56,130 nt of DNA, from NCBI GenBank assembly GCA_045656865.1, contig JAZOSB010000032.1, forward strand, positions 1 to 56,130, given 5' to 3'. This DNA is from Clostridia bacterium (GTDB lineage Bacteria > Bacillota > Clostridia > UMGS1883). The position numbers were made by a program, and so were the translations under genes. Shown here piece by piece: positions 1-56,130 of the stretch. Below the pieces are notes generated by a model, which had not been told where the DNA came from, searched no databases, and worked only from the letters and a program-made list of their open reading frames with translations. How positions within the stretch are numbered: the first letter of the stretch is position 1; each line of letters opens with the position of its first letter.

Positions 1-130
1 CCTGCGGTGCGGAGATAATCACTTTGTTGTGCCATGTGCGTTTTCCGAGCGTGGCGAGGAAATTCTCGCACGGCATAAAATCAAACATTTTTTACTTTAT
101 AGGAATGTAAATTCCTATAAAGTAAAAAAG
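1..130. repeat. Structured dispersed repeat (MITE/REP-like), copy 1, truncated by the window edge
   Basis: 121/130 nt identical to 41693-41822; ends in a perfect 19-bp inverted repeat (88-106/111-129). Confidence 0.9.
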
Positions 131-362
131 ACTCCCGTCCACAAAGGGACGAGAGTTCTCGCGGTACCACCCTTATTCAAGGCAATGATGCCTTGCACTT
201 TTACACATTAACGCAGTATCACGCTCCGCTTAACGCACATTGCTTTTCACGGAGAGCTCCCGTGCTGAAATTCAAAGAGGCACACTACAGGGAAGCTTTC
301 AGCCCGTGACTCCCCCTCTCTCGGAAGTGATATGCCAATTCTACTTACACACGTTCAACGCC
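124..362 (-). promoter_or_regulatory. T-box riboswitch, probable Phe (UUC) specifier; the regulated gene is off the left edge (pheST likely)
   Basis: Minus strand has AGUA, AGAGAG and GGGCUGAAA stem I motifs, GAA-u-UUC-A specifier loop (UUC = complement of 267-269), T-box AAGGGUGGUACCGCG (160-174), and terminator ACUCUCGUCC/GGACGGGAGU followed by a U-run. Confidence 0.88.
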
Positions 363-372
363 GTACTTAGTA

Positions 373-402
373 ATAATAACATAAATTATTACATTTTGTC
401 AA
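373..402 (-). promoter_or_regulatory. SigA promoter of the T-box leader
   Basis: TTGACA-18nt-TATTAT with an extended TG, directly upstream of stem I. Confidence 0.7.
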
Positions 403-494
403 CCACAAAATACAATAGAACATAACATCCGTGATGGCATTTTTGCGCATATAAATCACCAAACAAAAATTTTTGATTTTTTTGAAAAAAGATG

Positions 495-523
495 TTGACA
501 ATCCATTACTCCTCTGTTATAAT
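495..523 (+). promoter_or_regulatory. Consensus SigA promoter for the tRNA
   Basis: TTGACA(495-500)-17nt-TATAAT(518-523) with an extended TG. Confidence 0.85.
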
Positions 524-557
524 AATCTACGTTGTCACGAGATGACACGTTCGATAT

Positions 558-640
558 GCGAGAGTGGCGGAATCGGCAGACGCGCACGTTTAAGGTGCGT
601 GTGGGAGACCATACGGGTTCAAGTCCCGTCTCTCGCACCA
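558..640 (+). tRNA. tRNA-Leu, anticodon AAG
   Basis: Acceptor stem GCGAGAG/CTCTCGC + ACCA; D-arm GGCGGAATCGGCAGACGC; anticodon stem CACGT/GCGTG with loop TTAAGGT (AAG at 592-594); long variable arm; T-arm GGGTTCAAGTCCC. Confidence 0.95.
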
Positions 641-641
641 T

Positions 642-669
642 AAAAAAGACATCTTCGGATGTCTTTTTT
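642..669 (+). terminator. Intrinsic terminator after the tRNA
   Basis: AAAAAAGACATC-TTCG-GATGTCTTTTTT. Confidence 0.85.
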
Positions 670-670
670 C

Positions 671-844
671 AGTTATATTTGCCTTACGGCAAGTTATATT
701 GCTGTGCAGTGTTATTTGGCTTATACCAAGTGGTATTGTGCTTCGCACAGTTTAAAGGCAAATATAATAACACTGAAACCACGGGTTTCAATATCACTTT
801 TGATTTATCAAAAATATCACTCCAACAAAGGCAGGAATATAACT
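671..844. repeat. Modular palindromic element: four AGTKNTATT nonamers facing four complementary AATANMACT nonamers, with mini-hairpin spacers
   Basis: Nonamers at 671, 692, 708, 729 and complementary ones at 766, 790, 813, 836; hairpins TGCC/GGCA, GTGC/GCAC, GAAACC/GGTTTC and TTTGAT/ATCAAA lie between them. Confidence 0.75.
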
Positions 845-882
845 AAAAACCACTTGCATCTAAATCATTCTGATTTGCCATA

Positions 883-964
883 AAAAACAAAGGTATCAAC
901 CCCAGTTGGTACCTTTGTTTTTTGCTTGTAAAAAGGTTCTCACCACACAAGGATGAGAACCTTT
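883..964 (-). terminator. Two tandem terminator hairpins downstream of the SLH gene
   Basis: AAAAACAAAGGTA..TACCTTTGTTTTT (~883-923) and AAAGGTTCTCA..TGAGAACCTTT (~932-964). Confidence 0.7.
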
Positions 965-976
965 AATTTTTACTTA

Positions 977-2836
977 TTATTTAGAAGGAGTTACAACAAA
1001 TGTTACTGCAACGAATGAGCCATTGGAATATGCGCCTGTTGCTATAACGTGGTCACCCTTCTTAATATTTCTGAAGTTCATTTCTCTGCCCGTTGTACCA
1101 TCGATAACCTTTGCACCGATACTGTTACCGAGCTTGCTTGCAAATACCTTTTCTGTAACACCACTGTCAGTAGTGATTTCTACATAGTAGTAGGAAGTGC
1201 TTATCTCGCCTACAACACCTGACTTGGAGGTTGATTCAGATTCTGCACTCTGCTCAATCTTTGTTATTGTAGAGCCGCTTAATGTAAGCTTAACCACGTT
1301 GCCGAGACGAAGGTCATATATTGTAGCAGTTTTTCCGCCTACGTTGTAGGTTGCTTCCATTGCAACGGGATATTCCTTTTCAACACCACCGGATGAAATT
1401 GTAAGGTAAGACTGTGTTGCAATCTTGATAGCTGTTATTGTACCGGAGTTACTACCCTGTGTACTTGTTGCAACAAGCTTGCTTATAACACCGCGCTTTA
1501 TAGTGAGGACAACCTTATCTCCTGCATAGATTTCACGGAGGGATGCGCTGATTCCGTCACGGCGGATTATAACGTCGGATGCGAGCTTATAGCTGAATAC
1601 ATTCTCAGAATTTGTAAGCTCGTCCTTCACAAGAACAGAAAGTGTTATGGGGTTTTCAAGATTTATATTCTGAATAGTACCCTGAACGGTAGCCTCTGCG
1701 GTTACACGGTCAATTGAAACAATCTCTGTTCCCAGGAGCTTAACAACTACATAGTCATTTGTCTTTACAGCAGAAATGCTGTCTGCAACACCGTTTGTAG
1801 TTACTTTGTAATCGGAGGTTGCATAGTAAGATACAACTTCATCTGTTCCGTCAAGAGTAATAGAAAGTCTTGTATAGCTGTCTTTTGAAACAACACTCTG
1901 AACAGTACCGCTTATAGTCTTGCTGGATTCGGGGCTGATAGCTTCAACAAAATGAATTTCTCTGCCGTATCGTGCTACTACTATTTCACTGTTGGAAAGA
2001 ATTGATGAAACAGCCGCTTTATTTCCGTCAATCAAAACCTTTGCCTGAGAGGGAACTGCATAGTCTTTCGTTATTCCGTCTGATGTTGTCAGATTAATAA
2101 CTCCGCTGTCAGGATTTACAGAATTAACAACGCCTGCCTCAACAGTCATATCAAGCTTTTCCATAATTCTGTAAAGAAGAACGCAAACCTGTGCACGGCT
2201 CAGAGCGCCATTAGCATCAAAGATAACACTTCCGTCTTCAGTCTGAACACCATTCATAAAACCATTTTCAACAACGTATGCTATATAGCCTGCATCACTG
2301 TGGTTAATTGTGGAATTATCGGCAAAGTCAAGCTGGTCGGAATATGTTCTTTCAATTTCAGCATCCATAAAGTTTGCAATGAACATTGCCGCATCCTTAC
2401 GGGGGAATGCTTCCTGATACTTACCGTCTTCAAGGTAAGCTACAATATCATCTTCATCAAGAATGCCTTTATATACAAGGAAAGAAATCTCTCTCTTGAA
2501 GGAATTATATGATTCGATATCAAGCTCCTGAAGAAGATACTGATACTTTTCATACGCAAGGTCAGCAATCTTAGAGTACGCGCTGTTTGAATAACCTGCA
2601 ACACGTGCAAACAGAATAACTGCCTCAATCTTGGTTATAGCCTTGTCAGGCTTAAATGTACCATCTGTATAACCCTTGATAATACCAAGGTCTGTCATTT
2701 CTTCAATCTGCTTTGCCGCCCAATCGTGGTCGGGGGAAAGTACATCGGGGAATGTGCCTGCCGCAAACGCAGGAAGCGCTGTGCAGGATAATATTAAACA
2801 AAGTGTAACGATAACGGACAGAAATCTTTTTTTCAT
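977..2836 (-). CDS. Secreted S-layer homology (SLH) domain protein with a beta-rich C-terminal region
   Basis: ATG at 2836 after GGAGG; signal peptide MKKRFLSVIV..AFA; SLH motifs FPDV..HDWA..GIIKGYTDGTFKPDKAITKIE and GFMNG..FDANGALSRAQ. Confidence 0.88.
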   Translation of the reverse strand: MKKRFLSVIVTLCLILSCTALPAFAAGTFPDVLSPDHDWAAKQIEEMTDLGIIKGYTDGTFKPDKAITKIEAVILFARVAGYSNSAYSKIADLAYEKYQYLLQELDIESYNSFKREISFLVYKGILDEDDIVAYLEDGKYQEAFPRKDAAMFIANFMDAEIERTYSDQLDFADNSTINHSDAGYIAYVVENGFMNGVQTEDGSVIFDANGALSRAQVCVLLYRIMEKLDMTVEAGVVNSVNPDSGVINLTTSDGITKDYAVPSQAKVLIDGNKAAVSSILSNSEIVVARYGREIHFVEAISPESSKTISGTVQSVVSKDSYTRLSITLDGTDEVVSYYATSDYKVTTNGVADSISAVKTNDYVVVKLLGTEIVSIDRVTAEATVQGTIQNINLENPITLSVLVKDELTNSENVFSYKLASDVIIRRDGISASLREIYAGDKVVLTIKRGVISKLVATSTQGSNSGTITAIKIATQSYLTISSGGVEKEYPVAMEATYNVGGKTATIYDLRLGNVVKLTLSGSTITKIEQSAESESTSKSGVVGEISTSYYYVEITTDSGVTEKVFASKLGNSIGAKVIDGTTGREMNFRNIKKGDHVIATGAYSNGSFVAVTFVVTPSK

Positions 2837-2995
2837 TTCTATCGTCCTCCTTCCTATACTTGTTATTATCATATCACACATAAAAGGAAAGTGCAATACA
2901 AAATTTCGAAAAATTGTGTAAATACTTACAATTTTTTTAACAAAAAGCACTACATTTGGTAGTTATGGCTATATTATGAATTTTCTATATTTTGA

Positions 2996-3024
2996 TTGAA
3001 TTAAACCCGAAACTGTGTTATAAT
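2996..3024 (+). promoter_or_regulatory. SigA promoter of the clp operon
   Basis: TTGAAT-17nt-TATAAT with an extended TG. Confidence 0.7.
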
Positions 3025-3053
3025 GTTATGCACGAAGAAAGGAATTGAATTTT

Positions 3054-5315
3054 ATGTTATGTACTCGCTGCAACAAAAATGTTGCTGTTATATTTGTAAC
3101 CCGTATGGAAGGCGGAAAAACCGTCAACGAAGGCTTGTGTATGCCCTGTGCAAGGGAGCTTGGCATTAATACAATGCAGCAGATGGCAGGCGGACTTGAT
3201 ATGGGTGATATGGAAAACTTAGAATCACAGATGATGGAAATGTTTGAAAATGAGGACAATGCTCCCGATGGCGGGGGAAACCCTCTTGCAAGCTTTTTTT
3301 CCAATATGTTCGGAGGTTTTCCTGCCTCTTCCCCCGAAAACGGAATCGAGAGTAGCGAAAAACCCGAGAAAAAGGATAAAGCAAAAAACAAGCCCGAGAA
3401 AAAGAAAAAGCTTCTTGATACCTACGGCACAAATCTGACTGCAAAAGCAAAAAGCGGTCAGGTGGATATGGTCGTGGGCCGCGACCGTGAAATAGAAAGG
3501 CTTGTACAGATACTTAACCGCCGTACAAAGAATAACCCTGCTCTTTTAGGTGAGCCTGGGGTTGGCAAAACAGCCATTGCAGAAGGGTTTGCCGAAAGAA
3601 TAGTAAGCGGTAATGTTCCCGAAAAGCTTCTTGACAAGGAGGTATATCTTCTTGACTTTACCGCAATTGTGGCAGGAACGCAATATCGCGGTCAGTTTGA
3701 AGCAAGGCTTAAAGGAATTATTGAAGAAACAAAAAAGCTTGGAAACATTATACTGGTAATTGATGAGCTTCATAATATTGTCGGTGCAGGAGATGCCGAG
3801 GGCGCTATGAGTGCCGCTAATATTTTAAAGCCTGCGCTTGCAAGAGGTGAAATTCAGGTAATAGGTGCAACCACACTTACCGAATACAGAAAATTCATTG
3901 AAAAGGATTCTGCTCTTGAAAGACGTTTCCAGACTGTTATAGTTGAAGAGCCGTCTCCCGAAGAAACCGTTGAGGTGCTTCGCGGAATAAAGGGCTATTA
4001 CGAAAATTATCACAAGGTTAAAATTTCAGATGAGGTCATAAATACTGCCGTTAATCTTTCAAGAAGATATATTACAGACAGATTTCTGCCCGACAAGGCA
4101 ATTGACCTTATTGACGAGGCAGGAAGCCGTGCAAACCTCAAAAATGCAATTCTTGTGCAGATAGCGCACACAGAAAAGGAGCTTGCCACACTTACAGCAC
4201 GGATAGAGGAAGAAAACACGCCCTCCGAAGAGGAAAATACCGAGCAGAATTATGAAAAGCTTGCGGAACTCAAAACCCGTGAATGTACTCTCCGTCAGGA
4301 GATTGATAACCTTAAAGAACAGCTTTCTGATGTAAGTCTTACTCCCGACGATATTGCATACGTAGTTGAGTCATGGACAAAAATCCCCGTACAGAGGATT
4401 ACTCAGGCAGAAACAGAAAGACTTCTCGGTCTTGAAGAAAGACTTCACAAGCGTATTATAGGGCAAAACGAAGCGGTAAGTGCAGTAAGCCGTGCAATAC
4501 GCAGAAACCGTGCGGCACTTTCCAAAAAGCTCCGTCCTGCAAGCTTCATTTTTGTAGGACCTACGGGCGTTGGTAAGACAGAGCTTGTAAAACAGCTTGC
4601 AACAGAGCTTTTTGACAGTGAGGATGCACTTATCCGTGTAGATATGACAGAATTTATGGAGAAGCATTCCGTTTCAAAACTGGTTGGCTCTCCTCCGGGA
4701 TATGTGGGCTATGATGATGCAGGTCAGCTTACCGAAAAGGTGAGAAGAAAGCCGTACTGTGTGGTGCTTTTTGATGAAATTGAAAAGGCACATCCCGATG
4801 TTCTTAACATTATGCTTCAGATACTTGATGACGGCAGAATAACCGACAGCCACGGCAAGGTGGTAAGCTTTGAAAACACTGTTATCGTTATGACAAGCAA
4901 TGCAGGAAGCGACTGGAAAGGAAGCGGCATCGGTTTTGCGGAGAGTATTTCCAAGCAGAACAAGGAAAAGGTTAACCGTGCACTTAAAGCCGTTTTCCGT
5001 CCCGAATTTCTTAACCGTGTTGACGAAATCATAGTTTTTGACGAGCTTAACCATAGCGAAATGAAGGAAATTCTTGAGCTTATGCTCTCTGAACTTTCGG
5101 AAATGCTTGAAAACAAGGGGATTGCTCTTTCCGTAACTGACGAGGTAAAAGAGCTGCTTGTAAATGATGCTGTACGTGAGCATCTTGGTGCAAGGCCTTT
5201 AAGAAGGCTTATCGGACGCAAGATTGAGGATAAGATTGCGGACATTATAATAAGTGGCTCTTATAAAAATGAAGTAACCATTTTGATGAAAGACGGCGAA
5301 ATTATTTGTGAGTAG
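3054..5315 (+). CDS. clpC: ATP-dependent Clp protease ATP-binding subunit (ClpC/ClpE type, N-terminal CxxC..CxxC Zn finger)
   Basis: Two Walker A motifs (GEPGVGKT, GPTGVGKT), DKAIDLIDEA, GSPPGYVGYD, RPEFLNRVDE, GARPLRR. Confidence 0.92.
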   Translation: MLCTRCNKNVAVIFVTRMEGGKTVNEGLCMPCARELGINTMQQMAGGLDMGDMENLESQMMEMFENEDNAPDGGGNPLASFFSNMFGGFPASSPENGIESSEKPEKKDKAKNKPEKKKKLLDTYGTNLTAKAKSGQVDMVVGRDREIERLVQILNRRTKNNPALLGEPGVGKTAIAEGFAERIVSGNVPEKLLDKEVYLLDFTAIVAGTQYRGQFEARLKGIIEETKKLGNIILVIDELHNIVGAGDAEGAMSAANILKPALARGEIQVIGATTLTEYRKFIEKDSALERRFQTVIVEEPSPEETVEVLRGIKGYYENYHKVKISDEVINTAVNLSRRYITDRFLPDKAIDLIDEAGSRANLKNAILVQIAHTEKELATLTARIEEENTPSEEENTEQNYEKLAELKTRECTLRQEIDNLKEQLSDVSLTPDDIAYVVESWTKIPVQRITQAETERLLGLEERLHKRIIGQNEAVSAVSRAIRRNRAALSKKLRPASFIFVGPTGVGKTELVKQLATELFDSEDALIRVDMTEFMEKHSVSKLVGSPPGYVGYDDAGQLTEKVRRKPYCVVLFDEIEKAHPDVLNIMLQILDDGRITDSHGKVVSFENTVIVMTSNAGSDWKGSGIGFAESISKQNKEKVNRALKAVFRPEFLNRVDEIIVFDELNHSEMKEILELMLSELSEMLENKGIALSVTDEVKELLVNDAVREHLGARPLRRLIGRKIEDKIADIIISGSYKNEVTILMKDGEIICE

Positions 5316-6225
5316 TAAATTTCTGTTTTTATACAATACTCCCATGCAGAGGGCGGAGCTTATAAAATGCGAAAAAGTAATAAAGGCACTCTTCCGAAAG
5401 TTCAGGAAAAGTGCTGTGTTTACTTATTTGCAGACGGATACCTCCCCCTGCTGTATAGATGCTTTTAGTTCTATGCTTACTGATGAATTTCAAAAAGATG
5501 ATGCTGTTTTTATAAGCAGTGACATATCGAAACAGATGAAAGACATTCTCGGAGAATATGCAGAGGTACATTTTTTAAAAGGATGTGCAATTTGCCATCC
5601 TTCATCATTAATTTATACCGAAAAACAGGAAAATGAGATTTGCTTTACCCATACATTAAACCGTGAGAATATTAGTAAAGCTGTAGAAATTGCCATTGAC
5701 CTTTCCCTTAAAAGAAAGAAAAAGCTTACAGTTTGCAATGTTGAAGACACAGGTCCATTTATTGAAGAAGCCCTTACGAATGCGTTTGACAAGTCGATTC
5801 ACATTGAGAAAGAGTATTTGTCCTTTGACGAAGCACTTTTTACGTGTATGAATACCATACCGCAGTTTGATGTAGTGCTTACAGCAGAGCAAGCTGCAAA
5901 AATTCTGAAAATGCATATAGGTTATACGGGAGGGTTTTGTTCATCAGCAATCCCTGATGGTTATTCGGTTATCTATACAGACAAGGGGAAAGTCTACACA
6001 AGACAGGCTCTCCCGTATGAGCAGATGAATAGCACAGTCCTATTTTCCTTCCTGCTGGCATTTTCCGCAATCCTTGAAAAAGAGCTTTCTATGAAAAGTG
6101 CGGCAGACTGGCTCAAAAGAGCTTCTTCACTGTCTTTTGAAACTCACAGAAATGCTCAGGAAGATGATTTTATAAACAAGGTTATTTTAGAGATTGAAAA
6201 GCCAATGAGAAAACACGCGAGGTAG
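5308..6225 (+). CDS. Hypothetical protein; degenerate isopropylmalate/isocitrate dehydrogenase (LeuB)-fold homolog
   Basis: Translationally coupled to clpC; RKKKLTV, PQFDVVLT and LLAFSAILEKELSMKSAADWLKRA echo LeuB motifs, but the catalytic motifs are missing. Confidence 0.55.
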   Translation: MSSKFLFLYNTPMQRAELIKCEKVIKALFRKFRKSAVFTYLQTDTSPCCIDAFSSMLTDEFQKDDAVFISSDISKQMKDILGEYAEVHFLKGCAICHPSSLIYTEKQENEICFTHTLNRENISKAVEIAIDLSLKRKKKLTVCNVEDTGPFIEEALTNAFDKSIHIEKEYLSFDEALFTCMNTIPQFDVVLTAEQAAKILKMHIGYTGGFCSSAIPDGYSVIYTDKGKVYTRQALPYEQMNSTVLFSFLLAFSAILEKELSMKSAADWLKRASSLSFETHRNAQEDDFINKVILEIEKPMRKHAR

Positions 6226-6229
6226 CGAA

Positions 6230-7045
6230 ATGATAGTAGAGATAAAAGATTTTGTCCCCGAACACACCTTTGACTGCGGACAATGCTTCCGCTGGGAAAA
6301 ACAGCCCGACGGCAGTTATATAGGAGTTGCCAATTCACAGGCGGTCAGGATTTCTGCAAAGGGAAGCACTGTGGAAATACAGGGTATTACCCCCGAAGAT
6401 TATGCAAGCTTCTGGAAAAGGTACCTTGATGCCGACAGAGATTATTCTGCCGTAAAAAGTGCAGTAAATATAAATGCCACTATGGATAAAGCCGTAAAAT
6501 TCGGAAACGGAATACGAATTCTCAGACAGGATTTTTTTGAAGCACTTATTTCCTTTATAATATCACAGAGAAGCTCTATTCCGAAAATCAAAAACTGTGT
6601 GGACAAGCTATGCAGACTATATGGAAACGAAATTAAGTTTGATGGAAAGTCATACTATTCCTTTCCCGCCCCCGAAACAATTGCCTCTCTTTCTGAGGAT
6701 GACCTCCGCGCATTGGGCGTAGGATATCGTGCACCGTACATACTGAAAGCGGCAAAGGCCGTGGCAGACGGTGATATTGACGTAAGTGTTCTTGATACGC
6801 TTGACACACCCTCTGCAAGAGAAAAGCTTCTCACCCTTTATGGTGTAGGTGATAAGGTATGCGACTGTGTTCTTCTGTTTTCCCTCGGGAAATACGACCT
6901 CTTCCCTGCTGATGTATGGATAAAGAGGGTTATGGAAGAGGAATTTGATTCAAAGGATGCAAAAAAGCTAGGTGAATCACAGTTTGGTTCTTACAGCGGT
7001 TTTGCACAGCAGTATCTTTTTTATTGGAGGAAATACAATGTTTAA
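6230..7045 (+). CDS. ogg: 8-oxoguanine DNA glycosylase (Ogg1-like, HhH-GPD)
   Basis: TFDCGQCFRW, GIRILRQD, GVGYRA, HhH LYGVGDKVCDCVLLF, FPADVW, GFAQQYLF. Confidence 0.92.
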   Translation: MIVEIKDFVPEHTFDCGQCFRWEKQPDGSYIGVANSQAVRISAKGSTVEIQGITPEDYASFWKRYLDADRDYSAVKSAVNINATMDKAVKFGNGIRILRQDFFEALISFIISQRSSIPKIKNCVDKLCRLYGNEIKFDGKSYYSFPAPETIASLSEDDLRALGVGYRAPYILKAAKAVADGDIDVSVLDTLDTPSAREKLLTLYGVGDKVCDCVLLFSLGKYDLFPADVWIKRVMEEEFDSKDAKKLGESQFGSYSGFAQQYLFYWRKYNV

Positions 7046-7547
7046 GAATTTTTACGCAGACACGTATTTTGAAAATATAAAAGATGTTTCTCCCGAATAC
7101 CTTAAAGAGAAAGGTATTGAGGGAATTATTCTTGACATCGACAACACCCTTATCGGGCATGATGTCCCTATCCCCGATGAAAAAACTATGGCGCATCTTC
7201 GTCTTTTTGAATCTGCAGGACTTAAACTGTGCGTTGTTTCCAATAATAAGTATGAAAGAGTAAAGAATTTCACCGAAAAAATCGGTGTGGAGTTTTTTGT
7301 TCACGAGGCATTAAAGCCAAAAAAACACGGCTACATTGAAGCTTCCAGTGAGATGGATCTTCCTATGAATAAAATAGCCGCAATTGGTGACCAGATTTTT
7401 ACCGATGTGTGGGGTGCAAAAAGAGCAGGTTGCTTTGCAATACTTACAAAGCCGCTGCACAAAGGCAACGAGGGAAAATTCATTGCATTTAAAAGAGTTC
7501 TTGAAAAACCTTTTGTAAAAAAGATACAGAAGAAACAAAATTTGTGA
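7038..7547 (+). CDS. yqeG: YqeG-family HAD IIIA phosphatase
   Basis: ATG at 7038 after GGAGG; DIDNTL, VSNN, KP, IGDQIFTDVWGA. Confidence 0.9.
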   Translation: MFKNFYADTYFENIKDVSPEYLKEKGIEGIILDIDNTLIGHDVPIPDEKTMAHLRLFESAGLKLCVVSNNKYERVKNFTEKIGVEFFVHEALKPKKHGYIEASSEMDLPMNKIAAIGDQIFTDVWGAKRAGCFAILTKPLHKGNEGKFIAFKRVLEKPFVKKIQKKQNL

Positions 7548-7563
7548 TATTTTCAAAAAAAGC

Positions 7564-7592
7564 TTGCATTCTATATATTTAGATGATATAAT
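7564..7592 (+). promoter_or_regulatory. SigA promoter of the rimP-nusA-infB operon
   Basis: TTGCAT-17nt-TATAAT with an extended TG. Confidence 0.75.
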
Positions 7593-7606
7593 ACCTTTGA
7601 CGTAAA

Positions 7607-7639
7607 CGAAGGAGTGGGTTGCAAAAACCCACTCTTTCG
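7607..7639 (+). promoter_or_regulatory. rimP leader hairpin (attenuator-like)
   Basis: GGAGTGGGTT-GCAAA-AACCCACTCTTTC between the promoter and rimP, matching the GAGUGGG/CCCACUC stem commonly found upstream of Firmicutes rimP. Confidence 0.7.
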
Positions 7640-7675
7640 CATTATATTAAACCAAATTTCGGAAGGGATGGTAAC

Positions 7676-8131
7676 TTGGCAAAGATTGATGAAGCACTTG
7701 AAAAGCTTGCCGCAGATGTCTGTGAAAGGCACGGTGTATATATTTACAACACCGAGTATAAAAAAGAGGGCAGTGAATATTTCCTCCGTCTCTTTATTGA
7801 CAAGGACGGCGGCGTAACCATTGAGGATTGCGAAAATGTAAGCCGTGATATAAGTCCGCTTCTCGACGATTTGACATTTATTAAGGAAGCGTATATTTTT
7901 GAAGTTTCCTCCCCGGGTATTGACCGCGCGCTTACCCGTGACTGGCATTTTGAAAAGGTAATGGGTGAAGAAATTGAAATCAAGCTTTTTGCACCTCTTG
8001 ACGGCAAAAAGGAGTTAAGCGGTGTACTTACAGGTTATTCTGACGGTATTATCACCGTTTCGGAAAACGATAAAGAGATTACAATTGAAAAAAGCAAGGC
8101 TGCATCTGTGCGTCTTGCATTCAAATTTTGA
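7676..8131 (+). CDS. rimP: Ribosome maturation factor RimP
   Basis: LRLFIDKDGGVTIEDCENVSR, FEVSSPGIDR; probable TTG start after GGAAGG; first gene of the nusA operon. Confidence 0.93.
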   Translation: MAKIDEALEKLAADVCERHGVYIYNTEYKKEGSEYFLRLFIDKDGGVTIEDCENVSRDISPLLDDLTFIKEAYIFEVSSPGIDRALTRDWHFEKVMGEEIEIKLFAPLDGKKELSGVLTGYSDGIITVSENDKEITIEKSKAASVRLAFKF

Positions 8132-8150
8132 TAGGAGTGTTTAGAAAAAA

Positions 8151-9197
8151 ATGAACAAGGAACTTATTCTCGCACTTGATGCACTTGAACAGGAAAAGCG
8201 CATCAAAAAGGAAGTTATGTTTGAAGCTCTTGAAGCGGCGCTTGTTACTGCTTACAAGAAAAATTTCGGTAGTGGTTACAACTGCTTTGCAGAGGTTAAC
8301 CGTGAAAACGGCGATATGCGTGTTTACTGCACAAAGACCGTTGTAGAAGAGGTTCTTGACCCCTTTACAGAAATCACACTTGAAGAAGCACAGTCAATAA
8401 ATAAGCGTTATGCTATCGGTGACAGTGTTGATTTTGAAGCAACTCCTGCCAAATTCGGCAGAATTGCAGCACAGACAGCAAAGCAGATGGTTGTACAGAA
8501 AATCCGCGAGGCAGAACGTGGAAATATGTATGATGAATACAGCGACAAGGAAAATGACGTTATGAGCGGTAAGGTTGAAAAGCTTGACCGCAGAGGAATT
8601 ATGATTGACCTCGGTACTGCGGAGGCACTTCTTGCTCCCTCCGAGCAGATTCCCGGTGAAGATTACACCCCCGGCAGAAGGCTTAAGGTATATGTATTTG
8701 AAGTTAAGAAGACCACTAAGAGCGTAAACCTTAATGTTTCAAGAACACATCCCGGTCTTGTTAAGAAGCTCTTTGAACAGGAAGTTCCCGAAATTGCAGA
8801 CGGAACAGTTCAGATTAAGAGTATCGCAAGAGAAGCAGGCAGCCGCAGTAAGCTTGCCGTATTCTCTGAGGACCCCAATGTTGACCCCGTAGGTGCTTGT
8901 GTAGGACAGAAGGGTATCCGCGTGGCAGGAATTGTTCAGGAGCTTAACGACGAAAAGATTGACGTTATCCAGTACAGTGAGGACCCTGCAGAATATATCA
9001 GCGCAGCTCTCAATCCTGCAAAGGTATTAAGCGTTGAAATCGATGAAAAGAACAAATCCGCACTTGTTATCGTTCCTGAATTCCAGCTTTCCCTTGCTAT
9101 CGGTAAGGAAGGTCAGAATGCACGTCTTGCCGCAAGACTCACAGGCTGGAAGATTGATATTAAGAGCGACAAGGACTATGAGGGGACTGAGGCGTAA
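8151..9197 (+). CDS. nusA: Transcription termination factor NusA
   Basis: FGRIAAQTAKQ, AREAGSRSK, LAIGKEGQNARLAARLTGWKIDI. Confidence 0.98.
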   Translation: MNKELILALDALEQEKRIKKEVMFEALEAALVTAYKKNFGSGYNCFAEVNRENGDMRVYCTKTVVEEVLDPFTEITLEEAQSINKRYAIGDSVDFEATPAKFGRIAAQTAKQMVVQKIREAERGNMYDEYSDKENDVMSGKVEKLDRRGIMIDLGTAEALLAPSEQIPGEDYTPGRRLKVYVFEVKKTTKSVNLNVSRTHPGLVKKLFEQEVPEIADGTVQIKSIAREAGSRSKLAVFSEDPNVDPVGACVGQKGIRVAGIVQELNDEKIDVIQYSEDPAEYISAALNPAKVLSVEIDEKNKSALVIVPEFQLSLAIGKEGQNARLAARLTGWKIDIKSDKDYEGTEA

Positions 9198-9445
9198 TGT
9201 CCACTCCACTCAGAATGTGCGTTGTATGCAGGCAAATGAAGCCGAAAGCCGAGCTTTTGAGAATTACTAAAAAAGATGGGGAATTTTCGGTGGATGTTTC
9301 GGGAAAGCTTCCCGGACGCGGTGCATACATATGCAAGGGAAATGATTGCCGTGAAAAGTTTGAAAAGCAGCGTTCGTTTGAAAGGGCTTTTAAGGGTGCG
9401 TTTCCTCAGGAAGTTAAAGAAATTATAAAAAAGGAACTGATTTAA
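9197..9445 (+). CDS. ylxR: YlxR (RnpM) family RNA-binding protein
   Basis: PLRMCVVCR, GRGAYIC; follows nusA. Confidence 0.93.
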   Translation: MSTPLRMCVVCRQMKPKAELLRITKKDGEFSVDVSGKLPGRGAYICKGNDCREKFEKQRSFERAFKGAFPQEVKEIIKKELI

Positions 9446-9756
9446 TGAACGATAGATTACTTGGTATGCTGGGTATGGCAGTCCGTGCAGGTAAAGTCAG
9501 CTTCGGTGTGTTTATGACCGAAAAAGCACTTAATGACGGGAAAGCCTACCTAGTAGTTGCCGCAGAAGATATGGGGGCAAGTAACCGCCGGAAAATAGAA
9601 GCAAAATGCAGTGAATGGAATACGGACCTTATATTTTATTCTGACAAGGAATCCCTAAGCCGTGCAATAGGTAAAAAGAATGTGCCCGTTGTGGCAGTTT
9701 GTGATGAGGGATTTAGCAAGGCTATCGTTAAAATTTACGGAGGTGTTCAGAAATGA
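9445..9756 (+). CDS. ylxQ: L7Ae/L30e-family protein YlxQ
   Basis: [20 protein letters not shown]; lies between ylxR and infB. Confidence 0.9.
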
Positions 9757-12026
9757 TTGCAAAACAAAAAATCAGCCAGATTGCAAAAGATATAAATATC
9801 CCCGGCAAGGAAATTGTAAAAATGCTCGCTGAAGCAGTAGGAATTACAAAGAGTACTGCCGCATCTTTGGATGTAGAGGAAATGAGCCTTGTAATGGAAT
9901 ATTACACGCAGAAATTTGACGACGGCTCAACTATTGAGGAGTATGTGAACTCTCAGCATGAAAAAGCGGAAGAAGAAAGAAAGGCTAAGGAAAAGGAAAA
10001 AGCTCCTTCTTCCGAAGCTTCCGCAGAGGATGCTCCCGAGGAAGAAATTTCCACCAAAAAGACTGTTCGTTATGTTGACACAAGAACAAACGCAGTTGAC
10101 CTTGATATGCAGCTTGCAAAGGAGAAGGCAGAACAGCTTGCTCCCGAAATAAAAGATACAGAAACAAACAAACAGCGTGTTAAGAAGAACAAAAACAAGC
10201 AGCAGCCTCAGAAGAAGAATCAGCCCAAGCAGCCCGAAATCCAGAAACCCAAGAAGGAGGAAAAGCCCCAGCCTATTCATGTGGTTATTCCCGATACAAT
10301 TACTGTCGGCGACCTTGCACAGAAGCTTAAGGTTGCGGCTACCGAAATTATTAAACGCCTTATGCAGCTTGGTATTATGGCGGCTATTACTCAGGATATT
10401 GAGTATGATGTTGCCGCACTTATCGCTGAAGATATGGGTGCAGAGGTTGAGAGGGAAATCATCATTACAGCGGAGGATAAGCTCCTTAGCGACGCAGAAG
10501 CTCCCGATGAGGAAAAGGACCTTCTTCCCCGTCCTCCCGTTGTCTGCGTAATGGGACACGTTGACCATGGTAAGACAAGTCTTCTTGACGCAATCAGAAG
10601 CACAAATGTTACCGCAAGTGAAGCAGGCGGTATTACACAGCACATTGGTGCTTATATGGTAAATATCAACGGAAATCAGATTGCATTCCTTGATACACCC
10701 GGTCACGAAGCGTTCACAGCAATGCGTGCCCGCGGTGCACTTGTTACTGATATTGCTATCTTGGTTGTTGCAGCAGACGACGGTATTATGCCTCAGACAA
10801 TTGAAGCTATCAACCACGCAAAGGCTGCAGAGGTAAGCATTATCGTAGCAATCAACAAAATTGATAAAGAGGGTGCTAACCCCGACAGAGTTAAGCAGGA
10901 GCTTACAGAACACGGTCTTGTTCCCGAAGAATGGGGCGGCGATGTTATCTGTGTAGAGGTTAGTGCAAAGCAGCATAAAAACATTGATTCACTTTTGGAA
11001 ATGGTACTCCTTACCGCAGAAGTGAAGGAACTTAAGGCTAACCCCAACCGTCACGCAAGAGGTACTGTTATCGAGGCGAAGCTTGACAAGGGCCGCGGTC
11101 CCGTTGCAACAGTTCTTGTACAGAACGGTACACTCCGTCAGGGAGATATTATCGTAACAGGTACTGCAGTAGGCCGTGTAAGAGCAATGGTTGACGACAA
11201 GGGTAAGAAAATTAAGGAAGCTATCCCCTCTACACCCGTTGAAATCGTTGGTCTCAGCGAAACTCCTGACGGTGGCGACCCGTTCTATGTAGTAGAAGAC
11301 GAGCGTGCTGCACGTAACGTTGTTGAAATAAGAAAGCAGAAGATTAAGGATGAGGCTAACAAAGCAAGACAGAGAGTTAACCTTGACGACCTCTTCAGCC
11401 AGATTCAGCAGGGTGATGTTAAGGACCTTAATATCATAGTTAAAGCTGATGTTCAGGGTAGTGTTGAGGCTGTAAGACAGAGCCTTGAAAAGATTTCCAA
11501 TGAGGAAGTACGTGTTAGAGTTATCCACGGTGCAGTAGGTGCTATTACGGAAAGTGACGTAACACTTGCTTCTGCTTCCAATGCTATTATCGTAGGTTTC
11601 AATGTTCGTCCTGATGTCGGTGGCAGAAATGCGGCTGAACTTAACAAGGTAGATATGCGTATGTACAGAGTTATCTACGAAGCTATCGAAGAAATTGAAG
11701 CTGCTATGAAAGGTATGCTTGCTCCCACATTCCGCGAAGCTGTTATCGGTCACGCAGAAATCCGTCAGACATTCAAGGTGAGCGGTGTCGGTACAATCGG
11801 CGGTTGCTACGTTACAGACGGTAAAATTCAGCGTAACTGCAGCGTAAGAATCGTTCGTGACGGTATCGTTATCCACGAGGGTGAGCTTGATTCACTTAAG
11901 AGATTCAAGGATGATGTTAAGGAAGTAAATAGCGGTTACGAATGCGGTATGGGATTTGTGCGCTTTAATGACATTAAAGAGGGTGATGTAGTGGAATGTT
12001 ACATCATGGAAGAAGTTAAGCGATAA
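9753..12026 (+). CDS. infB: Translation initiation factor IF-2
   Basis: [31 protein letters not shown]. Confidence 0.99.
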
Positions 12027-12053
12027 TCGCACATTTTATTTACAAACAAAGAC

Positions 12054-12094
12054 AAAATAAGTAAATGAGGGAAAAACCTCATTTACTTATTTTT
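12054..12094 (+). terminator. Perfect 17-bp hairpin between infB and rbfA (partial terminator or processing site)
   Basis: AAAATAAGTAAATGAGG-GAAAAA-CCTCATTTACTTATTTT. Confidence 0.6.
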
Positions 12095-12111
12095 GAAAGA
12101 AGGGCTATATT

Positions 12112-12453
12112 ATGTCATTTAAAAGAACAGACCGAATAAATGAAGAAATAAAAAAGGAATTAAGCAGTATTATAAGAGAGCTTAAAGACCCCAGAATCCC
12201 CATGATGACAAGTGTCGTAAACGTAAATGTTACAAACGACCTCCGTTATGCAAAGGCGTATATTTCCGTTATGGGAACAGATGAGGAAAAAAATGACGCT
12301 ATAAAGGGGCTTAAAGCAGCGGCAGGTTTTATCCGCCGTGAGGTTGGGAGCCGTATCAAGCTCCGTGCTGTCCCCGAATTTACTTTTGAGCTTGACAGCA
12401 CCATCGAATACGGCGCACACATTAACAAGCTGTTAAACGACATCAGCAAATAA
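12112..12453 (+). CDS. rbfA: Ribosome-binding factor A
   Basis: LKDPRI, DLRYAKAY, AAGFIR, PEFTFELD. Confidence 0.97.
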   Translation: MSFKRTDRINEEIKKELSSIIRELKDPRIPMMTSVVNVNVTNDLRYAKAYISVMGTDEEKNDAIKGLKAAAGFIRREVGSRIKLRAVPEFTFELDSTIEYGAHINKLLNDISK

Positions 12454-12472
12454 ATCCGAAAGGAACTTCTCT

Positions 12473-13423
12473 ATGAAGAAAGTTATAGAACATCTGAAAA
12501 ACAGTAAATCAGTCGCTATATTCGTGCATACAAACCCCGACTGGGACTGTATAGGAAGTGCAATGGCACTAAGGTGTGCCCTCCGCAGCATAGGTATAAA
12601 ATCCGATGTTTTTACGGAAACTCCCCTCTCTAGACATCTATCCATTCTTGACACAGATGTAATTTCCTATTCCGACGGGGTAACTGCACCTGATTACGAG
12701 TGCTACTGCGCCGTTGACGTGGGCGGTATTGACAGAATAGGTCTGTGGGGAAAATTCTTTGATGAAAAGGAAAACACAGTCTGCATTGACCACCACTATC
12801 AGTCGGCTCCTTTCGGTAAAATCAGCTATGTAGAGCCGAAAAGGAGTGCCACGGGTGAGCTTATTTATGAAATGCTTGTGCTTGGCGACTTAGAAGTAAC
12901 ACAGGAAATTGCAAGCTATCTCTACTGCGCAATTTCTTCCGACACGGGGTCCTTGCAGTATGCATCGGTTAACCGCCGGACTTATGAAATTCTAATTGCA
13001 CTTACAGATACAGGGATAAATACTACCTGGCTTTGCAGTATGCTTTATGAAAGGAACACCCTGACACAACTCAAATTAAAGGCAGAGGCAATTGACTCCA
13101 TAAAGCTCTATAAAAACGGTACAATTGCCACTGCAAAGCTTACCAACGAAACAATGGTAAAATACAATGCCGACAAAACAGATGCCGACGCACTTGCCCA
13201 GCTTCCCCGAAGCATTGACGGTGTTATGATAAGTGCATTTTTAAAGGAGCTTCCCGACGGTGACATCAGGGTAAACTTACGCAGTCTGGGAGATTACAGT
13301 GTTGAACCCGTTGCGAGGATATTTGGCGGCGGCGGTCACAAAAAGGCCGCGGGCTGTACCTTTAGCGGTGTTTCCATTGAAGAAGCTGAAAGACAGCTTG
13401 TAGAAGAACTGGAGAAACTTTGA
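12473..13423 (+). CDS. nrnA: DHH/DHHA1 phosphoesterase (NrnA-like)
   Basis: HTNPDWD, IDHH, SDTG, GGGGHKKAAG. Confidence 0.9.
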   Translation: MKKVIEHLKNSKSVAIFVHTNPDWDCIGSAMALRCALRSIGIKSDVFTETPLSRHLSILDTDVISYSDGVTAPDYECYCAVDVGGIDRIGLWGKFFDEKENTVCIDHHYQSAPFGKISYVEPKRSATGELIYEMLVLGDLEVTQEIASYLYCAISSDTGSLQYASVNRRTYEILIALTDTGINTTWLCSMLYERNTLTQLKLKAEAIDSIKLYKNGTIATAKLTNETMVKYNADKTDADALAQLPRSIDGVMISAFLKELPDGDIRVNLRSLGDYSVEPVARIFGGGGHKKAAGCTFSGVSIEEAERQLVEELEKL

Positions 13424-14316
13424 TGAACGATTATTGCGGAATAATAATTTTGAATAAGCCCGTGGGAATATCCTCGCACAAATGTGTGGGAATAGTCCGC
13501 AAGGCACTTGATATGAAAAAGGTCGGTCACACAGGAACTCTCGATCCCGAGGCAAGCGGCGTTCTGCCTATCTTAGCAGGGCCTGCAACAAGGGCTTCCG
13601 ACTTTTTAACAATGGAAGATAAGCGTTACCGTGCAACAATTCTGCTCGGAACAAAGACCGATACCCTTGATATGGCAGGGGAAATCCTCGAAGAAAGGCC
13701 CGTTAACGTGACCGAGGATGAAATATATGCAGTTTTAAAGAAATTCACAGGCGACATAAAGCAGATACCCCCGATGTACAGTGCAATTCAGGTAAACGGA
13801 CAACGGCTCTACCACCTTGCAAGACAGGGTGTAGAAATTGAGCGAGAAGCACGTGATATAACGATTTTCTCAATTGAGATTGAGAAACTTGAGCTTCCCG
13901 AAATAACTGTCAATGTGCACTGCAGTAAGGGTACATATATCCGCACACTTGCTTCGGATATTGGTGAAGCCTTGGGTTGCGGTGGATGTATAAAGGCACT
14001 TAAGCGTACATCTTCGGGAGTGTTTACGCTTGACAAGGCAATTTCTCCTGAGGAGCTTATGGAACTTAGCGAAAAAGGAGAGGTTGAGAAAGCTATTCTC
14101 CCACTCGACTCCTTTTTTGAAAATTATGAGTCGATTAAGCTTGACAAAAAACGTGCCGACCGTGTAAAGAATGGTGTTTCCATTTATTACAGAGGAAAAA
14201 CAATTGGTAATTTTTACCGTGTTTATGACGAAAACGGAGTGTTTATTGCCCTCACTCAAGCGGATATTATAGACGAGCGAGAATGTCTCAGACTTATAAA
14301 GGGGTTTTATAAATGA
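13423..14316 (+). CDS. truB: tRNA pseudouridine(55) synthase
   Basis: KVGHTGTLDP, PPMYSA, CSKGTYIRTL. Confidence 0.97.
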   Translation: MNDYCGIIILNKPVGISSHKCVGIVRKALDMKKVGHTGTLDPEASGVLPILAGPATRASDFLTMEDKRYRATILLGTKTDTLDMAGEILEERPVNVTEDEIYAVLKKFTGDIKQIPPMYSAIQVNGQRLYHLARQGVEIEREARDITIFSIEIEKLELPEITVNVHCSKGTYIRTLASDIGEALGCGGCIKALKRTSSGVFTLDKAISPEELMELSEKGEVEKAILPLDSFFENYESIKLDKKRADRVKNGVSIYYRGKTIGNFYRVYDENGVFIALTQADIIDERECLRLIKGFYK

Positions 14317-15182
14317 AAAAATCTCCCTCTGCAATAGCATTGGGATTTTTTGACGGAGTGCATATTGCACATCGGAAAATTATCTCTCTTACAGTAGATT
14401 ACGCAAAAAAGAATAGCCTTTCCCCCATTGCATTAAGCTTTGACGCATCCCCTATGGAGCTCCTGTCCGATGGTAAGGTAAAATACCTTACAACAAATGA
14501 GGAGAAGAAGAACATCATTGAATCTCTGGGTGCTGACACGGAATTTCTCCCACTCAGCAAAGAGCTTCTTTCTATGGAGGCTGACGCTTTTGTAAAAGAA
14601 ATACTCGTAGATAAGTACAATGTAAAATTTGCAGTATGCGGATATAACTACCGTTTTGGAAGAAGCGGAAAAGGAGATACTAAGCTACTGCAGGAATTGG
14701 GAAAGCGGTACGGGTTTGAGGTTACGGTGTGCGACTGTGAAATTCTTCACGGTGAAAGTGTTTCCTCCAGCCGTATAAGGGAGCTTATTTCCGAGGGGAA
14801 CATAGAATCTGCAAACGAGCTTCTGGGGAGAAGCTTCTCCCTTTCAGGAATTGTATGCGAGGGAAAACAGTTGGGTAGAAAACTGGGTTTTCCAACGGCA
14901 AATGTATTTTTTAACGAAGATACCGTTATCCTTAAAAACGGTGTATATAAAACACTTGTAACGGTGGAAAATGACAGCCACACAGCTATTACCAATACCG
15001 GGATAAATCCCACAGTAGGCGGAGAAGCACTCCGCACAGAAACATATATTCCCGATTTTAACCGTAATATATACGGAAAAGAAATTAAGATTGAATTTTT
15101 AAGCTTCATTCGTGAAGAAAGAAAATTTGACAGTATAGAAGAACTGAAATCACAGATAAAACGAGATATAGACAGGATGTGA
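14313..15182 (+). CDS. ribF: Bifunctional riboflavin kinase/FAD synthetase
   Basis: LGFFDGVHIAH, SSSRIR, GRKLGFPTAN, GINPT. Confidence 0.96.
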   Translation: MKKSPSAIALGFFDGVHIAHRKIISLTVDYAKKNSLSPIALSFDASPMELLSDGKVKYLTTNEEKKNIIESLGADTEFLPLSKELLSMEADAFVKEILVDKYNVKFAVCGYNYRFGRSGKGDTKLLQELGKRYGFEVTVCDCEILHGESVSSSRIRELISEGNIESANELLGRSFSLSGIVCEGKQLGRKLGFPTANVFFNEDTVILKNGVYKTLVTVENDSHTAITNTGINPTVGGEALRTETYIPDFNRNIYGKEIKIEFLSFIREERKFDSIEELKSQIKRDIDRM

Positions 15183-15187
15183 ATTTT

Positions 15188-16030
15188 ATGAAAACAGGAC
15201 TTGTTTTAGAGGGCGGTGCAAGCCGTGGTTACTTTACCGTGGGAGCACTTGACGCTCTTATTGATATAGGCTTTAAGGCAGATTATCTTGTAGGGACATC
15301 TGCCGGAATTGCCAACGGAATTTCCTTTGTTTCAAATCAACGAGGCAGGGGTCTTAAAATCGGACTTGAATACCTTAACGACAAGCGTTATATGGGTCTG
15401 AGACATCTTATTAACCCGAAAAAACGCAGTTATTATAATGTGGATTTCGTCTTTGACGAGCTTCCAAATAAGCTTATTCCATTTGACAGCGAAGCTTACG
15501 ATAAATCAGGGTGCAAGGTTGTTGCCGCACTTACAAATCTTGAAACGGGAAAAAGTGAATACCACACCGTTACAAGTGAGGACAGAAAGTGGAAAACCGT
15601 TGTGGCAAGCTGTGCCCTCCCCATTATGTTTCAGCCCGTAAAACTAGGAAATCAGCTTTATATGGACGGTGGTATAACAGACTCTATTCCCTTTCAGAAA
15701 GCAATTGACGAGGGATGCGACAAAATTGTTGTTATTATCACCCGTGAACGCAGTTATGAAAAAGAGCCTGAGAAAGCACTTGACATAAGCGGTTTTCTTT
15801 ACAGAAAATATTCTGAATTCAGAAAAGCACTCCAAAACCGTACAGAAATGTATAACAACACTCACAACAAGCTGTTGGACCTTGAAAAAGAGGGTAAAGT
15901 TATACTGATTGCACCCGAAATTGACACCTCCGAATGGAAAAGAACTGAAAGACGACCCGAAAAAATTCAGGAAATGTACGATATCGGCTATAATACTTTG
16001 ATGAAGTACAAAGATAAAATAATGGAATAA
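15188..16030 (+). CDS. Patatin-like phospholipase
   Basis: LVLEGGASRG, GTSAG (catalytic Ser), DGG. Confidence 0.9.
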   Translation: MKTGLVLEGGASRGYFTVGALDALIDIGFKADYLVGTSAGIANGISFVSNQRGRGLKIGLEYLNDKRYMGLRHLINPKKRSYYNVDFVFDELPNKLIPFDSEAYDKSGCKVVAALTNLETGKSEYHTVTSEDRKWKTVVASCALPIMFQPVKLGNQLYMDGGITDSIPFQKAIDEGCDKIVVIITRERSYEKEPEKALDISGFLYRKYSEFRKALQNRTEMYNNTHNKLLDLEKEGKVILIAPEIDTSEWKRTERRPEKIQEMYDIGYNTLMKYKDKIME

Positions 16031-16045
16031 AAGCCTTAGTTTGAA

Positions 16046-16106
16046 AGAAAATCGTCATTATATGATCCACCTTTGTGCAGGTGCGGTCACATAATGACGA
16101 TTTTCT
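16046..16106. terminator. Long inverted repeat between convergent genes (bidirectional terminator)
   Basis: AGAAAATCGTCATTAT..ATAATGACGATTTTCT with an inner CACCT/AGGTG stem. Confidence 0.7.
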
Positions 16107-16110
16107 GTTA

Positions 16111-17751
16111 TTAATGCACGATTGTACTTCCGCCGATAAATTCGCGGATTATGGATGTCGGCGGAATTGGAGCAGGGTCAAACTCATTAAAATAAGACAA
16201 AAGCTTAATAAGTCTTCTCGCACGGCTGTAATGAGGGCTTTCGGAATTTATCCTTTCAAGAAGCTTTAGGGCAGGCTTTTTAATTACTGCCAGTTCGTAC
16301 ACAAGCGAGGAATTAAACACCTCGTCAGCTTCACTTTCAAAGGGGAATATATATTTTTGTTCTCCGCGGCGCACACTCTTCCACAGGCGGAATGTTTCCT
16401 CTGCGGGAGTATTTCTGTGCTGTGCATCACGAATCATACGCCTGAGAAGTCTGTTATCCGTGGGTGAAAACGCATTGTACTCATCAAGGCAAAGGCTTGT
16501 AAGACAGCTAAGATATATTTTATATTTGTTTTCGCGCTCTACACGGCTTGTCAGAAGCTCATTAAGGGCGTGAATACCCTCCGCAATTATAATCTGATTA
16601 TCCGAAAGGGTGAGCGTTTGCCCCTTTACCCTCTTTCTTATTTTAAAGTCGTATCGTGGAATTTCTACCGTTTCGCCTTTGGAAAGCAAAGAAAGATGCT
16701 CATTAAAAAGCTCATAATCAATGGCTTCCACACATTCAAAGTCCATCTCCCCATTTTCGTCACGGGGCATCCTCTCGTCATCCACATAATAATCATCCAG
16801 GGATATAACTACGGGGTTGATGTGATTTATTTTAAGATGGAGGCACAGCCTGTTTGCAAAGGATGTTTTTCCCGAGGATGACGGGCCTGCAATAAGAATA
16901 ACCTTGATTTCGGGACATTCCTTGATTCTGTCCGCAATACGGCTGATTCTTTTTTCGTGAAGTCCCTCCGCCATATTGATAAGCTCTGCAATACGGTTTT
17001 CCCTTATGGTTTTATTTAAGGCGAAGATATTGTCAATTCCTATCGTTGTTATCCAGTCACGGTAATCCTCGATAGCGTTATGAACCTTTATACCCTGCTT
17101 TAACTGAGGTATTGTATTAATGGTATAATCAGCAGGATATTTAAGCAAAAATCCGTCGTCAAAGGGCTGTATATCAAATACAGACAATGCACTCACACTA
17201 TAAGCAATCGGCTGATAGGTAAGGTGATACCTCTTTGCTGTTTTACATACTGTAATATACTCAGCAGGGAGAGATGCAATTTCCTCTGCCCTTTCCTCTT
17301 CTCCGCTTTCAAGGAAAAGTGTTGCCGCCTGAGAGCGGCTGAGCTTTACAGAACGAAACTGTGTATTATCTACAATTGTTTTTTGCATAGCAGATTTAAG
17401 GTCTTTTGCAAGCTCTTCTCTGTCCTTATCCGTTTTCATTTCAAAATAGGTAGATTTATTTACAGACTGCCTGACAAAGACAGCGTTTGCATCAGTCATT
17501 TCAACGGCGTGGAGAAGCACCAATATGAGGGACTCCTTGTATATCAAATATCCCTCGTCAGAGCTTATTGTAAGAGGTTCTATTACATCATTTTCTTCAA
17601 TAACATAATCTGCAGAAACAATTTTTCCGTCCACCTTGCAGGCAAGGACAGAAGATGAAAGCCCCATTTCTTCAATAAGCTTTCCCACAGTAATTCTTTT
17701 TTCTGTACTCATTTTTTCGTTTTCGTAGGTAAAGTTAATCATTATATTCAC
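16111..17751 (-). CDS. Uridine/nucleoside kinase with an N-terminal ThrRS-like (TGS/editing-like) region
   Basis: IAGPSSSGKT, SLDDYY, AEGIHALN, FNSSLVYEL, IIREFIGGS. Confidence 0.85.
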   Translation of the reverse strand: MNIMINFTYENEKMSTEKRITVGKLIEEMGLSSSVLACKVDGKIVSADYVIEENDVIEPLTISSDEGYLIYKESLILVLLHAVEMTDANAVFVRQSVNKSTYFEMKTDKDREELAKDLKSAMQKTIVDNTQFRSVKLSRSQAATLFLESGEEERAEEIASLPAEYITVCKTAKRYHLTYQPIAYSVSALSVFDIQPFDDGFLLKYPADYTINTIPQLKQGIKVHNAIEDYRDWITTIGIDNIFALNKTIRENRIAELINMAEGLHEKRISRIADRIKECPEIKVILIAGPSSSGKTSFANRLCLHLKINHINPVVISLDDYYVDDERMPRDENGEMDFECVEAIDYELFNEHLSLLSKGETVEIPRYDFKIRKRVKGQTLTLSDNQIIIAEGIHALNELLTSRVERENKYKIYLSCLTSLCLDEYNAFSPTDNRLLRRMIRDAQHRNTPAEETFRLWKSVRRGEQKYIFPFESEADEVFNSSLVYELAVIKKPALKLLERINSESPHYSRARRLIKLLSYFNEFDPAPIPPTSIIREFIGGSTIVH

Positions 17752-19163
17752 CTCAAAAATTCAAGTGCTGCTTTCTTCTTTTCTATTATTTCATCAATGC
17801 GGTTAATATAATCGGAAGCTTCCTTTGGATTAAACACTCTTTCTATTCTGTCGCCCTTTACCATCTTTGTGGAAGCACCTCCGCCCATTGCAAGGATGGT
17901 CTGTATTTCCTCCATTATGAAAATGTTATAAAGGCTTTCGTGTCCTTGTTTGGAAAAGCCCACATTTTCAAGATTTCCAAGGGTGTTTTTCTGCTTGTAA
18001 AGGTAGTATGGATTGTAGCCCTTTTCCGTAAGGTAATCATACGATAACTGCACCATAGAATCCATATCCTTTGCAAATCTCAGCTTCTCAAAATCCGAGA
18101 TAAGCCGTGCCGCCCGTTTAAGATACATTGTATGCACAGTCACCGCATGGGGTGAAAGAGCGCACACTTCTTCTACTGTTTTCTTAAAGTCATTCGTGCT
18201 TTCATCAGGAAGCCCTGCTATAAGGTCGGCATTTATGCTGAAATCATATTTTTTGGTCATTTCAAAAGCCTTTATTGTATCCTCAACGCTATGGCGTCTC
18301 CCTATCTTATCAAGGGTTTTCTGATTCATTGTCTGCGGATTTATGCTTATGCGGTTTACTCCGTTTTCCCATAGGACAGCAAGCATTTCATCAGAAAATG
18401 TATCGGGTCTGCCTGCTTCTACGGTAAATTCACGGAGATAAGTTACATCAAAACAGCTTTTGACACGCTTTATAAGTCTGTCTAAATCGTCAGGCGATAA
18501 TGTCGTCGGTGTACCGCCCCCGAAATAGATTGTTTCCGCCTTGTAGCCGAAGCTTTCAGCCATACGTGCGGTTGCCTCAATTTCTTTGAGTAGCGCTTCC
18601 ACATACGGTTTAACAAACTTCTGATTGTGCGCCACCGCCTGTGATATAAAGGAGCAGTAAGCACATCTGGTAGGGCAAAACGGCACTCCCAGATATAAGC
18701 TGACCGTGTTTTCTTCACGGTTTTTCAAAAGCTCAAATTCTGTTTTTGCGACATCAAGACTAAGACGTGCCTTTTTTGGGGTTACAAAAAATTCTTCCTC
18801 CATATAGCTAAGAATTTCTTCATCGGTTTTATTTTCGTCAAGCATCATCCGCGCCGTTTTAGCAGGGCGTATTCCCGTGGAAATACCCCACGGAGTGGGC
18901 ATATCGGAAAGCTTCTTGCAGGCAAAAAACACCGACTTTTTCACAAGGTCGCTGATTTGTCGTTTCTCGGGAGAAAAAAGCGTAGCTTTTATTTCACCCT
19001 CGGCGGATTTTTCGCCGAGGGTGACTTTAGCTTTTGCAATATATGAATTTTTATCAGTTTTCAAAACGGATTCTGCCGTAAAGTCGGAATTAAGGTCAAA
19101 AAACAGTTGCAGAATCTGTCTTACCGCATCCTCAAAGGAATGCCCGCTTGTTATAATATTCAT
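17748..19163 (-). CDS. hemZ: HemZ/HemN-like radical SAM protein
   Basis: PWGISTGIRP, PFCPTRCAYCSF, YFGGGTPT, EAGRPD, PYYLYKQK. Confidence 0.9.
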   Translation of the reverse strand: MNIITSGHSFEDAVRQILQLFFDLNSDFTAESVLKTDKNSYIAKAKVTLGEKSAEGEIKATLFSPEKRQISDLVKKSVFFACKKLSDMPTPWGISTGIRPAKTARMMLDENKTDEEILSYMEEEFFVTPKKARLSLDVAKTEFELLKNREENTVSLYLGVPFCPTRCAYCSFISQAVAHNQKFVKPYVEALLKEIEATARMAESFGYKAETIYFGGGTPTTLSPDDLDRLIKRVKSCFDVTYLREFTVEAGRPDTFSDEMLAVLWENGVNRISINPQTMNQKTLDKIGRRHSVEDTIKAFEMTKKYDFSINADLIAGLPDESTNDFKKTVEEVCALSPHAVTVHTMYLKRAARLISDFEKLRFAKDMDSMVQLSYDYLTEKGYNPYYLYKQKNTLGNLENVGFSKQGHESLYNIFIMEEIQTILAMGGGASTKMVKGDRIERVFNPKEASDYINRIDEIIEKKKAALEFLR

Positions 19164-19778
19164 TTATATCATTCCTATATAGGGGTTATTCATACGTTCA
19201 AAGCCTATGCTTGTTGACATTCCGTGTCCGGGGAAAACCCTCACTGAATCATCAAAGGTATCGAGCAAAAACTTTATTGACTGAAGTTCTGTCTTTAGGT
19301 CACCGAAATCATACCTGCCGATAGAACCGCGGAAGAGTAAATCTCCGCAAAAGAGGTTATCTCCACACACATATGTTACCGAGCCCTGACTGTGACCTGG
19401 GGTATGAAAATACTTTATCTCTGTATTTCCGAGGGTAATTTTCTCTGCAGCTTCAAGAGAAATTGCACCATTATAGGTTTTTACCCCTACTCCCGTAAGA
19501 AAGCTGAGGTTTTTAGTATTATCACGGAGCATTATCTCATCACCGCTGTGAATAAAGACCTTTGCCCCTGTTTTTTCAGCAAGGTCACTGACCGCACCCG
19601 TGTGGTCAAAATGTCCGTGGGTAAGGAGAATTTTTTCAAGGGTGCATCCCTTTTCTTCCAATGCACTTAAAATTTTCTCCGTTTCGTCACCAGGGTCAAT
19701 AACTACCGCCTTATTATCCTCTGTCAAAAGGTAGCAATTTACTCCAAGCTGACCTAAAACCAAACATTGTATATCCAT
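19164..19778 (-). CDS. MBL-fold metallo-hydrolase (glyoxalase II-like)
   Basis: THGHFDH, HTPGHS, GDLLF, PGHG. Confidence 0.92.
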   Translation of the reverse strand: MDIQCLVLGQLGVNCYLLTEDNKAVVIDPGDETEKILSALEEKGCTLEKILLTHGHFDHTGAVSDLAEKTGAKVFIHSGDEIMLRDNTKNLSFLTGVGVKTYNGAISLEAAEKITLGNTEIKYFHTPGHSQGSVTYVCGDNLFCGDLLFRGSIGRYDFGDLKTELQSIKFLLDTFDDSVRVFPGHGMSTSIGFERMNNPYIGMI

Positions 19779-19783
19779 ATAAA

Positions 19784-21949
19784 TTAACCTCTTGTTCTCT
19801 TTATGTCATATACGCCGGGAACACGGTGAAGTCTTCTGATAAGGCTTTCGATATGCGCTTTGTCCTCAACCTCAACAGTAAGGTCGATAAGGGCTGTTCT
19901 GTCCTTCAGTCCTCGTGCATTTGCCGCAACAAGGTTGAGCTTCTGTTCAGCCACAACACCGATAACATCTGCCAGAACGCCAGGTCTGTTAGTACATTCA
20001 ATACTGATTTCCGCACTAAAGGATGAGGATATGTCATCAAGCCAGTTACACTCTATCATACGGCTCTTCATATCTTCCGTAATGTTTTCGGGAAGAACAT
20101 TGATACAGTCGCATCTGTGTACGCTGACACCTCTGCCCCTTGTGATAAAGCCTATAATATCATCACCTGGAACGGGGTTACAGCAACGGGAAAGTCTGAC
20201 AAGACAATTGTCAACGCCTTTGACCTCAATACCGCTGTCGCTCTTTCCTCTTTTCTTACCTATCTTTGCGATAGCATCAGGAGAAATCTCCTCCTTGTGG
20301 TCATTCTGATAGCTGTCACGAAGTCTTGTTATAACCTTTGCCGCAGTTATTCCGCCGAAGCCGATAGCGGCATACATCTCGTCTACATTTGAGAAACCGT
20401 AACGTTTGAGCATCGGGTCAAGATACTTGCTCTTAAACAGTTCACTCTGACTCATTCCCACACGCTTGAGTTCTGTTTCAACGGCACTTTTACCTCGTTC
20501 AATATTTACTTCACGGTTTTCCTTTTTAAACCAGGAATTTATCTTGCTTCTTGCTGTGCTTGTTTTTACAATCTTAAGCCAGTCACGGCTGGGACCCTTA
20601 TTGGCACTTGAGGTTATAACCTCCACAATATCTCCGTTCTGGAGCTTGTAGTCAAGTGTAACGATTTTTGAATTAACCTTTGCCCCTGTCATCTTGTAAC
20701 CAACGGCAGAGTGGATATAGAACGCAAAGTCAATGGGCGTTGACCCTGCAGGAAGACCTATAACGTCACCTCTTGGTGTAAATACGAATACCTCATCGGC
20801 AAACATATCAATCTTTAAGGTACGCATAAAGTCCTCGGGGTCAACCGCTTCACTCTGTATTTCAAGAAGCTTGTTTACCCAGTCAAGATTTTTTGTATCA
20901 CCTGCTCTGCCCTCTTTGTACTTCCAATGGGCGGCAATGCCTCGCTCGGCAACCTGATGCATATCCCATGTGCGGATTTGTATTTCGAAAGGCTGACCGT
21001 CAGGACCTATTACCGTGGTATGGAGAGACTGATACATATTGGGCTTGGGCATTGCAATATAGTCCTTGAATCTGCCGGGGATTGGCTTGTATTCCTCGTG
21101 AACTATACCAAGCACCGCATAACATTCCGCAACTGTATCAACAATGATACGCACGGCAAAAAGGTCGTATATTTCGTCCAGAGTCTTATTCTGGTTATAC
21201 ATTTTTCTGAAAATGCTGTAAATGTGCTTTGCACGGGCGGCAATATGGCACTTGATACCCATTTCCTCCATTTTATCTGCAATAACGCCACGCACATTCT
21301 GTACGTAGGCATCACGCTCGGACTGTTTCTGTGAAAGTCCGTCTACAATTTCGTAATACGCCACACTGTCAAGATATTTAAGAGCCAAATCCTCAAGCTC
21401 TATCTTAATCTTTGAAATACCCAGTCTGTACGCAAGAGGAGCATACACATCAAGAGCTTCCTTTGCCTTTTCAAGCTGTTTTTCGGGTTTCATATGCTTT
21501 AAGGTACGCATATTGTGTATTTTATCGGCAAGCTTGATAAGTACCACACGGATATCTTCAGCCATGGCAAAAAACATCTTGCGGAGGTTTTCAATATGTG
21601 CCTCCTCCTTGGAGATACACTTGATTTTGTCAAGCTTGGTAACACCTTCAACAAGCATTGCAACCTGCTCGCCAAACTCCTCTTTCATACGGTCGTAGCC
21701 AAACTCCGTATCCTCAATTACATCGTGAAGAAGTCCTGCAATAACCGCCTGAGTGTCAAGCTCCATATCTGCAAGTATACAGGCAACCTCATAGGGATGA
21801 ATAAAGTACGGCTCACCGCTGTGACGGAGCTGACTTGAATGCATCTCTTTCATACAGGTGTATGCCTTAAGGATCAAGGCACGGTCTTCCTCTGCATTTT
21901 TATTATATTTTTTAATTTTGTCCATTAAGACTTCAAAAGCCTGATCCAT
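19784..21949 (-). CDS. relA: Bifunctional (p)ppGpp synthetase/hydrolase Rel
   Basis: LLHDVIEDT, KDYIAMPKPNMYQSLHT, AAHWKYK, TGS, CCNPVPGD and ACT domains. Confidence 0.98.
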   Translation of the reverse strand: MDQAFEVLMDKIKKYNKNAEEDRALILKAYTCMKEMHSSQLRHSGEPYFIHPYEVACILADMELDTQAVIAGLLHDVIEDTEFGYDRMKEEFGEQVAMLVEGVTKLDKIKCISKEEAHIENLRKMFFAMAEDIRVVLIKLADKIHNMRTLKHMKPEKQLEKAKEALDVYAPLAYRLGISKIKIELEDLALKYLDSVAYYEIVDGLSQKQSERDAYVQNVRGVIADKMEEMGIKCHIAARAKHIYSIFRKMYNQNKTLDEIYDLFAVRIIVDTVAECYAVLGIVHEEYKPIPGRFKDYIAMPKPNMYQSLHTTVIGPDGQPFEIQIRTWDMHQVAERGIAAHWKYKEGRAGDTKNLDWVNKLLEIQSEAVDPEDFMRTLKIDMFADEVFVFTPRGDVIGLPAGSTPIDFAFYIHSAVGYKMTGAKVNSKIVTLDYKLQNGDIVEVITSSANKGPSRDWLKIVKTSTARSKINSWFKKENREVNIERGKSAVETELKRVGMSQSELFKSKYLDPMLKRYGFSNVDEMYAAIGFGGITAAKVITRLRDSYQNDHKEEISPDAIAKIGKKRGKSDSGIEVKGVDNCLVRLSRCCNPVPGDDIIGFITRGRGVSVHRCDCINVLPENITEDMKSRMIECNWLDDISSSFSAEISIECTNRPGVLADVIGVVAEQKLNLVAANARGLKDRTALIDLTVEVEDKAHIESLIRRLHRVPGVYDIKRTRG

Positions 21950-21966
21950 AATATCACATCCGTATT

Positions 21967-23976
21967 TTAATACATAGCTTCAATTTCTTTTTTAATTCGC
22001 TGATATTCTTCACTCTTGTCAATTGAAACCTTTTTGCCTTTTTCCGTTTCAAAGAGTGTAATCTGCACCACATCACCAAGCTTGTTAAAGCTTAAAATGT
22101 TGAGGTCTTTAAATACCCTTAAAACATTTATGATTTTATCTCTCATAATACGTCTGCCCAGAGCATCAGTAAGCTGTCCTGAAAGGCTCGCAAGCTCTTC
22201 GCTGATGTTACCTCGCTGACGGATATATCTGTATATTTCTACAAAATCGTTTCTGTCGGGAAGGATATCCTCAATCTCCTTATGTGCGATTCTGATACCG
22301 CTGACTATTATCTGCAATCTTACCTGTCCGTTATAGAGATTGATGTTAAGCTCACCTGCTATGTCTACCAAGTCACCTACACAGTATTCTGATGCCATAG
22401 AGCCTGCACCGAAGGCAATCGCTTCTACAAGACGCTTATCACTTTCCACCAGAAGACGGCAATGCTTTCCGTCGGAAAGAGTCTTTACATCCACGATTTT
22501 TGCACCCATAAGGGCAAAAACCGGAACCTTGTTACCTGCACCGTAGGGGGCAAGAACTTCTGTTTTTCTTATGTTTGCGGCGGTTATATCCTCCACCGTA
22601 ATTTTTGAATCTATAAGTATCTGAGGAAGCTTTTCCTCACAATTGCAGGATGTTGCAAATTCGTTTAAGCGTTTGTCAAGCTCGGCAATATACTCTTCCT
22701 TAATGGAAAATCCTGCCGCATATGCGTGACCGCCGAATTTTTCCAATATGTCGGCACAATGTCCCAGTGCATCAAAAAGGTTAAGTCCCTCTACACTTCT
22801 GCCCGAGCTTTTACACCATTCATCCTCAATGGAAATAAGTATACAGGTTTTGTTGTACTTTTCACAAATTCTTGATGCAACAACCCCGATAATACCGTGG
22901 TGCCATCCGCGTTTTGCAAGTACAAGGACTTTTTTGTCCGAAAGGTCGATGTTATTTATCATTTCAACCGCTTCGTCAAATATTATTTTTTCCTCGTTCT
23001 GACGGTTTTTATTATCGGTGTCAAGTCTTATTGCCAGTTCCTGTGCCTCCAACGGGTCCTTGGTAAGGAGAAGGTCAACGGCAATCATTGCGTTTGACAT
23101 TCTTCCTGCAGCGTTAAGACGGGGTGCTATGGAATAGCTTACAACAGCACAGTTATTCCACTTTTGCCTCAGACCAAGGGTGGAAATAACAGCTGCAAGT
23201 CCCGTGTTGGGATTTGCGGAAAGCTTTTCAATACCGCGTGCGGCAATAATTCTGTTTTCATCCTTGAGAGATACCACATCGGCTATTGTACCCAGAGCCA
23301 CAATATCTGCATATTCATCGAGAAGCTCTCTCTCACTCTTTTCGCTTGCGGCACATACCAACTTGAATGCAACACCTACACCTGCAAGGTCCTTAAAGGG
23401 GTAGTCGCAATCTACTCTCTTGGGGTTGATAACGGCAATTGCCTCGGGAAGCTCCTGCTTGCATTCGTGATGGTCTGTAATAATAACATCGCAGCCCAGC
23501 TCTTTTGCATATTTTGTTTCTTCAAATGCTGTAATACCTGTGTCAACGCTTATAAGAAGCGTTGCACCGCCGTCGGAAATTTTCTTAACTGCGGCTTTAT
23601 TTATGCCGTAGCCCTCATTCTGTCTGTCGGGAATATACGCCTGCGCATTTACCCCCTGACCGCGGAGGAAGCTTACCAGAAGGGCAGTTGAGGTAATTCC
23701 GTCCACATCATAATCGCCGTAAACAGCTACATTCTCCTTTTTATCAATGGCTTCCTTGATTCGGCATACCGCCTTATCCATATCGCGAAGGAGATTGGGA
23801 GAGTAAAAGCTGTCTGAATTTTTATCCAGAAATTTTTTCGCATCTGCCGCATCGGTAAACCCACGGTTTAACAAAACCTTGGCAACGATTACGGGGATGT
23901 TAAAAAGCTCTGCATAAGCTTCAGCCTGCGCCTGACTGATGTTCTCATCAAGAAACACCCACTCTTTTTCGAGCAT
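21967..23976 (-). CDS. recJ: Single-stranded-DNA exonuclease RecJ
   Basis: GDYDVDG, TDHH, GTIADV, PRLNAAGR, GGHAYAAG. Confidence 0.97.
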   Translation of the reverse strand: MLEKEWVFLDENISQAQAEAYAELFNIPVIVAKVLLNRGFTDAADAKKFLDKNSDSFYSPNLLRDMDKAVCRIKEAIDKKENVAVYGDYDVDGITSTALLVSFLRGQGVNAQAYIPDRQNEGYGINKAAVKKISDGGATLLISVDTGITAFEETKYAKELGCDVIITDHHECKQELPEAIAVINPKRVDCDYPFKDLAGVGVAFKLVCAASEKSERELLDEYADIVALGTIADVVSLKDENRIIAARGIEKLSANPNTGLAAVISTLGLRQKWNNCAVVSYSIAPRLNAAGRMSNAMIAVDLLLTKDPLEAQELAIRLDTDNKNRQNEEKIIFDEAVEMINNIDLSDKKVLVLAKRGWHHGIIGVVASRICEKYNKTCILISIEDEWCKSSGRSVEGLNLFDALGHCADILEKFGGHAYAAGFSIKEEYIAELDKRLNEFATSCNCEEKLPQILIDSKITVEDITAANIRKTEVLAPYGAGNKVPVFALMGAKIVDVKTLSDGKHCRLLVESDKRLVEAIAFGAGSMASEYCVGDLVDIAGELNINLYNGQVRLQIIVSGIRIAHKEIEDILPDRNDFVEIYRYIRQRGNISEELASLSGQLTDALGRRIMRDKIINVLRVFKDLNILSFNKLGDVVQITLFETEKGKKVSIDKSEEYQRIKKEIEAMY

Positions 23977-24115
23977 ACGCTTACCTTCTTTCGTAAAAAA
24001 CTAACTATAATAGATTGATTATATCATATCTTGAGAATGGTTTCAACAATTTTAAAGCGAAAAGTATAATTATTATTTGAAGTTTTATACTAAAAATACC
24101 AAGGAGGTTTTATTT

Positions 24116-25090
24116 ATGTGTACTGCTGTAACTTATAGTTCCAAATGCGGATATTTCGGGAGAAATCTTGATTTTGAACATTCATTCGGTGAAAAAATAG
24201 TGATAGTTTCAAGAAATTTCCCTTTTGTTTTCAGGTCGAGGGGTGAAATTCCCTCACATTATGCCATAATCGGAATGGGAATTGTATCAAACAATTTCCC
24301 CCTTTATTTTGACGGAGCAAATGAAGAAGGCTTGTGCATGGCAGGGCTTCTGTTTTCCGGATATGCCCATTTTCACGAGGAACTAAAGGGTTATGATAAC
24401 ATTGCGTCCTTTGAGATTATCCCGTGGGTTTTGTCCCAGTGCAAAAGTGTTTCAGAGGCAAAGGAGCTTCTCCGAAAAACAAATGTAACAAGCCTTGATT
24501 TCAGCGAAGAATACCCCACAACACCGCTTCACTGGATAGTCAGCGACAAACATTCAAGCATTACCGTGGAGTCGTGCAGAGAGGGGCTTTTTGTATACGA
24601 CAATGAGGTGGGAGTTCTCACAAACAGTCCCACCTTTCCAATGCAGATGTTTGTGCTTAACAATTATATGTCCCTCTCCCCGAATCCCCCTGAAAATAAC
24701 TTTTCCGAAAAGCTGAAGCTTACCCCATACAGCAGAGGAATGGGAAGCCTCGGTCTTCCGGGGGATTTGTCGTCAACCTCGCGATTTGTCCGCGGAGCAT
24801 TCACAAAGCTTAATTCTGCATCCCCTGATGATGAGCAATGCTGTGTAAATCAGGTTTTTCACATTTTGGGAAGCGTTTATCAGACAAGAGGACTTAACAG
24901 AACCGAGGAGGATTTTCCTGAAATAACCTACTATTCCTCCTGCATAAATATGGATGAGGGAATATATTACTACACCACCTACGATAATATGAGTCTTAAT
25001 GCTGTAAAGCTAAGCGAACATGATACCTTGGGCGAAAGAATATACACTTTTCCGCTCGAACGAAAGTGGCAGGTAAATTTTCAGAGATAG
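24116..25090 (+). CDS. bsh: Choloylglycine hydrolase (bile salt hydrolase/penicillin V acylase family)
   Basis: ATG at 24116 after AGGAGG; N-terminal nucleophile M-C-T-A, GRNLD, LTNSP, LPGDLSSTSRFVR. Confidence 0.88.
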   Translation: MCTAVTYSSKCGYFGRNLDFEHSFGEKIVIVSRNFPFVFRSRGEIPSHYAIIGMGIVSNNFPLYFDGANEEGLCMAGLLFSGYAHFHEELKGYDNIASFEIIPWVLSQCKSVSEAKELLRKTNVTSLDFSEEYPTTPLHWIVSDKHSSITVESCREGLFVYDNEVGVLTNSPTFPMQMFVLNNYMSLSPNPPENNFSEKLKLTPYSRGMGSLGLPGDLSSTSRFVRGAFTKLNSASPDDEQCCVNQVFHILGSVYQTRGLNRTEEDFPEITYYSSCINMDEGIYYYTTYDNMSLNAVKLSEHDTLGERIYTFPLERKWQVNFQR

Positions 25091-25120
25091 TCAAACGGTA
25101 TTTTTCGACAATCTCTTTCA

Positions 25121-25149
25121 TTGACTATTAAGAGGTAAAAAGATATAAT
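25121..25149 (+). promoter_or_regulatory. SigA promoter
   Basis: TTGACT-17nt-TATAAT. Confidence 0.7.
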
Positions 25150-25169
25150 AATACTCGGAGGTGAAACCC

Positions 25170-25559
25170 ATGTCCGAGAAGCAATCTGAGGATTTTCAGA
25201 AAAAGGTTTCCCACTTGATTGTGAGAAACCAAAATATTTTAGATATCCTGACAAAATGTCAGAATTCCTGCGGAAAAATATGCCGAAGCACGGTTAAAAC
25301 GGCTACGGGGTGCGGCTGTCTTAAAATTGTGGGAGAAAAAAATCTGTCAGTATTTTCTGACGAAGATTTTGCTGGGAAAGCAAATTCGGGTACAGAGGGA
25401 AAGCTCTGCCCCGAATGTAAAGGTATCATTGAAAATGAAATCGGCGAAATGCTGTTTTATATTGCAGGATTGTGCAATGCATTGGGTCTGAGTATAAAAG
25501 ACATTATGAAAAAAGAAATTAAAAATGTAGAGGTATTAGGAAAGTACAGTCTTAGATAA
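25170..25559 (+). CDS. Conserved clostridial Cys-rich protein, possibly MazG-like (all-alpha NTP-PPase)
   Basis: GGAGG RBS; CGC..LCPEC..IENEIGEMLFYIAGLCNALG resembles the MazG EEIGDxLF helix. Confidence 0.6.
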   Translation: MSEKQSEDFQKKVSHLIVRNQNILDILTKCQNSCGKICRSTVKTATGCGCLKIVGEKNLSVFSDEDFAGKANSGTEGKLCPECKGIIENEIGEMLFYIAGLCNALGLSIKDIMKKEIKNVEVLGKYSLR

Positions 25560-25563
25560 ACTA

Positions 25564-25591
25564 AAAACGCTATGCAACTGCATAGCGTTTT
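25564..25591. terminator. Bidirectional terminator
   Basis: AAAACGCTATGCA-AC-TGCATAGCGTTTT between convergent genes. Confidence 0.8.
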
Positions 25592-25596
25592 ATTTG

Positions 25597-26019
25597 TTAC
25601 TTTCTTCTGCTTCCTCTTTTAGATTCAACATTTCTCTTAATGTCAAGCATTCTTGCATCGCTTGACTGCTTGAAGGAAGCCATCATATCCTCAAAGGACA
25701 TATCCTTCTGAGTGTTTTCAGAACCCCATTCAATTTCAGCGGGCTTTCCGCTGAAAGGTGCCGCCTGAGGACGGCGGAAATTATTTTCCTGAGCTTTTTT
25801 AATGGAAAGGCTGATTTTACCCTTTTCATCAAGGGTCAAAACCTTTACCTTTACCTCCTGTCCTACACTAAGATGCTCATTTATATCCTTAACATAGTTT
25901 CTTGCAACCTCTGAAATATGTACAAGACCTGTTTCTCCGTCAGGTAAATCAATAAATGCACCGAATCCCGTTATTCCGGAAACCTTACCCTCTACAATTT
26001 GTCCTACTTCCAATGCCAT
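25597..26019 (-). CDS. yabR: S1 RNA-binding protein (YabR/YugI-like)
   Basis: GKVSGITGFGAFI, GLVHISEV, KISLSIK, SFEDMM..FKQSSD; follows divIC. Confidence 0.85.
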   Translation of the reverse strand: MALEVGQIVEGKVSGITGFGAFIDLPDGETGLVHISEVARNYVKDINEHLSVGQEVKVKVLTLDEKGKISLSIKKAQENNFRRPQAAPFSGKPAEIEWGSENTQKDMSFEDMMASFKQSSDARMLDIKRNVESKRGSRRK

Positions 26020-26076
26020 AAAGGTGTTATACCCCTTTCAGTATATAAATAAATTAATAAACGAAATCCAAATGCA

Positions 26077-26394
26077 TCAATTACCCACTACAAACTGTGT
26101 TTCATCGTCGCGGATGTACCCCTCGTCACGGGCCTTGTCTTCATAAAATCTGTCGGAGGAGCTATGTGCGGCTCTTTCCTCAGCCTCTGCAAGCTCGCCC
26201 TCTTTAATAACTATCTCTTCATTGTAATAAGCCTGCTGTTTGCGGATGTCCAACAAGGTTTTCTCCTGCACTATGAAAGTGTACAGGAAACCGCCGAACA
26301 CCAGTATGCAGATTACCAGATAAATTATACTGTCGCGTGTCCATACGCGTTTCTTTCGGGTTTTGCGATTCAAAGGCTTTTTCACGCCCCTCAC
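26077..26394 (-). CDS. divIC: Septum formation initiator DivIC/FtsB family
   Basis: Basic N-terminus, single TM, coiled coil, EDKARDEGY; yabP-yabQ-divIC-yabR synteny. Confidence 0.75.
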   Translation of the reverse strand: MRGVKKPLNRKTRKKRVWTRDSIIYLVICILVFGGFLYTFIVQEKTLLDIRKQQAYYNEEIVIKEGELAEAEERAAHSSSDRFYEDKARDEGYIRDDETQFVVGN

Positions 26395-26443
26395 CTCTCA
26401 CCCTATAAGTATAACTTATAGATTTTCATTTGTAAAGATTTTT

Positions 26444-26932
26444 TTACAACATTTTAATTCTTTTTTTTAAAGCTTTCCGACGTTTTTTTGAATGTCTTGA
26501 AAGCTTTTTTTGTACCCTTTTACCAAGATGTTTAAGTTTTTTTATTTTCCTTATTATCCATTTTACGGGAATTGTAAGAAGCAAGCATAATTTCACCACC
26601 GGTTTAACAATGGTTTTTTCTATAAAACAAAAAAGAAAGCTCAGAACTTTCATAACCATACGGCTTAATGCGGCGGCATAAAGAATACCGCCGCACAAAA
26701 TCCCGATTATTTGATAGTACCGCATTTCTCCGTTGTTGTAAATAAAGCCCGGTGCAATTGTCATAAACACAGTAAAGACAGCAAATACGAAGTCCTCTAC
26801 AAGAGTACGGGCAGTGCCTGCGGCAAACTTTTTCCTCAAAAGCCTCTGCACATCAAAAAATGTTCCGCATATAAGCCCCGACAATACATAAATAAAAAAT
26901 ACGTTGACCTGATGGGATGATGATACCTCCAT
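26444..26932 (-). CDS. yabQ: Spore cortex biosynthesis protein YabQ
   Basis: Multi-TM; G..FD..R, ED..F, NNGEMRYY; downstream of yabP. Confidence 0.82.
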   Translation of the reverse strand: MEVSSSHQVNVFFIYVLSGLICGTFFDVQRLLRKKFAAGTARTLVEDFVFAVFTVFMTIAPGFIYNNGEMRYYQIIGILCGGILYAAALSRMVMKVLSFLFCFIEKTIVKPVVKLCLLLTIPVKWIIRKIKKLKHLGKRVQKKLSRHSKKRRKALKKRIKML

Positions 26933-27207
26933 TATTTAAGCACCCTTTTTAAGAAGCTTTCTCTATCGCCTTTTCCCTCGGAATAAACGCAGCCTGATAT
27001 TTCTCCCTCAATAAAAATTTCTCCTGTTTCCGTGGAAAGCTTCTTAACCTTCATCCCTTTTCCCGTAACGGTCAGAAGATGTCCGTCAGTAACGAGGACA
27101 ATTCTCTCAGGAGAAAAGGTTTCCACATCACGGATTCCTCCCGCCGTCATTTTTGCACGATTTTCGATGATGATATTACCTATCTTTTTGTTTGTGATTT
27201 CTGTCAT
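26932..27207 (-). CDS. yabP: Sporulation protein YabP
   Basis: IENR..GIRDVETF, LTVTGKGMKVKKL, GEI..Y, SFLKRVLK. Confidence 0.85.
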   Translation of the reverse strand: MTEITNKKIGNIIIENRAKMTAGGIRDVETFSPERIVLVTDGHLLTVTGKGMKVKKLSTETGEIFIEGEISGCVYSEGKGDRESFLKRVLK

Positions 27208-27210
27208 AAT

Positions 27211-27254
27211 AAAAACCCCCTTGTATTTAATTCTATTTAATACAAAGGGGTTTT
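27211..27254 (-). terminator. uvrBA terminator hairpin overlapping the yabP RBS and a possible SigE promoter
   Basis: Minus strand AAAACCCCTTTGTATT..AATACAAGGGGGTTTTT followed by ATT-ATG. Confidence 0.65.
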
Positions 27255-27257
27255 ATG

Positions 27258-30086
27258 TTATTTAGTTAAGAGCTTTTTCAGGAACATTCCTGTATAGGAT
27301 TTCGGGTTTTCTGCCACCTCTTCGGGTGTACCCTCGGCTACAATTGTGCCGCCGTTGTCTCCACCCTCGGGACCCAGGTCAATTATGTGGTCGGCTGTTT
27401 TTATAACATCCAGGTTATGCTCGATTACCAGAACTGTATTACCCTCTTCAACAAATCTGTTGAGGACATTTATCAGCCTGTGAACATCGGCACTGTGAAG
27501 TCCCGTAGTAGGCTCGTCGAGAATATAGATTGTCTTTCCCGTGGAGCGTTTTGAAAGCTCGGTTGCGAGCTTTACCCTTTGTGCCTCACCGCCCGAAAGA
27601 GTGGTTGAGGACTGACCGAGCTTAATGTAACCAAGACCTACATCCTTTATTGTCTGAAGCTTGTTTTTTATCTTGGGAATAGCTTCAAAAAAATCTGTGG
27701 CTTCGTCAATGGTCATATCGAGAACTTCAAATATATTCTTGCCCTTGTAATGAACATCCAATGTTTCACGGTTATATCGTTTTCCTTTACAAACCTCACA
27801 GGGCACGTACACATCGGGAAGAAAGTGCATCTCGATTTTCAGTATACCGTCACCTGTGCAAGCTTCACATCTGCCTCCGCGGACATTGAAGCTGAATCGT
27901 CCCTGATTGTAGCCTCTTGCCTTTGCCTCGGGAGTCTGTGCGAAAAGCTCGCGTATATCGTTGAATACTCCTGTGTAGGTTGCAGGATTTGAACGTGGTG
28001 TACGACCGATAGGCGACTGGTCAATATCGATAACCTTGTCAAGATTTTCTATTCCCTCAACGGTTTTGTGCTTGCCGGGAACAGCCTTGGAATGGTTAAG
28101 CTTATACGCAAGGTGCTTGTACACAACCTCGTTTACAAGAGAACTCTTGCCGCTTCCCGAAACACCCGTTACACAAACAAACTTTCCTAAGGGAATGTCT
28201 ACATTTATACCCTTGAGGTTGTTTTCCTCCGCTTTAACGACAGTTATTTTCTTTCCGTTACCCTTACGTCTTACTTCGGGAACTTCAATTTTCTTTCGTC
28301 CGCTTAAGTAGTCACCCGTAAGGGAGTCTTTATTATTCATAATGTCTTCTACAGTGCCCTGTGCAATAATTTCACCGCCGTGCACACCTGCCCCCGGCCC
28401 TACATCTACAATGTAGTCTGCGGCAAACATAGTGTCCTCATCGTGTTCCACTACGATAAGGGTATTTCCCATATCACGGAGAGATTTAAGAGCATCAATG
28501 AGCTTGTTGTTGTCACGCTGATGAAGACCGATACTCGGCTCGTCAAGGATGTACAAAACACCCACAAGACCGGAGCCTATCTGTGTTGCAAGGCGGATCC
28601 TCTGTGACTCACCGCCCGAAAGAGTTCCTGCTGAACGTGAAAGTGTCAGATATTCAAGTCCTACATTGTTGAGGAAGCCTATACGGGCATTGATTTCCTT
28701 TAATATTTCCTCGGCAATGATTGATTGCTGTTTATCAAGCGTTATGTTGTCGAAAAATTCTTTTGACTTCGTTATTGAAAGGTTACATACCTCGTCAATG
28801 TTCTTTCCTTCAACTGTAACGGCAAGACTCTCCCTGCGGAGTCTTTTTCCCTTACAAGAATCACAGGGAATCTCGCGCATAAGACCTTCAATATCCCACT
28901 TAGCCCACTCGCTGTCCGTTTCGTCATAACGGCGCTGGAGATTGGTAACAATGCCCTCAAAGGGAGTCATATACCTGGAAAGTCCGCGCTTCCCCATATG
29001 CTCGATTTCAATTTCTTCACCCTTTGTTCCGTACAGAATTATATCGATAACCTCTTGGGGCAGATTCTTGACGGGGGTGTTAAGGCTGAAATCATACTTT
29101 TTCGCAAGTCCGCGGAAGGTGGCATTCGCCATACTTCCGTCTTTGTCGGGGGCACGCCATCCGCTGACAGAAAATGCACCCTCCAGAATTGAAAGCTCGT
29201 CACTTATGAGAACCAACGAGGGGTCAACACGTTTCAAAAGACCAATACCGCTGCAACGCGGGCAGGCACCTAAGGGATTGTTGAACGAGAACATGCGGGG
29301 AGAAAGCTCCTCCAAACTGATTCCGCAATCCTCACAGGCGTAGTTACGGCTAAAGGTAAGCTCCTCCTCACCGTTTAATATCATAACAATACCATCTGCC
29401 TGATGAAGTGCTATTTCAACGGAGTCTGCAAGTCGGGTGCGGATGCCGTCCTTTACCACAAGACGGTCAACAACAATTTCTATGTTGTGCTTTTTCTGTT
29501 TTTCAAGCTCTATTTCTTCTGAAAGGTCGTAAATAATTCCGTCAACACGGACACGGACATAACCGCTTTTACGGGCAGCTTCAAAAATTTTCTGATGCTC
29601 ACCTTTTTTTCTTCGTACAACTGGGGCAAGAATCTGCACCCTGCTTCCCTCGGGAAGTGCAAGCACCTTGTCCACAATCTGGTCAAGTGACTGCTGAGTG
29701 ATAACCTTTCCGCATTCGGGACAGTGGGGAACACCCACCCTTGCGTACAAAAGACGGAGGTAGTCGTATATTTCCGTTACCGTACCAACCGTTGAACGGG
29801 GATTTTTGTTGGTCGTCTTCTGGTCTATGCTGATGGCAGGGCTGAGCCCCTCTATATAATCCACCTCAGGCTTTTCCATCTGACCGAGGAACATTCGCGC
29901 GTATGAGGAAAGCGATTCCACATAACGGCGCTGCCCTTCTGCATAGATAGTGTCAAATGCAAGAGAGGTCTTTCCGCTTCCCGATACTCCCGTGAAAACA
30001 ATAAATTTGTCACGGGGAATGGTGAGGTCAATGTTTTTGAGGTTGTTTTCCCTTGCACCCTGTATTACAATTTCTTCTTTTCTCAT
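27258..30086 (-). CDS. uvrA: Excinuclease ABC subunit A
   Basis: [16 protein letters not shown], two LSGGE signatures, Zn fingers. Confidence 0.99.
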
Positions 30087-32029
30087 TACTGCACCTCTTT
30101 TCTGAGTCGCTTTATGCGGTCGCGAATCTTTGCCGCATCTTCAAATCGAAGCTCCTCTGCGGCAATACGCATCTCGTTTTCAAGCTTGGAAAGAACTGCT
30201 GCCACATTCTGTGCGGGAGCCGGTTCTTCCTCTGCCGTTACTGCGGCAATCACATCACCCACTGCCTTTACAATGGTTTTTGGAGTGATGCCGTTTTCTT
30301 TATTATACGCCGTCTGTATTTCACGGCGACGGTTTGTTTCATCAATTGCCCTCTTCATTGAGTCGGTGACTCTGTCAGCATACATTATTACCTTACCCTC
30401 GGAGTTTCTCGCCGTTCTTCCGATTGTCTGAATGAGCGAGGTCTCACTTCTCAAAAAGCCCTCTTTATCCGCATCAAGGATTGCCACAAGGGAAACCTCG
30501 GGAATGTCAAGTCCCTCACGAAGCAGGTTGATACCCACAAGTACATCAAATACGCCAAGCCTTAAATCACGGACAATTTCAAGTCTTTCGAGAGTTTCAA
30601 CATCCGAGTGCATATACTTGACCTTGATTCCCATACTGCGAAGATAATCGGTAAGGTCCTCCGCCATTTTTTTGGTTAGGGTGGTTACAAGGACTCTCTC
30701 CTTTTTGTCTGTACGGGCATATATTTCCGTTAAGAGGTCGTCTATCTGCCCCTCTATGGGTCGGACAAAAATCTCTGGGTCAAGAAGCCCCGTGGGACGT
30801 ATTAACTGCTCCGCAACGCTCTGCGAATTGTCGTATTCGTACTGTGCAGGAGTCGCGCTTACATATATAACCTGATTGAGCCTTTTTTCAAATTCGTCGA
30901 AGCTTAATGGTCTGTTATCAAAGGCTGACGGCAGACGGAAACCGTATTTTACAAGGCTTTCCTTTCTGCTTCTGTCACCTGCGTACATTGCACGTACCTG
31001 CGGAACGGTCACGTGACTCTCGTCAATTACAAGCAAAAAGTCGTCGGGGAAATAATCAATCAGCGTATAAGGGGGACTTCCCGGCTCTCGTCCGCTGATG
31101 TGTCGCGAATAGTTTTCAATACCGCTGCAGAAACCGATTTCACGCATCATTTCTATATCATAATTCGTTCTTTCTTCAAGTCGCTGAGCCTCAAGAAGAC
31201 GGTCATTGTCACGAAGCTCTTTCAGGCGTATTTCAAGCTCTTCCCTGATGGAGGCAATTGCCTGTTCCCTCTTTTCGGGGGTTGTTACATAGTGGGATGC
31301 AGGGTATATTCCTATATGCTGTCTTACACCGAGCACCTCGCCCGTAAGGGTATCAATCTCCGTTATTCGGTCAATTTCGTCACCGAAAAATTCTATCCTT
31401 ACGGCATCCTCACCGCTGCTGATGGGAAAAACTTCAAGCACATCACCGCGGACACGGAATTTTCCGCGGACAAAGTTTATGTCATTTCTCTCATACTGCA
31501 TATCCACAAGCTTTTTTATAATCTCGTCACGGTCCTTTTGCATACCCGGGCGTAGAGATAGCACAAGGGTACTGTAATCCTCGGGGTCGCCAAGACCGTA
31601 AATACAGCTTACGGAAGCGACTACAATTACATCTCTCCGCTCAAAAAGTGCCATGGTTGCACTATGACGGAGCTTGTCAATTTCATCGTTTATCTGTGCA
31701 TCCTTTTCAATATAGGTATCGCTGGAGGGAATGTATGCCTCCGGCTGATAATAGTCGTAATAGCTAACGAAATACTCAACCGCATTCTCGGGAAAAAACT
31801 CCTTGAACTCACTGCATAGCTGTGCCGCAAGTGTCTTGTTATGTGCAAGGACAAGGGTGGGCTTGTTCACCCGTGCAATAGCGTTTGCCACGGTAAAGGT
31901 TTTACCGCTTCCCGTAACACCCAAAAGCACCTGACCGCGATTGCCCTTTTCAATGCTTTCCACAAGTGCCTCTATTGCCTGAGGCTGGTCGCCCGTAGGC
32001 TGAAAATCCGATACAAGCTTGAAATTCAT
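30086..32029 (-). CDS. uvrB: Excinuclease ABC subunit B
   Basis: [25 protein letters not shown]-terminal UVR domain FEDAAKIRD; ATG at 32029. Confidence 0.99.
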
Positions 32030-32076
32030 AGGAATCCCCCCTTTAAATTGGTTCATTGTAAATAAGTCATTATATT

Positions 32077-32105
32077 ATTTTACACTATTTTAGAAAGTTT
32101 TTCAA
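32077..32105 (-). promoter_or_regulatory. SigA promoter of uvrBA
   Basis: TTGAAA-17nt-TAAAAT on the minus strand. Confidence 0.6.
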
Positions 32106-32189
32106 CTGTAAATAACAAGAAAAAAGATTGCTTTTTATTGCAAAATATTCTTCGGAGTCGCAGGGGACGATGTTCTTTTGGTTACAAAA

Positions 32190-32201
32190 GAACATATGTT
32201 T
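32190..32201. promoter_or_regulatory. Possible LexA (Cheo) box
   Basis: GAAC-ATAT-GTTT versus the Firmicutes consensus GAAC-N4-GTTC; ~160 nt upstream of uvrB. Confidence 0.45.
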
Positions 32202-32300
32202 CCTTTTTTATGCAACTTGCACAAAAATTTTTCAAAAAAGGTGTTTAATTCTTATAGTTTGCTTATTGTTTTTTGTGGAAATTTGTTGTATTATATGAAT

Positions 32301-32381
32301 GTACCGAAAAGGTGCATAAACTTTTTTCATTTTCCCTCCTTTTAGTGGCAGACGGTTTCTTTTGTCTGTCATATTTTTTTT
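32301..32381 (+). ncRNA. Candidate ~80-nt sRNA with an anti-SD CU-rich stretch
   Basis: TTGTTT(32266)-17nt-TATTAT(32289); 5' hairpin GTACC/GGTGC; TTTTCCCTCCTTTT; terminator GTGGCAGAC/GTCTGTCAT followed by a T-run. Confidence 0.55.
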
Positions 32382-32445
32382 GCCTTTTTTTGGAATAGCT
32401 TATAAATCCTGCTCATATATTCTTGGTGTGAGGAGGATTTTTATT

Positions 32446-33972
32446 ATGGAAATAAATATTAAAAACGAAACCCTGCCGGTATGCAGTTGTGTATATCGGG
32501 TAAAAAACAACTTTTCTGCAGAATGTGATGTAATTGTCCCTGACAGCAAGCCCGACATACTGAAGGTGCTTCAGCTGAGTGCACGGCCAAAAGTGACAAG
32601 CTGTGAAATAAGAAATTCCCACCTGATTGTAGCAGGAACAGTTACATTTGACATTTTGTATCTTGCAGACAACGAGGAAAAATGCGTAAAATCCATTACT
32701 TCCTCCTGCGAATTTTCAAACCTTGTCCGTGACGGAAGCATCACCGACGCAATGACGGCAATCTGTGATGTTGATGTATATGATTTGGGATGCGATATAG
32801 CAAACTGCAGGAAGCTTTCACTCAAGGCTACTCTGTGTCTTTCGGGGGCTGTTTACTCCTGCTGCAATCTTGACATCATCTCTGGAATTGAGGGTGCCTG
32901 CATCAAAAAGACTCCCCTCTATACAGATATGATTTGTGCAAACAGCAGAGATATTACAACGGTGACGGACAGCTTTTCCCTTGCACCTGACAAGGCATCT
33001 ATAATTGAAATTTTAAAAACAGACGGTGTGCTTACAGAGAGCAGTATCAAGGTAATTGATGACAAGGCAATTGTAAAGGGAACGGTCCGTGTAACCGTAC
33101 TCTACACAAGTGAGAACGGTATGGAATACAGCGGTACTGATGTAGCTTTTGCCCATATTTTGGAGGCAGACGGAATCCGTGAGGATATGAATTGTGAGCA
33201 TAGCGTTAAAATAACGGACATTTCAGCGGTTGCCTCGGCAAATGAGGAAGGGAAATTATGTACATTTGACATCTCCACACAGCTTGCAATGAGAGTAATT
33301 GCCCGTCAAAAGGCTTGTGTTGAATGTATTACTGATGCATATATTCCCCACGGTGCAATTGAGCTCAGGTATTCACCCGTTAGTGTGGATTGTGTAGAAA
33401 GAATTATAAAACGTGATGCCGACATAAAGGAAAGGGTTTCTCTTCCCCAGTCACTTCCTGCAATCGGGACAGTTTATCAGGTGATCGCACGGCCGTTTAT
33501 TGAAAGCTGTGTGCCTGAGGGAGATATTCTCAGGGTGTCGGGATATACGGAAATTTATATTCTCTACTTAAGCAGTGACAGCTCCGCCCCTGCCTGCAGT
33601 TATAAGACAAATGCAGAATTTTCTGTTGAGTGCGATTCTCCGGGATGTATGCTGACACCCGTTACCTCCTGCAAAATGAGGAATATCAGTTATGTTATTG
33701 CCGATGACAAAGCCGTTGAGCTTCGGGGTAATGTCGAGGTAGAGGTACAATGCGTAAAGACTACCGACACTGACATTGTGTACGAAATAACACCTGCAGA
33801 ATATACTCCTGTACAAAGACCGTCAATTATCGTGTCCTGCGTACATATGGGCAGAACACTGTGGGATATAGCCAAGGAATACGGCGTAAGTCCCGATGAT
33901 ATTTTAAAGGCAAATGCTCTTGAATCCGAGACTGACCTGCACAGCGGTGCGGCTTTAATCATCCCGAAATAA
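32446..33972 (+). CDS. SPOCS (DUF3794) + LysM spore coat morphogenetic protein (SipL-like)
   Basis: DVIVPDSKPDI, repeated SPOCS-like units, C-terminal LysM TLWDIAKEY..ILKAN..LIIPK; AGGAGG RBS; SigE-like CATATATT at 32414. Confidence 0.85.
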   Translation: MEINIKNETLPVCSCVYRVKNNFSAECDVIVPDSKPDILKVLQLSARPKVTSCEIRNSHLIVAGTVTFDILYLADNEEKCVKSITSSCEFSNLVRDGSITDAMTAICDVDVYDLGCDIANCRKLSLKATLCLSGAVYSCCNLDIISGIEGACIKKTPLYTDMICANSRDITTVTDSFSLAPDKASIIEILKTDGVLTESSIKVIDDKAIVKGTVRVTVLYTSENGMEYSGTDVAFAHILEADGIREDMNCEHSVKITDISAVASANEEGKLCTFDISTQLAMRVIARQKACVECITDAYIPHGAIELRYSPVSVDCVERIIKRDADIKERVSLPQSLPAIGTVYQVIARPFIESCVPEGDILRVSGYTEIYILYLSSDSSAPACSYKTNAEFSVECDSPGCMLTPVTSCKMRNISYVIADDKAVELRGNVEVEVQCVKTTDTDIVYEITPAEYTPVQRPSIIVSCVHMGRTLWDIAKEYGVSPDDILKANALESETDLHSGAALIIPK

Positions 33973-33975
33973 AGC

Positions 33976-33995
33976 GGGAGGGGATATCCCCTCCC
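33976..33995. terminator. Perfect 20-bp GC palindrome between convergent genes
   Basis: GGGAGGGGATATCCCCTCCC. Confidence 0.55.
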
Positions 33996-34010
33996 TATAA
34001 ACTGACTTTT

Positions 34011-34781
34011 TCAGATGTTTTTCCGCATACTTGATATTGCACTTTTTTCAAGACGGGACACCTGTGCCTGACTGATTCCAACTTCGTTGGCTACCTCAGT
34101 CTGGGTTTTTCCGCGGAAAAACCGCATAATTATAATCATTTTCTCCCTGTCGGTAAGCTTGTTCATAGCTTCACGGAGGGAGATTTTTTCTATCCACGTT
34201 TCGTCAAGGTTTTTCTTGTCGGAAACCTGGTCCATTACATAGACAGCATCTCCCCCGTCGTGGTAAACCGGTTCAAAAAGCGATATCGGCTCCTGAATAG
34301 CATCAAGGGCAGTTGCAACCTCCTCGGGAGTGACATCAATCATTTTTGCAATTTCACCAACGGACGGCTCACGGTTGTTTTCATTCATTATTTTTTCACG
34401 GATACACAGTGCCTTGTAGGCAATATCACGGAGAGAACGTGACACCCTTACCGCATTGTTGTCGCGGAGGTAACGCCGTATTTCACCAATAATCATCGGC
34501 ACGGCATAGGTGGAAAACTGAACATCCAGCTCCGTATTAAAGTTATCTATTGATTTTATAAGTCCTATACAACCCACCTGAAAAAGGTCATCCACATTTT
34601 CCCCTCGGTTATTGAAGCGTCCTATAACACTTAATACAAGACGAAGATTACCACGAATAAAGGTTTCACGGGCGATTGAATCACCCTTTTTTATTTTTTC
34701 AAAAAGCTCCCTTTTTTCCTGTGCTGTAAGGGTAGGGAGCTTAGATGTATTAACACCGCAGATTTCAACCTTGTTTATCAT
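34011..34781 (-). CDS. sigG: Forespore RNA polymerase sigma factor SigG
   Basis: NKVEICGVNTSKLP, DDLFQVGCIGL, SRSLRDIAYKAL, GISQAQVSRLEK. Confidence 0.96.
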   Translation of the reverse strand: MINKVEICGVNTSKLPTLTAQEKRELFEKIKKGDSIARETFIRGNLRLVLSVIGRFNNRGENVDDLFQVGCIGLIKSIDNFNTELDVQFSTYAVPMIIGEIRRYLRDNNAVRVSRSLRDIAYKALCIREKIMNENNREPSVGEIAKMIDVTPEEVATALDAIQEPISLFEPVYHDGGDAVYVMDQVSDKKNLDETWIEKISLREAMNKLTDREKMIIIMRFFRGKTQTEVANEVGISQAQVSRLEKSAISSMRKNI

Positions 34782-34817
34782 AAAAAAGCCTCCGCAAGAA
34801 AAAATTACTACAAATAA

Positions 34818-34846
34818 ATCTTTCCCACAAAGGCTTTTTTATATGC
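34818..34846 (-). promoter_or_regulatory. SigF/SigG-type promoter of sigG
   Basis: GCATA-15nt-GGGAAAGAT on the minus strand. Confidence 0.6.
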
Positions 34847-34894
34847 ACTAAAGTCACGGAAGAATTAAACCTTATTGTTGTGGCATTCGTTTTA

Positions 34895-34923
34895 TTGACA
34901 GGGTTTCAAAATTATGGTATTAT
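34895..34923 (+). promoter_or_regulatory. SigA promoter of fumC
   Basis: TTGACA-17nt-TATTAT with an extended TG. Confidence 0.75.
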
Positions 34924-34949
34924 TTTCTTAGCGAAAGGATGTTTTAGTT

Positions 34950-36326
34950 ATGGATTACAGAACGGAACACGACTCCATGGGAGAGGTCAAGGTCCCTGCT
35001 GACTGCCTGTGGGGTGCACAGACACAGAGAAGCTGTGACAATTTTAAAATAGGTGTGGGTATCGAAACAATGCCTGCAGAAATCATATACGCTTTTGGTG
35101 TGCTGAAAATGGCAGCCGCAATAGTTAATAATTCTCTCAAAAAGGAGAAGATGACAGAGGAAAAGCTCTCTGCCATAAAAAAAGCCTGCGAGGAAATTAT
35201 GGCAGGTCGACACAATTCTCAATTTCCCCTTGTTGTATGGCAGACCGGCAGCGGTACACAGTCCAATATGAATGCCAACGAGGTCATCGCAAACAGAGGA
35301 AATGAGATTCTGGGGAAGAAGCTTCTTCACCCCAATGATGATGTAAATATGAGTCAGTCCTCCAATGATACATTTCCCACAGCAATGCACATTGCCGCTG
35401 TGCTGACTGTGGAGGACAAGCTGATTCCTGCTGTTGAGGAGCTAATTTCTACATTCAAAAAGCTTGAAATAGAGAATCAGGGTATTGTAAAAAGCGGCAG
35501 AACGCATTTGCAGGATGCAACGCCCATAACCTTTAGCCAGGAGATAAGCGGTTGGCGTTCAAGCCTCGAAAAGGATGTAAAGCTCTTAAAGCTTAGTGTA
35601 GAGCCTCTATATGAGCTTGCGCTTGGCGGTACTGCAGTAGGTACGGGACTTAACACCCCGGTGGGTTTTGACAGTGCTGTTGCAGAGGAAATTGCAAAAA
35701 TCACAAAAAAGCCGTTTATCACTGCAGAAAACAAATTCCACGCCCTCACCTCCAAGGACGAGCTTGTCTTTGCCCACGGAGCAATTAAGGCACTTGCAAC
35801 TGATATGATGAAGATTGCAAACGATATCCGCTGGCTTGCCTCCGGTCCCCGCGACGGTCTTGGTGAGATATTTATTCCCGAAAATGAGCCCGGCTCTTCC
35901 ATAATGCCCGGCAAGGTAAATCCCACCCAATGCGAGGCGGTTACAATGGTTGCAGTGCAGGTAATGGGAAATGATGTGGCTGTTGGTATGGCAGCATCTC
36001 AGGGTAATTTTGAGCTGAATGTATTTATGCCTGTTTGCATTTATAATTTTCTTCAATCAGCAAGGCTTATGGCTGAAGCTATTGTTTCATTCAATAAAAA
36101 TTGTGTGGCGGGAATCCGTGCAAACAGAGAAAAAATGCACCACAATCTGCACAATTCCCTTATGCTGGTTACAGCATTAAATCCATATATCGGTTACGAA
36201 AATGCTGCAAAAACAGCAAAAAAGGCTTACGAGGAAAATATTTCTCTCAGGGAAGCTTGTGTAAACTTAGGTTTTCTTACAGAAGAAAAATTTGACGAGG
36301 TATTTAAACCTGAAGAAATGGTGTAA
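34950..36326 (+). CDS. fumC: Class II fumarate hydratase
   Basis: [43 protein letters not shown]. Confidence 0.97.
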
Positions 36327-36423
36327 AACTCCCCAACATTTGTGACTTTTTTGTGTCTTTTTTAAGGAGTTTGTTTACAGCTTATGATTTTTTTGTTATG
36401 ATATACTCCAGGGAGTGATTTTA

Positions 36424-37095
36424 ATGGCTGAAAAATACGGCACAGTACCAAAAAAATTCACCAGAGAATGGTGGAACTGGTACTGGATGTACTATAAAGG
36501 AATTACCCTCGGGGTAATTTTTGTATTAATCCTTGTAGGCTTTACCACATACAGTTCTATCACGGCAGAAAAATTTGATGCAACTGTGACCTATGCAGGA
36601 AAGCTTTATTATAACGATGTCTTCAGAGAAAAAATGGAGGAAGTTCTTTCCCCTCTTTGCGAAGACCTTGACGGCAACGGGAAAAAAAATCTGTACTTCT
36701 CACACCTTGATATTAATCCCGAATCCCAGGATGTAGAGTACCTTCAGGCAAATTCCCTCAAGCTCAGTATAGCAATCGGGGAAGAGGCATCTTATATTTT
36801 CTTCCTTGACAGAACAGTTGCCGATTTCTATAAGGGCGAAAATTCAGATGATATTGCCTATGCCCCTCTTGAAGATTGGGTAGACGGAGATATTTCCGGT
36901 TTTGAAACCTATGATGCACACGGCAAGGCATACGGAATCGATATTTCAAACCTCAAATTCTTTAAAGATGCAGGGCTTGACACCTCTGGACTTTATATGT
37001 TTGTCCGCTACTACCCGAGGAAGGACCAGATAAAAGAGCACCTTAAAGGATATGAAGCATCAATAAGGCTGGCAAATAAAATACTGAATTACTAA
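36424..37095 (+). CDS. Conserved single-TM membrane protein
   Basis: WWNWYWMYYK followed by a hydrophobic helix and an extracytoplasmic domain with DLDGNG. Confidence 0.7.
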   Translation: MAEKYGTVPKKFTREWWNWYWMYYKGITLGVIFVLILVGFTTYSSITAEKFDATVTYAGKLYYNDVFREKMEEVLSPLCEDLDGNGKKNLYFSHLDINPESQDVEYLQANSLKLSIAIGEEASYIFFLDRTVADFYKGENSDDIAYAPLEDWVDGDISGFETYDAHGKAYGIDISNLKFFKDAGLDTSGLYMFVRYYPRKDQIKEHLKGYEASIRLANKILNY

Positions 37096-37139
37096 AAAGG
37101 CAGGTGTGAAAAATCGAGTTTTTTACACCTACCTTTTTT
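37095..37139 (+). terminator. Intrinsic terminator
   Basis: AAAAAGGCAGGTGTGAAAAA..TTTTTACACCTACCTTTTTT. Confidence 0.7.
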
Positions 37140-37162
37140 ATAAGCAAATTTTATAAAATGTA

Positions 37163-37191
37163 TTGTAAAATCCCCGAATCGGTGTTATAAT
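37163..37191 (+). promoter_or_regulatory. SigA promoter driving the structured RNA
   Basis: TTGTAA-17nt-TATAAT with an extended TG; predicted TSS ~37197. Confidence 0.75.
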
Positions 37192-37196
37192 AAATA

Positions 37197-37387
37197 TGCT
37201 AAACCAATTTAATATAAGGGTGAACAGGGGTATTTTTATACTCTTTTTTGGTTATACCAATCCCATGAATTTGATAAAAACGCAAATTCTCTTGGATTGG
37301 TATAGTAATATTCCGTTCAATTAAATTGGTTTAGCAACTGACGGGGTTTGCGTTTTTTATGCGTCTGCTTCGGTGGACGCATTTTTT
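37197..37387 (+). ncRNA. Candidate ~190-nt structured RNA or attenuated leader
   Basis: Perfect 17-bp closing stem 37197-37213/37320-37336, nested stems, and a UUCG terminator at 37359-37387. Confidence 0.65.
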
Positions 37388-37422
37388 AATTTTAACAAAA
37401 TTAAATATTGGAGGAAAACATT

Positions 37423-37905
37423 ATGCTTACACTTTATCAGGATACGAAAATGGGTATTGAAGGAGTCAGCTTTACAATTCCAAAAAGTTTTTATATCGTT
37501 GTGGATGAGGATTTCTGCCCTATTAAAAACAACGGACTTGTATTTACCACGCAGGAAAAAAACTGCTGTATTGAGGTTTATACAGAGGAATGCGATGCCC
37601 CTATCACTCTCTATCAGGATTTTATATCCATCCTGGAAGAGGAGAATATGTATACTATTCACGGCGAGATTGAAGAAAGAAAAGAAAACACTTTTTATTC
37701 TGTACGAGCCGAATATGAAAGCAAGCATCACTCATATTTTGAAATGCATATGGTTCGGATTAAAGGCTATAACAAAAGCGTAAAAATGCTGATAACCGTT
37801 GAAAAAAAGGAAACCGACATATGTGACATATTGGGACGTGAAGATGTTACACAGTTTATTAACAGCTTTAAGGCAATTAAAAAAGCAGAAAAAGCGGTCG
37901 ATTGA
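37423..37905 (+). CDS. Hypothetical acidic protein (possible PsbP/Mog1p/DcrB-like fold)
   Basis: GGAGG RBS with ATG at 37423; GVSFTIPKSF near the N-terminus and FINSFK at the C-terminus; no signal peptide. Confidence 0.6.
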   Translation: MLTLYQDTKMGIEGVSFTIPKSFYIVVDEDFCPIKNNGLVFTTQEKNCCIEVYTEECDAPITLYQDFISILEEENMYTIHGEIEERKENTFYSVRAEYESKHHSYFEMHMVRIKGYNKSVKMLITVEKKETDICDILGREDVTQFINSFKAIKKAEKAVD

Positions 37906-37917
37906 CCGCTTTTTTTA
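37888..37917. terminator. Bidirectional terminator
   Basis: AAAAAGCGGTC-GATT-GACCGCTTTTTTT. Confidence 0.8.
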
Positions 37918-37924
37918 CATCGCC

Positions 37925-38776
37925 TTATTCTTTTTCAACATTCTCTTTTTCTAATGCGGGCTCTTCAATATATTTCTTTACCACATTGTTTGTTATGAAA
38001 GTCTGTGTAAAATTCACCAGTGTGAAGTAGAAGCACAGCAAAACTATAAAAGCAACTACAGGCACAGAGGTGTACAAATACGCCATTCCATACAGCATTG
38101 CACCAATGATAACAGCTGAAAAGATATTCCATTTAAGACCTACAATAGTAAGGATGAATGCATTTTTATAGACATGCTTTATCTTAAGCTGAAATCCTGA
38201 CAGCAAAACATAAACATATTTCTGCATAATACAGAAAATCACACCTATTATAAGAATCAGCGTACTAAGCGCAACGGATATTGTACCGGACATAAAGTAA
38301 CTGTAAAATAAATACCCGAAGGCAATCATAAAGAATACCACTACGTTTATAACATAAACTGCTATTCCCTGCTTGAAATTCTGCTTAAAGCTACTTACAA
38401 AATCAGACCATATCCAGGCGTGCGTATCTTTTACATACTTTCTCACAACCGCGGTGTGTCCGACGGAAGCAGGACCACTTCCTGTTGCCTGCAGAATTAC
38501 AAAAGTAAAAAGGATAGCCAACAAGGGAATCATCCTTATGTAGGCTTCATCTTCTACAAATCCTGTAACAGAAAGAATTATTTCTACAAAATAATTTGCT
38601 ATGAAAAACGATATAATGATTGCCGGAATGGAAGCAATAATATAAAGCAGATTGATGGAAATAAATTTCCAGAATCTTCTCAGGAAAATGTCAAAATAAA
38701 GCGAGATTCCCGACTTCTGAACATCCTCCTTGCTCACACCCTTTCCGGGTTTTGTGTAACTGTTAAAAAGACCCAT
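37925..38776 (-). CDS. DUF624/YesL-family membrane protein
   Basis: KPGKGV, GPAS, DFVSSFKQNFKQG, KNAFIL; multiple TMs. Confidence 0.82.
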   Translation of the reverse strand: MGLFNSYTKPGKGVSKEDVQKSGISLYFDIFLRRFWKFISINLLYIIASIPAIIISFFIANYFVEIILSVTGFVEDEAYIRMIPLLAILFTFVILQATGSGPASVGHTAVVRKYVKDTHAWIWSDFVSSFKQNFKQGIAVYVINVVVFFMIAFGYLFYSYFMSGTISVALSTLILIIGVIFCIMQKYVYVLLSGFQLKIKHVYKNAFILTIVGLKWNIFSAVIIGAMLYGMAYLYTSVPVVAFIVLLCFYFTLVNFTQTFITNNVVKKYIEEPALEKENVEKE

Positions 38777-38815
38777 TTTGTTTCTCCTTTGTAATGCTTT
38801 CTAACCGAATGTATC

Positions 38816-40150
38816 TTAAAGTCTTGCCTGGAGCTCAGCCTGCTGTGCTTCGTAGCCGGGTTTACCAAGAAGAGCAAACATATTCTTCTTGTAATCTTCA
38901 ACACCGGGCTGGTCAAAGGGATTTACACCGAGAACATAACCGCTGATACCGCAAGCCTTTTCAAAGAAATAGATAAGGTTACCAAGACAGTATTCGTCCA
39001 TATTTTCCACGCGGAGAATGAGGTTGGGAACATCGCCGTCTGTATGAGCGAGAAGTGTTCCGTTAAACGCCTGCTCGTTAACATAGCTTACATTCTTTCC
39101 TGCAAGGAAATTAAGTCCGTCTACGTTGTCACTATCTTCCTTTATAACAATATCTTTCTTTGCATTGTCAAAGAAAATAACTGTTTCAAACATCATACGA
39201 AGTCCCTGCTGAATGTACTGTCCCATAGAGTGAAGGTCTGCAGAAAAATCAACTGCCGCAGGGAAAATACCCTTGTTTTCTTTACCTTCGCTTTCACCGA
39301 AAAGCTGTTTCCACCATTCTGCAAAATAGTGTACCTGAGGCTCGTAGTTTACCATAATTTCAATATTCTTGCCCTTGCGGTAAAGTGCATTTCTTGCAGC
39401 AACATACTTGTAGCAGTCGTTCTCCTCAAGGTTGGGGTTAGAGTACTCCTTCATTGCATCCTGAGCACCCTGCATAAGAGCGTCAATGTCTGCACCGCTT
39501 GCTGCAATGGGAAGAAGACCTACTGCTGTAAGAACACTGTAACGGCCGCCTACATTGTCCGGAACTACGAAGGTTTCATAGCCTTCCTCGTCAGCAAGGT
39601 TCTTAAGAGCACCTCTCGCCTTGTCTGTTGTTGCAAAAATTCTTTCCTTTGCACCGTCTTTTCCGTACTTCTCAATAAGAAGTTCGCGGAACACACGGAA
39701 AGCAATCGCAGGCTCGGTTGTAGTACCGCTCTTGGAAATAATATTTACGGAGAAGTCAATATCCTTAACCTTTTCAATAAGGTCAGCAAGGTAGGATGAG
39801 CTGATGGAGTTACCTGCAAAATAAATCTGCACCCCGTTTTCGTTGTGATTTGCAAAGCTCGAGTGAAGCATTTCAACAGCCATTCTTGCGCCGAGGTAGC
39901 TTCCGCCGATACCGATAACTATAAGAGCCTTGGAATTATTCTTGATTTTCTCGGCTGCCTTCTTGATTCTTGCAAACTCTTCCTTGTCATAAGTTTCGGG
40001 GAGATTTACCCATCCGAGGAAATCACTTCCTCTGCCTGTTCCGTTATGGAGCGTGTTATGTGCTGCCTGAATTGCACCGTCAAGTGCAGCAATTTCATCC
40101 TTTGATATAAATTTTCCTGCTTTTGTGTAATCGAATCTGATTTTTGTCAT
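38816..40150 (-). CDS. pgi: Glucose-6-phosphate isomerase
   Basis: [43 protein letters not shown]. Confidence 0.98.
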
Positions 40151-40180
40151 ATCAATATTCTCCTTAAACTTTAAATTTAG

Positions 40181-41194
40181 TTAATTTTGAAATCCGTTGG
40201 GGTTTTTGCTCTGCCAGTTCCATGCATCGGCACACATTTCCTCAATACCTCTCTCTGCTTCCCAGTCAAGCTCCTCTTTCGCCTTGGAAGCATCAGCATA
40301 GCAGATTGCAACATCACCCGCTCTTGGGGGAACAATCTCATAGGGAAGCTCTTTTCCTGAGGCCTCAGAAAAAGCCTTTACAATTTCAAGCACGCTATAA
40401 CCCTGACCTGTACCGAGATTATAGATATGTACACCGGGTACATTGCTTCTCTTCTCCACAGCCTTGAGATGGCCGAGAGCAAGGTCAACAACGTGGATAT
40501 AGTCACGGACACCTGTACCATCCTTTGTGGGATAGCAGTCACCGAACACATTTATTTTCGGAAGTCTACCTACTGCAACCTGTGCAACATAGGGAAGCAG
40601 GTTGTTGGGAATACCCTTGGGGTCTTCTCCTATATTTCCGCTCTTGTGTGCACCGATAGGATTAAAGTAACGAAGAAGCACCACGCTGAAACGGTTATCG
40701 GAAACGTATACATCACTTAACACTCTTTCAAGCATCAGCTTGGTAGATCCATAGGGATTTGTGGTTGAAAGGGGAAAATCCTCCTTTATCGGAACTGTTT
40801 TTGGACTGCCGTAAACAGTTGCGGAAGAAGAAAATACAATGTTAAACACATTATGTTCTTTCATAACCTTAACAAGGTTAAATGTGCCTGTCATATTATT
40901 ATTGTAATATTCAAGGGGCTTCTCCACGGACTCGCCAACTGCCTTAAGACCGGCAAAGTGGATTACCGCCTCTACTTCATTCTCGTCAAATACCTTACTA
41001 AGACCCTCATAATCGAGAATGTCGCATTTATAAAACGGGAACTGCTTTCCCGTAATTTTCTTTACCTCATCAAGAGATTTTTCACAGGAGTTTGAAAGGT
41101 TGTCAACAACAACAATTTCGTGACCTGCATTAAGAAGCTCCACACAAGTGTGGCTTCCGATATATCCGGCACCGCCAGTAACAAGAATTTTCAT
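40181..41194 (-). CDS. galE: UDP-glucose 4-epimerase
   Basis: [37 protein letters not shown]. Confidence 0.97.
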
Positions 41195-41490
41195 ATATAT
41201 ATATGCCTCCAAGCTATATATTATATCTACTATATTTTATACTAATGCAAAAGCTATGTCAAGCCATTCGTATTTACGATTTTTGTCTTTTTATCAATAT
41301 ATTTTACACAATAAGTCATCTTTACATTTTTATGTATTTTTCAGGTATTCTCTTTTCTTTTAAAATACCTCAGGCTTCGACATTTTATTCGGTGATAGAA
41401 CTTTTTTGTTATTTTTCAAATTATTTATGTAAACCTATTTTCTCCCATAATTCCGTTGGTTTGAATTTTCCCAAGTTTCAAAAAAATTAT

Positions 41491-41580
41491 TGTTGAAAAC
41501 TGTTAAAACTGTTAATAACTCTTGTTAATAACATAAAATTCGGGGTTTAAACTGTTGATAACTTCAATTGTTGTGAAAAT
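41491..41580. promoter_or_regulatory. Cluster of co-oriented DnaA-box-like 9-mers
   Basis: TGTTGAAAA (41491), TGTTAAAAC (41501), TGTTAATAA (41510, 41523), TGTTGATAA (41553) versus TGTGGATAA; AT-rich context. Confidence 0.5.
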
Positions 41581-41666
41581 TCCTCGTCTTTTTTATGTAA
41601 ACCCAAGTTTACATAAAAAAATAATAATAAACTAATTATTGAAACCTATATTTTTACAAATTACGA

Positions 41667-41822
41667 CACAGCAAAGTGACTCCGCCACTGCATCTGCGGT
41701 GCGGAGATATTCACTTTGTTGTGCCATGTGCGTTTTCCGAGCAAGGCGAGGAAATTCTCGCACGGCATAAAATCAAATATTTTTTACTGTATAGGAATTC
41801 AAATTCCTATACAGTAAAAAAG
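41667..41822. repeat. Structured dispersed repeat (MITE/REP-like), copy 2, apparently full length
   Basis: ~93% identical to 1-130; three hairpins including CACAGCAAAGTGA/TCACTTTGTTGTG and a perfect 19-bp terminal stem. Confidence 0.9.
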
Positions 41823-41857
41823 CACGCAACCCTATATAATCCGGATTACGCGCTTTT
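41816..41857 (-). terminator. Terminator of the paaK-ior-ACT operon
   Basis: Minus strand AAAAGCGCGTAATCC..GGTTGCGTGCTTTTTT; its G-U pairs form only on the minus strand. Confidence 0.7.
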
Positions 41858-41870
41858 CCTCATTACATAA

Positions 41871-42302
41871 TTATAATGCGTCAATATCTGCCTGTGTTAC
41901 AAGCTTAACTCCATTCTCCTCGAGAATCTTTGCGGCTTTTTCATTATCCTCAACACGGAGAACTACATAAGCGTGCTGACCTGAAATCGTGATAAATGCA
42001 TAAAGATATTCAACATTTATACTGTTTTCACTCATAAGCTCAAGCACGGAAGAAAGTCCGCCTGCAACATCGGGAATTTCTACACCGATAACCTTTGTTA
42101 CAGAAACAACACATTCATTCTTATGAAGAGCGTCCTTTGCCTTTTCAACATCACTTACAATAAGGCGAAGAATACCAAATTCCTGAGTGTCAGCTACGCT
42201 GAGTGCACGGATACTTACGCCTGCGCTTGCTATGCTCTTTGTAATATCGGCAACTGTGCCTGCTTTGTTTTCTACAAAAATTGATAACTGATTAATTGTC
42301 AT
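41871..42302 (-). CDS. Tandem ACT-domain protein
   Basis: QLSIFVENKAG, IRALSVADT..FGILRLIV, INVEYLYAF; typical partner of paaK. Confidence 0.9.
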   Translation of the reverse strand: MTINQLSIFVENKAGTVADITKSIASAGVSIRALSVADTQEFGILRLIVSDVEKAKDALHKNECVVSVTKVIGVEIPDVAGGLSSVLELMSENSINVEYLYAFITISGQHAYVVLRVEDNEKAAKILEENGVKLVTQADIDAL

Positions 42303-42317
42303 TTTCCCCACTCCTTA

Positions 42318-43634
42318 TTAGTTATTATAAAGTTTTCTCTTGTCTATTACACGAACAGCTTTACCTTCACTTCGTACTATGGACTTCGGTTCAACAATCT
42401 TAACGATTGCGTAAATACCAATCATCGACTTGAGTGCTTCTGTAATTTCCTTTTCAATTTTAGAAAGCTCATTAATCTTATCGGAAAAGAGGTCGGGTGT
42501 CATTTCTACTTTTACCTCAATAGAGTCACTTGTTCCCTGTCTGTCAACGATAATCTGATAGTTACTTGTAAGACCTTTTTTAAGAAGAACTTCTTCAATC
42601 TGAGACGGGAATACATTTACACCCTTTATAATGAGCATATCATCGCTTCTTCCCATAGGCTTAGCCATTTTAACATGAGTTCTTCCACAGGAACACTTTT
42701 CTCTTGAAAGAACGCAAATATCCTTTGTGCGATAACGAATCATCGGGAATGCTTCCTTGGTGATACAGGTAAATACCAATTCACCCTTTTCCCCCTCGGG
42801 AAGAACTTCACCTGTCTTGGGATCAATAATTTCAGCGATGAAATGGTCTTCGTTTATGTGCATACCTGTCTGCTCGCTACACTCGAAAGCAACACCCGGG
42901 CCGCAAATTTCTGTGAGGCCATAGATGTCGTATGCCTTGATACCGAGTCTTTCTTCAATGTCTCTGCGCATTTCCTGAGTCCATGCCTCTGCACCGAAGA
43001 TACCTGCTTTAAGCTTGATTTTATCACGGAGTCCGTTTTCTTCAATGCTTTCTGCAAGGTACTGAGCATATGAGGGAGTACAGCAGATAATTGTTGCTTC
43101 AAGGTCTGTCATAAACTGAAGCTGACGTTCCGTATTACCAGAGGACATCGGAAGTGTCAGACAGCCTACCTTATGCGAGCCGCCGTTAAGCCCGGGACCA
43201 CCTGTAAAAAGTCCGTAGCCGTAGCAAACCTGACAAACATCATCCTTTGTTCCGCCTGCTGCAACAATAGCTCTTGCACAGCAGTCCTCCCAGAGGTCAA
43301 TATCGTTCTGAGTGTAGAAAGCAACTACTCTCTTGCCTGTTGTGCCGCTTGTAGACTGAATACGAACGCATTCGGAAAGGGGCTTGGACATAAGTCCGTA
43401 TGGATAAGCTTCACGGAGGTCATCCTTTGTAAGAAAAGGAAGCTTATAGAGGTCATCCACACCCTTGATGTCATCAGGAGTTACACCCTTTTCATCCATA
43501 AGCTTTCTGTAATATTTGTTATTTTCGCAAACGTGTTTGACAGTTTTTACAAGACGTTCACTCTGCCACTGACGAATCTGCTCATAAGAGGCAGTTTCGA
43601 TTTCTTTCTGATAGTAGTTTTCCATTTTCGCCAT
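42318..43634 (-). CDS. paaK: Phenylacetate-CoA ligase family protein (paralog 2)
   Basis: STSGTTGK, YGLFTGG, YGLTE, RYRT, GRSDDMLIIKGVNVFPSQIE. Confidence 0.93.
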   Translation of the reverse strand: MAKMENYYQKEIETASYEQIRQWQSERLVKTVKHVCENNKYYRKLMDEKGVTPDDIKGVDDLYKLPFLTKDDLREAYPYGLMSKPLSECVRIQSTSGTTGKRVVAFYTQNDIDLWEDCCARAIVAAGGTKDDVCQVCYGYGLFTGGPGLNGGSHKVGCLTLPMSSGNTERQLQFMTDLEATIICCTPSYAQYLAESIEENGLRDKIKLKAGIFGAEAWTQEMRRDIEERLGIKAYDIYGLTEICGPGVAFECSEQTGMHINEDHFIAEIIDPKTGEVLPEGEKGELVFTCITKEAFPMIRYRTKDICVLSREKCSCGRTHVKMAKPMGRSDDMLIIKGVNVFPSQIEEVLLKKGLTSNYQIIVDRQGTSDSIEVKVEMTPDLFSDKINELSKIEKEITEALKSMIGIYAIVKIVEPKSIVRSEGKAVRVIDKRKLYNN

Positions 43635-43648
43635 CTCTTTTCTTGAAA

Positions 43649-44221
43649 TTAAAAATTATAACCAAGCTCAAACGCTTTCTTATTAAGCTCTACAAACTTA
43701 GGAGCAACGGATTTTTCAATCGCTTCTATCCACTTGTCATAGCTGATATCAAAATACTTTGCAAGGCGTGCCATAAGCACGATATTTACTGCCTTAGAGC
43801 TACCTGCTTCTTCAGCAAGTGAAAGAGCATCAAGAGAGTCAACAAATGCTCCTTTTTCCTCAATCTTATCAAGAGCATCAGCAGGATACTGTGCATCACC
43901 GATAATTACGGGCATGGGGTCAATCTGCTGTGTATTAACAATAATCTTACCGTCTTTTTTAAGGCAGGAAATCCATCTTGCCGCCTCAATCTTTTCAAAG
44001 GAAACGATATAGTCTGCCTCACCCTCCTCAATGATGGGAGAGTAAACCTTTTCACCATAGCGTACATATGTAACAACACTGCCTCCGCGCTGGCTCATAC
44101 CGTGTACCTCGGAAACTTTTACATCATAGCCCTCATCAACCAAGAGTCTTCCCAATAGCTTACTTGCAAGGAGTGAGCCCTGACCGCCAACGCCGACAAT
44201 CATTATATTTTTTGTTTCCAT
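43649..44221 (-). CDS. iorB: Indolepyruvate:ferredoxin oxidoreductase beta subunit
   Basis: GVGGQG, EVHGMSQRGGSV, NKKAF. Confidence 0.93.
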   Translation of the reverse strand: METKNIMIVGVGGQGSLLASKLLGRLLVDEGYDVKVSEVHGMSQRGGSVVTYVRYGEKVYSPIIEEGEADYIVSFEKIEAARWISCLKKDGKIIVNTQQIDPMPVIIGDAQYPADALDKIEEKGAFVDSLDALSLAEEAGSSKAVNIVLMARLAKYFDISYDKWIEAIEKSVAPKFVELNKKAFELGYNF

Positions 44222-45960
44222 TACTCCTGCACCTCGCTTTCAATTGCACCAAAGGGACAAAGTCCGCTACAAACCTCGCAGCCTACGCAGAGAGTCTTGT
44301 CGATTTCTGCCTTGCCGTCGTGCATACTGATGGCAGGACAACCAAAGGACATACATTTCTTACAGCTCTTGCACTTATCCTTGTTAACCACAAGGGGCTT
44401 TTTGGGCTTAACATATTTAAGAAGCACGCAGGGGCGTCTGGAAATAATTACAGACGGCTCGTCTGCGGAAAGCTCTTCCTTAAGAACTCTTTCACATTCC
44501 TTGAGGTCATAGGGATCAACAACAGTTACTCTCCTGATACCAACGCTTCTGCAGAGAGTTTCAAGGTCAATCTTGGAAGCAGGGTCACCCTTGATGTTGT
44601 AGCCTGTTGTGGGGTTCTGCTGATGACCTGTCATACCTGTAATAGAGTTGTCGAGTATAATAACGGTTGAATTAGAACCGTTGTATGCAATGTTAATAAG
44701 TCCTGTTACACCGCTGTGCATAAAGGTGGAGTCACCGATTACACAGACGCTCTTCTTTTCGCTCTCTTCTCCGCCTGCCATATTGAAGCCGTGAAGTCCC
44801 GAAATGGAAGCACCCATACAAAGGGTAGAATCAAGCGCAGTAAGAGGAGGCATTGCGCCAAGAGTGTAACAACCAATGTCACCGAGAACAGTTACCTTGT
44901 TCTTTGCAAGAACGTAGTACATACCTCTGTGAGGACAGCCTGCACACATCATCGGAGGACGCATAGGAATTTCCAACTGAAGGTCGTATGCTTTCTTTGC
45001 TTCCTTGCCCATAGCCTCGGCAATGGTTTTCTGTGAAAACTCGCCAATACAACTGAAAAGCTCCTTGCCGACAACATCCACACCGATATTTTTACAATGG
45101 GATTCAATAATGCCGTCAAGCTCCTCGATAACATAAACCTTATCCATTTTGGAAGCAAATTCCTTAATGGATTTTACAGGGAGGGGATTTACAAGACCAA
45201 GCTTCAGTACACTCACGCTGTCACCGAGCGCTTCCTTAACGTACTGATAGCTTGCCCCGGAAGTGATAACACCGATTTTGGAATCAGTATATTCTATGCG
45301 GTTAAATTCACAATCTTCCGCAAGTTTTGTGAGGCGGGCAGTTCTTTCTTCAACAAATGGATGGCGTTTTTTCGCATTGCCCGGCATCATAATATACTTT
45401 GCAGGGTTCTTTTCATATGCCTTTACGCCAACCTCGTTTCTCTCGCCTGTTTCAACAATGCTCTGTGAATGAGCAATTCTTGTGCACATACGAAGAAGTA
45501 CGGGGGTGTCGTATTTTTCGGAAAGCTCAAAAGCCTTTTTTGCAAAGTCATAGGATTCCTGGGAATCGGCAGGCTCAAGCATAGGAACCTTTGCACCGAT
45601 TGCATAATGCCTGGAGTCCTGCTCATTCTGAGAGGAGTGCATTCCGGGGTCATCTGCCACACAGATAACCATACCGCCGTTTACACCTGTATAGGACAGT
45701 GTGAAAAGGGGGTCTGCCGCAACATTGAGTCCAACATGCTTCATTGCACAAGCAGTTCTTGCACCCTGAAGTGACGCACCAAAGGACACTTCGCAGGCAA
45801 CCTTTTCATTGGGTGCCCATTCGCAGTATATTTCGTCATATTTTGCCGCAAATTCTGTAATTTCTGTGCTGGGTGTTCCGGGGTAGGAGGAAATCACATT
45901 ACATCCTGCCTCGTAAAGACCGCGGGCAACAGCGGCATTACCGATAAGTAATTGTTTCAT
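44221..45960 (-). CDS. iorA: Indolepyruvate:ferredoxin oxidoreductase alpha subunit
   Basis: YPGTPSTEI, MKHVGLNVAAD, CAGCPHR, GDIGCY, GDSTFMHSG, C-terminal 2x[4Fe-4S] motifs. Confidence 0.95.
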   Translation of the reverse strand: MKQLLIGNAAVARGLYEAGCNVISSYPGTPSTEITEFAAKYDEIYCEWAPNEKVACEVSFGASLQGARTACAMKHVGLNVAADPLFTLSYTGVNGGMVICVADDPGMHSSQNEQDSRHYAIGAKVPMLEPADSQESYDFAKKAFELSEKYDTPVLLRMCTRIAHSQSIVETGERNEVGVKAYEKNPAKYIMMPGNAKKRHPFVEERTARLTKLAEDCEFNRIEYTDSKIGVITSGASYQYVKEALGDSVSVLKLGLVNPLPVKSIKEFASKMDKVYVIEELDGIIESHCKNIGVDVVGKELFSCIGEFSQKTIAEAMGKEAKKAYDLQLEIPMRPPMMCAGCPHRGMYYVLAKNKVTVLGDIGCYTLGAMPPLTALDSTLCMGASISGLHGFNMAGGEESEKKSVCVIGDSTFMHSGVTGLINIAYNGSNSTVIILDNSITGMTGHQQNPTTGYNIKGDPASKIDLETLCRSVGIRRVTVVDPYDLKECERVLKEELSADEPSVIISRRPCVLLKYVKPKKPLVVNKDKCKSCKKCMSFGCPAISMHDGKAEIDKTLCVGCEVCSGLCPFGAIESEVQE

Positions 45961-45981
45961 TTTATATCTTTCCTTTCGGGG

Positions 45982-47292
45982 TTATTTCTCATTTCTGAGG
46001 TCTAAAATTCTCTTTGCTTTGCCCTGGAATCTTTCAAGAGTCTTAGGGGGTACAAGAGTAATCTTTGCCTGAAGTCCGAGCACACTCTTGATTTTTTCCT
46101 GAATCAGACGGATAAGTTTTTCAAGTTCACCATAGTTTTCAAGTACACTTGCATCCAAAAGCTCAACCTTGATTTCAAGGGTATCCTTGAAGTTTCCTTC
46201 ACGGCGTACCACAAGCTGATAGTGAGGACCGATTTTGTCAATATTGATAAGCACACTTTCAATCTGTGTCGGGAATACATTAACGCCCTTGATAATAAGC
46301 ATATCGTCTGTTCTTCCCTTGGTCTTGGACATTCTGACATGAGTTCTTCCGCACTTACAAGGCTCGTAATCAAGAGTAGTAATATCCCTTGTTCTGTAAC
46401 GAAGCACGGGCATACCCTGTTTTGTGAGGGTTGTTACGATAAGCTCACCAGTAGCACCGCTTTCAAGACGTTTTCCTGTGTCGGGGTCAACAATTTCGGG
46501 GAGGAAGTGGTCTTCTGCAAAATGCATACCATCACGTTCAAAACAGTCACCACTGACACCTGGTCCGCCAAGCTCTGTCATACCGTAGTTATCGGAAACA
46601 TATATGCCAAGGTTTTTCTCGATAGTGTCACGCATTTCGGGAGTACAAGGCTCACTACCCAATATGCCAAGCTTCAGCTTATACGCATCAAGAGGATATT
46701 CACCCTCTTTTACAGCTTCGCTGAGGTAAAGAGCATATGAGGGAGTTGCAACAAGACCTGTTACACCGAGGTCACGCATCATCATAAGCTGTTTTTCGGT
46801 ATTTCCCGAGGACATAGGAATAACCATTGCACCGAGCTTTTCAAGTCCGTAATGAAGACCGAGTGCACCGGTGAAAAGTCCATATCCGAATGAAATCTGA
46901 ATAATATCCTCATCGGTCACACCGCCTGCAGCACAAACACGGGCAACGCAATCGCTCCAGATGTCAATATCCTGCTTGGTATAAACACCAACAGTAGGCT
47001 TACCCGTAGTACCGCTGGAAGCGTGTACACGGACAATGTCTTTATGCGGAACAGCCACCATACCAAAGGGGTAGTTATCACGGAACTCGCTCTTTTCGGT
47101 AAAAGGTATGTATTCAATGTCGGAAAGCTGTTTAATCTTACTTCCGTCACCTACACCAGCTTTGTCGAGCTTGTCGTGATAGAATTTTGTATTGTTGTAA
47201 CAATATGCCACAATATTTTTAAGACGCTCAAGCTGAAGTGCCTCAAGCTCGCATCTAGGCATAGTTTCTATATCTTTCTGGAAAAAGTTCAT
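45982..47292 (-). CDS. paaK: Phenylacetate-CoA ligase family protein (paralog 1)
   Basis: HASSGTTGKP, YGLFTGA, YGMTE, GRTDDMLIIKGVNVFPTQIE. Confidence 0.93.
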   Translation of the reverse strand: MNFFQKDIETMPRCELEALQLERLKNIVAYCYNNTKFYHDKLDKAGVGDGSKIKQLSDIEYIPFTEKSEFRDNYPFGMVAVPHKDIVRVHASSGTTGKPTVGVYTKQDIDIWSDCVARVCAAGGVTDEDIIQISFGYGLFTGALGLHYGLEKLGAMVIPMSSGNTEKQLMMMRDLGVTGLVATPSYALYLSEAVKEGEYPLDAYKLKLGILGSEPCTPEMRDTIEKNLGIYVSDNYGMTELGGPGVSGDCFERDGMHFAEDHFLPEIVDPDTGKRLESGATGELIVTTLTKQGMPVLRYRTRDITTLDYEPCKCGRTHVRMSKTKGRTDDMLIIKGVNVFPTQIESVLINIDKIGPHYQLVVRREGNFKDTLEIKVELLDASVLENYGELEKLIRLIQEKIKSVLGLQAKITLVPPKTLERFQGKAKRILDLRNEK

Positions 47293-47418
47293 TTAAGAAA
47301 CCTTCCTTTCAACATTAATCCATTTTAGTAAATTATATTGTACCATACTTTTTTGGATTTTCATAGTGTTTTTTTGTGTTTTCGGGGAAAATTTGTACCG
47401 ATTCTTGCTTAAACCACA

Positions 47419-47464
47419 AAAAGGCATCTGTTACAAAGCCGTGCTTTGTAACAGATGCCTTTTT
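47419..47464 (-). terminator. Strong terminator of the alpha (rplQ) operon
   Basis: Perfect stem AAAAGGCATCTGTTACAAAGC-CGT-GCTTTGTAACAGATGCCTTTT. Confidence 0.85.
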
Positions 47465-47478
47465 CATTGTTTTAAATC

Positions 47479-47722
47479 AAGGGGCGAAGAGAAAATGATG
47501 CAGAACGGACAAACTGAACCCGAAAGGGGTCACCCGAATCCTCGTCAAAACAAGATATGCAATTGTCGTTTTCTTACGAAAACTATGTTTGCAATCTTAT
47601 TTTGCCTCTTTCCCAAAAAGTCTGCTGACTTTTTGGGAGACCCGCTTTAAATTACAGCGAGCGGTGGAATTTGTTCGTAGCATAAATTCTTTATGCGGTC
47701 TGCGCATTTTATCGATGCCCTT
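47479..47722. repeat. Nested, branched palindromic element (REP/MITE-like) in the rplQ 3' UTR
   Basis: Imperfect terminal IRs AAGGG..AAAATG..GCAGA..ACGRACAAA; inner stems GGGTC/GACCC, CAAAACAAGAT/ATCTTATTTTG, TCCCAAAAAGTC/GACTTTTTGGGA. Confidence 0.6.
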
Positions 47723-47731
47723 CCACTTTAA

Positions 47732-48076
47732 TTAGTCAACAAGCTTAATTATAGCCATGGGAGCATTGTCACCACGACGAACGCCTGTCTTAATAATCTG
47801 TGTGTAACCGCCGTTACGTTCTGCGTATTTGGGAGCGAGCTCCTCGAATACCTTCTTAACAACATCTTCTTTTGTGATGAAGCTAAGAGCCTGTCTTCTT
47901 GCATGAAGGTCTCCGCGCTTTCCGAGAGTAATCATATTCTCAGCAAGGGGACGAACTTCCTTTGCACGAGTTACAGTTGTTTCGATTTTGCCGTTTTCCA
48001 AAAGAGCAGTTACCATACCGCGGAGCATTGCAATTCTCTGGTCGGTAGGACGACCGAGCTTTCTTGTTCCTGCCAT
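47732..48076 (-). CDS. rplQ: 50S ribosomal protein L17
   Basis: [29 protein letters not shown]. Confidence 0.98.
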
Positions 48077-48119
48077 TTAGGTTTCCTCCTTCAAAACTTC
48101 TGATAAGTCAATTTGTGAA

Positions 48120-49076
48120 TCAGTCTTCATCAGGTGCAAATGTGAGCTTGAGCTCCTTAAGCTTGCCGATAACTTCGTCAAGAGATTTGCGTCCCAGATT
48201 TCTTACCTTCATCATTTCTTCTTCCTTAGGGAGAGTAAGGTCCTCAACAGTGTTGATGCCTGCTCTCTTAAGGCAGTTGTAGGAACGAACGGAAAGGTCA
48301 AGCTCTTCGATAGTCATATCGAGAATCTTTTCTTTCTTGGTTTCTTCCTTTTCAACCATTGTTTCAACATTCATAGCTTCGTCTGTAAGCTGGATAAAGA
48401 GCATCATATGATCGTTGATGATTTTTGCAGAAAGGCTGATTGCCTCGTCTGCAGTCTTGGTGCCGTTTGTCCAAACTTCAACTGTAAGCTTGTCGAAATC
48501 AGTATTTTGTCCTACACGGGTGTTTTCCACGTAGTAGTTAACCTTTTCAACAGGTGTGTAGATTGAATCCACAGGGATAAGACCAATAAGGGGCTGTAAA
48601 ATAGCCTTGTTCTTTTCTGCAGAAATATAACCTCTACCCTTGTTGATGGTTATTTCCATGTACAACTTAGCATCCTCGTTAAGAGTAGCAATGTGAAGGT
48701 CACCATTGATGATTTCAACATCACTGTCTGTTTTGATGTCACGTGCACAAAGCTCGCCGCTTCCTTCAGCTTCAATATAAACAGTCTTGGGACCGTCAGA
48801 ATGAAGCTTAATGATAACCTGCTTCATATTAAGCACGATTTCGCTGACATCTTCCTTAACACCGGGAATTGTTGAAAATTCGTGCTGAACATTTTCAATC
48901 TTGATAGAAGAAATTGCCGCACCTTCGAGAGATGAAAGCATCATTCTGCGAAGTGAATTTCCAAGGGTTGTACCATATCCGCGCTGAAGCGGAGCTACAG
49001 TGTATTTACCGTAAGAACCGTCCTCGCTGAGTTCAACTCTTTCTACACGAGGCTTTTCAAATCTTAAATCAGTCAT
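48120..49076 (-). CDS. rpoA: RNA polymerase alpha subunit
   Basis: [30 protein letters not shown]. Confidence 0.99.
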
Positions 49077-49154
49077 TTAAATAACCCTCCCAATTGTTTA
49101 TTTTTTAGATAAAATACCCGAGGGTACAGCAGGCATAAAAGCCTGCTTAAGCTA

Positions 49155-49781
49155 TTACTTGGAGTACAACTCGACGATAAGAGTTTCGTTGATTTCGTAC
49201 TCGATGTCTTCACGCTTAGCAAGGGTCTGAACCTTTGCACTGCGGGAATTAGCATCAACTTCAAGCCACTTCGGAGCAGTTTTAGCATCATTTGCTTCAA
49301 GAACTGCCTTAATCTTGGGAGAATCCTTGCTCTTATCAGTAAGTGCGATAACATCGCCTTCCTTGATAAGGTAAGAAGGAATATTTACCTTTTGTCCGTT
49401 AACTGTAAAATGACCGTGTCTAACGAGCTGACGTGCTTCAGCGCGGCTCATAGCGAAGCCTGCTCTGTAGCATACGTTGTCAAGACGGCTTTCGCAGAGG
49501 ATAAGAAGGTTTTCACCGACAATACCACTCTTCTTGGAAGCGAGCTCAAAGTAATGAGCAAACTGGCTTTCAAGAACACCGTAGTATCTCTTAACCTTCT
49601 GCTTCTCACGAAGCTGAAGACCGTACTCGGAAATCTTCTTTCTGCCCTGGCCGTGCTGTCCGGGAGCGTACTCACGTCTAGCAATAGCACACTTATCAGT
49701 ATAACATCTGTCGCCCTTTAAAAAGAGCTTCTGTCCTTCACGGCGGCAAAGTCTGCACACCGCACCTGTATATCTTGCCAT
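49155..49781 (-). CDS. rpsD: 30S ribosomal protein S4 (Zn-binding type)
   Basis: [30 protein letters not shown]. Confidence 0.99.
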
Positions 49782-49799
49782 ATTACTTTCGCACCTCCA

Positions 49800-50195
49800 T
49801 CACACTCTTCTTCTTTTGGGAGGACGGCAACCGTTATGAGGAATAGGAGTAACATCCTTAATCATACTAACTTCAAGGCCTGCTGCCTGAAGTGCACGGA
49901 TTGCTGCCTCACGGCCTGCGCCGGGTCCCTTAACGAATACTTCAACAGTCTTAAGACCGTGCTCCATAGCTGCCTTTGCAGCAGTTTCAGCTGCCATCTG
50001 AGCAGCGAAAGGAGTACTCTTCTTAGAACCACGGAAACCAAGTCCGCCGGCACTTGCCCAGGAAAGAGCGTTACCGTTTACATCGGTCATGGTTACAATT
50101 GTGTTGTTAAATGTGCTGCGGATATGTGCTGCACCGCGCTCGATATTCTTGCGCTCTTTTCTCTTACGAGTTACTTTTTTAACTGCCTTAGCCAT
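49800..50195 (-). CDS. rpsK: 30S ribosomal protein S11
   Basis: [30 protein letters not shown]. Confidence 0.99.
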
Positions 50196-50207
50196 GCTCT
50201 CTCCTCC

Positions 50208-50576
50208 TTACTTCTTCTTATTAGCGATTGTACGCTTCGGACCCTTACGAGTTCTTGCGTTTGTCTTTGTTCTCTGACCTCTTACGGGAAGTCCCTTTCT
50301 GTGACGGAGACCTCTGTAAGAACCGATTTCTACAAGACGCTTAATGTTAAGAGCTACTTCACGACGAAGGTCACCTTCTACTGTATACTCGTTATCAATC
50401 GCGTCTCTGATCTTACCGATTTCATCTTCTGTAAGATCTTTTACACGGGTATCAGGATTGATACCTGTTGCCTCAAGGATTTTCTTTGCGCTTGTTCTGC
50501 CAATACCGTAAACATATGTGAGACCAATCTCAACTCTCTTTTCACGGGGCAGGTCAACACCGGCTATTCTCGCCAT
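50208..50576 (-). CDS. rpsM: 30S ribosomal protein S13
   Basis: [28 protein letters not shown]. Confidence 0.99.
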
Positions 50577-50697
50577 CTGTTAATACACCTCCAAAATTAA
50601 ATGAAACATACTTTTTTATTGGATTAGGGGTAATTGATTATGCGTTTTGGGCAATCACACAAAATGATTTCAGCCGCGCCCTTAACGGACTAAAAAA

Positions 50698-50826
<129 letters not shown>

Positions 50827-50862
50827 CTAACGCTTCGGCAACCGAGGTTGCCACTTCTAAAT

Positions 50863-51081
50863 TTATTTTGCTCGCCAAGTGATTCTTCCGCGAGTGAGGT
50901 CGTATGGAGAAAGCTCCACAGTAACCTTGTCACCGGGCAAAATCCTTATAAAGTTCATCCTTAACTTACCGGAAATGTGTGCCAGGATTTGATGGCCGTT
51001 ATCAAGTTCCACCTGAAACATTGCGTTGGGCAGCGCTTCAAGCACGGTACCTTCAAGTTCCAATACATCTTCTTTAGCCAA
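50863..51081 (-). CDS. infA: Translation initiation factor IF-1
   Basis: [26 protein letters not shown]; TTG start. Confidence 0.98.
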
Positions 51082-51100
51082 GGCTACAACCTCCTTAATT

Positions 51101-51361
51101 TTATAAACAAAAATCTTTGTTCACGCAATTTGCTACGCTTTTCAATGCTTTTCTGATATGTGCATCATAAAGAGGATTATATAAGGAAAGGTCAATCCTT
51201 TCGCCTATTTCTTTAAGATGCTTTCTGTTTTTCTTTTTCGGGTTTTTAAGGAGCTTTCTCCTGCCGTCACACAAAAGAGGAAATTCTCCTGCCTGTATGA
51301 CTACATAGAGTCTTCCTTTGTCATGACCCGAAACCGACACTACTACATCACCCGTTTTCAT
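51101..51361 (-). CDS. KOW-domain (L14e-like) RNA-binding protein
   Basis: [24 protein letters not shown]; conserved position between map and infA in Clostridia. Confidence 0.82.
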
Positions 51362-51369
51362 ATTGTCAC

Positions 51370-52119
51370 CTACACAGTCAGAAGTATCGGACCTTCGGGG
51401 GTAATTGCGAGGGTGTTTTCGTAATGAGCCGAAAGCTTCCTGTCACGGCTTCTTACGGTCCAGCCATCTTCCTTATCGAAATCAACTGCTGCAGTTCCCT
51501 GATTTATCATAGGCTCTACGGCAATTACCATACCGTTTACAAGCCTGCGACCTCTGCCTGCGTTACCGAAGTTCGGGATGTCAGGGTCCTCGTGAAGATT
51601 CCTGCCGACACCGTGGCCGACAAGCTCACGAACAACTCCGTATCCGTTTTCTTCAGCATAGCTCTGAACTGCGTAGCCGATATCACCGATTCTGTTTCCT
51701 GCCACAGCCATTGCTGCACCTTTATAGAAACATTCTTTCGTCACATCAATAAGCTTTTGTGCTTCCTGAGAAATCTGTCCCACAGGGAAAGTTCTCGCCG
51801 CATCTGCGTGATAACCGTTAAGGAATGCACCTACATCTACGCTTACTATATCGCCCTCACTCAAGACCACCTTTTTAGATGGAATTCCGTGAACAACTAT
51901 ACAGTTAGGCGAGATGCAGCTTGCTGCAGGAAAACCGTTGTAATTTTTAAAGGAAGGGCGGGCGTTATGCCCCACAATAACATTTTCTATAAGAGCATTA
52001 AGCTCCCAAGTAGTCATTCCGGGCTTTACCGCCTCACCTGCAAGGCTAAGCGCCTCGCTTACAATTTTTCCTGCTTCCCTTATTTTTTGTATTTCGTTTG
52101 ATGATTTTAAAATAATCAT
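51370..52119 (-). CDS. map: Methionine aminopeptidase type I
   Basis: VVHGIP, DVG..D, GHGVG..HEDP, AVEPM, SAHYENT. Confidence 0.97.
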   Translation of the reverse strand: MIILKSSNEIQKIREAGKIVSEALSLAGEAVKPGMTTWELNALIENVIVGHNARPSFKNYNGFPAASCISPNCIVVHGIPSKKVVLSEGDIVSVDVGAFLNGYHADAARTFPVGQISQEAQKLIDVTKECFYKGAAMAVAGNRIGDIGYAVQSYAEENGYGVVRELVGHGVGRNLHEDPDIPNFGNAGRGRRLVNGMVIAVEPMINQGTAAVDFDKEDGWTVRSRDRKLSAHYENTLAITPEGPILLTV

Positions 52120-52757
52120 TAACCTTTAACTCCTAACGCCTCTAAAACAGCATCCGTAGTTTCTTCTATTGAATTTCTTCCGGTAACATTTACCAGAACA
52201 TCTTTTTTATTATAGAAGTCTATCAGTGGCTCTGTTTCGCTGTGATATACACTAAGCCTTTGGCGTATGGTGTCCGGAACATCATCAGAACGGGTAATAA
52301 GTGCGCCACCGCACTTGTCACACACGCCTTCCTTTTCCGGAGGGTTAAATTTTACATGGTAAGGAGCTGCACACGCTTTACACTCTCTTCTTCCGCCAAG
52401 ACGGTCTACAATGACCTCATCACTGACTAAGAGATTAAGTGCATAGTCAAGCTCTATACCAAATTCGTCCATTGCGTCAGCCTGGGGGAGCGTTCTGGGA
52501 AAACCGTCTAATATATAGCCGTTTTCACAGTCCTTTTCCAAAAGGCGTTTTGAAACCATATCGATTACAAGCTTATCAGGAACAAGCTGTCCATTTGCGA
52601 TATAATCTTCTGCCGCCTTGCCAAGCTCTGTTTTTTCACGAATGGCACTTCTTATGATGGCTCCCGTGGAGATATGAGGGATACTGAGTTTTTCGCTGAG
52701 AATCTCAGCCTGAGTGCCCTTACCACCACCGGGAGGTCCCATTATCGTGATTTTCAT
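52119..52757 (-). CDS. adk: Adenylate kinase
   Basis: GPPGGGKGTQ, LDGFPR, Zn-lid CKAC..CDKC. Confidence 0.97.
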   Translation of the reverse strand: MKITIMGPPGGGKGTQAEILSEKLSIPHISTGAIIRSAIREKTELGKAAEDYIANGQLVPDKLVIDMVSKRLLEKDCENGYILDGFPRTLPQADAMDEFGIELDYALNLLVSDEVIVDRLGGRRECKACAAPYHVKFNPPEKEGVCDKCGGALITRSDDVPDTIRQRLSVYHSETEPLIDFYNKKDVLVNVTGRNSIEETTDAVLEALGVKG

Positions 52758-52807
52758 AATTTCCCTTCTTTCAAGCTGCAAACCTGTTCTCTATGCCAAG
52801 GGTTCCA

Positions 52808-54106
52808 TTATTCAAGGAATCCCTTGTAGTGGCGCATAAGCATCTGGCTTTCAACTTCCCTTACAGTTTCGAGAGCAACACCAACTACGATAAGAAGGCT
52901 TGTTCCTGTAAGCGAAAGACTTGCCATATTTACTGTACCCAGTACCATCGAAATAACGATGGGAAGTACTGCAATTACTGCAAGGCAAAGCGAACCAAGC
53001 AAAGTAATTCTGCCAAGAACCTTGGCAATATACTCTGTTGTAGGTCTTCCCGGACGGATACCGGGAATCATACCGTTGTTTGTCTTGATATTATTGGATA
53101 CTTCTACGGGATTGAAAGAAATTGATGTGTAGAAATATGTGAAGCCTACAATCAATAAGAAGTACAGAATGGGGTAAATGGCACCGGTTGTGATAAACTC
53201 AGTTACCTTTACAAGCCAGCTATCGGGATTGTTTGCCGCGAAAAGCTGAACAAGTGTGCCGGGGAAGGAGATAATGCTCATTGCAAAGATGATGGGCATA
53301 ACGCCTGCCATTGAAACCTTAATCGGAATATTAGAATTCTGACCGCCGTACATCTTTCTTCCAACTACACGCTTTGCATACTGAACGGGTATTCTTCTTT
53401 CACCCTCGTTGACAAGGATTACAAATACGATTGACAGCAATGAATAGATTAAAAGGAACACAAGCATATACCACTGTTTCGGGAAGAAACCAATCCAAGC
53501 GGTACGAATCATCTTGGGAACGCTTGATACGATACCTGCAAAGATAAGCATTGAAATACCGTTACCGATTCCGCGTCCTGTAATCTGTTCACCGAGCCAC
53601 ATAAGAAATGCGGTACCTGCTGTGAATGCAAAAATAATTGTAATCGCAACAAGGAATGAGGGGATACCTTCTACAGTTCTGATTGCGCCCTGATTGTAAA
53701 GTGTTACATACAGGCCGTATGCCTGAACTGCAGCCAATAGCACAGTAACATAACGTGTGAGTTTTGTAATCTTCTTTCTGCCTTCTTCACCTTCCTTGCT
53801 CATTCTTTCAAGAGCAGGGATTGCTACACACAACAGCTGCATAATAATGGAGCTGTTGATGTAGGGAGAAATTGACATTGCAAAGATTGTTGCCTGTGAA
53901 AATGCACCACCGGAAAAGGTGTCAAGCAAATTAAACAGGGATGTTCCTCCACCTGCTGACTGCATCCATGTTGCGATGGCAGCTTTATCAATCCACGGAA
54001 CGGGGATTACACTACCGAATCTGAATACAACCAGAAGAAGGAAAGTATAAAGGAATTTTTTTCTTAATTCAGGGATCTTCCATGCATTACGTAAAGTTTG
54101 CAGCAT
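52808..54106 (-). CDS. secY: Preprotein translocase SecY
   Basis: WLGEQIT..GIGNGIS, IPVQYAK, AGVMPIIFA, IPGIRPG, GTSLLIVVGV. Confidence 0.99.
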   Translation of the reverse strand: MLQTLRNAWKIPELRKKFLYTFLLLVVFRFGSVIPVPWIDKAAIATWMQSAGGGTSLFNLLDTFSGGAFSQATIFAMSISPYINSSIIMQLLCVAIPALERMSKEGEEGRKKITKLTRYVTVLLAAVQAYGLYVTLYNQGAIRTVEGIPSFLVAITIIFAFTAGTAFLMWLGEQITGRGIGNGISMLIFAGIVSSVPKMIRTAWIGFFPKQWYMLVFLLIYSLLSIVFVILVNEGERRIPVQYAKRVVGRKMYGGQNSNIPIKVSMAGVMPIIFAMSIISFPGTLVQLFAANNPDSWLVKVTEFITTGAIYPILYFLLIVGFTYFYTSISFNPVEVSNNIKTNNGMIPGIRPGRPTTEYIAKVLGRITLLGSLCLAVIAVLPIVISMVLGTVNMASLSLTGTSLLIVVGVALETVREVESQMLMRHYKGFLE

Positions 54107-54107
54107 T

Positions 54108-54548
54108 TTAGATCACCTCCACCTTGCCGCCTGCGGCTTCAATCTTCTTTGCAGCACCTTCTGTTACGCGGGCTGCCTTTACGGTGATTTTCTTAGTGAT
54201 TTCACCACGACCTAAAACTACAATACCGTCAAGGATTTTTGAAATAACGCCAGTCTCCTTAAGGAGAGTTGCGTCAACTACTGTACCGTCTTCAAACTTA
54301 TTGAGGTCGGATACGTTGATTTCTGTATATTTCTTTGCAAAAATATTATTGAAACCTCTCTTAGGAAGACGTCTGTAAATAGGCATCTGTCCACCTTCGA
54401 AGCCGGGTCTTACGCCACCGCCGCTACGAGCGTTCTGACCTTTATGACCGCGACCTGCTGTCTTACCGTTACCTGTGCCGGCACCTCTACCTTTTCTCTT
54501 ACCCTCGGTTTTGCTGCCGATTGCAGGACTAAGCTCATTGAGTTTCAT
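54108..54548 (-). CDS. rplO: 50S ribosomal protein L15
   Basis: [23 protein letters not shown]. Confidence 0.99.
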
Positions 54549-54568
54549 TTCTGCGCACCTCCTTAATG

Positions 54569-54748
54569 TTAGATTTCTTCAACTTTAACAAGATGAGATA
54601 CCTTGTTAATCATCCCTCTGATCTGGGGATTATCTGCATGCTCTTTACAGTCACGGATTTTCTTGAGACCAAGAGCTTCAACTGTAGCGATCTGGTCCTT
54701 CTTGGAACCGATAACGCTTTTAACAAGAGTTACTTTAAGATTAGCCAC
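54569..54748 (-). CDS. rpmD: 50S ribosomal protein L30 (below the ORF-track cutoff)
   Basis: GTG start; manual translation [38 protein letters not shown], between rpsE and rplO. Confidence 0.96.
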
Positions 54749-54761
54749 TATTCTCTCCCCC

Positions 54762-55259
54762 TTACAGTTCTTCTACAGCCTTACCTCTGAGACGAGCAAC
54801 TTCTGCTGCGTCCTTAAGAGAAGCAAGACCTTCGATTGTAGCACGTACTACATTTCTGGGATTGTTGGAGCGAAGGCACTTTGTTCTGATGTTCTTGATA
54901 CCTGCAAGCTCAACTACTGCACGAACAGCTCCGCCTGCGATGATACCTGTACCTTCTTTAGCCGGCATAAGAAGAACTCTTCCTGCGCCGAACTCACCAA
55001 TGATTTCGTGGGGAATTGTAGAATCAACTAAAGGAACAGAAACCATGTTCTTCTTAGCGTCTTCAATACCCTTTCTTATAGCATCGGGAACTTCGGCTGC
55101 CTTACCAAGACCGAAACCAACCTTGCCGTTTTCGTCACCTACAACAACAAGAGCGCTGAAACGGAATGTACGACCACCTTTAACAACCTTTGCTACACGG
55201 CTGATGTGAACAACCTTTTCTTTAATATCAAGTGTTGATGCGTCAATACGCTCTGACAT
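54762..55259 (-). CDS. rpsE: 30S ribosomal protein S5
   Basis: [28 protein letters not shown]. Confidence 0.99.
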
Positions 55260-55276
55260 AAGTTTCCCTCCTTCTC

Positions 55277-55633
55277 TTAGAACTTAAGGCCGCCCTCACG
55301 AGCGCCTTCTGCAAGCTCTGCAACTCTACCGTGGTAGATGTAACCGCCGCGGTCAAAAACCACTTCAGTAATACCTGCCTCAGTAGCCTTCTGAGCTACC
55401 AATTTACCAACTTCTTTTGCTGCTTCCTTGTTACCGCCGTAAGTTTCTTTAAGTTCGAGACTTGAAGCGGATACAAGTGTTACGCCCTTCTCATCATCGA
55501 TGATTTGTGCGTAGATATTCTTAAGGCTTCTGAAAACATTAAGACGGGGGCGCTGAGCTGTACCACTGATGTGGTTACGGATGCGGCCATGTCTCTTAAG
55601 TCTTGCCTTATTGCTGTTAGTCTTGCTAACCAT
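55277..55633 (-). CDS. rplR: 50S ribosomal protein L18
   Basis: [21 protein letters not shown]. Confidence 0.99.
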
Positions 55634-55651
55634 ATCGCTTTATCTCCTCTC

Positions 55652-56130
55652 TTACTTCTTACCAGCTTTACCTTCCTTGCGGATGATACGCTCGTCAATG
55701 TATTTGATACCTTTACCCTTGTAAGGCTCCGGCGGACGTTTTTCTCTTACTTCAGCTGCAAACTGACCAACCTTCTGATTGTCAGCACCTGAAATAATGA
55801 TAGAGTTAGGATTGGGAACTTCGATTGTTACACCTTCGGGAGCTTCCATCTCAACATTATGAGAGTAACCGAGGTTCATAACAAGTGTCTTGCCCTGCAT
55901 CTGAGCTCTGTAACCAACGCCGTTAATTTCAAGCTCTTTCTTGAAGCCGTCTGTAACACCTACAACCATATTGTTGAGAAGTGTTCTTGTGAGGCCGTGA
56001 AGAGCCTTATGCTTTTTGATTTCGCTGGGACGCTGTATTTCGATAGCGCCGTTTTCCTGCTTTATAATCATATCACCGTGAAGCTGTTTCTGAAGCTCAC
56101 CCTTGGGTCCTTTAACGGTTACGAAGTTTT
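55652..56130 (-). CDS. rplF: 50S ribosomal protein L6 (5' end outside the window)
   Basis: TVKGPKGEL, GVGYRA, RPPEPYKGKGI. Confidence 0.98.
   Translation of the reverse strand, partial: NFVTVKGPKGELQKQLHGDMIIKQENGAIEIQRPSEIKKHKALHGLTRTLLNNMVVGVTDGFKKELEINGVGYRAQMQGKTLVMNLGYSHNVEMEAPEGVTIEVPNPNSIIISGADNQKVGQFAAEVREKRPPEPYKGKGIKYIDERIIRKEGKAGKK

Follow-up and report, generated by a model that had tools for sequence, protein, structure and literature searches.

Small repeats that carry no gene are common in bacteria, but most lack a known target rule and a known enzyme. IS200/IS605 insertion sequences and the PATEs, gene-less derivatives moved by the Y1 HUH transposase TnpA, have no terminal inverted repeats, carry hairpins at their ends, insert in a single orientation and cause no target duplication. 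The hairpins of IS200/IS605 lie some 10-19 nt inside the ends, the targets of IS608 and of the IS200/IS605 group are chosen by pairing with an internal guide, and IS1541 is said to insert beside terminators. REP, BIME and REPIN sequences are dispersed extragenic hairpins, associated with RAYT. In the consulted part of the literature, group IIC introns are reported to lie downstream of terminator motifs, that is, an inverted repeat followed by T's (PMC1702495). The small interspersed repeats SPRITE, BOX and RUP of Streptococcus pneumoniae are AT-rich, structured, shorter than 200 bp and, as far as the consulted sections of their description go, served by no known enzyme (PMC3049150). According to the same sections, SPRITE has A/T-run termini and an 18-bp duplex, is enriched at the 3' ends of genes and had no empty sites available for comparison, while one of the BOX elements is combined with T-box riboswitches in a composite structure (PMC3049150).

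The element described here is like these pneumococcal repeats in kind, being a structured, AT-rich Firmicute sequence of less than 200 bp, but it differs from SPRITE (by description only, and from those sections) in that SPRITE resembles a terminator whereas the element docks beside a terminator of the host and has three hairpins. It measures about 155 nt (range about 150-180 nt) and contains no ORF. A search of the main texts of the literature found no description of the family, which seems to be a new one; in keeping with the novelty presumed in the sequence-only reading, no Rfam family matched the element in the window and 15 loci, either at the gathering threshold or down to E <= 1. Phage and plasmid collections gave no match to it (blastn, distant mode), and viral contigs gave no match to the pattern of its second hairpin. 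The public sequencing runs that matched included no RNA run, and the DNA runs among them matched only small shares (0.08 or less).

The window, the whole stretch of 56,130 nucleotides that was analysed, is contig C32 of the source genome (G000), a MAG of 1.37 Mb in 54 contigs which is 88% complete. The sequence-only reading had described two copies of the repeat in the window, and this pair is real: their similarity is far beyond chance (E = 1e-51), positions 1-130 differ from 41693-41822 at exactly the nine positions claimed (1, 18, 51, 52, 86, 97, 107, 108 and 120), and two of the differences do compensate each other within the terminal stem of 19 bp (T97-A120 versus G41789-C41812). The inventory itself has been revised, as copy 1 is cut by the contig start, the full unit runs from 41669 to 41822 and a third copy lies on contig C25. 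The genome thus holds three copies, located at T-box/pheS, at ACT/galE and at potA.

Copy 1 (1-130, + strand; 138.6 bits with a covariance model (CM) of the family, cut at the 5' end) represents the 3' 130 nt of the element and comprises the 3' arm of the first hairpin, HP1 (1-30), the second hairpin, HP2 (31-74), an A-rich linker (75-87) and the third hairpin, HP3, with its A-run (88-129). It is truncated by the contig start, and the missing 5' part is found on contig C40, just upstream of pheS; since the first 92 nt of C32 are identical to the last 92 nt of C40, the two contigs join inside the repeat and copy 1 is whole. On its right lie, on the minus strand, the terminator hairpin of a T-box leader (131-156; terminator-like site 156-131), whose U-tract is formed by the opposite strand of the A-run at 124-129, and the T-box leader (142-367; Rfam RF00230, 104.8 bits), which regulates pheS on C40. 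The order on the minus strand is therefore T-box leader, terminator, element, about 40 nt and the start of pheS. The divergent T-box promoter is located at 402-373 (minus strand), and a perfect sigma-70-type promoter (TTGACA, 17 nt, TATAAT, with TG; 495-523) drives a tRNA gene at 558-637.

Copy 2 (41669-41822, + strand; 181 bits with the covariance model) is complete by its fold and consists of HP1 (41668-41722), HP2 (41723-41766), the linker (41767-41779) and HP3 (41780-41821); four relatives (G024, G062, G012 and G002) lack this segment at the corresponding site. It docks at the terminator of an ACT-domain gene (PF19571; 41871-42311, minus strand), the hairpin of which (41822-41853, minus strand) is present at the empty sites of the relatives and has as its U-tract the complement of the A-run at 41816-41821; this hairpin, which is rich in G.T pairs and has a long loop, was read from the sequence, the terminator consensus scan giving no call there. 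The A-runs of both copies thus double, as had been proposed, as U-tracts for terminators of the minus strand. Further downstream on that strand, the next gene is a galE-like epimerase (40181-41212), 456 nt from the element. The spacer upstream of galE (460 nt; window 41400-41660) is very AT-rich, contains a 22-nt palindrome at about 41590-41611 and is conserved among relatives whether they carry the element or not.

The copy on C25 is without HP3 and lies just upstream of a potA-like ABC ATPase gene. The hairpin beside it gave the first impression of a variant HP3, and comparison of the filled with the empty site identified it as the host's own terminator. As at the T-box, the element sits here between a known leader RNA and a gene, an Rfam ldcC/SpF59 RNA motif (43.2 bits; gathering 37.2) being located about 350 nt upstream of the copy (C25:56535-56593; L004:1090-1148). 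The T-box/pheS and potA copies may both be bystanders carried in 5' leaders. The same region holds a member of another dispersed repeat of about 135 nt (L004:842-980, with an inverted partner near 1304-1384), which is present in about 7 copies, about 75% identical, in the source genome (further places C25:64362, C25:100253, C40:5439, C41:13662, C49:10589 and C17:8130) and has no Rfam match; a query containing it gave 15-26 matches in each of five relatives.

HP1 has the outer stem AACAAAGTGA/TCACTTTGTT with a GC stem inside (+ strand), HP2 has a GCC/GGC outer stem, a 2-nt bulge, the stem GTGCG/CGCAC and a variable inner stem, and HP3, which follows the A-rich linker, is made up of a T-run, a 13-bp stem and the A-run. 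Against shuffled sequences, the + strand folds with a z-score of -10.3 and the - strand with one of -8.7. Conservation of the structure through compensatory changes, first suspected from the single pair in the window, is borne out in two alignments. Among 14 hand-picked copies, 94% of the cells pair and 18 of the 55 base pairs change on both sides; among 81 distinct model-aligned rows, 95.2% of the cells pair and 50 of the 55 pairs change on both sides, a level reached by 0 of 500 shuffles, although the support from these 81 rows is flattered because they were fitted to the covariance model. Controls with the register slid pair in 41-56% of the cells, and the HP3 helix including its run is 98.6% paired. 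The claim that G-T wobbles work on the + strand only is borne out no more than weakly: there are 157 G.T cells and 61 A.C cells in an alignment which was itself fitted to the + strand, and the contrast shrinks to 41 versus 30 when counted by position. A K-turn or tandem G.A in HP2 was considered and rejected, as plain Watson-Crick pairs stand there in other subfamilies, and so was a short minus-strand peptide through HP2, which is not conserved across copies.

The ends of the element (5' GAACAAAG and 3' ...CAGTAAAAAA) form no inverted repeat. The 5' boundary is sharp and conserved, with GAACAAAG in most copies, and the number of A's to the left of it varies from 0 to 5. The lack of terminal inverted repeats and of a fixed-length target duplication sets the element apart from a classical DDE MITE. 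The same lack of inverted ends, together with end hairpins, a single orientation and the absence of target duplication, is shared with IS200/IS605 and PATEs, from which it differs in that its two end hairpins are unlike each other and start at the junction itself.

The preference for terminator U-tracts that had been proposed from two copies is real and strong. A hairpin stands within 10 nt of the right end in 51 of the 58 HP3-bearing copies, and in 45 of the 58 it also has a T-rich tail, while the corresponding values are 14.4% and 3.3% at random genome positions and 8 of 75 and 6 of 75 at the left flank. In 54 of 67 cases the gene to the right is a minus-strand gene, the 3' end of which faces the element. 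The arrangement is constant, consisting of a minus-strand gene, a GC-rich terminator hairpin of the host, a T-run and the element in a single orientation. This is also the position and orientation in which group IIC introns dock (just after the terminator stem-loop, sense; compared with the consulted part of their description), but the element is only about 155 nt long, has no ribozyme domains (V/VI) and no RT ORF, and the Rfam group II models gave no match at E <= 1.

Pairs of filled and empty sites show that the empty sites already hold the hairpin and the run, that the run has the same length at filled and empty sites, and that the element inserts directly 5' of a (T)A6-7 run (e.g. CACA^AAAAAAG, GCAA^TAAAAAAA and CAAA^TAAAAAA). 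No clear target duplication was found at these pairs, with at most a possible 3-4-nt A-rich repeat at potA; the position of the junctions is uncertain by a few A's, one pair (L152) fits no simple scheme and another (L010) is ambiguous. In G078, the genome with the most copies, the bodies of the copies are near-identical and the bases past the first four to six A's differ from copy to copy, so the boundary lies within the run. As the pre-existing run and the terminator stay intact, the site is a safe haven for the insertion. The T-run in the 5' arm of HP3 stays complementary to the junction A-run, which suggests base-pair-guided docking. Of the features by which PATEs are recognised, strand-specific insertion at a short target without duplication is thus present in the element, whereas ends in common with a resident autonomous IS200/IS605 were not found among the loci compared.

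The element is mobile and its copies are non-orthologous. All three sites of the source genome have empty counterparts in relatives, which answers the call of the sequence-only reading for a comparison of filled and empty sites. At the pheS locus the element was found in 0 of 29 loci of relatives, including the closest ones (PheS 96-98% identical), and the T-box runs straight into pheS in all 27 loci that reach the T-box. A copy does occupy this place in G027, a genome further removed (90%). For ACT/galE, 4 of 4 relatives have an empty site, and the same holds for potA (4 of 4). Conversely, sites that are filled in G012, G033 and G061 are vacant in the source genome; one of them lies in the window near 25,560, where a short A-run followed by a hairpin (25557-25590, + strand) forms an empty docking site whose orthologue in G061 is filled. 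In two relatives (G013 and G031), the pheS leaders (L056 and L060) contain inserts of about 200 nt, unrelated to the element, in the interval from the T-box terminator to pheS. This interval seems to serve generally as a landing pad.

By the covariance model, the family is present in 41 of the 87 genomes of the order and in 12 of 18 genera. The element is 90-95% conserved between species, and the flanking genes differ in every species examined (pheS, potA, galE, symporters, radical SAM genes and others). The number of copies per genome ranges from 1 to about 40, with 1-8 in the genus of the window. The highest number is in G078, with at least 34 covariance-model matches, 69 matches to the pattern of the palindrome arm and 42 BLAST matches; many of its copies are 97-99% identical, which points to a recent burst. 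Many copies stand at contig ends because they break assemblies, and the '133-nt' matches at contig ends of G078, which had raised the idea of a longer insertion sequence, are ordinary copies cut by assembly. For one G078 copy, a search for the orthologous site in relatives found a single flank.

HP2 is common to other types of element. Its core pattern occurs at at least 125 loci in a collection of species-representative genomes, and the matches listed come from gut Clostridia-type MAGs (e.g. Oscillospiraceae, Ructibacterium and Congzhengia) and one Syntrophomonadaceae genome. In 'type 2' elements (L204-L328, from many MAGs; e.g. L217 and L211), HP2 is combined with different flanking hairpins, and tandem arrays occur. 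In 45 of 55 cases the distance from the end of such an element to the start codon of an opposite-strand gene is exactly 4 nt, and the element supplies the GGAG of that gene; an open frame begins at the start codon in 49 of 49 testable cases. At the other end of the element is a long GGAGG...CCTCC hairpin.

This abutment of type 2 elements on start codons, together with the strong covariation, the high conservation between species and the position of many copies upstream of a gene (in 36 of 74 the left neighbour is on the minus strand with its start towards the element), would suit a family of small-RNA genes or cis-regulatory leaders, that is, paralogous functional RNAs and not mobile DNA. The genes downstream are unrelated to one another, however, the left neighbour is co-directional in the other 38 of the 74 with many copies between convergent genes, sites are empty in sister species, near-identical copies have burst in G078, no promoter is conserved, and the terminator beside each copy is host sequence. 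The repeated ncRNA gene that the sequence-only reading had offered as one of its options is unlikely because the copies are non-orthologous and the flanking terminator is host sequence already in place at empty sites, and we regard the functional-RNA explanation as a whole as highly improbable. The element is instead very probably a selfish, gene-less DNA repeat with three hairpins which spreads by copy and paste and docks at terminators.

Truncated forms bear on how the copying might proceed. Variants which are 5'-truncated or internally deleted keep the terminator-side end (L113, L329-L335, L029 and L340), HP3-less variants have the A-rich linker joined straight to the host terminator (C25, L068, L141, L142 and L163), and an otherwise unrelated family of about 94 nt, which docks at terminators too and forms tandem stacks, has only its last 25 nt or so (the 3' arm of HP3 and the A-run) in common with the element. 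The 3'-intact truncations and the shared end of the 94-nt family fit 3'-anchored copying better, and all these forms would be expected of a SINE-like retroposon for which an RNA of the + strand (HP1-HP2-HP3-A-run) serves as the template of a reverse transcriptase (RT), the primer being a T-run or the U-tail of a terminated transcript on the A-rich 3' end. The varying number of A's at the left of the element and the weak G.U bias on the + strand point the same way. RTs occur in 34 of the 87 genomes and in 7 of the 9 genomes with at least eight matches to the HP3 3'-arm pattern, a co-occurrence that is suggestive only because the genomes are related, hence non-independent samples, and incomplete. 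The explanation nevertheless appears unlikely, as target duplication is not seen, no RT locus carries the tail of the element, two genomes with copies (G017 and G087) have no RT match, and the short forms could also arise by loss of the HP3 palindrome through slippage. The RTs of the high-copy genomes are moreover small and accompanied by Ricin/LRR or AAA genes, in the manner of diversity-generating (DGR) or defence RTs. At the start of contig C31 of the source genome (C31:48-1530), a 304-aa RT precedes a 178-aa ORF; no element lies nearby, and the two have the look of a defence-type RT pair. The broader proposal, a bacterial superfamily of SINE-like retroposons in which small structured RNAs are copied with priming by the terminator T-run or U-tail, and to which the sister families with the same 3' tail or HP2 core, including the one docking 4 nt upstream of start codons, would belong, seems distinctly unlikely.

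The selfish repeat would be moved by an enzyme supplied in trans, and the search for this enzyme covered the window, the source genome and its relatives. As the sequence-only reading had stated, the window contains no transposase, and only housekeeping genes are encoded in it. The attribution to RAYT made there is not supported. The source genome does have a RAYT-like Y1 gene (245 aa; C25:107456-108193), but it is bracketed by a 34-nt inverted repeat of its own (region C25:107340-108220, L203), which is unrelated to HP1-3 and which BLAST finds only at the gene itself. From REP, BIME and REPIN the element therefore differs in that the RAYT-like gene has its own, different hairpins and in being much longer and three-part. 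Homologues of this gene in G078 and G087 are bracketed by double hairpins of about 70 nt with a GGGGAC motif. No copy of the element adjoins Y1 or RT genes, and no covariance-model match was found beside 11 Y1 or RT loci, 6 of them Y1.

Presence of Y1 also tracks the element poorly over the 87 genomes. Y1_Tnp is found in 56 of them, in an IS200-like form (about 160-175 aa) and a RAYT-like form (about 250 aa), and four genomes with the element (G012, G002, G033 and G081; MAGs 76-92% complete) have no Y1 match; neither Y1_Tnp nor RVT_1 co-occurs convincingly with the element among the 87 genomes. Nine IS200-like loci were compared, and the ends that could be read, in four of them, are all unlike HP3 and HP1. 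Four IS200-like copies (L194, L196, L197 and L200) each lie directly after a different, unrelated host hairpin and T-run (4 of 4 inspected), which shows that Y1 elements in these genomes do dock at terminators. Identity of the element with the omega-RNA of TnpB/IscB or the bridge RNA of IS110 was rejected, since among five high-copy genomes TnpB (PF07282) is present in none and IS110 (PF01548) in one.

The failure to find a partner enzyme would favour a spread without any, in which a growing strand, halted at a terminator hairpin, takes the A-run of another copy as its template and later returns. Donor and target are both rich in hairpins, and the junctions lie in homopolymer runs with no duplication, all of which would agree with such switching, but the sharp and conserved 5' boundary and the bursts to about 40 near-identical copies in one species with none in its sisters are left unexplained by it, so we consider it very unlikely.

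A non-autonomous mobile repeat docking at terminator U-tracts, in line with the non-autonomous dispersed element originally proposed, is thus well supported and highly probable. Its target would be chosen by pairing of the internal run of the element with the T/A-run beside the terminator hairpin, on single-stranded nucleic acid. As to the mover, a transposase of the Y1/HUH kind, acting on single-strand DNA and its hairpins, is our first choice, tentatively and at somewhat less than even probability, by analogy with IS200/IS605 and on account of the one orientation, the adjacency of hairpins, the absence of duplication and the internal run complementary to the junction. Against this route stand the failure to find a partner enzyme and the ends, which resemble neither the local IS200 ends nor the hairpins flanking the RAYT-like genes; should the active 'top' strand be the minus one, the excess of G.T on the + strand would also run opposite to expectation. 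A target-primed route by reverse transcriptase has a low probability, and the remainder falls to some other route.

In practice, the repeats matter in three respects. They break MAG assemblies, the window itself starting inside one, they sit within riboswitch-type leaders such as that of T-box/pheS, and they could be mistaken for small-RNA genes. The target rule of the element is unusually sharp for a gene-less bacterial repeat, being the last bases of the U-tract of an intrinsic terminator, in one orientation and with the terminator left intact. As the HP2 core is common to sister families which dock elsewhere, one of them just before start codons, where it supplies the ribosome-binding site, these elements may together be a modular toolkit that lands on the punctuation marks of genes in gut Clostridia.

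What the first reader, a model, noticed from the sequence alone, without database searches (positions are those of the whole stretch)
671..844. Modular palindrome: four nonamers facing four complementary nonamers, spaced by unrelated mini-hairpins
Seen: AGTTATATT (671), AGTTATATT (692), AGTGTTATT (708) and AGTGGTATT (729), then AATAACACT (766), AATATCACT (790), AATATCACT (813) and AATATAACT (836). Several spacers are short hairpins with different sequences (TGCC-ttac-GGCA, GTGC-ttc-GCAC, GAAACC-acg-GGTTTC, TTTGAT-tt-ATCAAA). Pairing the halves gives a long rod with serial multi-way junctions, and the repeats allow register sliding. It starts 1-2 nt after the tRNA terminator U-tract, again a terminator-adjacent site. 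Inference: an unannotated structured repeat family (REP/BIME-like ssDNA substrate, protein-binding array or structural RNA). It is not a CRISPR array.
Basis: partly seen in the sequence, partly recalled or inferred. Interest (0 to 1): 0.7.

Follow-up and report, generated by a model that had tools for sequence, protein, structure and literature searches.

The report
Gut-1 repeat cassette behind tRNA gene
A 240-base insert right behind a tRNA gene is a gene-less copy of a repeat cassette common in gut bacteria (the 'Gut-1' motif), and its full-length relatives carry a small four-helix-bundle protein gene, which links two families of unknown function in a testable way.

Summary
Eight AGTKNTATT boxes, four facing four, lie in 671-844, and most spacers between them are small hairpins. 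The feature is two convergent, sub-threshold matches to Rfam Gut-1 (RF01706): 670-741 on + at 40 bits and 762-845 on - at 29 bits, against a cut-off of 50. It lies within a 240-bp insert (648-887) that carries its own terminator, is flanked by the 10-bp repeat CCATAAAAAA, and is absent from three close relatives. Related cassettes occur in 40 of 64 genomes of the family, often as the same convergent pair. They usually sit 31-41 nt behind the CCA end of tRNA genes, and also behind 5S and SRP RNA genes. Covariation supports the local hairpins and a new closing stem (673-683/757-767). It does not support the proposed long rod. Many copies are followed by a PF05635 gene (23S-rRNA-IVS / Avd-like four-helix bundle), and protein clades match box types exactly. 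This genome shows no such gene. Best reading: an orphan, gene-less copy of a small insertion cassette whose boxes are recognition sites for that protein (inferred). No link was found to RAYT-type transposases or to reverse transcriptases. Which strand acts, whether as RNA or DNA, and how the cassette moves remain open.

The parts
558..640 (+). tRNA-Leu(AAG) with encoded CCA. This is the target gene behind which the cassette sits.
   Evidence: ARAGORN; Rfam tRNA 49 bits; promoter-like site 495-523 with 12 of 12 matches
638..647 (+). Left copy of the 10-bp direct repeat CCATAAAAAA (tRNA CCA plus A-run)
   Evidence: the repeat finder D5. Homology with the empty sites of G031, G056 and G055 ends here.
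648..887 (+). 240-bp insert (equally well placed at 638-877), absent from the closest relatives
   Evidence: In G031 the matches to query 1-268 and 499-921 abut. Alignment A1. A bovine-gut DNA contig joins 647 to 905.
642..669 (+). Intrinsic terminator; its hairpin and T-run (648-669) are brought by the cassette, its A-run (642-647) lies in the left direct repeat, at the ambiguous left boundary
   Evidence: Terminator scan, 12 pairs; inverted repeat I6. A near-identical terminator precedes the second copy in this genome.
670..741 (+). Left Gut-1 array: boxes at 671, 692, 708, 729; hairpins 680-691, 701-707, 717-728; a fourth hairpin follows at 738-748
   Evidence: Rfam RF01706 40.0 bits, E 1.3e-6, cut-off 50. 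Hairpins are 95.5% paired in 23 related copies; covariation 0.224 against 0.116, 0 of 500 shuffles reach it.
673..685 (+). 5' strand of closing stem P0 (box 1 plus the 5' arm of hairpin 1). It cannot form together with hairpin 1.
   Evidence: I3, 13 nt, 100% complementary. The 11 pairs counted (673-683 with 757-767) are 98.8% paired in 23 copies, with 20 double-change cells against 7.2 in shuffles (0 of 500). Broad test: 33 of 64 against 78 of 1372.
755..767 (+). 3' strand of closing stem P0
   Evidence: P0 also covaries in the GC-rich viral-collection contig L246.
762..845 (-). Right Gut-1 array in inverted orientation: boxes at 766, 790, 813, 836; hairpins 775-789 and 799-812; 822-835 degenerate
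   Evidence: Rfam RF01706 29.3 bits, E 6.7e-4. At least 14 such + then - pairs occur among the 150 listed matches in the family.
764..791 (-). Promoter-like site inside the right array, reading towards the left array (consensus match only)
   Evidence: TTGAAA-16-TATTAT preceded by TG, 10 of 12 matches. The region has 5 such sites against 2.3 +/- 1.5 in shuffles.
846..877 (+). Tail of the insert. It resembles degenerate copies of right-array units.
   Evidence: Direct repeats D2 and D3, 71-73%. Homologous tail in L069.
878..887 (+). Right copy of the direct repeat CCATAAAAAA
   Evidence: D5
882..923 (.). Ancestral terminator-like 19-bp hairpin flanked by an A-run and a T-run (so it could act in both directions). 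It follows the tRNA directly in relatives that lack the insert.
   Evidence: I1, 19 nt, 95%; alignment A1 with G031, G056 and G055

Best explanation
The modular palindrome is a gene-less copy of a small insertion cassette built from the Rfam Gut-1 motif. The cassette settles directly behind the CCA end of a stable-RNA gene and brings its own intrinsic terminator. It then carries two inverted arrays of four 9-nt boxes separated by short, almost purely Watson-Crick hairpins, with a closing stem around the first array. Full-length relatives continue with a promoter and a 116-aa PF05635 / TIGR02436 four-helix-bundle gene, the family of the 23S-rRNA intervening-sequence protein and of DGR Avd. I infer that the boxes are the sequence-specific recognition sites of that protein and that the hairpins act as spacers. 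Each protein lineage keeps its own box sequence. In this genome no such gene is found, so this copy is most likely an orphan. At most it adds a second terminator or insulator between the convergent tRNA-Leu and SLH genes. SHOWN: the Gut-1 relationship, the insert and its borders, the multi-copy family, the position behind stable-RNA genes, hairpin and P0 covariation, the physical link to PF05635 genes, and the match between protein clade and box type. INFERRED: protein-box binding, which nucleic acid is bound (RNA or DNA), the selfish nature of the cassette, and how it moves.
For: Each half matches Gut-1, and a second copy in this genome scores 55 bits, again behind a tRNA with a near-identical terminator. 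Matches occur in 40 of 64 genomes of the family, with up to 38 per genome. In 16 of 30 loci a tRNA ends 31-41 nt upstream; other copies follow SRP RNA or 5S rRNA. Three relatives and one metagenomic contig have an empty site. A PF05635 gene follows the pair in L077, L079, L080, L084b and L086, in an Acutalibacteraceae MAG and in the faecal record MT835815.1. A promoter-like site in L077 (663-691) overlaps the last box. Genome tally: both features 32, Gut-1 only 8, PF05635 only 5, neither 19. By eye, 29 of 30 PF05635 loci have inverted short-repeat arrays beside or around the gene. In the protein tree, 14 box labels need 13 changes, the minimum possible, against a shuffled mean of 22.5 (0 of 200 as low), and clades cross genera. 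The protein matches PDB 2RLD at E 2.6e-30, an entry with five chains.
Against: No PF05635 match was found in this genome (88% complete), and 7 other Gut-1-positive genomes also lack one. Binding was not tested, and the match between clade and box type could reflect linkage alone. No transposase, integrase or RT goes with the cassette: PF01797 is absent from G053 and G015, and PF00078 is found in 16 of 40 Gut-1-positive genomes against 11 of 24 negative ones. The flanking repeats vary in length (8-18 nt or more). At this genome's second locus the cassette replaces about 97 nt rather than simply inserting. Conservation of the architecture across hosts of very different GC content, including Akkermansia MAGs, and the covarying stems suggest a selected function and not a mere relic. 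RNA evidence is patchy and rests on contigs only.
Confidence: 0.55

Rival explanations
1. Free-standing small RNA genes, as Rfam and Weinberg 2010 read Gut-1. On this view the two arrays are two convergent Gut-1 sRNAs with a cellular role of their own, for example as a sponge for an RNA-binding protein, independent of PF05635.
For: Hairpins and P0 covary. In L020, L021 and L028 the array lies between a stop codon and a terminator, so it should be transcribed. Eight genomes have arrays but no PF05635 match. Pieces resembling the arrays appear in metatranscriptome contigs from two studies.
Against: Most copies lie after an intrinsic terminator and, in long forms, before the next promoter. G-U pairs are nearly absent (10 of 1067 sense, 20 of 1109 antisense), which is unusual for a structured RNA. 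The physical and phylogenetic link to PF05635 is tight. RNA libraries can contain DNA.
Confidence: 0.15
2. Double-stranded DNA operator array. On this view the boxes are binding sites, spaced 16-24 bp within each array, for a DNA-binding protein that controls the promoter or promoters at the right-hand end. The window copy would be a leftover operator.
For: Box spacing is 16-24 bp within each array, 37 bp across the centre. The design is two-fold symmetric. Promoter-like sites overlap boxes: L077 663-691 on + and window 791-764 on -. Stems are almost purely Watson-Crick.
Against: Duplex binding does not explain why spacers are hairpins with compensatory changes. It does not explain P0. It does not explain the strand-asymmetric loops: 116 of 146 triloops are TNC or TNT on the box-sense strand, against 7 that are GNA or ANA.
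Confidence: 0.12
3. A host-beneficial terminator or insulator module for highly transcribed stable-RNA genes. On this view the extra terminator and the hairpin stack stop read-through or protect 3' ends, much as REP elements do in enterobacteria.
For: The cassette always brings a terminator and sits behind tRNA, 5S or SRP genes. Here it lies between convergent genes. The region folds strongly on both strands.
Against: This view does not explain the conserved, lineage-specific boxes or their tie to one protein family. Close relatives manage without the cassette.
Confidence: 0.1
4. A REP/BIME-like single-stranded DNA substrate moved by an HUH (RAYT / IS200-type) transposase.
For: The repeat is dispersed and rich in hairpins, and it sits near terminators. 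On the strand opposite the boxes the triloops are of the GNA type closed by C-G; I recall from the literature that such loops are unusually stable in DNA. This genome has one PF01797 match.
Against: PF01797 is absent from G053 (17 matches, 85% complete) and G015 (18 matches, 82% complete). Hairpin sequences differ between copies, whereas RAYTs recognise a conserved hairpin. This genome has only two loci.
Confidence: 0.04

Closest known systems
Gut-1 RNA motif (Rfam RF01706; Weinberg et al. 2010, PMC2864571: main-text passages and supplement listings seen)
   Same: Both have four conserved linkers separated by three variable hairpins. The alignment to the model covers positions 1-77 on both halves. 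The seed alignment in the paper's supplement includes a sequence starting like this one.
   Different: Both halves score below the cut-off (40 and 29 bits against 50). The boxes read GUKNUAU where the consensus has GUGAAAU. The published motif is a single array described as 'human gut only', with no context or function given. Here it is an inverted pair with an extra closing stem, inside an insert behind a tRNA, in gut-bacterial MAGs; related sequence is held in ruminant-gut metagenome runs.
23S rRNA intervening sequences carrying an S23p ORF (Coxiella, Leptospira; Warrier et al. 2016, PMC4990558: abstract and passages seen)
   Same: Both are small, sporadically distributed elements tied to a stable-RNA gene. 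Both are bounded by inverted repeats, and both carry (in the long forms here) a PF05635 four-helix-bundle gene.
   Different: IVSs lie inside 23S helices and have one plain 28-bp stem that RNase III cuts. These cassettes lie behind the 3' end of tRNA, 5S or SRP genes, bring a terminator, and have modular arrays of boxes and hairpins. The window copy has no ORF.
DGR accessory protein Avd
   Same: The protein shows distant sequence similarity to Avd (NF033474, E 8e-4 to 4e-3, far below its cut-off). It belongs to the same fold family according to PMC10053308 (passages seen).
   Different: No reverse transcriptase lies nearby, and RT presence does not track the arrays. There is no template-repeat / variable-repeat pair.
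REP/BIME, and MITE-like repeats such as BOX or Correia elements (recalled from the literature, not looked up here)
   Same: All are short, dispersed, hairpin-forming intergenic repeats, often at the 3' ends of transcription units. The build is modular, and presence varies between strains.
   Different: No RAYT or transposase partner was found. The borders of the insert lie outside the inverted arrays. The boxes are lineage-specific and tied to a non-transposase protein.
Type III toxin-antitoxin loci (RNA repeat array next to the gene of the protein that binds it; recalled)
   Same: A short repeat array sits next to a small protein gene, with a terminator in the unit.
   Different: The order differs (terminator, arrays, promoter, gene). 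The repeats are not identical tandem units. The protein matches no nuclease or defence family (PADLOC and PHROGs: no match).

Membership tests
Rfam Gut-1 (RF01706) | Score at or above the curated gathering cut-off (50 bits) | tested here: not met
   Window halves score 40.0 and 29.3 bits (E 1.3e-6 and 6.7e-4). The second copy in this genome scores 55.0 bits.
Rfam Gut-1 (RF01706) | Four conserved linkers separated by three hairpins, aligned over the full model | tested here: met
   Both halves align to model positions 1-77. The hairpins covary in 23 related copies.
Rfam Gut-1 (RF01706) | Sequence homology to copies that pass the cut-off | tested here: met
   blastn gives 85% identity to L024 (58.9 bits) and 76% to L001 (55 bits).
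REP/BIME with RAYT | A Y1 (HUH) transposase of the RAYT type present wherever the repeats are | tested here: not met
   PF01797 is absent from G053 and G015 and present in G000, G039 and G017. MAG incompleteness (82-85%) limits this test.
REP/BIME with RAYT | One conserved palindrome sequence repeated many times per genome | tested here: not met
   Hairpin sequences differ within and between copies. This genome has two loci.
MITE (non-autonomous DNA transposon) | Terminal inverted repeats at the very ends of the insert, flanked by a fixed-length target-site duplication | tested here: not met
   The insert (648-887) extends 22 nt to the left and 33-43 nt to the right of the inverted arrays. The flanking repeat is 10 bp here and 8-18 nt or more elsewhere.
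MITE (non-autonomous DNA transposon) | A related autonomous element that encodes a transposase | tested here: not met
   Long forms encode only a PF05635 protein.
23S rRNA IVS elements | Located inside a 23S rRNA helix | tested here: not met
   The cassette lies behind tRNA-Leu. Relatives lie behind tRNA, 5S, SRP or protein genes.
23S rRNA IVS elements | S23p / PF05635 ORF between or beside inverted repeats | tested here: inconclusive
   The ORF is absent from the window copy and from this genome. It is present in long-form relatives.
CRISPR array | Direct repeats of about 23-50 nt with unique spacers of similar length | tested here: not met
   The boxes are 9 nt and the spacers 7-15 nt. The two halves are inverted.

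The most novel reading that the evidence does not exclude
Gut-1 arrays and PF05635 four-helix-bundle genes together form a previously unrecognised class of small mobile cassette. It is kin to the 23S rRNA intervening sequences and homes to the 3' end of stable-RNA genes. On this reading the (probably pentameric) protein reads four or five boxes held apart by hairpins. Insertion would use the mature 3' end of the RNA or its gene as a landmark, possibly through a nucleic-acid-templated step. That would account for three observations: junctions that lie exactly at CCA, the 18-nt copies of tRNA 3' ends that start at position 59, and the inverted T-arm copies.
Probability: 0.17. Interest if true: 0.85.

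Novelty: new variant of a known kind. Interest (0 to 1): 0.62.

Why it matters
Gut-1 has been in Rfam since 2010 with no organism, context or function. PF05635 / TIGR02436 is a large family of unknown function, known only from 23S rRNA intervening sequences and as a distant relative of DGR Avd. This window and its relatives link the two. The motif is half of an inverted module that is inserted behind stable-RNA genes and, in full-length form, is followed by the protein gene, with protein lineage and box sequence changing together. That turns two orphan annotations into one testable hypothesis: a specific protein-box pair. It also points to a kind of small cassette that targets tRNA 3' flanks without any known recombinase. 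For annotation, it explains a class of contig-breaking repeats beside tRNA genes in gut MAGs.

Tried and rejected
1. Long-rod model (facing nonamers pair): counted on 23 copies, no covariation, so rejected as a selected structure. Only box 4 with the first right-hand box pairs well (96.5%).
2. 'Autonomous element' candidates (G053:C103 and G015:C12, arrays 1-2.4 kb apart) turned out to be two convergent tRNA genes, each with its own array.
3. RAYT / Y1 transposase link: not found.
4. Reverse-transcriptase link: no association.
5. Expression: the one read-laying run returned contigs only. RNA-library contigs touch 675-718, 741-800 and 752-800 at low depth, come from other loci or organisms, and cannot show strand or ends. 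There is no cover over 857-963. I draw no conclusion from this.
6. Strand call from G-U pairs: too few G-U pairs on either strand to decide.
7. Plasmid collection: no match. PHROGs and PADLOC: no match for the protein.
8. Pattern scans of genome and viral collections with three GTGAAAT boxes return many unrelated hits. Of 15 loci re-checked with Rfam, 9 held a Gut-1 match above the cut-off and 6 did not.
9. A first 12-nt test for P0 was too strict because it ran into loop bases (24 of 106). I replaced it with a 10-nt test.
10. Literature: 'Gut-1 RNA' found one unrelated paper. PF05635 / TIGR02436 / 'rRNA intervening sequence protein' found 7 papers; passages of two were read, the other listed titles and abstracts did not suggest it, and none seen links the protein to Gut-1 or to tRNA-flanking repeats. 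This covers the held library only.

Full report
**1.
The eight nonamers are at the stated places, four on each strand. AGTKNTATT occurs 12 times in the window, against 5.17 +/- 2.27 in shuffles (0 of 100 reach 12). Eight of the 12 fall within 671-844.

Spacers 701-707 and 717-728 also pair. Spacer 822-835 is degenerate here.

The array begins at C670, one base after the T-run of the tRNA-Leu(AAG) terminator. In the whole 1.37-Mb assembly (54 contigs, 88% complete), closely spaced box pairs occur only here and on contig C7: 9 matches, against 1 for the reversed-pattern control.

**2. What it is.**
Each half is a sub-threshold match to Rfam Gut-1 (RF01706):
- 670-741 on the + strand, 40.0 bits, E 1.3e-6
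- 762-845 on the - strand, 29.3 bits, E 6.7e-4
- the cut-off is 50 bits, and both halves align over the full model

The model consists of four conserved linkers separated by three variable hairpins. Weinberg et al. 2010 (PMC2864571; main-text passages and supplement listings seen) list Gut-1 as 'human gut only', rate it a likely RNA that is neither cis-regulatory nor a riboswitch, and propose no function.

The second copy in this genome scores 55 bits. It also follows a tRNA, Arg-CCT, behind a near-identical terminator. It has the full left array but only the first unit of the right array.

**3. It is an insert.**
The three closest relatives (G031, G056, G055; flanks 75-91% identical) have tRNA-Leu followed directly by the hairpin that lies at 882-923 in the window. 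The 240 bp between are missing.

The borders coincide with a 10-bp direct repeat, CCATAAAAAA, at 638-647 and 878-887. A bovine-gut DNA contig of a relative joins 647 to 905.

The insert therefore consists of its own terminator, the two arrays and a 32-nt tail (846-877). At the second locus the relatives have a different terminator and a promoter after the CCA. There the cassette replaces about 97 nt, and divergence again starts right after CCA.

I cannot exclude that the insert is ancestral and was lost through recombination between the repeats. A second, foreign terminator placed in front of the retained native one argues for gain.

**4. It belongs to a dispersed family.**
Gut-1 matches occur in 40 of 64 genomes of the bacterial family, 30 of them above the cut-off. 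By genus the counts are 29 of 38, 9 of 10, 1 of 1, 0 of 11 and 0 of 1 for three further genera. One genome has up to 38 matches.

Among the 150 listed matches at least 14 form the same + then - pair about 20 nt apart.

In 16 of 30 loci (L001, L004-L032) a tRNA of many different identities ends 31-41 nt upstream on the same strand. Other copies follow:
- SRP RNA
- 5S rRNA
- a stop codon of a HIT-family gene
- other protein genes

Matches above the cut-off also occur in MAGs named Acutalibacteraceae, Ruminococcus sp. and Christensenellaceae, in two Akkermansia-type MAGs with GC-rich hairpins, and in one IMG/VR contig.

**5. Structure.**
I tested three structures on a MAFFT alignment of 23 copies that was not fitted to any structure.
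- The local hairpins are 95.5% paired. The covariation score is 0.224 against 0.116 in shuffles (0 of 500 reach it), and the slid controls are at most 49% paired.
- A closing stem not in the Rfam model pairs box 1 plus the 5' arm of hairpin 1 with the segment after hairpin 4 (window 673-685 with 755-767). The 11 pairs counted (673-683 with 757-767) are 98.8% paired, with 20 double-change cells against 7.2 in shuffles (0 of 500). It competes with hairpin 1.
- In a broader test, 33 of 64 arrays preceded by a T-run have at least 9 of 10 complementary bases. The mismatched-locus control gives 78 of 1372.
The variable box positions are unpaired in 11-16 of 23 copies, and covariation is 0.048 against 0.045 (129 of 500 shuffles reach it). 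Left boxes are mostly GTTATAT and right boxes mostly GTGATAT.

I also examined 248 unique spacers.
- 219 have a perfect Watson-Crick stem of at least 3 bp.
- G-U pairs are rare: 10 of 1067 on the sense strand and 20 of 1109 on the antisense strand.
- Among 146 triloops, 131 are closed 5'-C...G-3'.
- On the box-sense strand, 116 triloops read TNC or TNT and only 7 read GNA or ANA.

So there is strand-specific constraint on the loops, yet the stems would pair on both strands. I cannot tell from this whether the acting form is RNA, single-stranded DNA or both.

**6. The protein link.**
In at least five loci the pair is followed within about 60 nt, in the same orientation, by a 116-aa gene. That gene matches PF05635 (99 bits) and TIGR02436 (109 bits), and only faintly DGR Avd. 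A promoter-like site overlaps the last box.

The same layout is found in an Acutalibacteraceae MAG. It is also found in an unverified 'Bacteriophage sp.' record from human faeces, behind tRNA-Arg.

Across the 64 genomes the tally is:

| | PF05635 present | PF05635 absent |
|---|---|---|
| Gut-1 present | 32 | 8 |
| Gut-1 absent | 5 | 19 |

Related genomes are not independent, and the MAGs are incomplete. Two of the five 'PF05635 only' genomes carry GCTAAAT-type arrays that the Gut-1 model misses.

Judged by eye, 29 of 30 PF05635 loci have inverted arrays of short repeats next to or around the gene.
- 17 loci have hairpin-spaced boxes, of six box types.
- 12 loci have plain tandem heptamers that flank the gene.
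- 1 locus is unclear.

In a maximum-likelihood tree of the 30 proteins, every box type forms a single clade. The 14 labels need 13 changes, the minimum possible, against a shuffled mean of 22.5 (0 of 200 as low). The deepest split separates hairpin-spaced from plain-tandem types, and clades cross genera.

The protein matches PDB 2RLD (E 2.6e-30), an entry with five chains. Warrier et al. 2016 (passages seen) cite a homopentameric S23p structure and describe the Coxiella IVS as a selfish element with a 28-bp terminal stem and an S23p ORF.

This genome has no PF05635 match.

**7. Clues to how it moves.**
I found no link to Y1 transposases or to reverse transcriptases (16 of 40 against 11 of 24).

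Exact copies of the tRNA 3' end lie downstream in 9 of 45 loci, against 1 of 36 upstream and 1 of 45 on the opposite strand. Five of the nine copies are exactly 18 nt long and start at tRNA position 59.

Four of those five bound a separate ~165-nt element. That element starts with an inverted copy of the same tRNA's T-arm and matches no Rfam family. In L117 a long-form cassette ends with the same 3' module, the 18-nt copy and the native terminator.

**8. Verdict.**
The feature is a real but diverged member of a known motif family, in a new architectural and genomic context. Most likely it is an orphan, gene-less copy of a cassette whose boxes serve a PF05635 protein. Binding, the acting strand and the insertion mechanism are inferred or open.

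Noticed in passing
L069 254-450, L072 295-490, L102 1001-1215, L034, L081 (also upstream of the arrays in L043, L044, L009, L016): A second small element of about 165 nt lies between a tRNA's terminator and an 18-21-nt direct copy of that tRNA's 3' end. It begins with an inverted copy of the same tRNA's T-arm, contains a conserved internal hairpin, and ends with a conserved short hairpin module. It matches no Rfam family at E <= 0.05.
   Followed up: partly
L110 (G019:C17) and L039 (G017:C36): Whole tRNA genes are duplicated around cassettes. Two tRNA-Leu(AAG) genes flank a PF05635 cassette plus one more gene, and a tRNA-Glu with its Gut-1 array is repeated in tandem.
   Followed up: no
L076 (G026:C83) and the 5S rRNA loci L075, L079, L080, L083, L084, L087: The cassette's terminator stem is lengthened by an inverted copy of the last bases of the upstream RNA gene: 13 nt of the tRNA-Val 3' end in L076, and 4 nt of the 5S end in the 5S loci.
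   Followed up: no
L121 and L126 (Akkermansia-type MAG contigs); L246 (IMG/VR contig): Gut-1 arrays above the Rfam cut-off have GC-rich hairpins in hosts outside the Clostridia, and L246 keeps the closing stem. This may reflect transfer, binning error or old age.
   Followed up: partly
window 142-367 (-): A T-box leader (104.8 bits) lies on the minus strand upstream of the tRNA-Leu promoter. The gene it would control lies beyond the start of the window.
   Followed up: no
Neither name was tested against a family library. RNA-library contigs cover the first ORF at up to 80x word depth.
   Followed up: no
L036, L037 (G017): Near-identical multi-hundred-base units contain a Gut-1 array plus a second array with GCGATAT boxes, repeated at several loci. 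This suggests recent spread or tandem amplification in that genome.
   Followed up: no
L093, L101, L103, L111: PF05635 genes flanked by plain tandem heptamers sit directly behind what looks like the same aspartyl-tRNA-synthetase-like gene in four species. The heptamer sequence differs between species pairs.
   Followed up: no

Follow-up and report, generated by a model that had tools for sequence, protein, structure and literature searches.

A rod-shaped RNA of Clostridia that looks like a portable leader rather than the partner of its neighbouring gene

Results

Layout of the module

The module lies in a window of 56,130 nucleotides of Clostridia DNA, by which we mean the whole stretch analysed, and comprises a promoter, a structured RNA closed by a long stem (P1), an intrinsic terminator (T2) and an ORF of 160 amino acids (Table 1). 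The initial annotation had presented these elements as a self-contained unit with terminators on both flanks, and this description stands. Promoter, T2, ribosome-binding site and ORF are all found where they had been placed, terminator hairpins delimit the unit upstream and downstream, and the whole block recurs at another place in the chromosome of L001, a related Clostridia MAG with about 92% DNA identity to the window. Similarity to L001 begins at 37133, directly past the upstream terminator, and stops at 37913.

Table 1. Features of the module, in window coordinates
Feature	Position	Strand	Description
Terminator of upstream 226-aa gene, left edge of module	37102..37130	+	13-bp stem followed by T run
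Sigma-A-type promoter	37163..37191	+	-35 TTGTAA 37163-68, TG 37183-84, -10 TATAAT 37186-91
Rod RNA	37197..37336	+	P1, side hairpin P2, P3 and apical hairpin with loop 37274-82
Stem P1	37197-37213 / 37320-37336		17 bp, perfect
TGAAC/GTTCA pairing	37221-25 / 37315-19
Side hairpin P2	37226-33 / 37238-45		G-U pairs among its pairs
Inner stem P3	37252-63 / 37294-305		12 bp when folded
Apical stem	37267-73 / 37283-89		loop of 9 nt
Region 2 (3' part of apical loop and descending strand)	37276..37290	+	complementary to linker, 15/15 pairs, 3 of them G-U
Linker, P1 to terminator	37337..37358	+	37343-57 pairs with region 2; end lies 1 nt short of terminator stem
Intrinsic terminator T2	37359..37388	+	10-bp stem with UUCG loop (hairpin 37359-37382), then U6
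Ribosome-binding site GGAGG	37410..37414	+	conserved in L001
160-aa ORF, unnamed small family	37423..37905	+	start ATG 37423
Hairpin terminator common to module and convergent DUF624 gene, right edge	37889..37914	.	terminator-like hairpin

The promoter, TTGTAA-17-TATAAT with a TG extension, scores 10/12, and the promoter segment is 86% identical between the window and L001. A stretch of 22 nt that spans the end of the promoter and the start of the rod (37180-37201) is identical in L001 and occurs once per source. Relative to the -10 hexamer, the first base of P1 is located 6 nt downstream in 3 of 3 copies, i.e., in the window, in L001 and in L002 (MT835503.1), a position that fits the predicted start site.

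The gene that follows T2 has its own ribosome-binding site, as originally noted, but it can no longer be called a strict orphan, since it has 20 unnamed homologues with 52-88% identity, and a search at E <= 1e-3 yields 21 cluster representatives. No family in Pfam, NCBIfam, PADLOC or PHROGs was assigned to the ORF; at E <= 1 Pfam returned CryBP1 only (16.2 bits versus a cut-off of 25), and PADLOC at E <= 10 returned 0 families. Searches by tblastn with the ORF and two distant family members against a phage collection, and with the ORF against a plasmid collection, gave no matches. As for the fold of the protein, a PsbP/DcrB-like architecture is a lead only: the Atlas model of homologue P0017 (63% identical) aligns with PsbP-family clusters at TM 0.68-0.72, a feature search with P0005 points to DUF3805, Alr1449 and DcrB (0.93-0.95, few shared features), and a sub-threshold match to PsbP_2 (E 0.087) is seen in 1 of 27 family members.

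Structure of the RNA

All stems proposed in the initial annotation are present in the fold of the window RNA (Table 1); in P3, the 11 bp claimed are the perfect ones and folding gives 12. The minimum free energy of -66.8 kcal/mol corresponds to z = -7.78, with equally good folds in 0 of 200 shuffles, and the z-scores of the three copies are similarly low (-7.8, -9.2 and -8.2 for the window, L001 and L002). The claim of a highly structured RNA is thus borne out. Three-way junction and side hairpin appear in the folds of the window and L002, and the L001 fold is a bulged rod. When up to 3 mismatches are allowed, the two arms are the sole occurrences of the P1 17-mer within the 56-kb window. Taken alone, the rod folds more stably as + than as - strand, with a gain of 3.6 kcal/mol in the window and 8.5 kcal/mol in L001. 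The gain comes from G-U pairs, and the greater stability of the + strand is in keeping with a structure of RNA, not of DNA.

Comparison of the three copies shows P1 paired at 12/12 positions in each, with 8 variable positions that have all changed on both sides, together with 7/7 pairs in the apical stem and 10/10 in T2, counts that are partly built in because the helices were taken from each copy's own fold. Between the window and L002, 84/84 cells are paired, as against 38-50% when the partners are slid, and 8 pairs are altered on both sides, a number matched by 0 of 500 shuffles.

Known RNA families

Rfam 15 assigns no family to the window RNA at the gathering score. At E <= 10, the region 37050-37500 gives 31 weak matches, none of them 6S, the best with 22.3 bits against a cut-off of 50 for that family; at E <= 1, L002 and positions 7600-8100 of L001 return only tRNA and chance-level rows. 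The suggestion of a 6S-like RNA has therefore to be abandoned, since there is no match to RF00013 even at E <= 10, and a three-way junction takes the place of the central bubble. The resemblance to 6S RNA is one of general form (about 190 nt, rod-like, ends joined in a closing stem), but the present RNA is not conserved even at about 92% DNA identity between genomes. The literature search yielded no description of the motif. A catalogue of 16,482 candidate RNA models could include it (PMC8040213).

Other copies and exchange of the core

In addition to the window, two loci with the same architecture were found, L001 and L002, which makes three in total. A profile search of genome contigs with the protein alignment gave at least one confirmed locus among 32 pattern matches. 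By blastn, the module matches 1 record of the phage collection and 0 plasmid records; against the phage collection, the L002 RNA matches itself only, and the L001 RNA has no match. The record with L002, MT835503.1, carries a phage label, yet it contains cellular housekeeping genes.

Promoter and ORF are shared between the window and L001 at 86-93% identity (ORF 93%, protein 90%), and 4 of 43 fourfold-degenerate sites in the ORF differ. The RNA core between these conserved flanks is only 46.9% identical, versus a shuffled mean of 45.9%, and nonetheless folds similarly; the match of L001 to the covariance model is weak (22 bits, E 0.007). The cores of L001 and L002 are likewise at shuffled level (46.8%), whereas window and L002 share 59%, which exceeds the shuffled maximum of 50.5%. 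We considered and rejected an inverted core within the arms of P1, the window rod and the reverse complement of the L001 rod being 49.7% identical, again at shuffled level.

In L002, the RNA precedes a type II restriction-modification operon (methyltransferase and endonuclease) that is unrelated to the 160-aa ORF. Homologues of this methyltransferase occur in 11 other records; in three of these (H7, H9 and H10) no RNA was recognized by eye, and the best covariance-model match had E 0.77. The proposal of an RNA-protein module is thus only half sustained. The unit does move as a block, but a specific partnership is contradicted by an L001 core that is unrecognizable in front of a 93% identical ORF, and by the restriction-modification operon that follows the closer relative of the RNA. 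Because related RNAs precede unrelated genes in other gut Clostridia, the RNA is better described as part of a portable cassette that is not tied to the 160-aa ORF, and judged by sequence the cassette behaves as a swappable one.

Complementarity between apical loop and linker

The complementarity of 11 nt noted earlier between the apical segment (37276-37286) and the sequence in front of the terminator (37347-37357) is real, and with G-U pairs it extends to the 15 contiguous bp between region 2 and linker listed in Table 1. The corresponding helices in L001 and L002 have 11 and 15 contiguous bp, and these duplexes are equalled by 1, 2 and 3 per 1000 shuffled linkers in the window, L001 and L002, respectively; once gaps are allowed, the complementarity in L001 reaches about 22 bp. 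In the window, the duplex of linker and region 2 amounts to -19.2 kcal/mol. After subtraction of the cost of the apical hairpin, the helix is still favourable in the three copies (-5.8, -11.9 and -6.0 kcal/mol), but a nested structure that contains it in place of the rod was discarded, being worse by 19-32 kcal/mol.

The helix adjoins T2 at a distance of 0-1 nt. In L001, we estimate that about 48 bp of straight rod lie between tip and base and that about 7 nt of linker are spare, and a pseudoknot within one L001 molecule looks sterically unlikely, which would speak for pairing between molecules. As for trans targets elsewhere in the window, only chance-level sites were found, and on the genome-wide scale chance sites pair with the linker about as well. 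We infer that the helix either keeps the linker clear of the terminator or joins two RNA molecules.

Terminator and control of the leader

The UUCG terminator after the linker was also correctly recognized (TTCG loop and T6 at the DNA level). An upstream sequence that competes for the T2 arms is not found above chance in the window, where 299/1000 and 252/1000 shuffles are as good, and in L002 the best partners are matched by 256/1000 and 142/1000 shuffles. In L001, the partner of the 5' arm is borderline (25/1000) and that of the 3' arm is not significant (234/1000). A terminator-antiterminator attenuator was rejected on account of this lack of a significant competing partner in the window and L002. 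The riboswitch or classical attenuator suggested earlier fails for the same reason, and because junction and loop sequences vary between the copies: conserved nucleotides of a ligand pocket were not found in junction or loops, with two of the three core comparisons at shuffled level.

Pairing of the leader with the ribosome-binding site or start region does not stand out at the three loci, where 127, 92 and 69 of 500 shuffles do as well as the best duplex. As for a leader peptide or type I toxin, a frame of 42 codons from ATG 37196 was rejected since it lacks a ribosome-binding site and the same ATG in L001 leads to a stop at codon 3. The distance from U-tract to ATG is 34 nt in the window and L001 and about 46 nt in L002, and no promoter was called in this interval in the window. 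With an unconditional terminator, no feature found would make the proposed brake a regulated one.

Discussion

Based on sequence, the rod RNA has the appearance of a portable leader that has not been described before, and not of a partner to the 160-aa gene. The explanation that we tentatively prefer is that promoter, rod RNA and terminator form a portable cassette, which would serve as the 5' leader of whichever gene follows and gate its expression by read-through; it is built on three loci, in which start site, 3' end and read-through are all predicted. Transcription from the extended -10 promoter would begin with base 1 or 2 of P1, so that the 5' end would be base-paired from the first nucleotide, and the nascent RNA would zip into the rod. 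At 20 to 32 nt past the rod, the polymerase would reach an intrinsic terminator that has no upstream competitor, where the majority of transcripts would stop and yield a discrete and probably stable RNA of about 190 nt. Because the interval is too short to hold a separate promoter for the downstream gene, this gene would be made only from the read-through fraction, and genes that move horizontally would have in the cassette both a brake and an insulator. Selection would keep pairing and geometry, not sequence. Conserved in this view are a 5' end locked in a helix, the rod itself, an apical loop rich in A, and a linker able to pair with loop and descending strand as far as the foot of the terminator.

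In phage lambda, the PR' leader ("lambda 6S RNA") ends at tR', and the Q protein gives read-through. The predicted arrangement described here is similar in that a strong promoter drives a leader terminated after about 190 nt and the genes behind it rely on read-through, but neither a Q-like gene nor a binding site is known for it, its setting is chromosomal in Clostridia, and its core is hypervariable. The aprE and ermC leaders of Firmicutes are 5' stem-loops that stabilize mRNA. As for the rod RNA, their helix starts at or beside the first transcribed base, but they are short hairpins that have neither a following terminator nor loop-linker pairing.

An unlikely alternative is a same-sense regulator that recognizes itself, where the terminated RNA would act in trans on copies of its own leader, nascent or read-through, its apical loop pairing with the linker of another molecule for feedback or an allele-specific "immunity". 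The 11-15 contiguous bp between a loop and a single strand in 3 of 3 copies, with an exposed A-rich loop as nucleation point, point in this direction, as do the joint change of both pairing sides in L001 and the steric objection to a pseudoknot within one molecule there. Furthermore, a core that differs wholly between genomes about 92% identical, within conserved flanks, behaves as specificity determinants do. On the other hand, the pairing overlaps neither terminator nor ribosome-binding site, the alleles are three, and the literature search found nothing relevant. The logic would be that of the CI RNA of satellite phage P4 and the c4 RNA of phages P1 and P7, which are same-sense immunity RNAs encoded in the leader that they control; RNase P excises them, and their effect relies on Rho-dependent termination or on translation. 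They share with the rod RNA a leader-encoded RNA whose complement lies elsewhere in its own transcript, and alleles that differ by matched changes, whereas the rod RNA is predicted to be ended by an intrinsic terminator that it carries itself, and its pairing touches neither this nor the ribosome-binding site. Should loop and linker pair between molecules, this would be a small natural example of allele-specific RNA self-association. More doubtful still is the further step by which the rod RNA would be a hypervariable identity cassette, with pairing between loop and linker of the same allele (in antiparallel dimers or duplexes with nascent RNA) setting the dose of mobile, potentially harmful genes such as the restriction-modification operon or the 160-aa gene, and with cores exchanged between loci by recombination. 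If true, this would be RNA-only immunity like that of P4 CI and P1 c4, in gut Clostridia and around an intrinsic terminator.

We regard as improbable a role in processive antitermination like that of put, EAR, conAn2 or canT, in which the rod would modify its own polymerase so that only transcripts from its own promoter pass T2 and later terminators. In such elements (HK022 put, EAR, conAn2 and canT), the promoter of a block of mobile genes is directly followed by a structured RNA and then by terminators, and here too a promoter-proximal structured RNA runs straight into a strong terminator, within a block found in more than one context. conAn2 is a large RNA element with a centre of 238 bp between 20-bp inverted repeats (PMC8191782), much as a long inverted repeat brackets the present RNA; canT of Tn916 is a cis-acting structured RNA (PMC11658703). 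At about 280 nt for conAn2 and 341-452 nt for canT, both elements are much larger than the rod RNA, which also lacks a partner protein gene and a conserved sequence core. An element that binds polymerase should keep its sequence, but the core turns over completely, and no ConAn1-like gene is present. In addition, transcripts that read in from upstream would carry the rod too, and promoters could not be told apart.

Type III toxin-antitoxin loci (ToxIN, CptIN and TenpIN) are compact and mobile, and consist of a promoter, a structured RNA, a leaky intrinsic terminator and a small protein gene, the last three on one transcript. A pair of this type, in which the RNA would neutralize the 160-aa protein and the terminator set their ratio, would agree with the gene order of ToxIN, with the terminator between RNA and protein gene, and with a self-contained module that has moved, but it must be considered very improbable. 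Tandem repeats are absent (Tandem Repeats Finder at a minimum score of 30 gave 0 rows in 37100-37450 of the window and 0 in 7680-8010 of L001), and matches of the ToxN/AbiQ, CptN or TenpN type or in PADLOC were not obtained; the RNA antitoxin of the initial annotation is not upheld. The Atlas leads, as far as the models go, suggest a binding fold of PsbP/DcrB type and not a nuclease. Moreover, the RNA core has been exchanged independently of a protein that stayed 90% identical, and its relative fronts a restriction-modification operon. Equally hard to credit is an element at the DNA level (a miniature inverted-repeat transposon, invertible segment or recombination site, with a hairpin incidental to transcription), which would account for the long perfect inverted repeats around about 106 bp and for the different sites of the module in two related genomes, but not for the single covariance-model copy in each of window, L001 and L003, the better fold of the + strand through G-U pairs, or the fixed position relative to -10 box and terminator in three loci.

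Returning to the portable leader, its confirmation would establish a new class of structured RNAs in gut Clostridia, in which ready-made promoter, leader and terminator travel together. The genes behind such a cassette can be costly: for a restriction-modification operon, timing and dose of expression decide the survival of the new host, and the cassette would offer an experimental way into the throttling of mobile genes at arrival. A compact expression brake that is programmable in sequence could be one use. The architecture is kept while the sequence is not, the core having been replaced outright between genomes about 92% identical in DNA. A purely structural constraint of this kind could also serve another sequence-independent function.

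A predicted rod-shaped RNA precedes the 160-codon gene

The sequence elements from which the initial annotation assembled a promoter, a rod-shaped RNA, a terminator (T2) and a 160-codon gene were all found where it had placed them, and hairpins on both sides of the module agree with its claim that terminators bound the unit (see table). For the RNA (37197–37390) the predicted free energy is −66.8 kcal/mol (z = −7.78), a stability equalled by 0 of 200 shuffles. Its closing stem, P1, starts 6 nt past the −10 hexamer, the transcription start being predicted. Since the rod alone is more stable on the + strand than on the − strand, both in the window (3.6 kcal/mol) and in a second copy from a Clostridia MAG (L001; 8.5 kcal/mol), the fold favours the + strand as carrier of the RNA. 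No further occurrence of the P1 17-mer was found in the window with up to 3 mismatches. The inner stem and P1 resemble each other in their 3′ strands, which form 22-nt direct repeats with 73% identity at a distance of 29 nt (37287–37337, 37199–37305). Because of this the P1 5′ strand in the window is also able to pair, at 74%, with the inner-stem 3′ strand, which suggests that the rod grew by duplication and would allow register slippage.

Elements of the RNA module in the window and of the third RNA copy
Feature	Position	Strand	Description
P1	37197–37213 with 37320–37336	+	Perfect 17-bp stem
Side hairpin	37226–33/37238–45	+	Enclosed by P1
Inner stem	37252–63/37294–305	+	12 bp, within P1
Apical stem	37267–73/37283–89	+	7 bp; 9-nt loop AUAAAAACG
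Promoter		+	TTGTAA-17-TATAAT, TG extension; score 10/12
Terminator T2	37359–37382	+	UUCG loop, U6
Upstream terminator	37102–30		Called by the same terminator/promoter analysis
Downstream hairpin	37889–914		Called by the same terminator/promoter analysis
Third RNA copy	L002 337–527		Extended −10 promoter TTGAGA-17-TGCTATACT

At gathering thresholds, Rfam 15 returned only a T-box leader (104.8 bits; 142–367, − strand) and a tRNA gene (558–637, + strand) for the whole window, and the rod RNA, initially regarded as unannotated, indeed matched no family. The 31 weak rows obtained at E ≤ 10 over 37050–37500 all fall far under the cut-offs, and the proposed 6S RNA is absent even among these. No description of the motif was found in a literature search; a human-microbiome RNA catalogue (PMC8040213) might list it.

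Related modules at two other loci

L001 is the sole locus returned by a genome scan with the 160-aa protein. Positions 1–7667 of L001 correspond to 8366–16032 of the window at 92% identity, and the two genomes are therefore close relatives. Collinearity holds at this identity to the stop codon of a patatin-like gene, and the sequences diverge beyond it (window 16028–16110 versus L001 7663–8500). In L001 this gene is followed by the RNA–ORF module and then by a convergent 438-aa ORF. In the window its place is taken by a long hairpin terminator with a convergent 546-aa gene, and the module lies 21 kb off. As the flanks on both sides of the module and its other neighbours differ, the module would have shifted as one unit, or a rearrangement would have happened twice.

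L001 and the window share a conserved promoter (86%), terminator tail with RBS (87%) and ORF (93% DNA identity, 4 of 43 fourfold-degenerate sites differing), and the intervening 175–192 nt are 46.9% identical (shuffled mean 45.9%, maximum 52%). Because about 9% neutral divergence is unable to yield identity at the shuffled level, this comparison indicates that the RNA core, between promoter and terminator tail, has been replaced. An inverted core was rejected by a negative reverse-complement comparison. The L001 RNA (−74.9 kcal/mol, z −9.2) folds into the same series of elements: a P1 that starts with UGCUA, a long rod, an apical hairpin whose A-rich loop measures 9 nt, a linker (the stretch from P1 to the terminator) and a terminator.

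A blastn search of a phage collection with the module matched one record, MT835503.1, which contains the third RNA copy (L002; −76.9 kcal/mol, z −8.2). Here P1 again starts 6 nt past the −10 hexamer, followed by a side hairpin, inner stem, A-rich apical loop, linker and UUCG terminator, and the linker shares UUUGCGUUUUU with that of the window. At 59% identity to the window, above the shuffled maximum of 50.5%, the L002 core is nearer to the window than is the L001 core. Behind the RNA lie a type II methyltransferase (PADLOC, 3e-111) and a DUF262/HNH endonuclease (REase_II, 6.9e-139). The record, deposited as 'UNVERIFIED Bacteriophage sp.' (1–49328), encodes AdhE, two Fe-hydrogenases, Mur ligase, Ddl, isocitrate dehydrogenase, a PurL-like amidotransferase, RqcH, trigger factor, and ABC and MatE transporters; phage hallmarks are absent among the 20 ORFs scanned, and it looks like a fragment of a bacterial chromosome. 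Its GC content (47% versus 42%) and the lack of DNA similarity to the window besides the RNA module indicate a lineage other than that of the window. When 129 kb of sequence was searched with a covariance model based on the window and L002 copies, exactly these three sites and no extra copy were found, L001 scoring weakly (22 bits, E 0.007); together with a motif search, this rules out a dispersed repeat in the sequence covered.

Maintained pairing and a predicted loop–linker helix

On the MAFFT alignment of the window and L002, 84 of 84 cells are paired, compared with 38–50% for slid partners. Both sides have changed in eight pairs, five of them in P1, and 0 of 500 shuffles reached any of the measures. 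When all three copies are anchored at their helix bases, P1 is paired at 12/12 positions, with both sides changed at each of the 8 variable ones, the apical stem at 7/7 and T2 at 10/10. As the helices were drawn from each copy's own fold, this shows a maintained architecture and not strict phylogenetic covariation.

The most distinctive conserved feature of the RNA is a pairing between apical loop and linker. The 11-nt match noted initially is real and belongs to a longer complementarity of the linker to the apical loop (3′ half) and the descending strand (see table). Comparison of the window with L002 shows one-sided changes in 4 of the 15 pairs, all with pairing kept; in L001 both strands differ from the other two copies.

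Loop–linker pairing in the three copies
Copy	Contiguous helix	Best duplex with flanking pairs (kcal/mol)	Shuffled linkers as good
Window	15 bp	−19.2	1/1000
L001	11 bp, plus 4 and 7 more	−23.7	2/1000
L002	15 bp	−19.8	3/1000

The helix ends 0–1 nt from the foot of T2 and requires an opened apical stem, after the cost of which the net gain is −5.8, −11.9 and −6.0 kcal/mol in the window, L001 and L002, respectively. If it replaced the whole rod as a nested fold, the energy would be worse by 19–32 kcal/mol. Within one molecule the helix would be a pseudoknot, which seems possible in the window and L002 if the three-way junction bends the inner arm back, but by a geometric estimate is hardly possible in L001, with its straight rod and short spare linker. 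Pairing between two molecules would be free of this geometric problem.

Possible function of the RNA

The distance from U-tract to start codon is 34 nt in the window and L001 and about 46 nt in L002, and no promoter was called in this interval in the window. The downstream gene would thus have to be transcribed through T2 and depend on read-through for its expression. The simplest reading of the three loci is that the RNA is a portable leader. Such a leader would give a stable RNA of ~190 nt whose 5′ end is closed, while a fraction of polymerases would pass T2 into a dose-sensitive gene, of which the restriction–modification operon would be the clearest case. The loop–linker helix may stop the linker from disturbing T2, or may join molecules. 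The core has turned over completely although its flanks are conserved, and the window core is more similar to one from another lineage; both observations suggest that cores are exchanged by recombination, with selection probably acting on pairing and not on sequence.

The same turnover is the pattern expected of a specificity determinant, and keeps alive an allele-specific, self-recognising RNA, for which P4 CI and P1/P7 c4 are precedents. Processive antitermination by the rod, as known for put and EAR, is possible but a poor fit, since a conserved core is missing. Other precedents for that mechanism are conAn2 (PMC8191782) and canT (PMC11658703). The suggested attenuator finds no counterpart, as no antiterminator against T2 was found, one T2 arm in L001 being borderline; nothing competes with T2, and hence no built-in switch is seen. 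Tandem repeats, looked for with regard to the suggested RNA antitoxin, gave none; a leader peptide is rejected since the reading frame in the leader is not kept in L001, and control via the RBS since no leader pairing to it was found.

The 160-aa protein

The protein has 20 unnamed homologues (52–88% identity), a conserved start, MLTLYQDTK, and only 21 cluster representatives at E ≤ 1e-3 among the 1.8 billion searched. Pfam, NCBIfam, PADLOC and PHROGs gave nothing significant, whether for the protein itself or for an alignment set of 27 family members, and a PDB profile search gave a single hit (E 0.16). The ESM Atlas model of one homologue (P0017) is similar to PsbP-type and unnamed clusters, some viral (TM 0.68–0.78), and a feature search with another (P0005) lists DUF3805, Alr1449 and DcrB; a PsbP/DcrB-like binding fold is a lead, no more. 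Over their first 150 codons the window and L001 proteins differ at 13 residues, 6 of which lie within residues 127–138 (37801–37836; VEKKETDICDILG versus VGKRKTVIRDILR). The C-terminal tail is variable across the family.

Other structured stretches in the window

Two further stretches, 41576–41925 and 47376–47675 (− strand), are unmatched in Rfam at E ≤ 0.05. The former is the most strongly structured intergenic stretch (residual z about −5, 150-nt MFE scan) and contains two hairpins, one A/T-flanked and the other a perfect 20-bp one (41781–41822), as well as a GC-rich compound structure (~41660–41770). The latter (z −4 to −4.75), upstream of a 436-aa ORF (45982–47292), is also strongly structured and contains a terminator-like hairpin (47410–47455) and a structured leader of ~200 nt.
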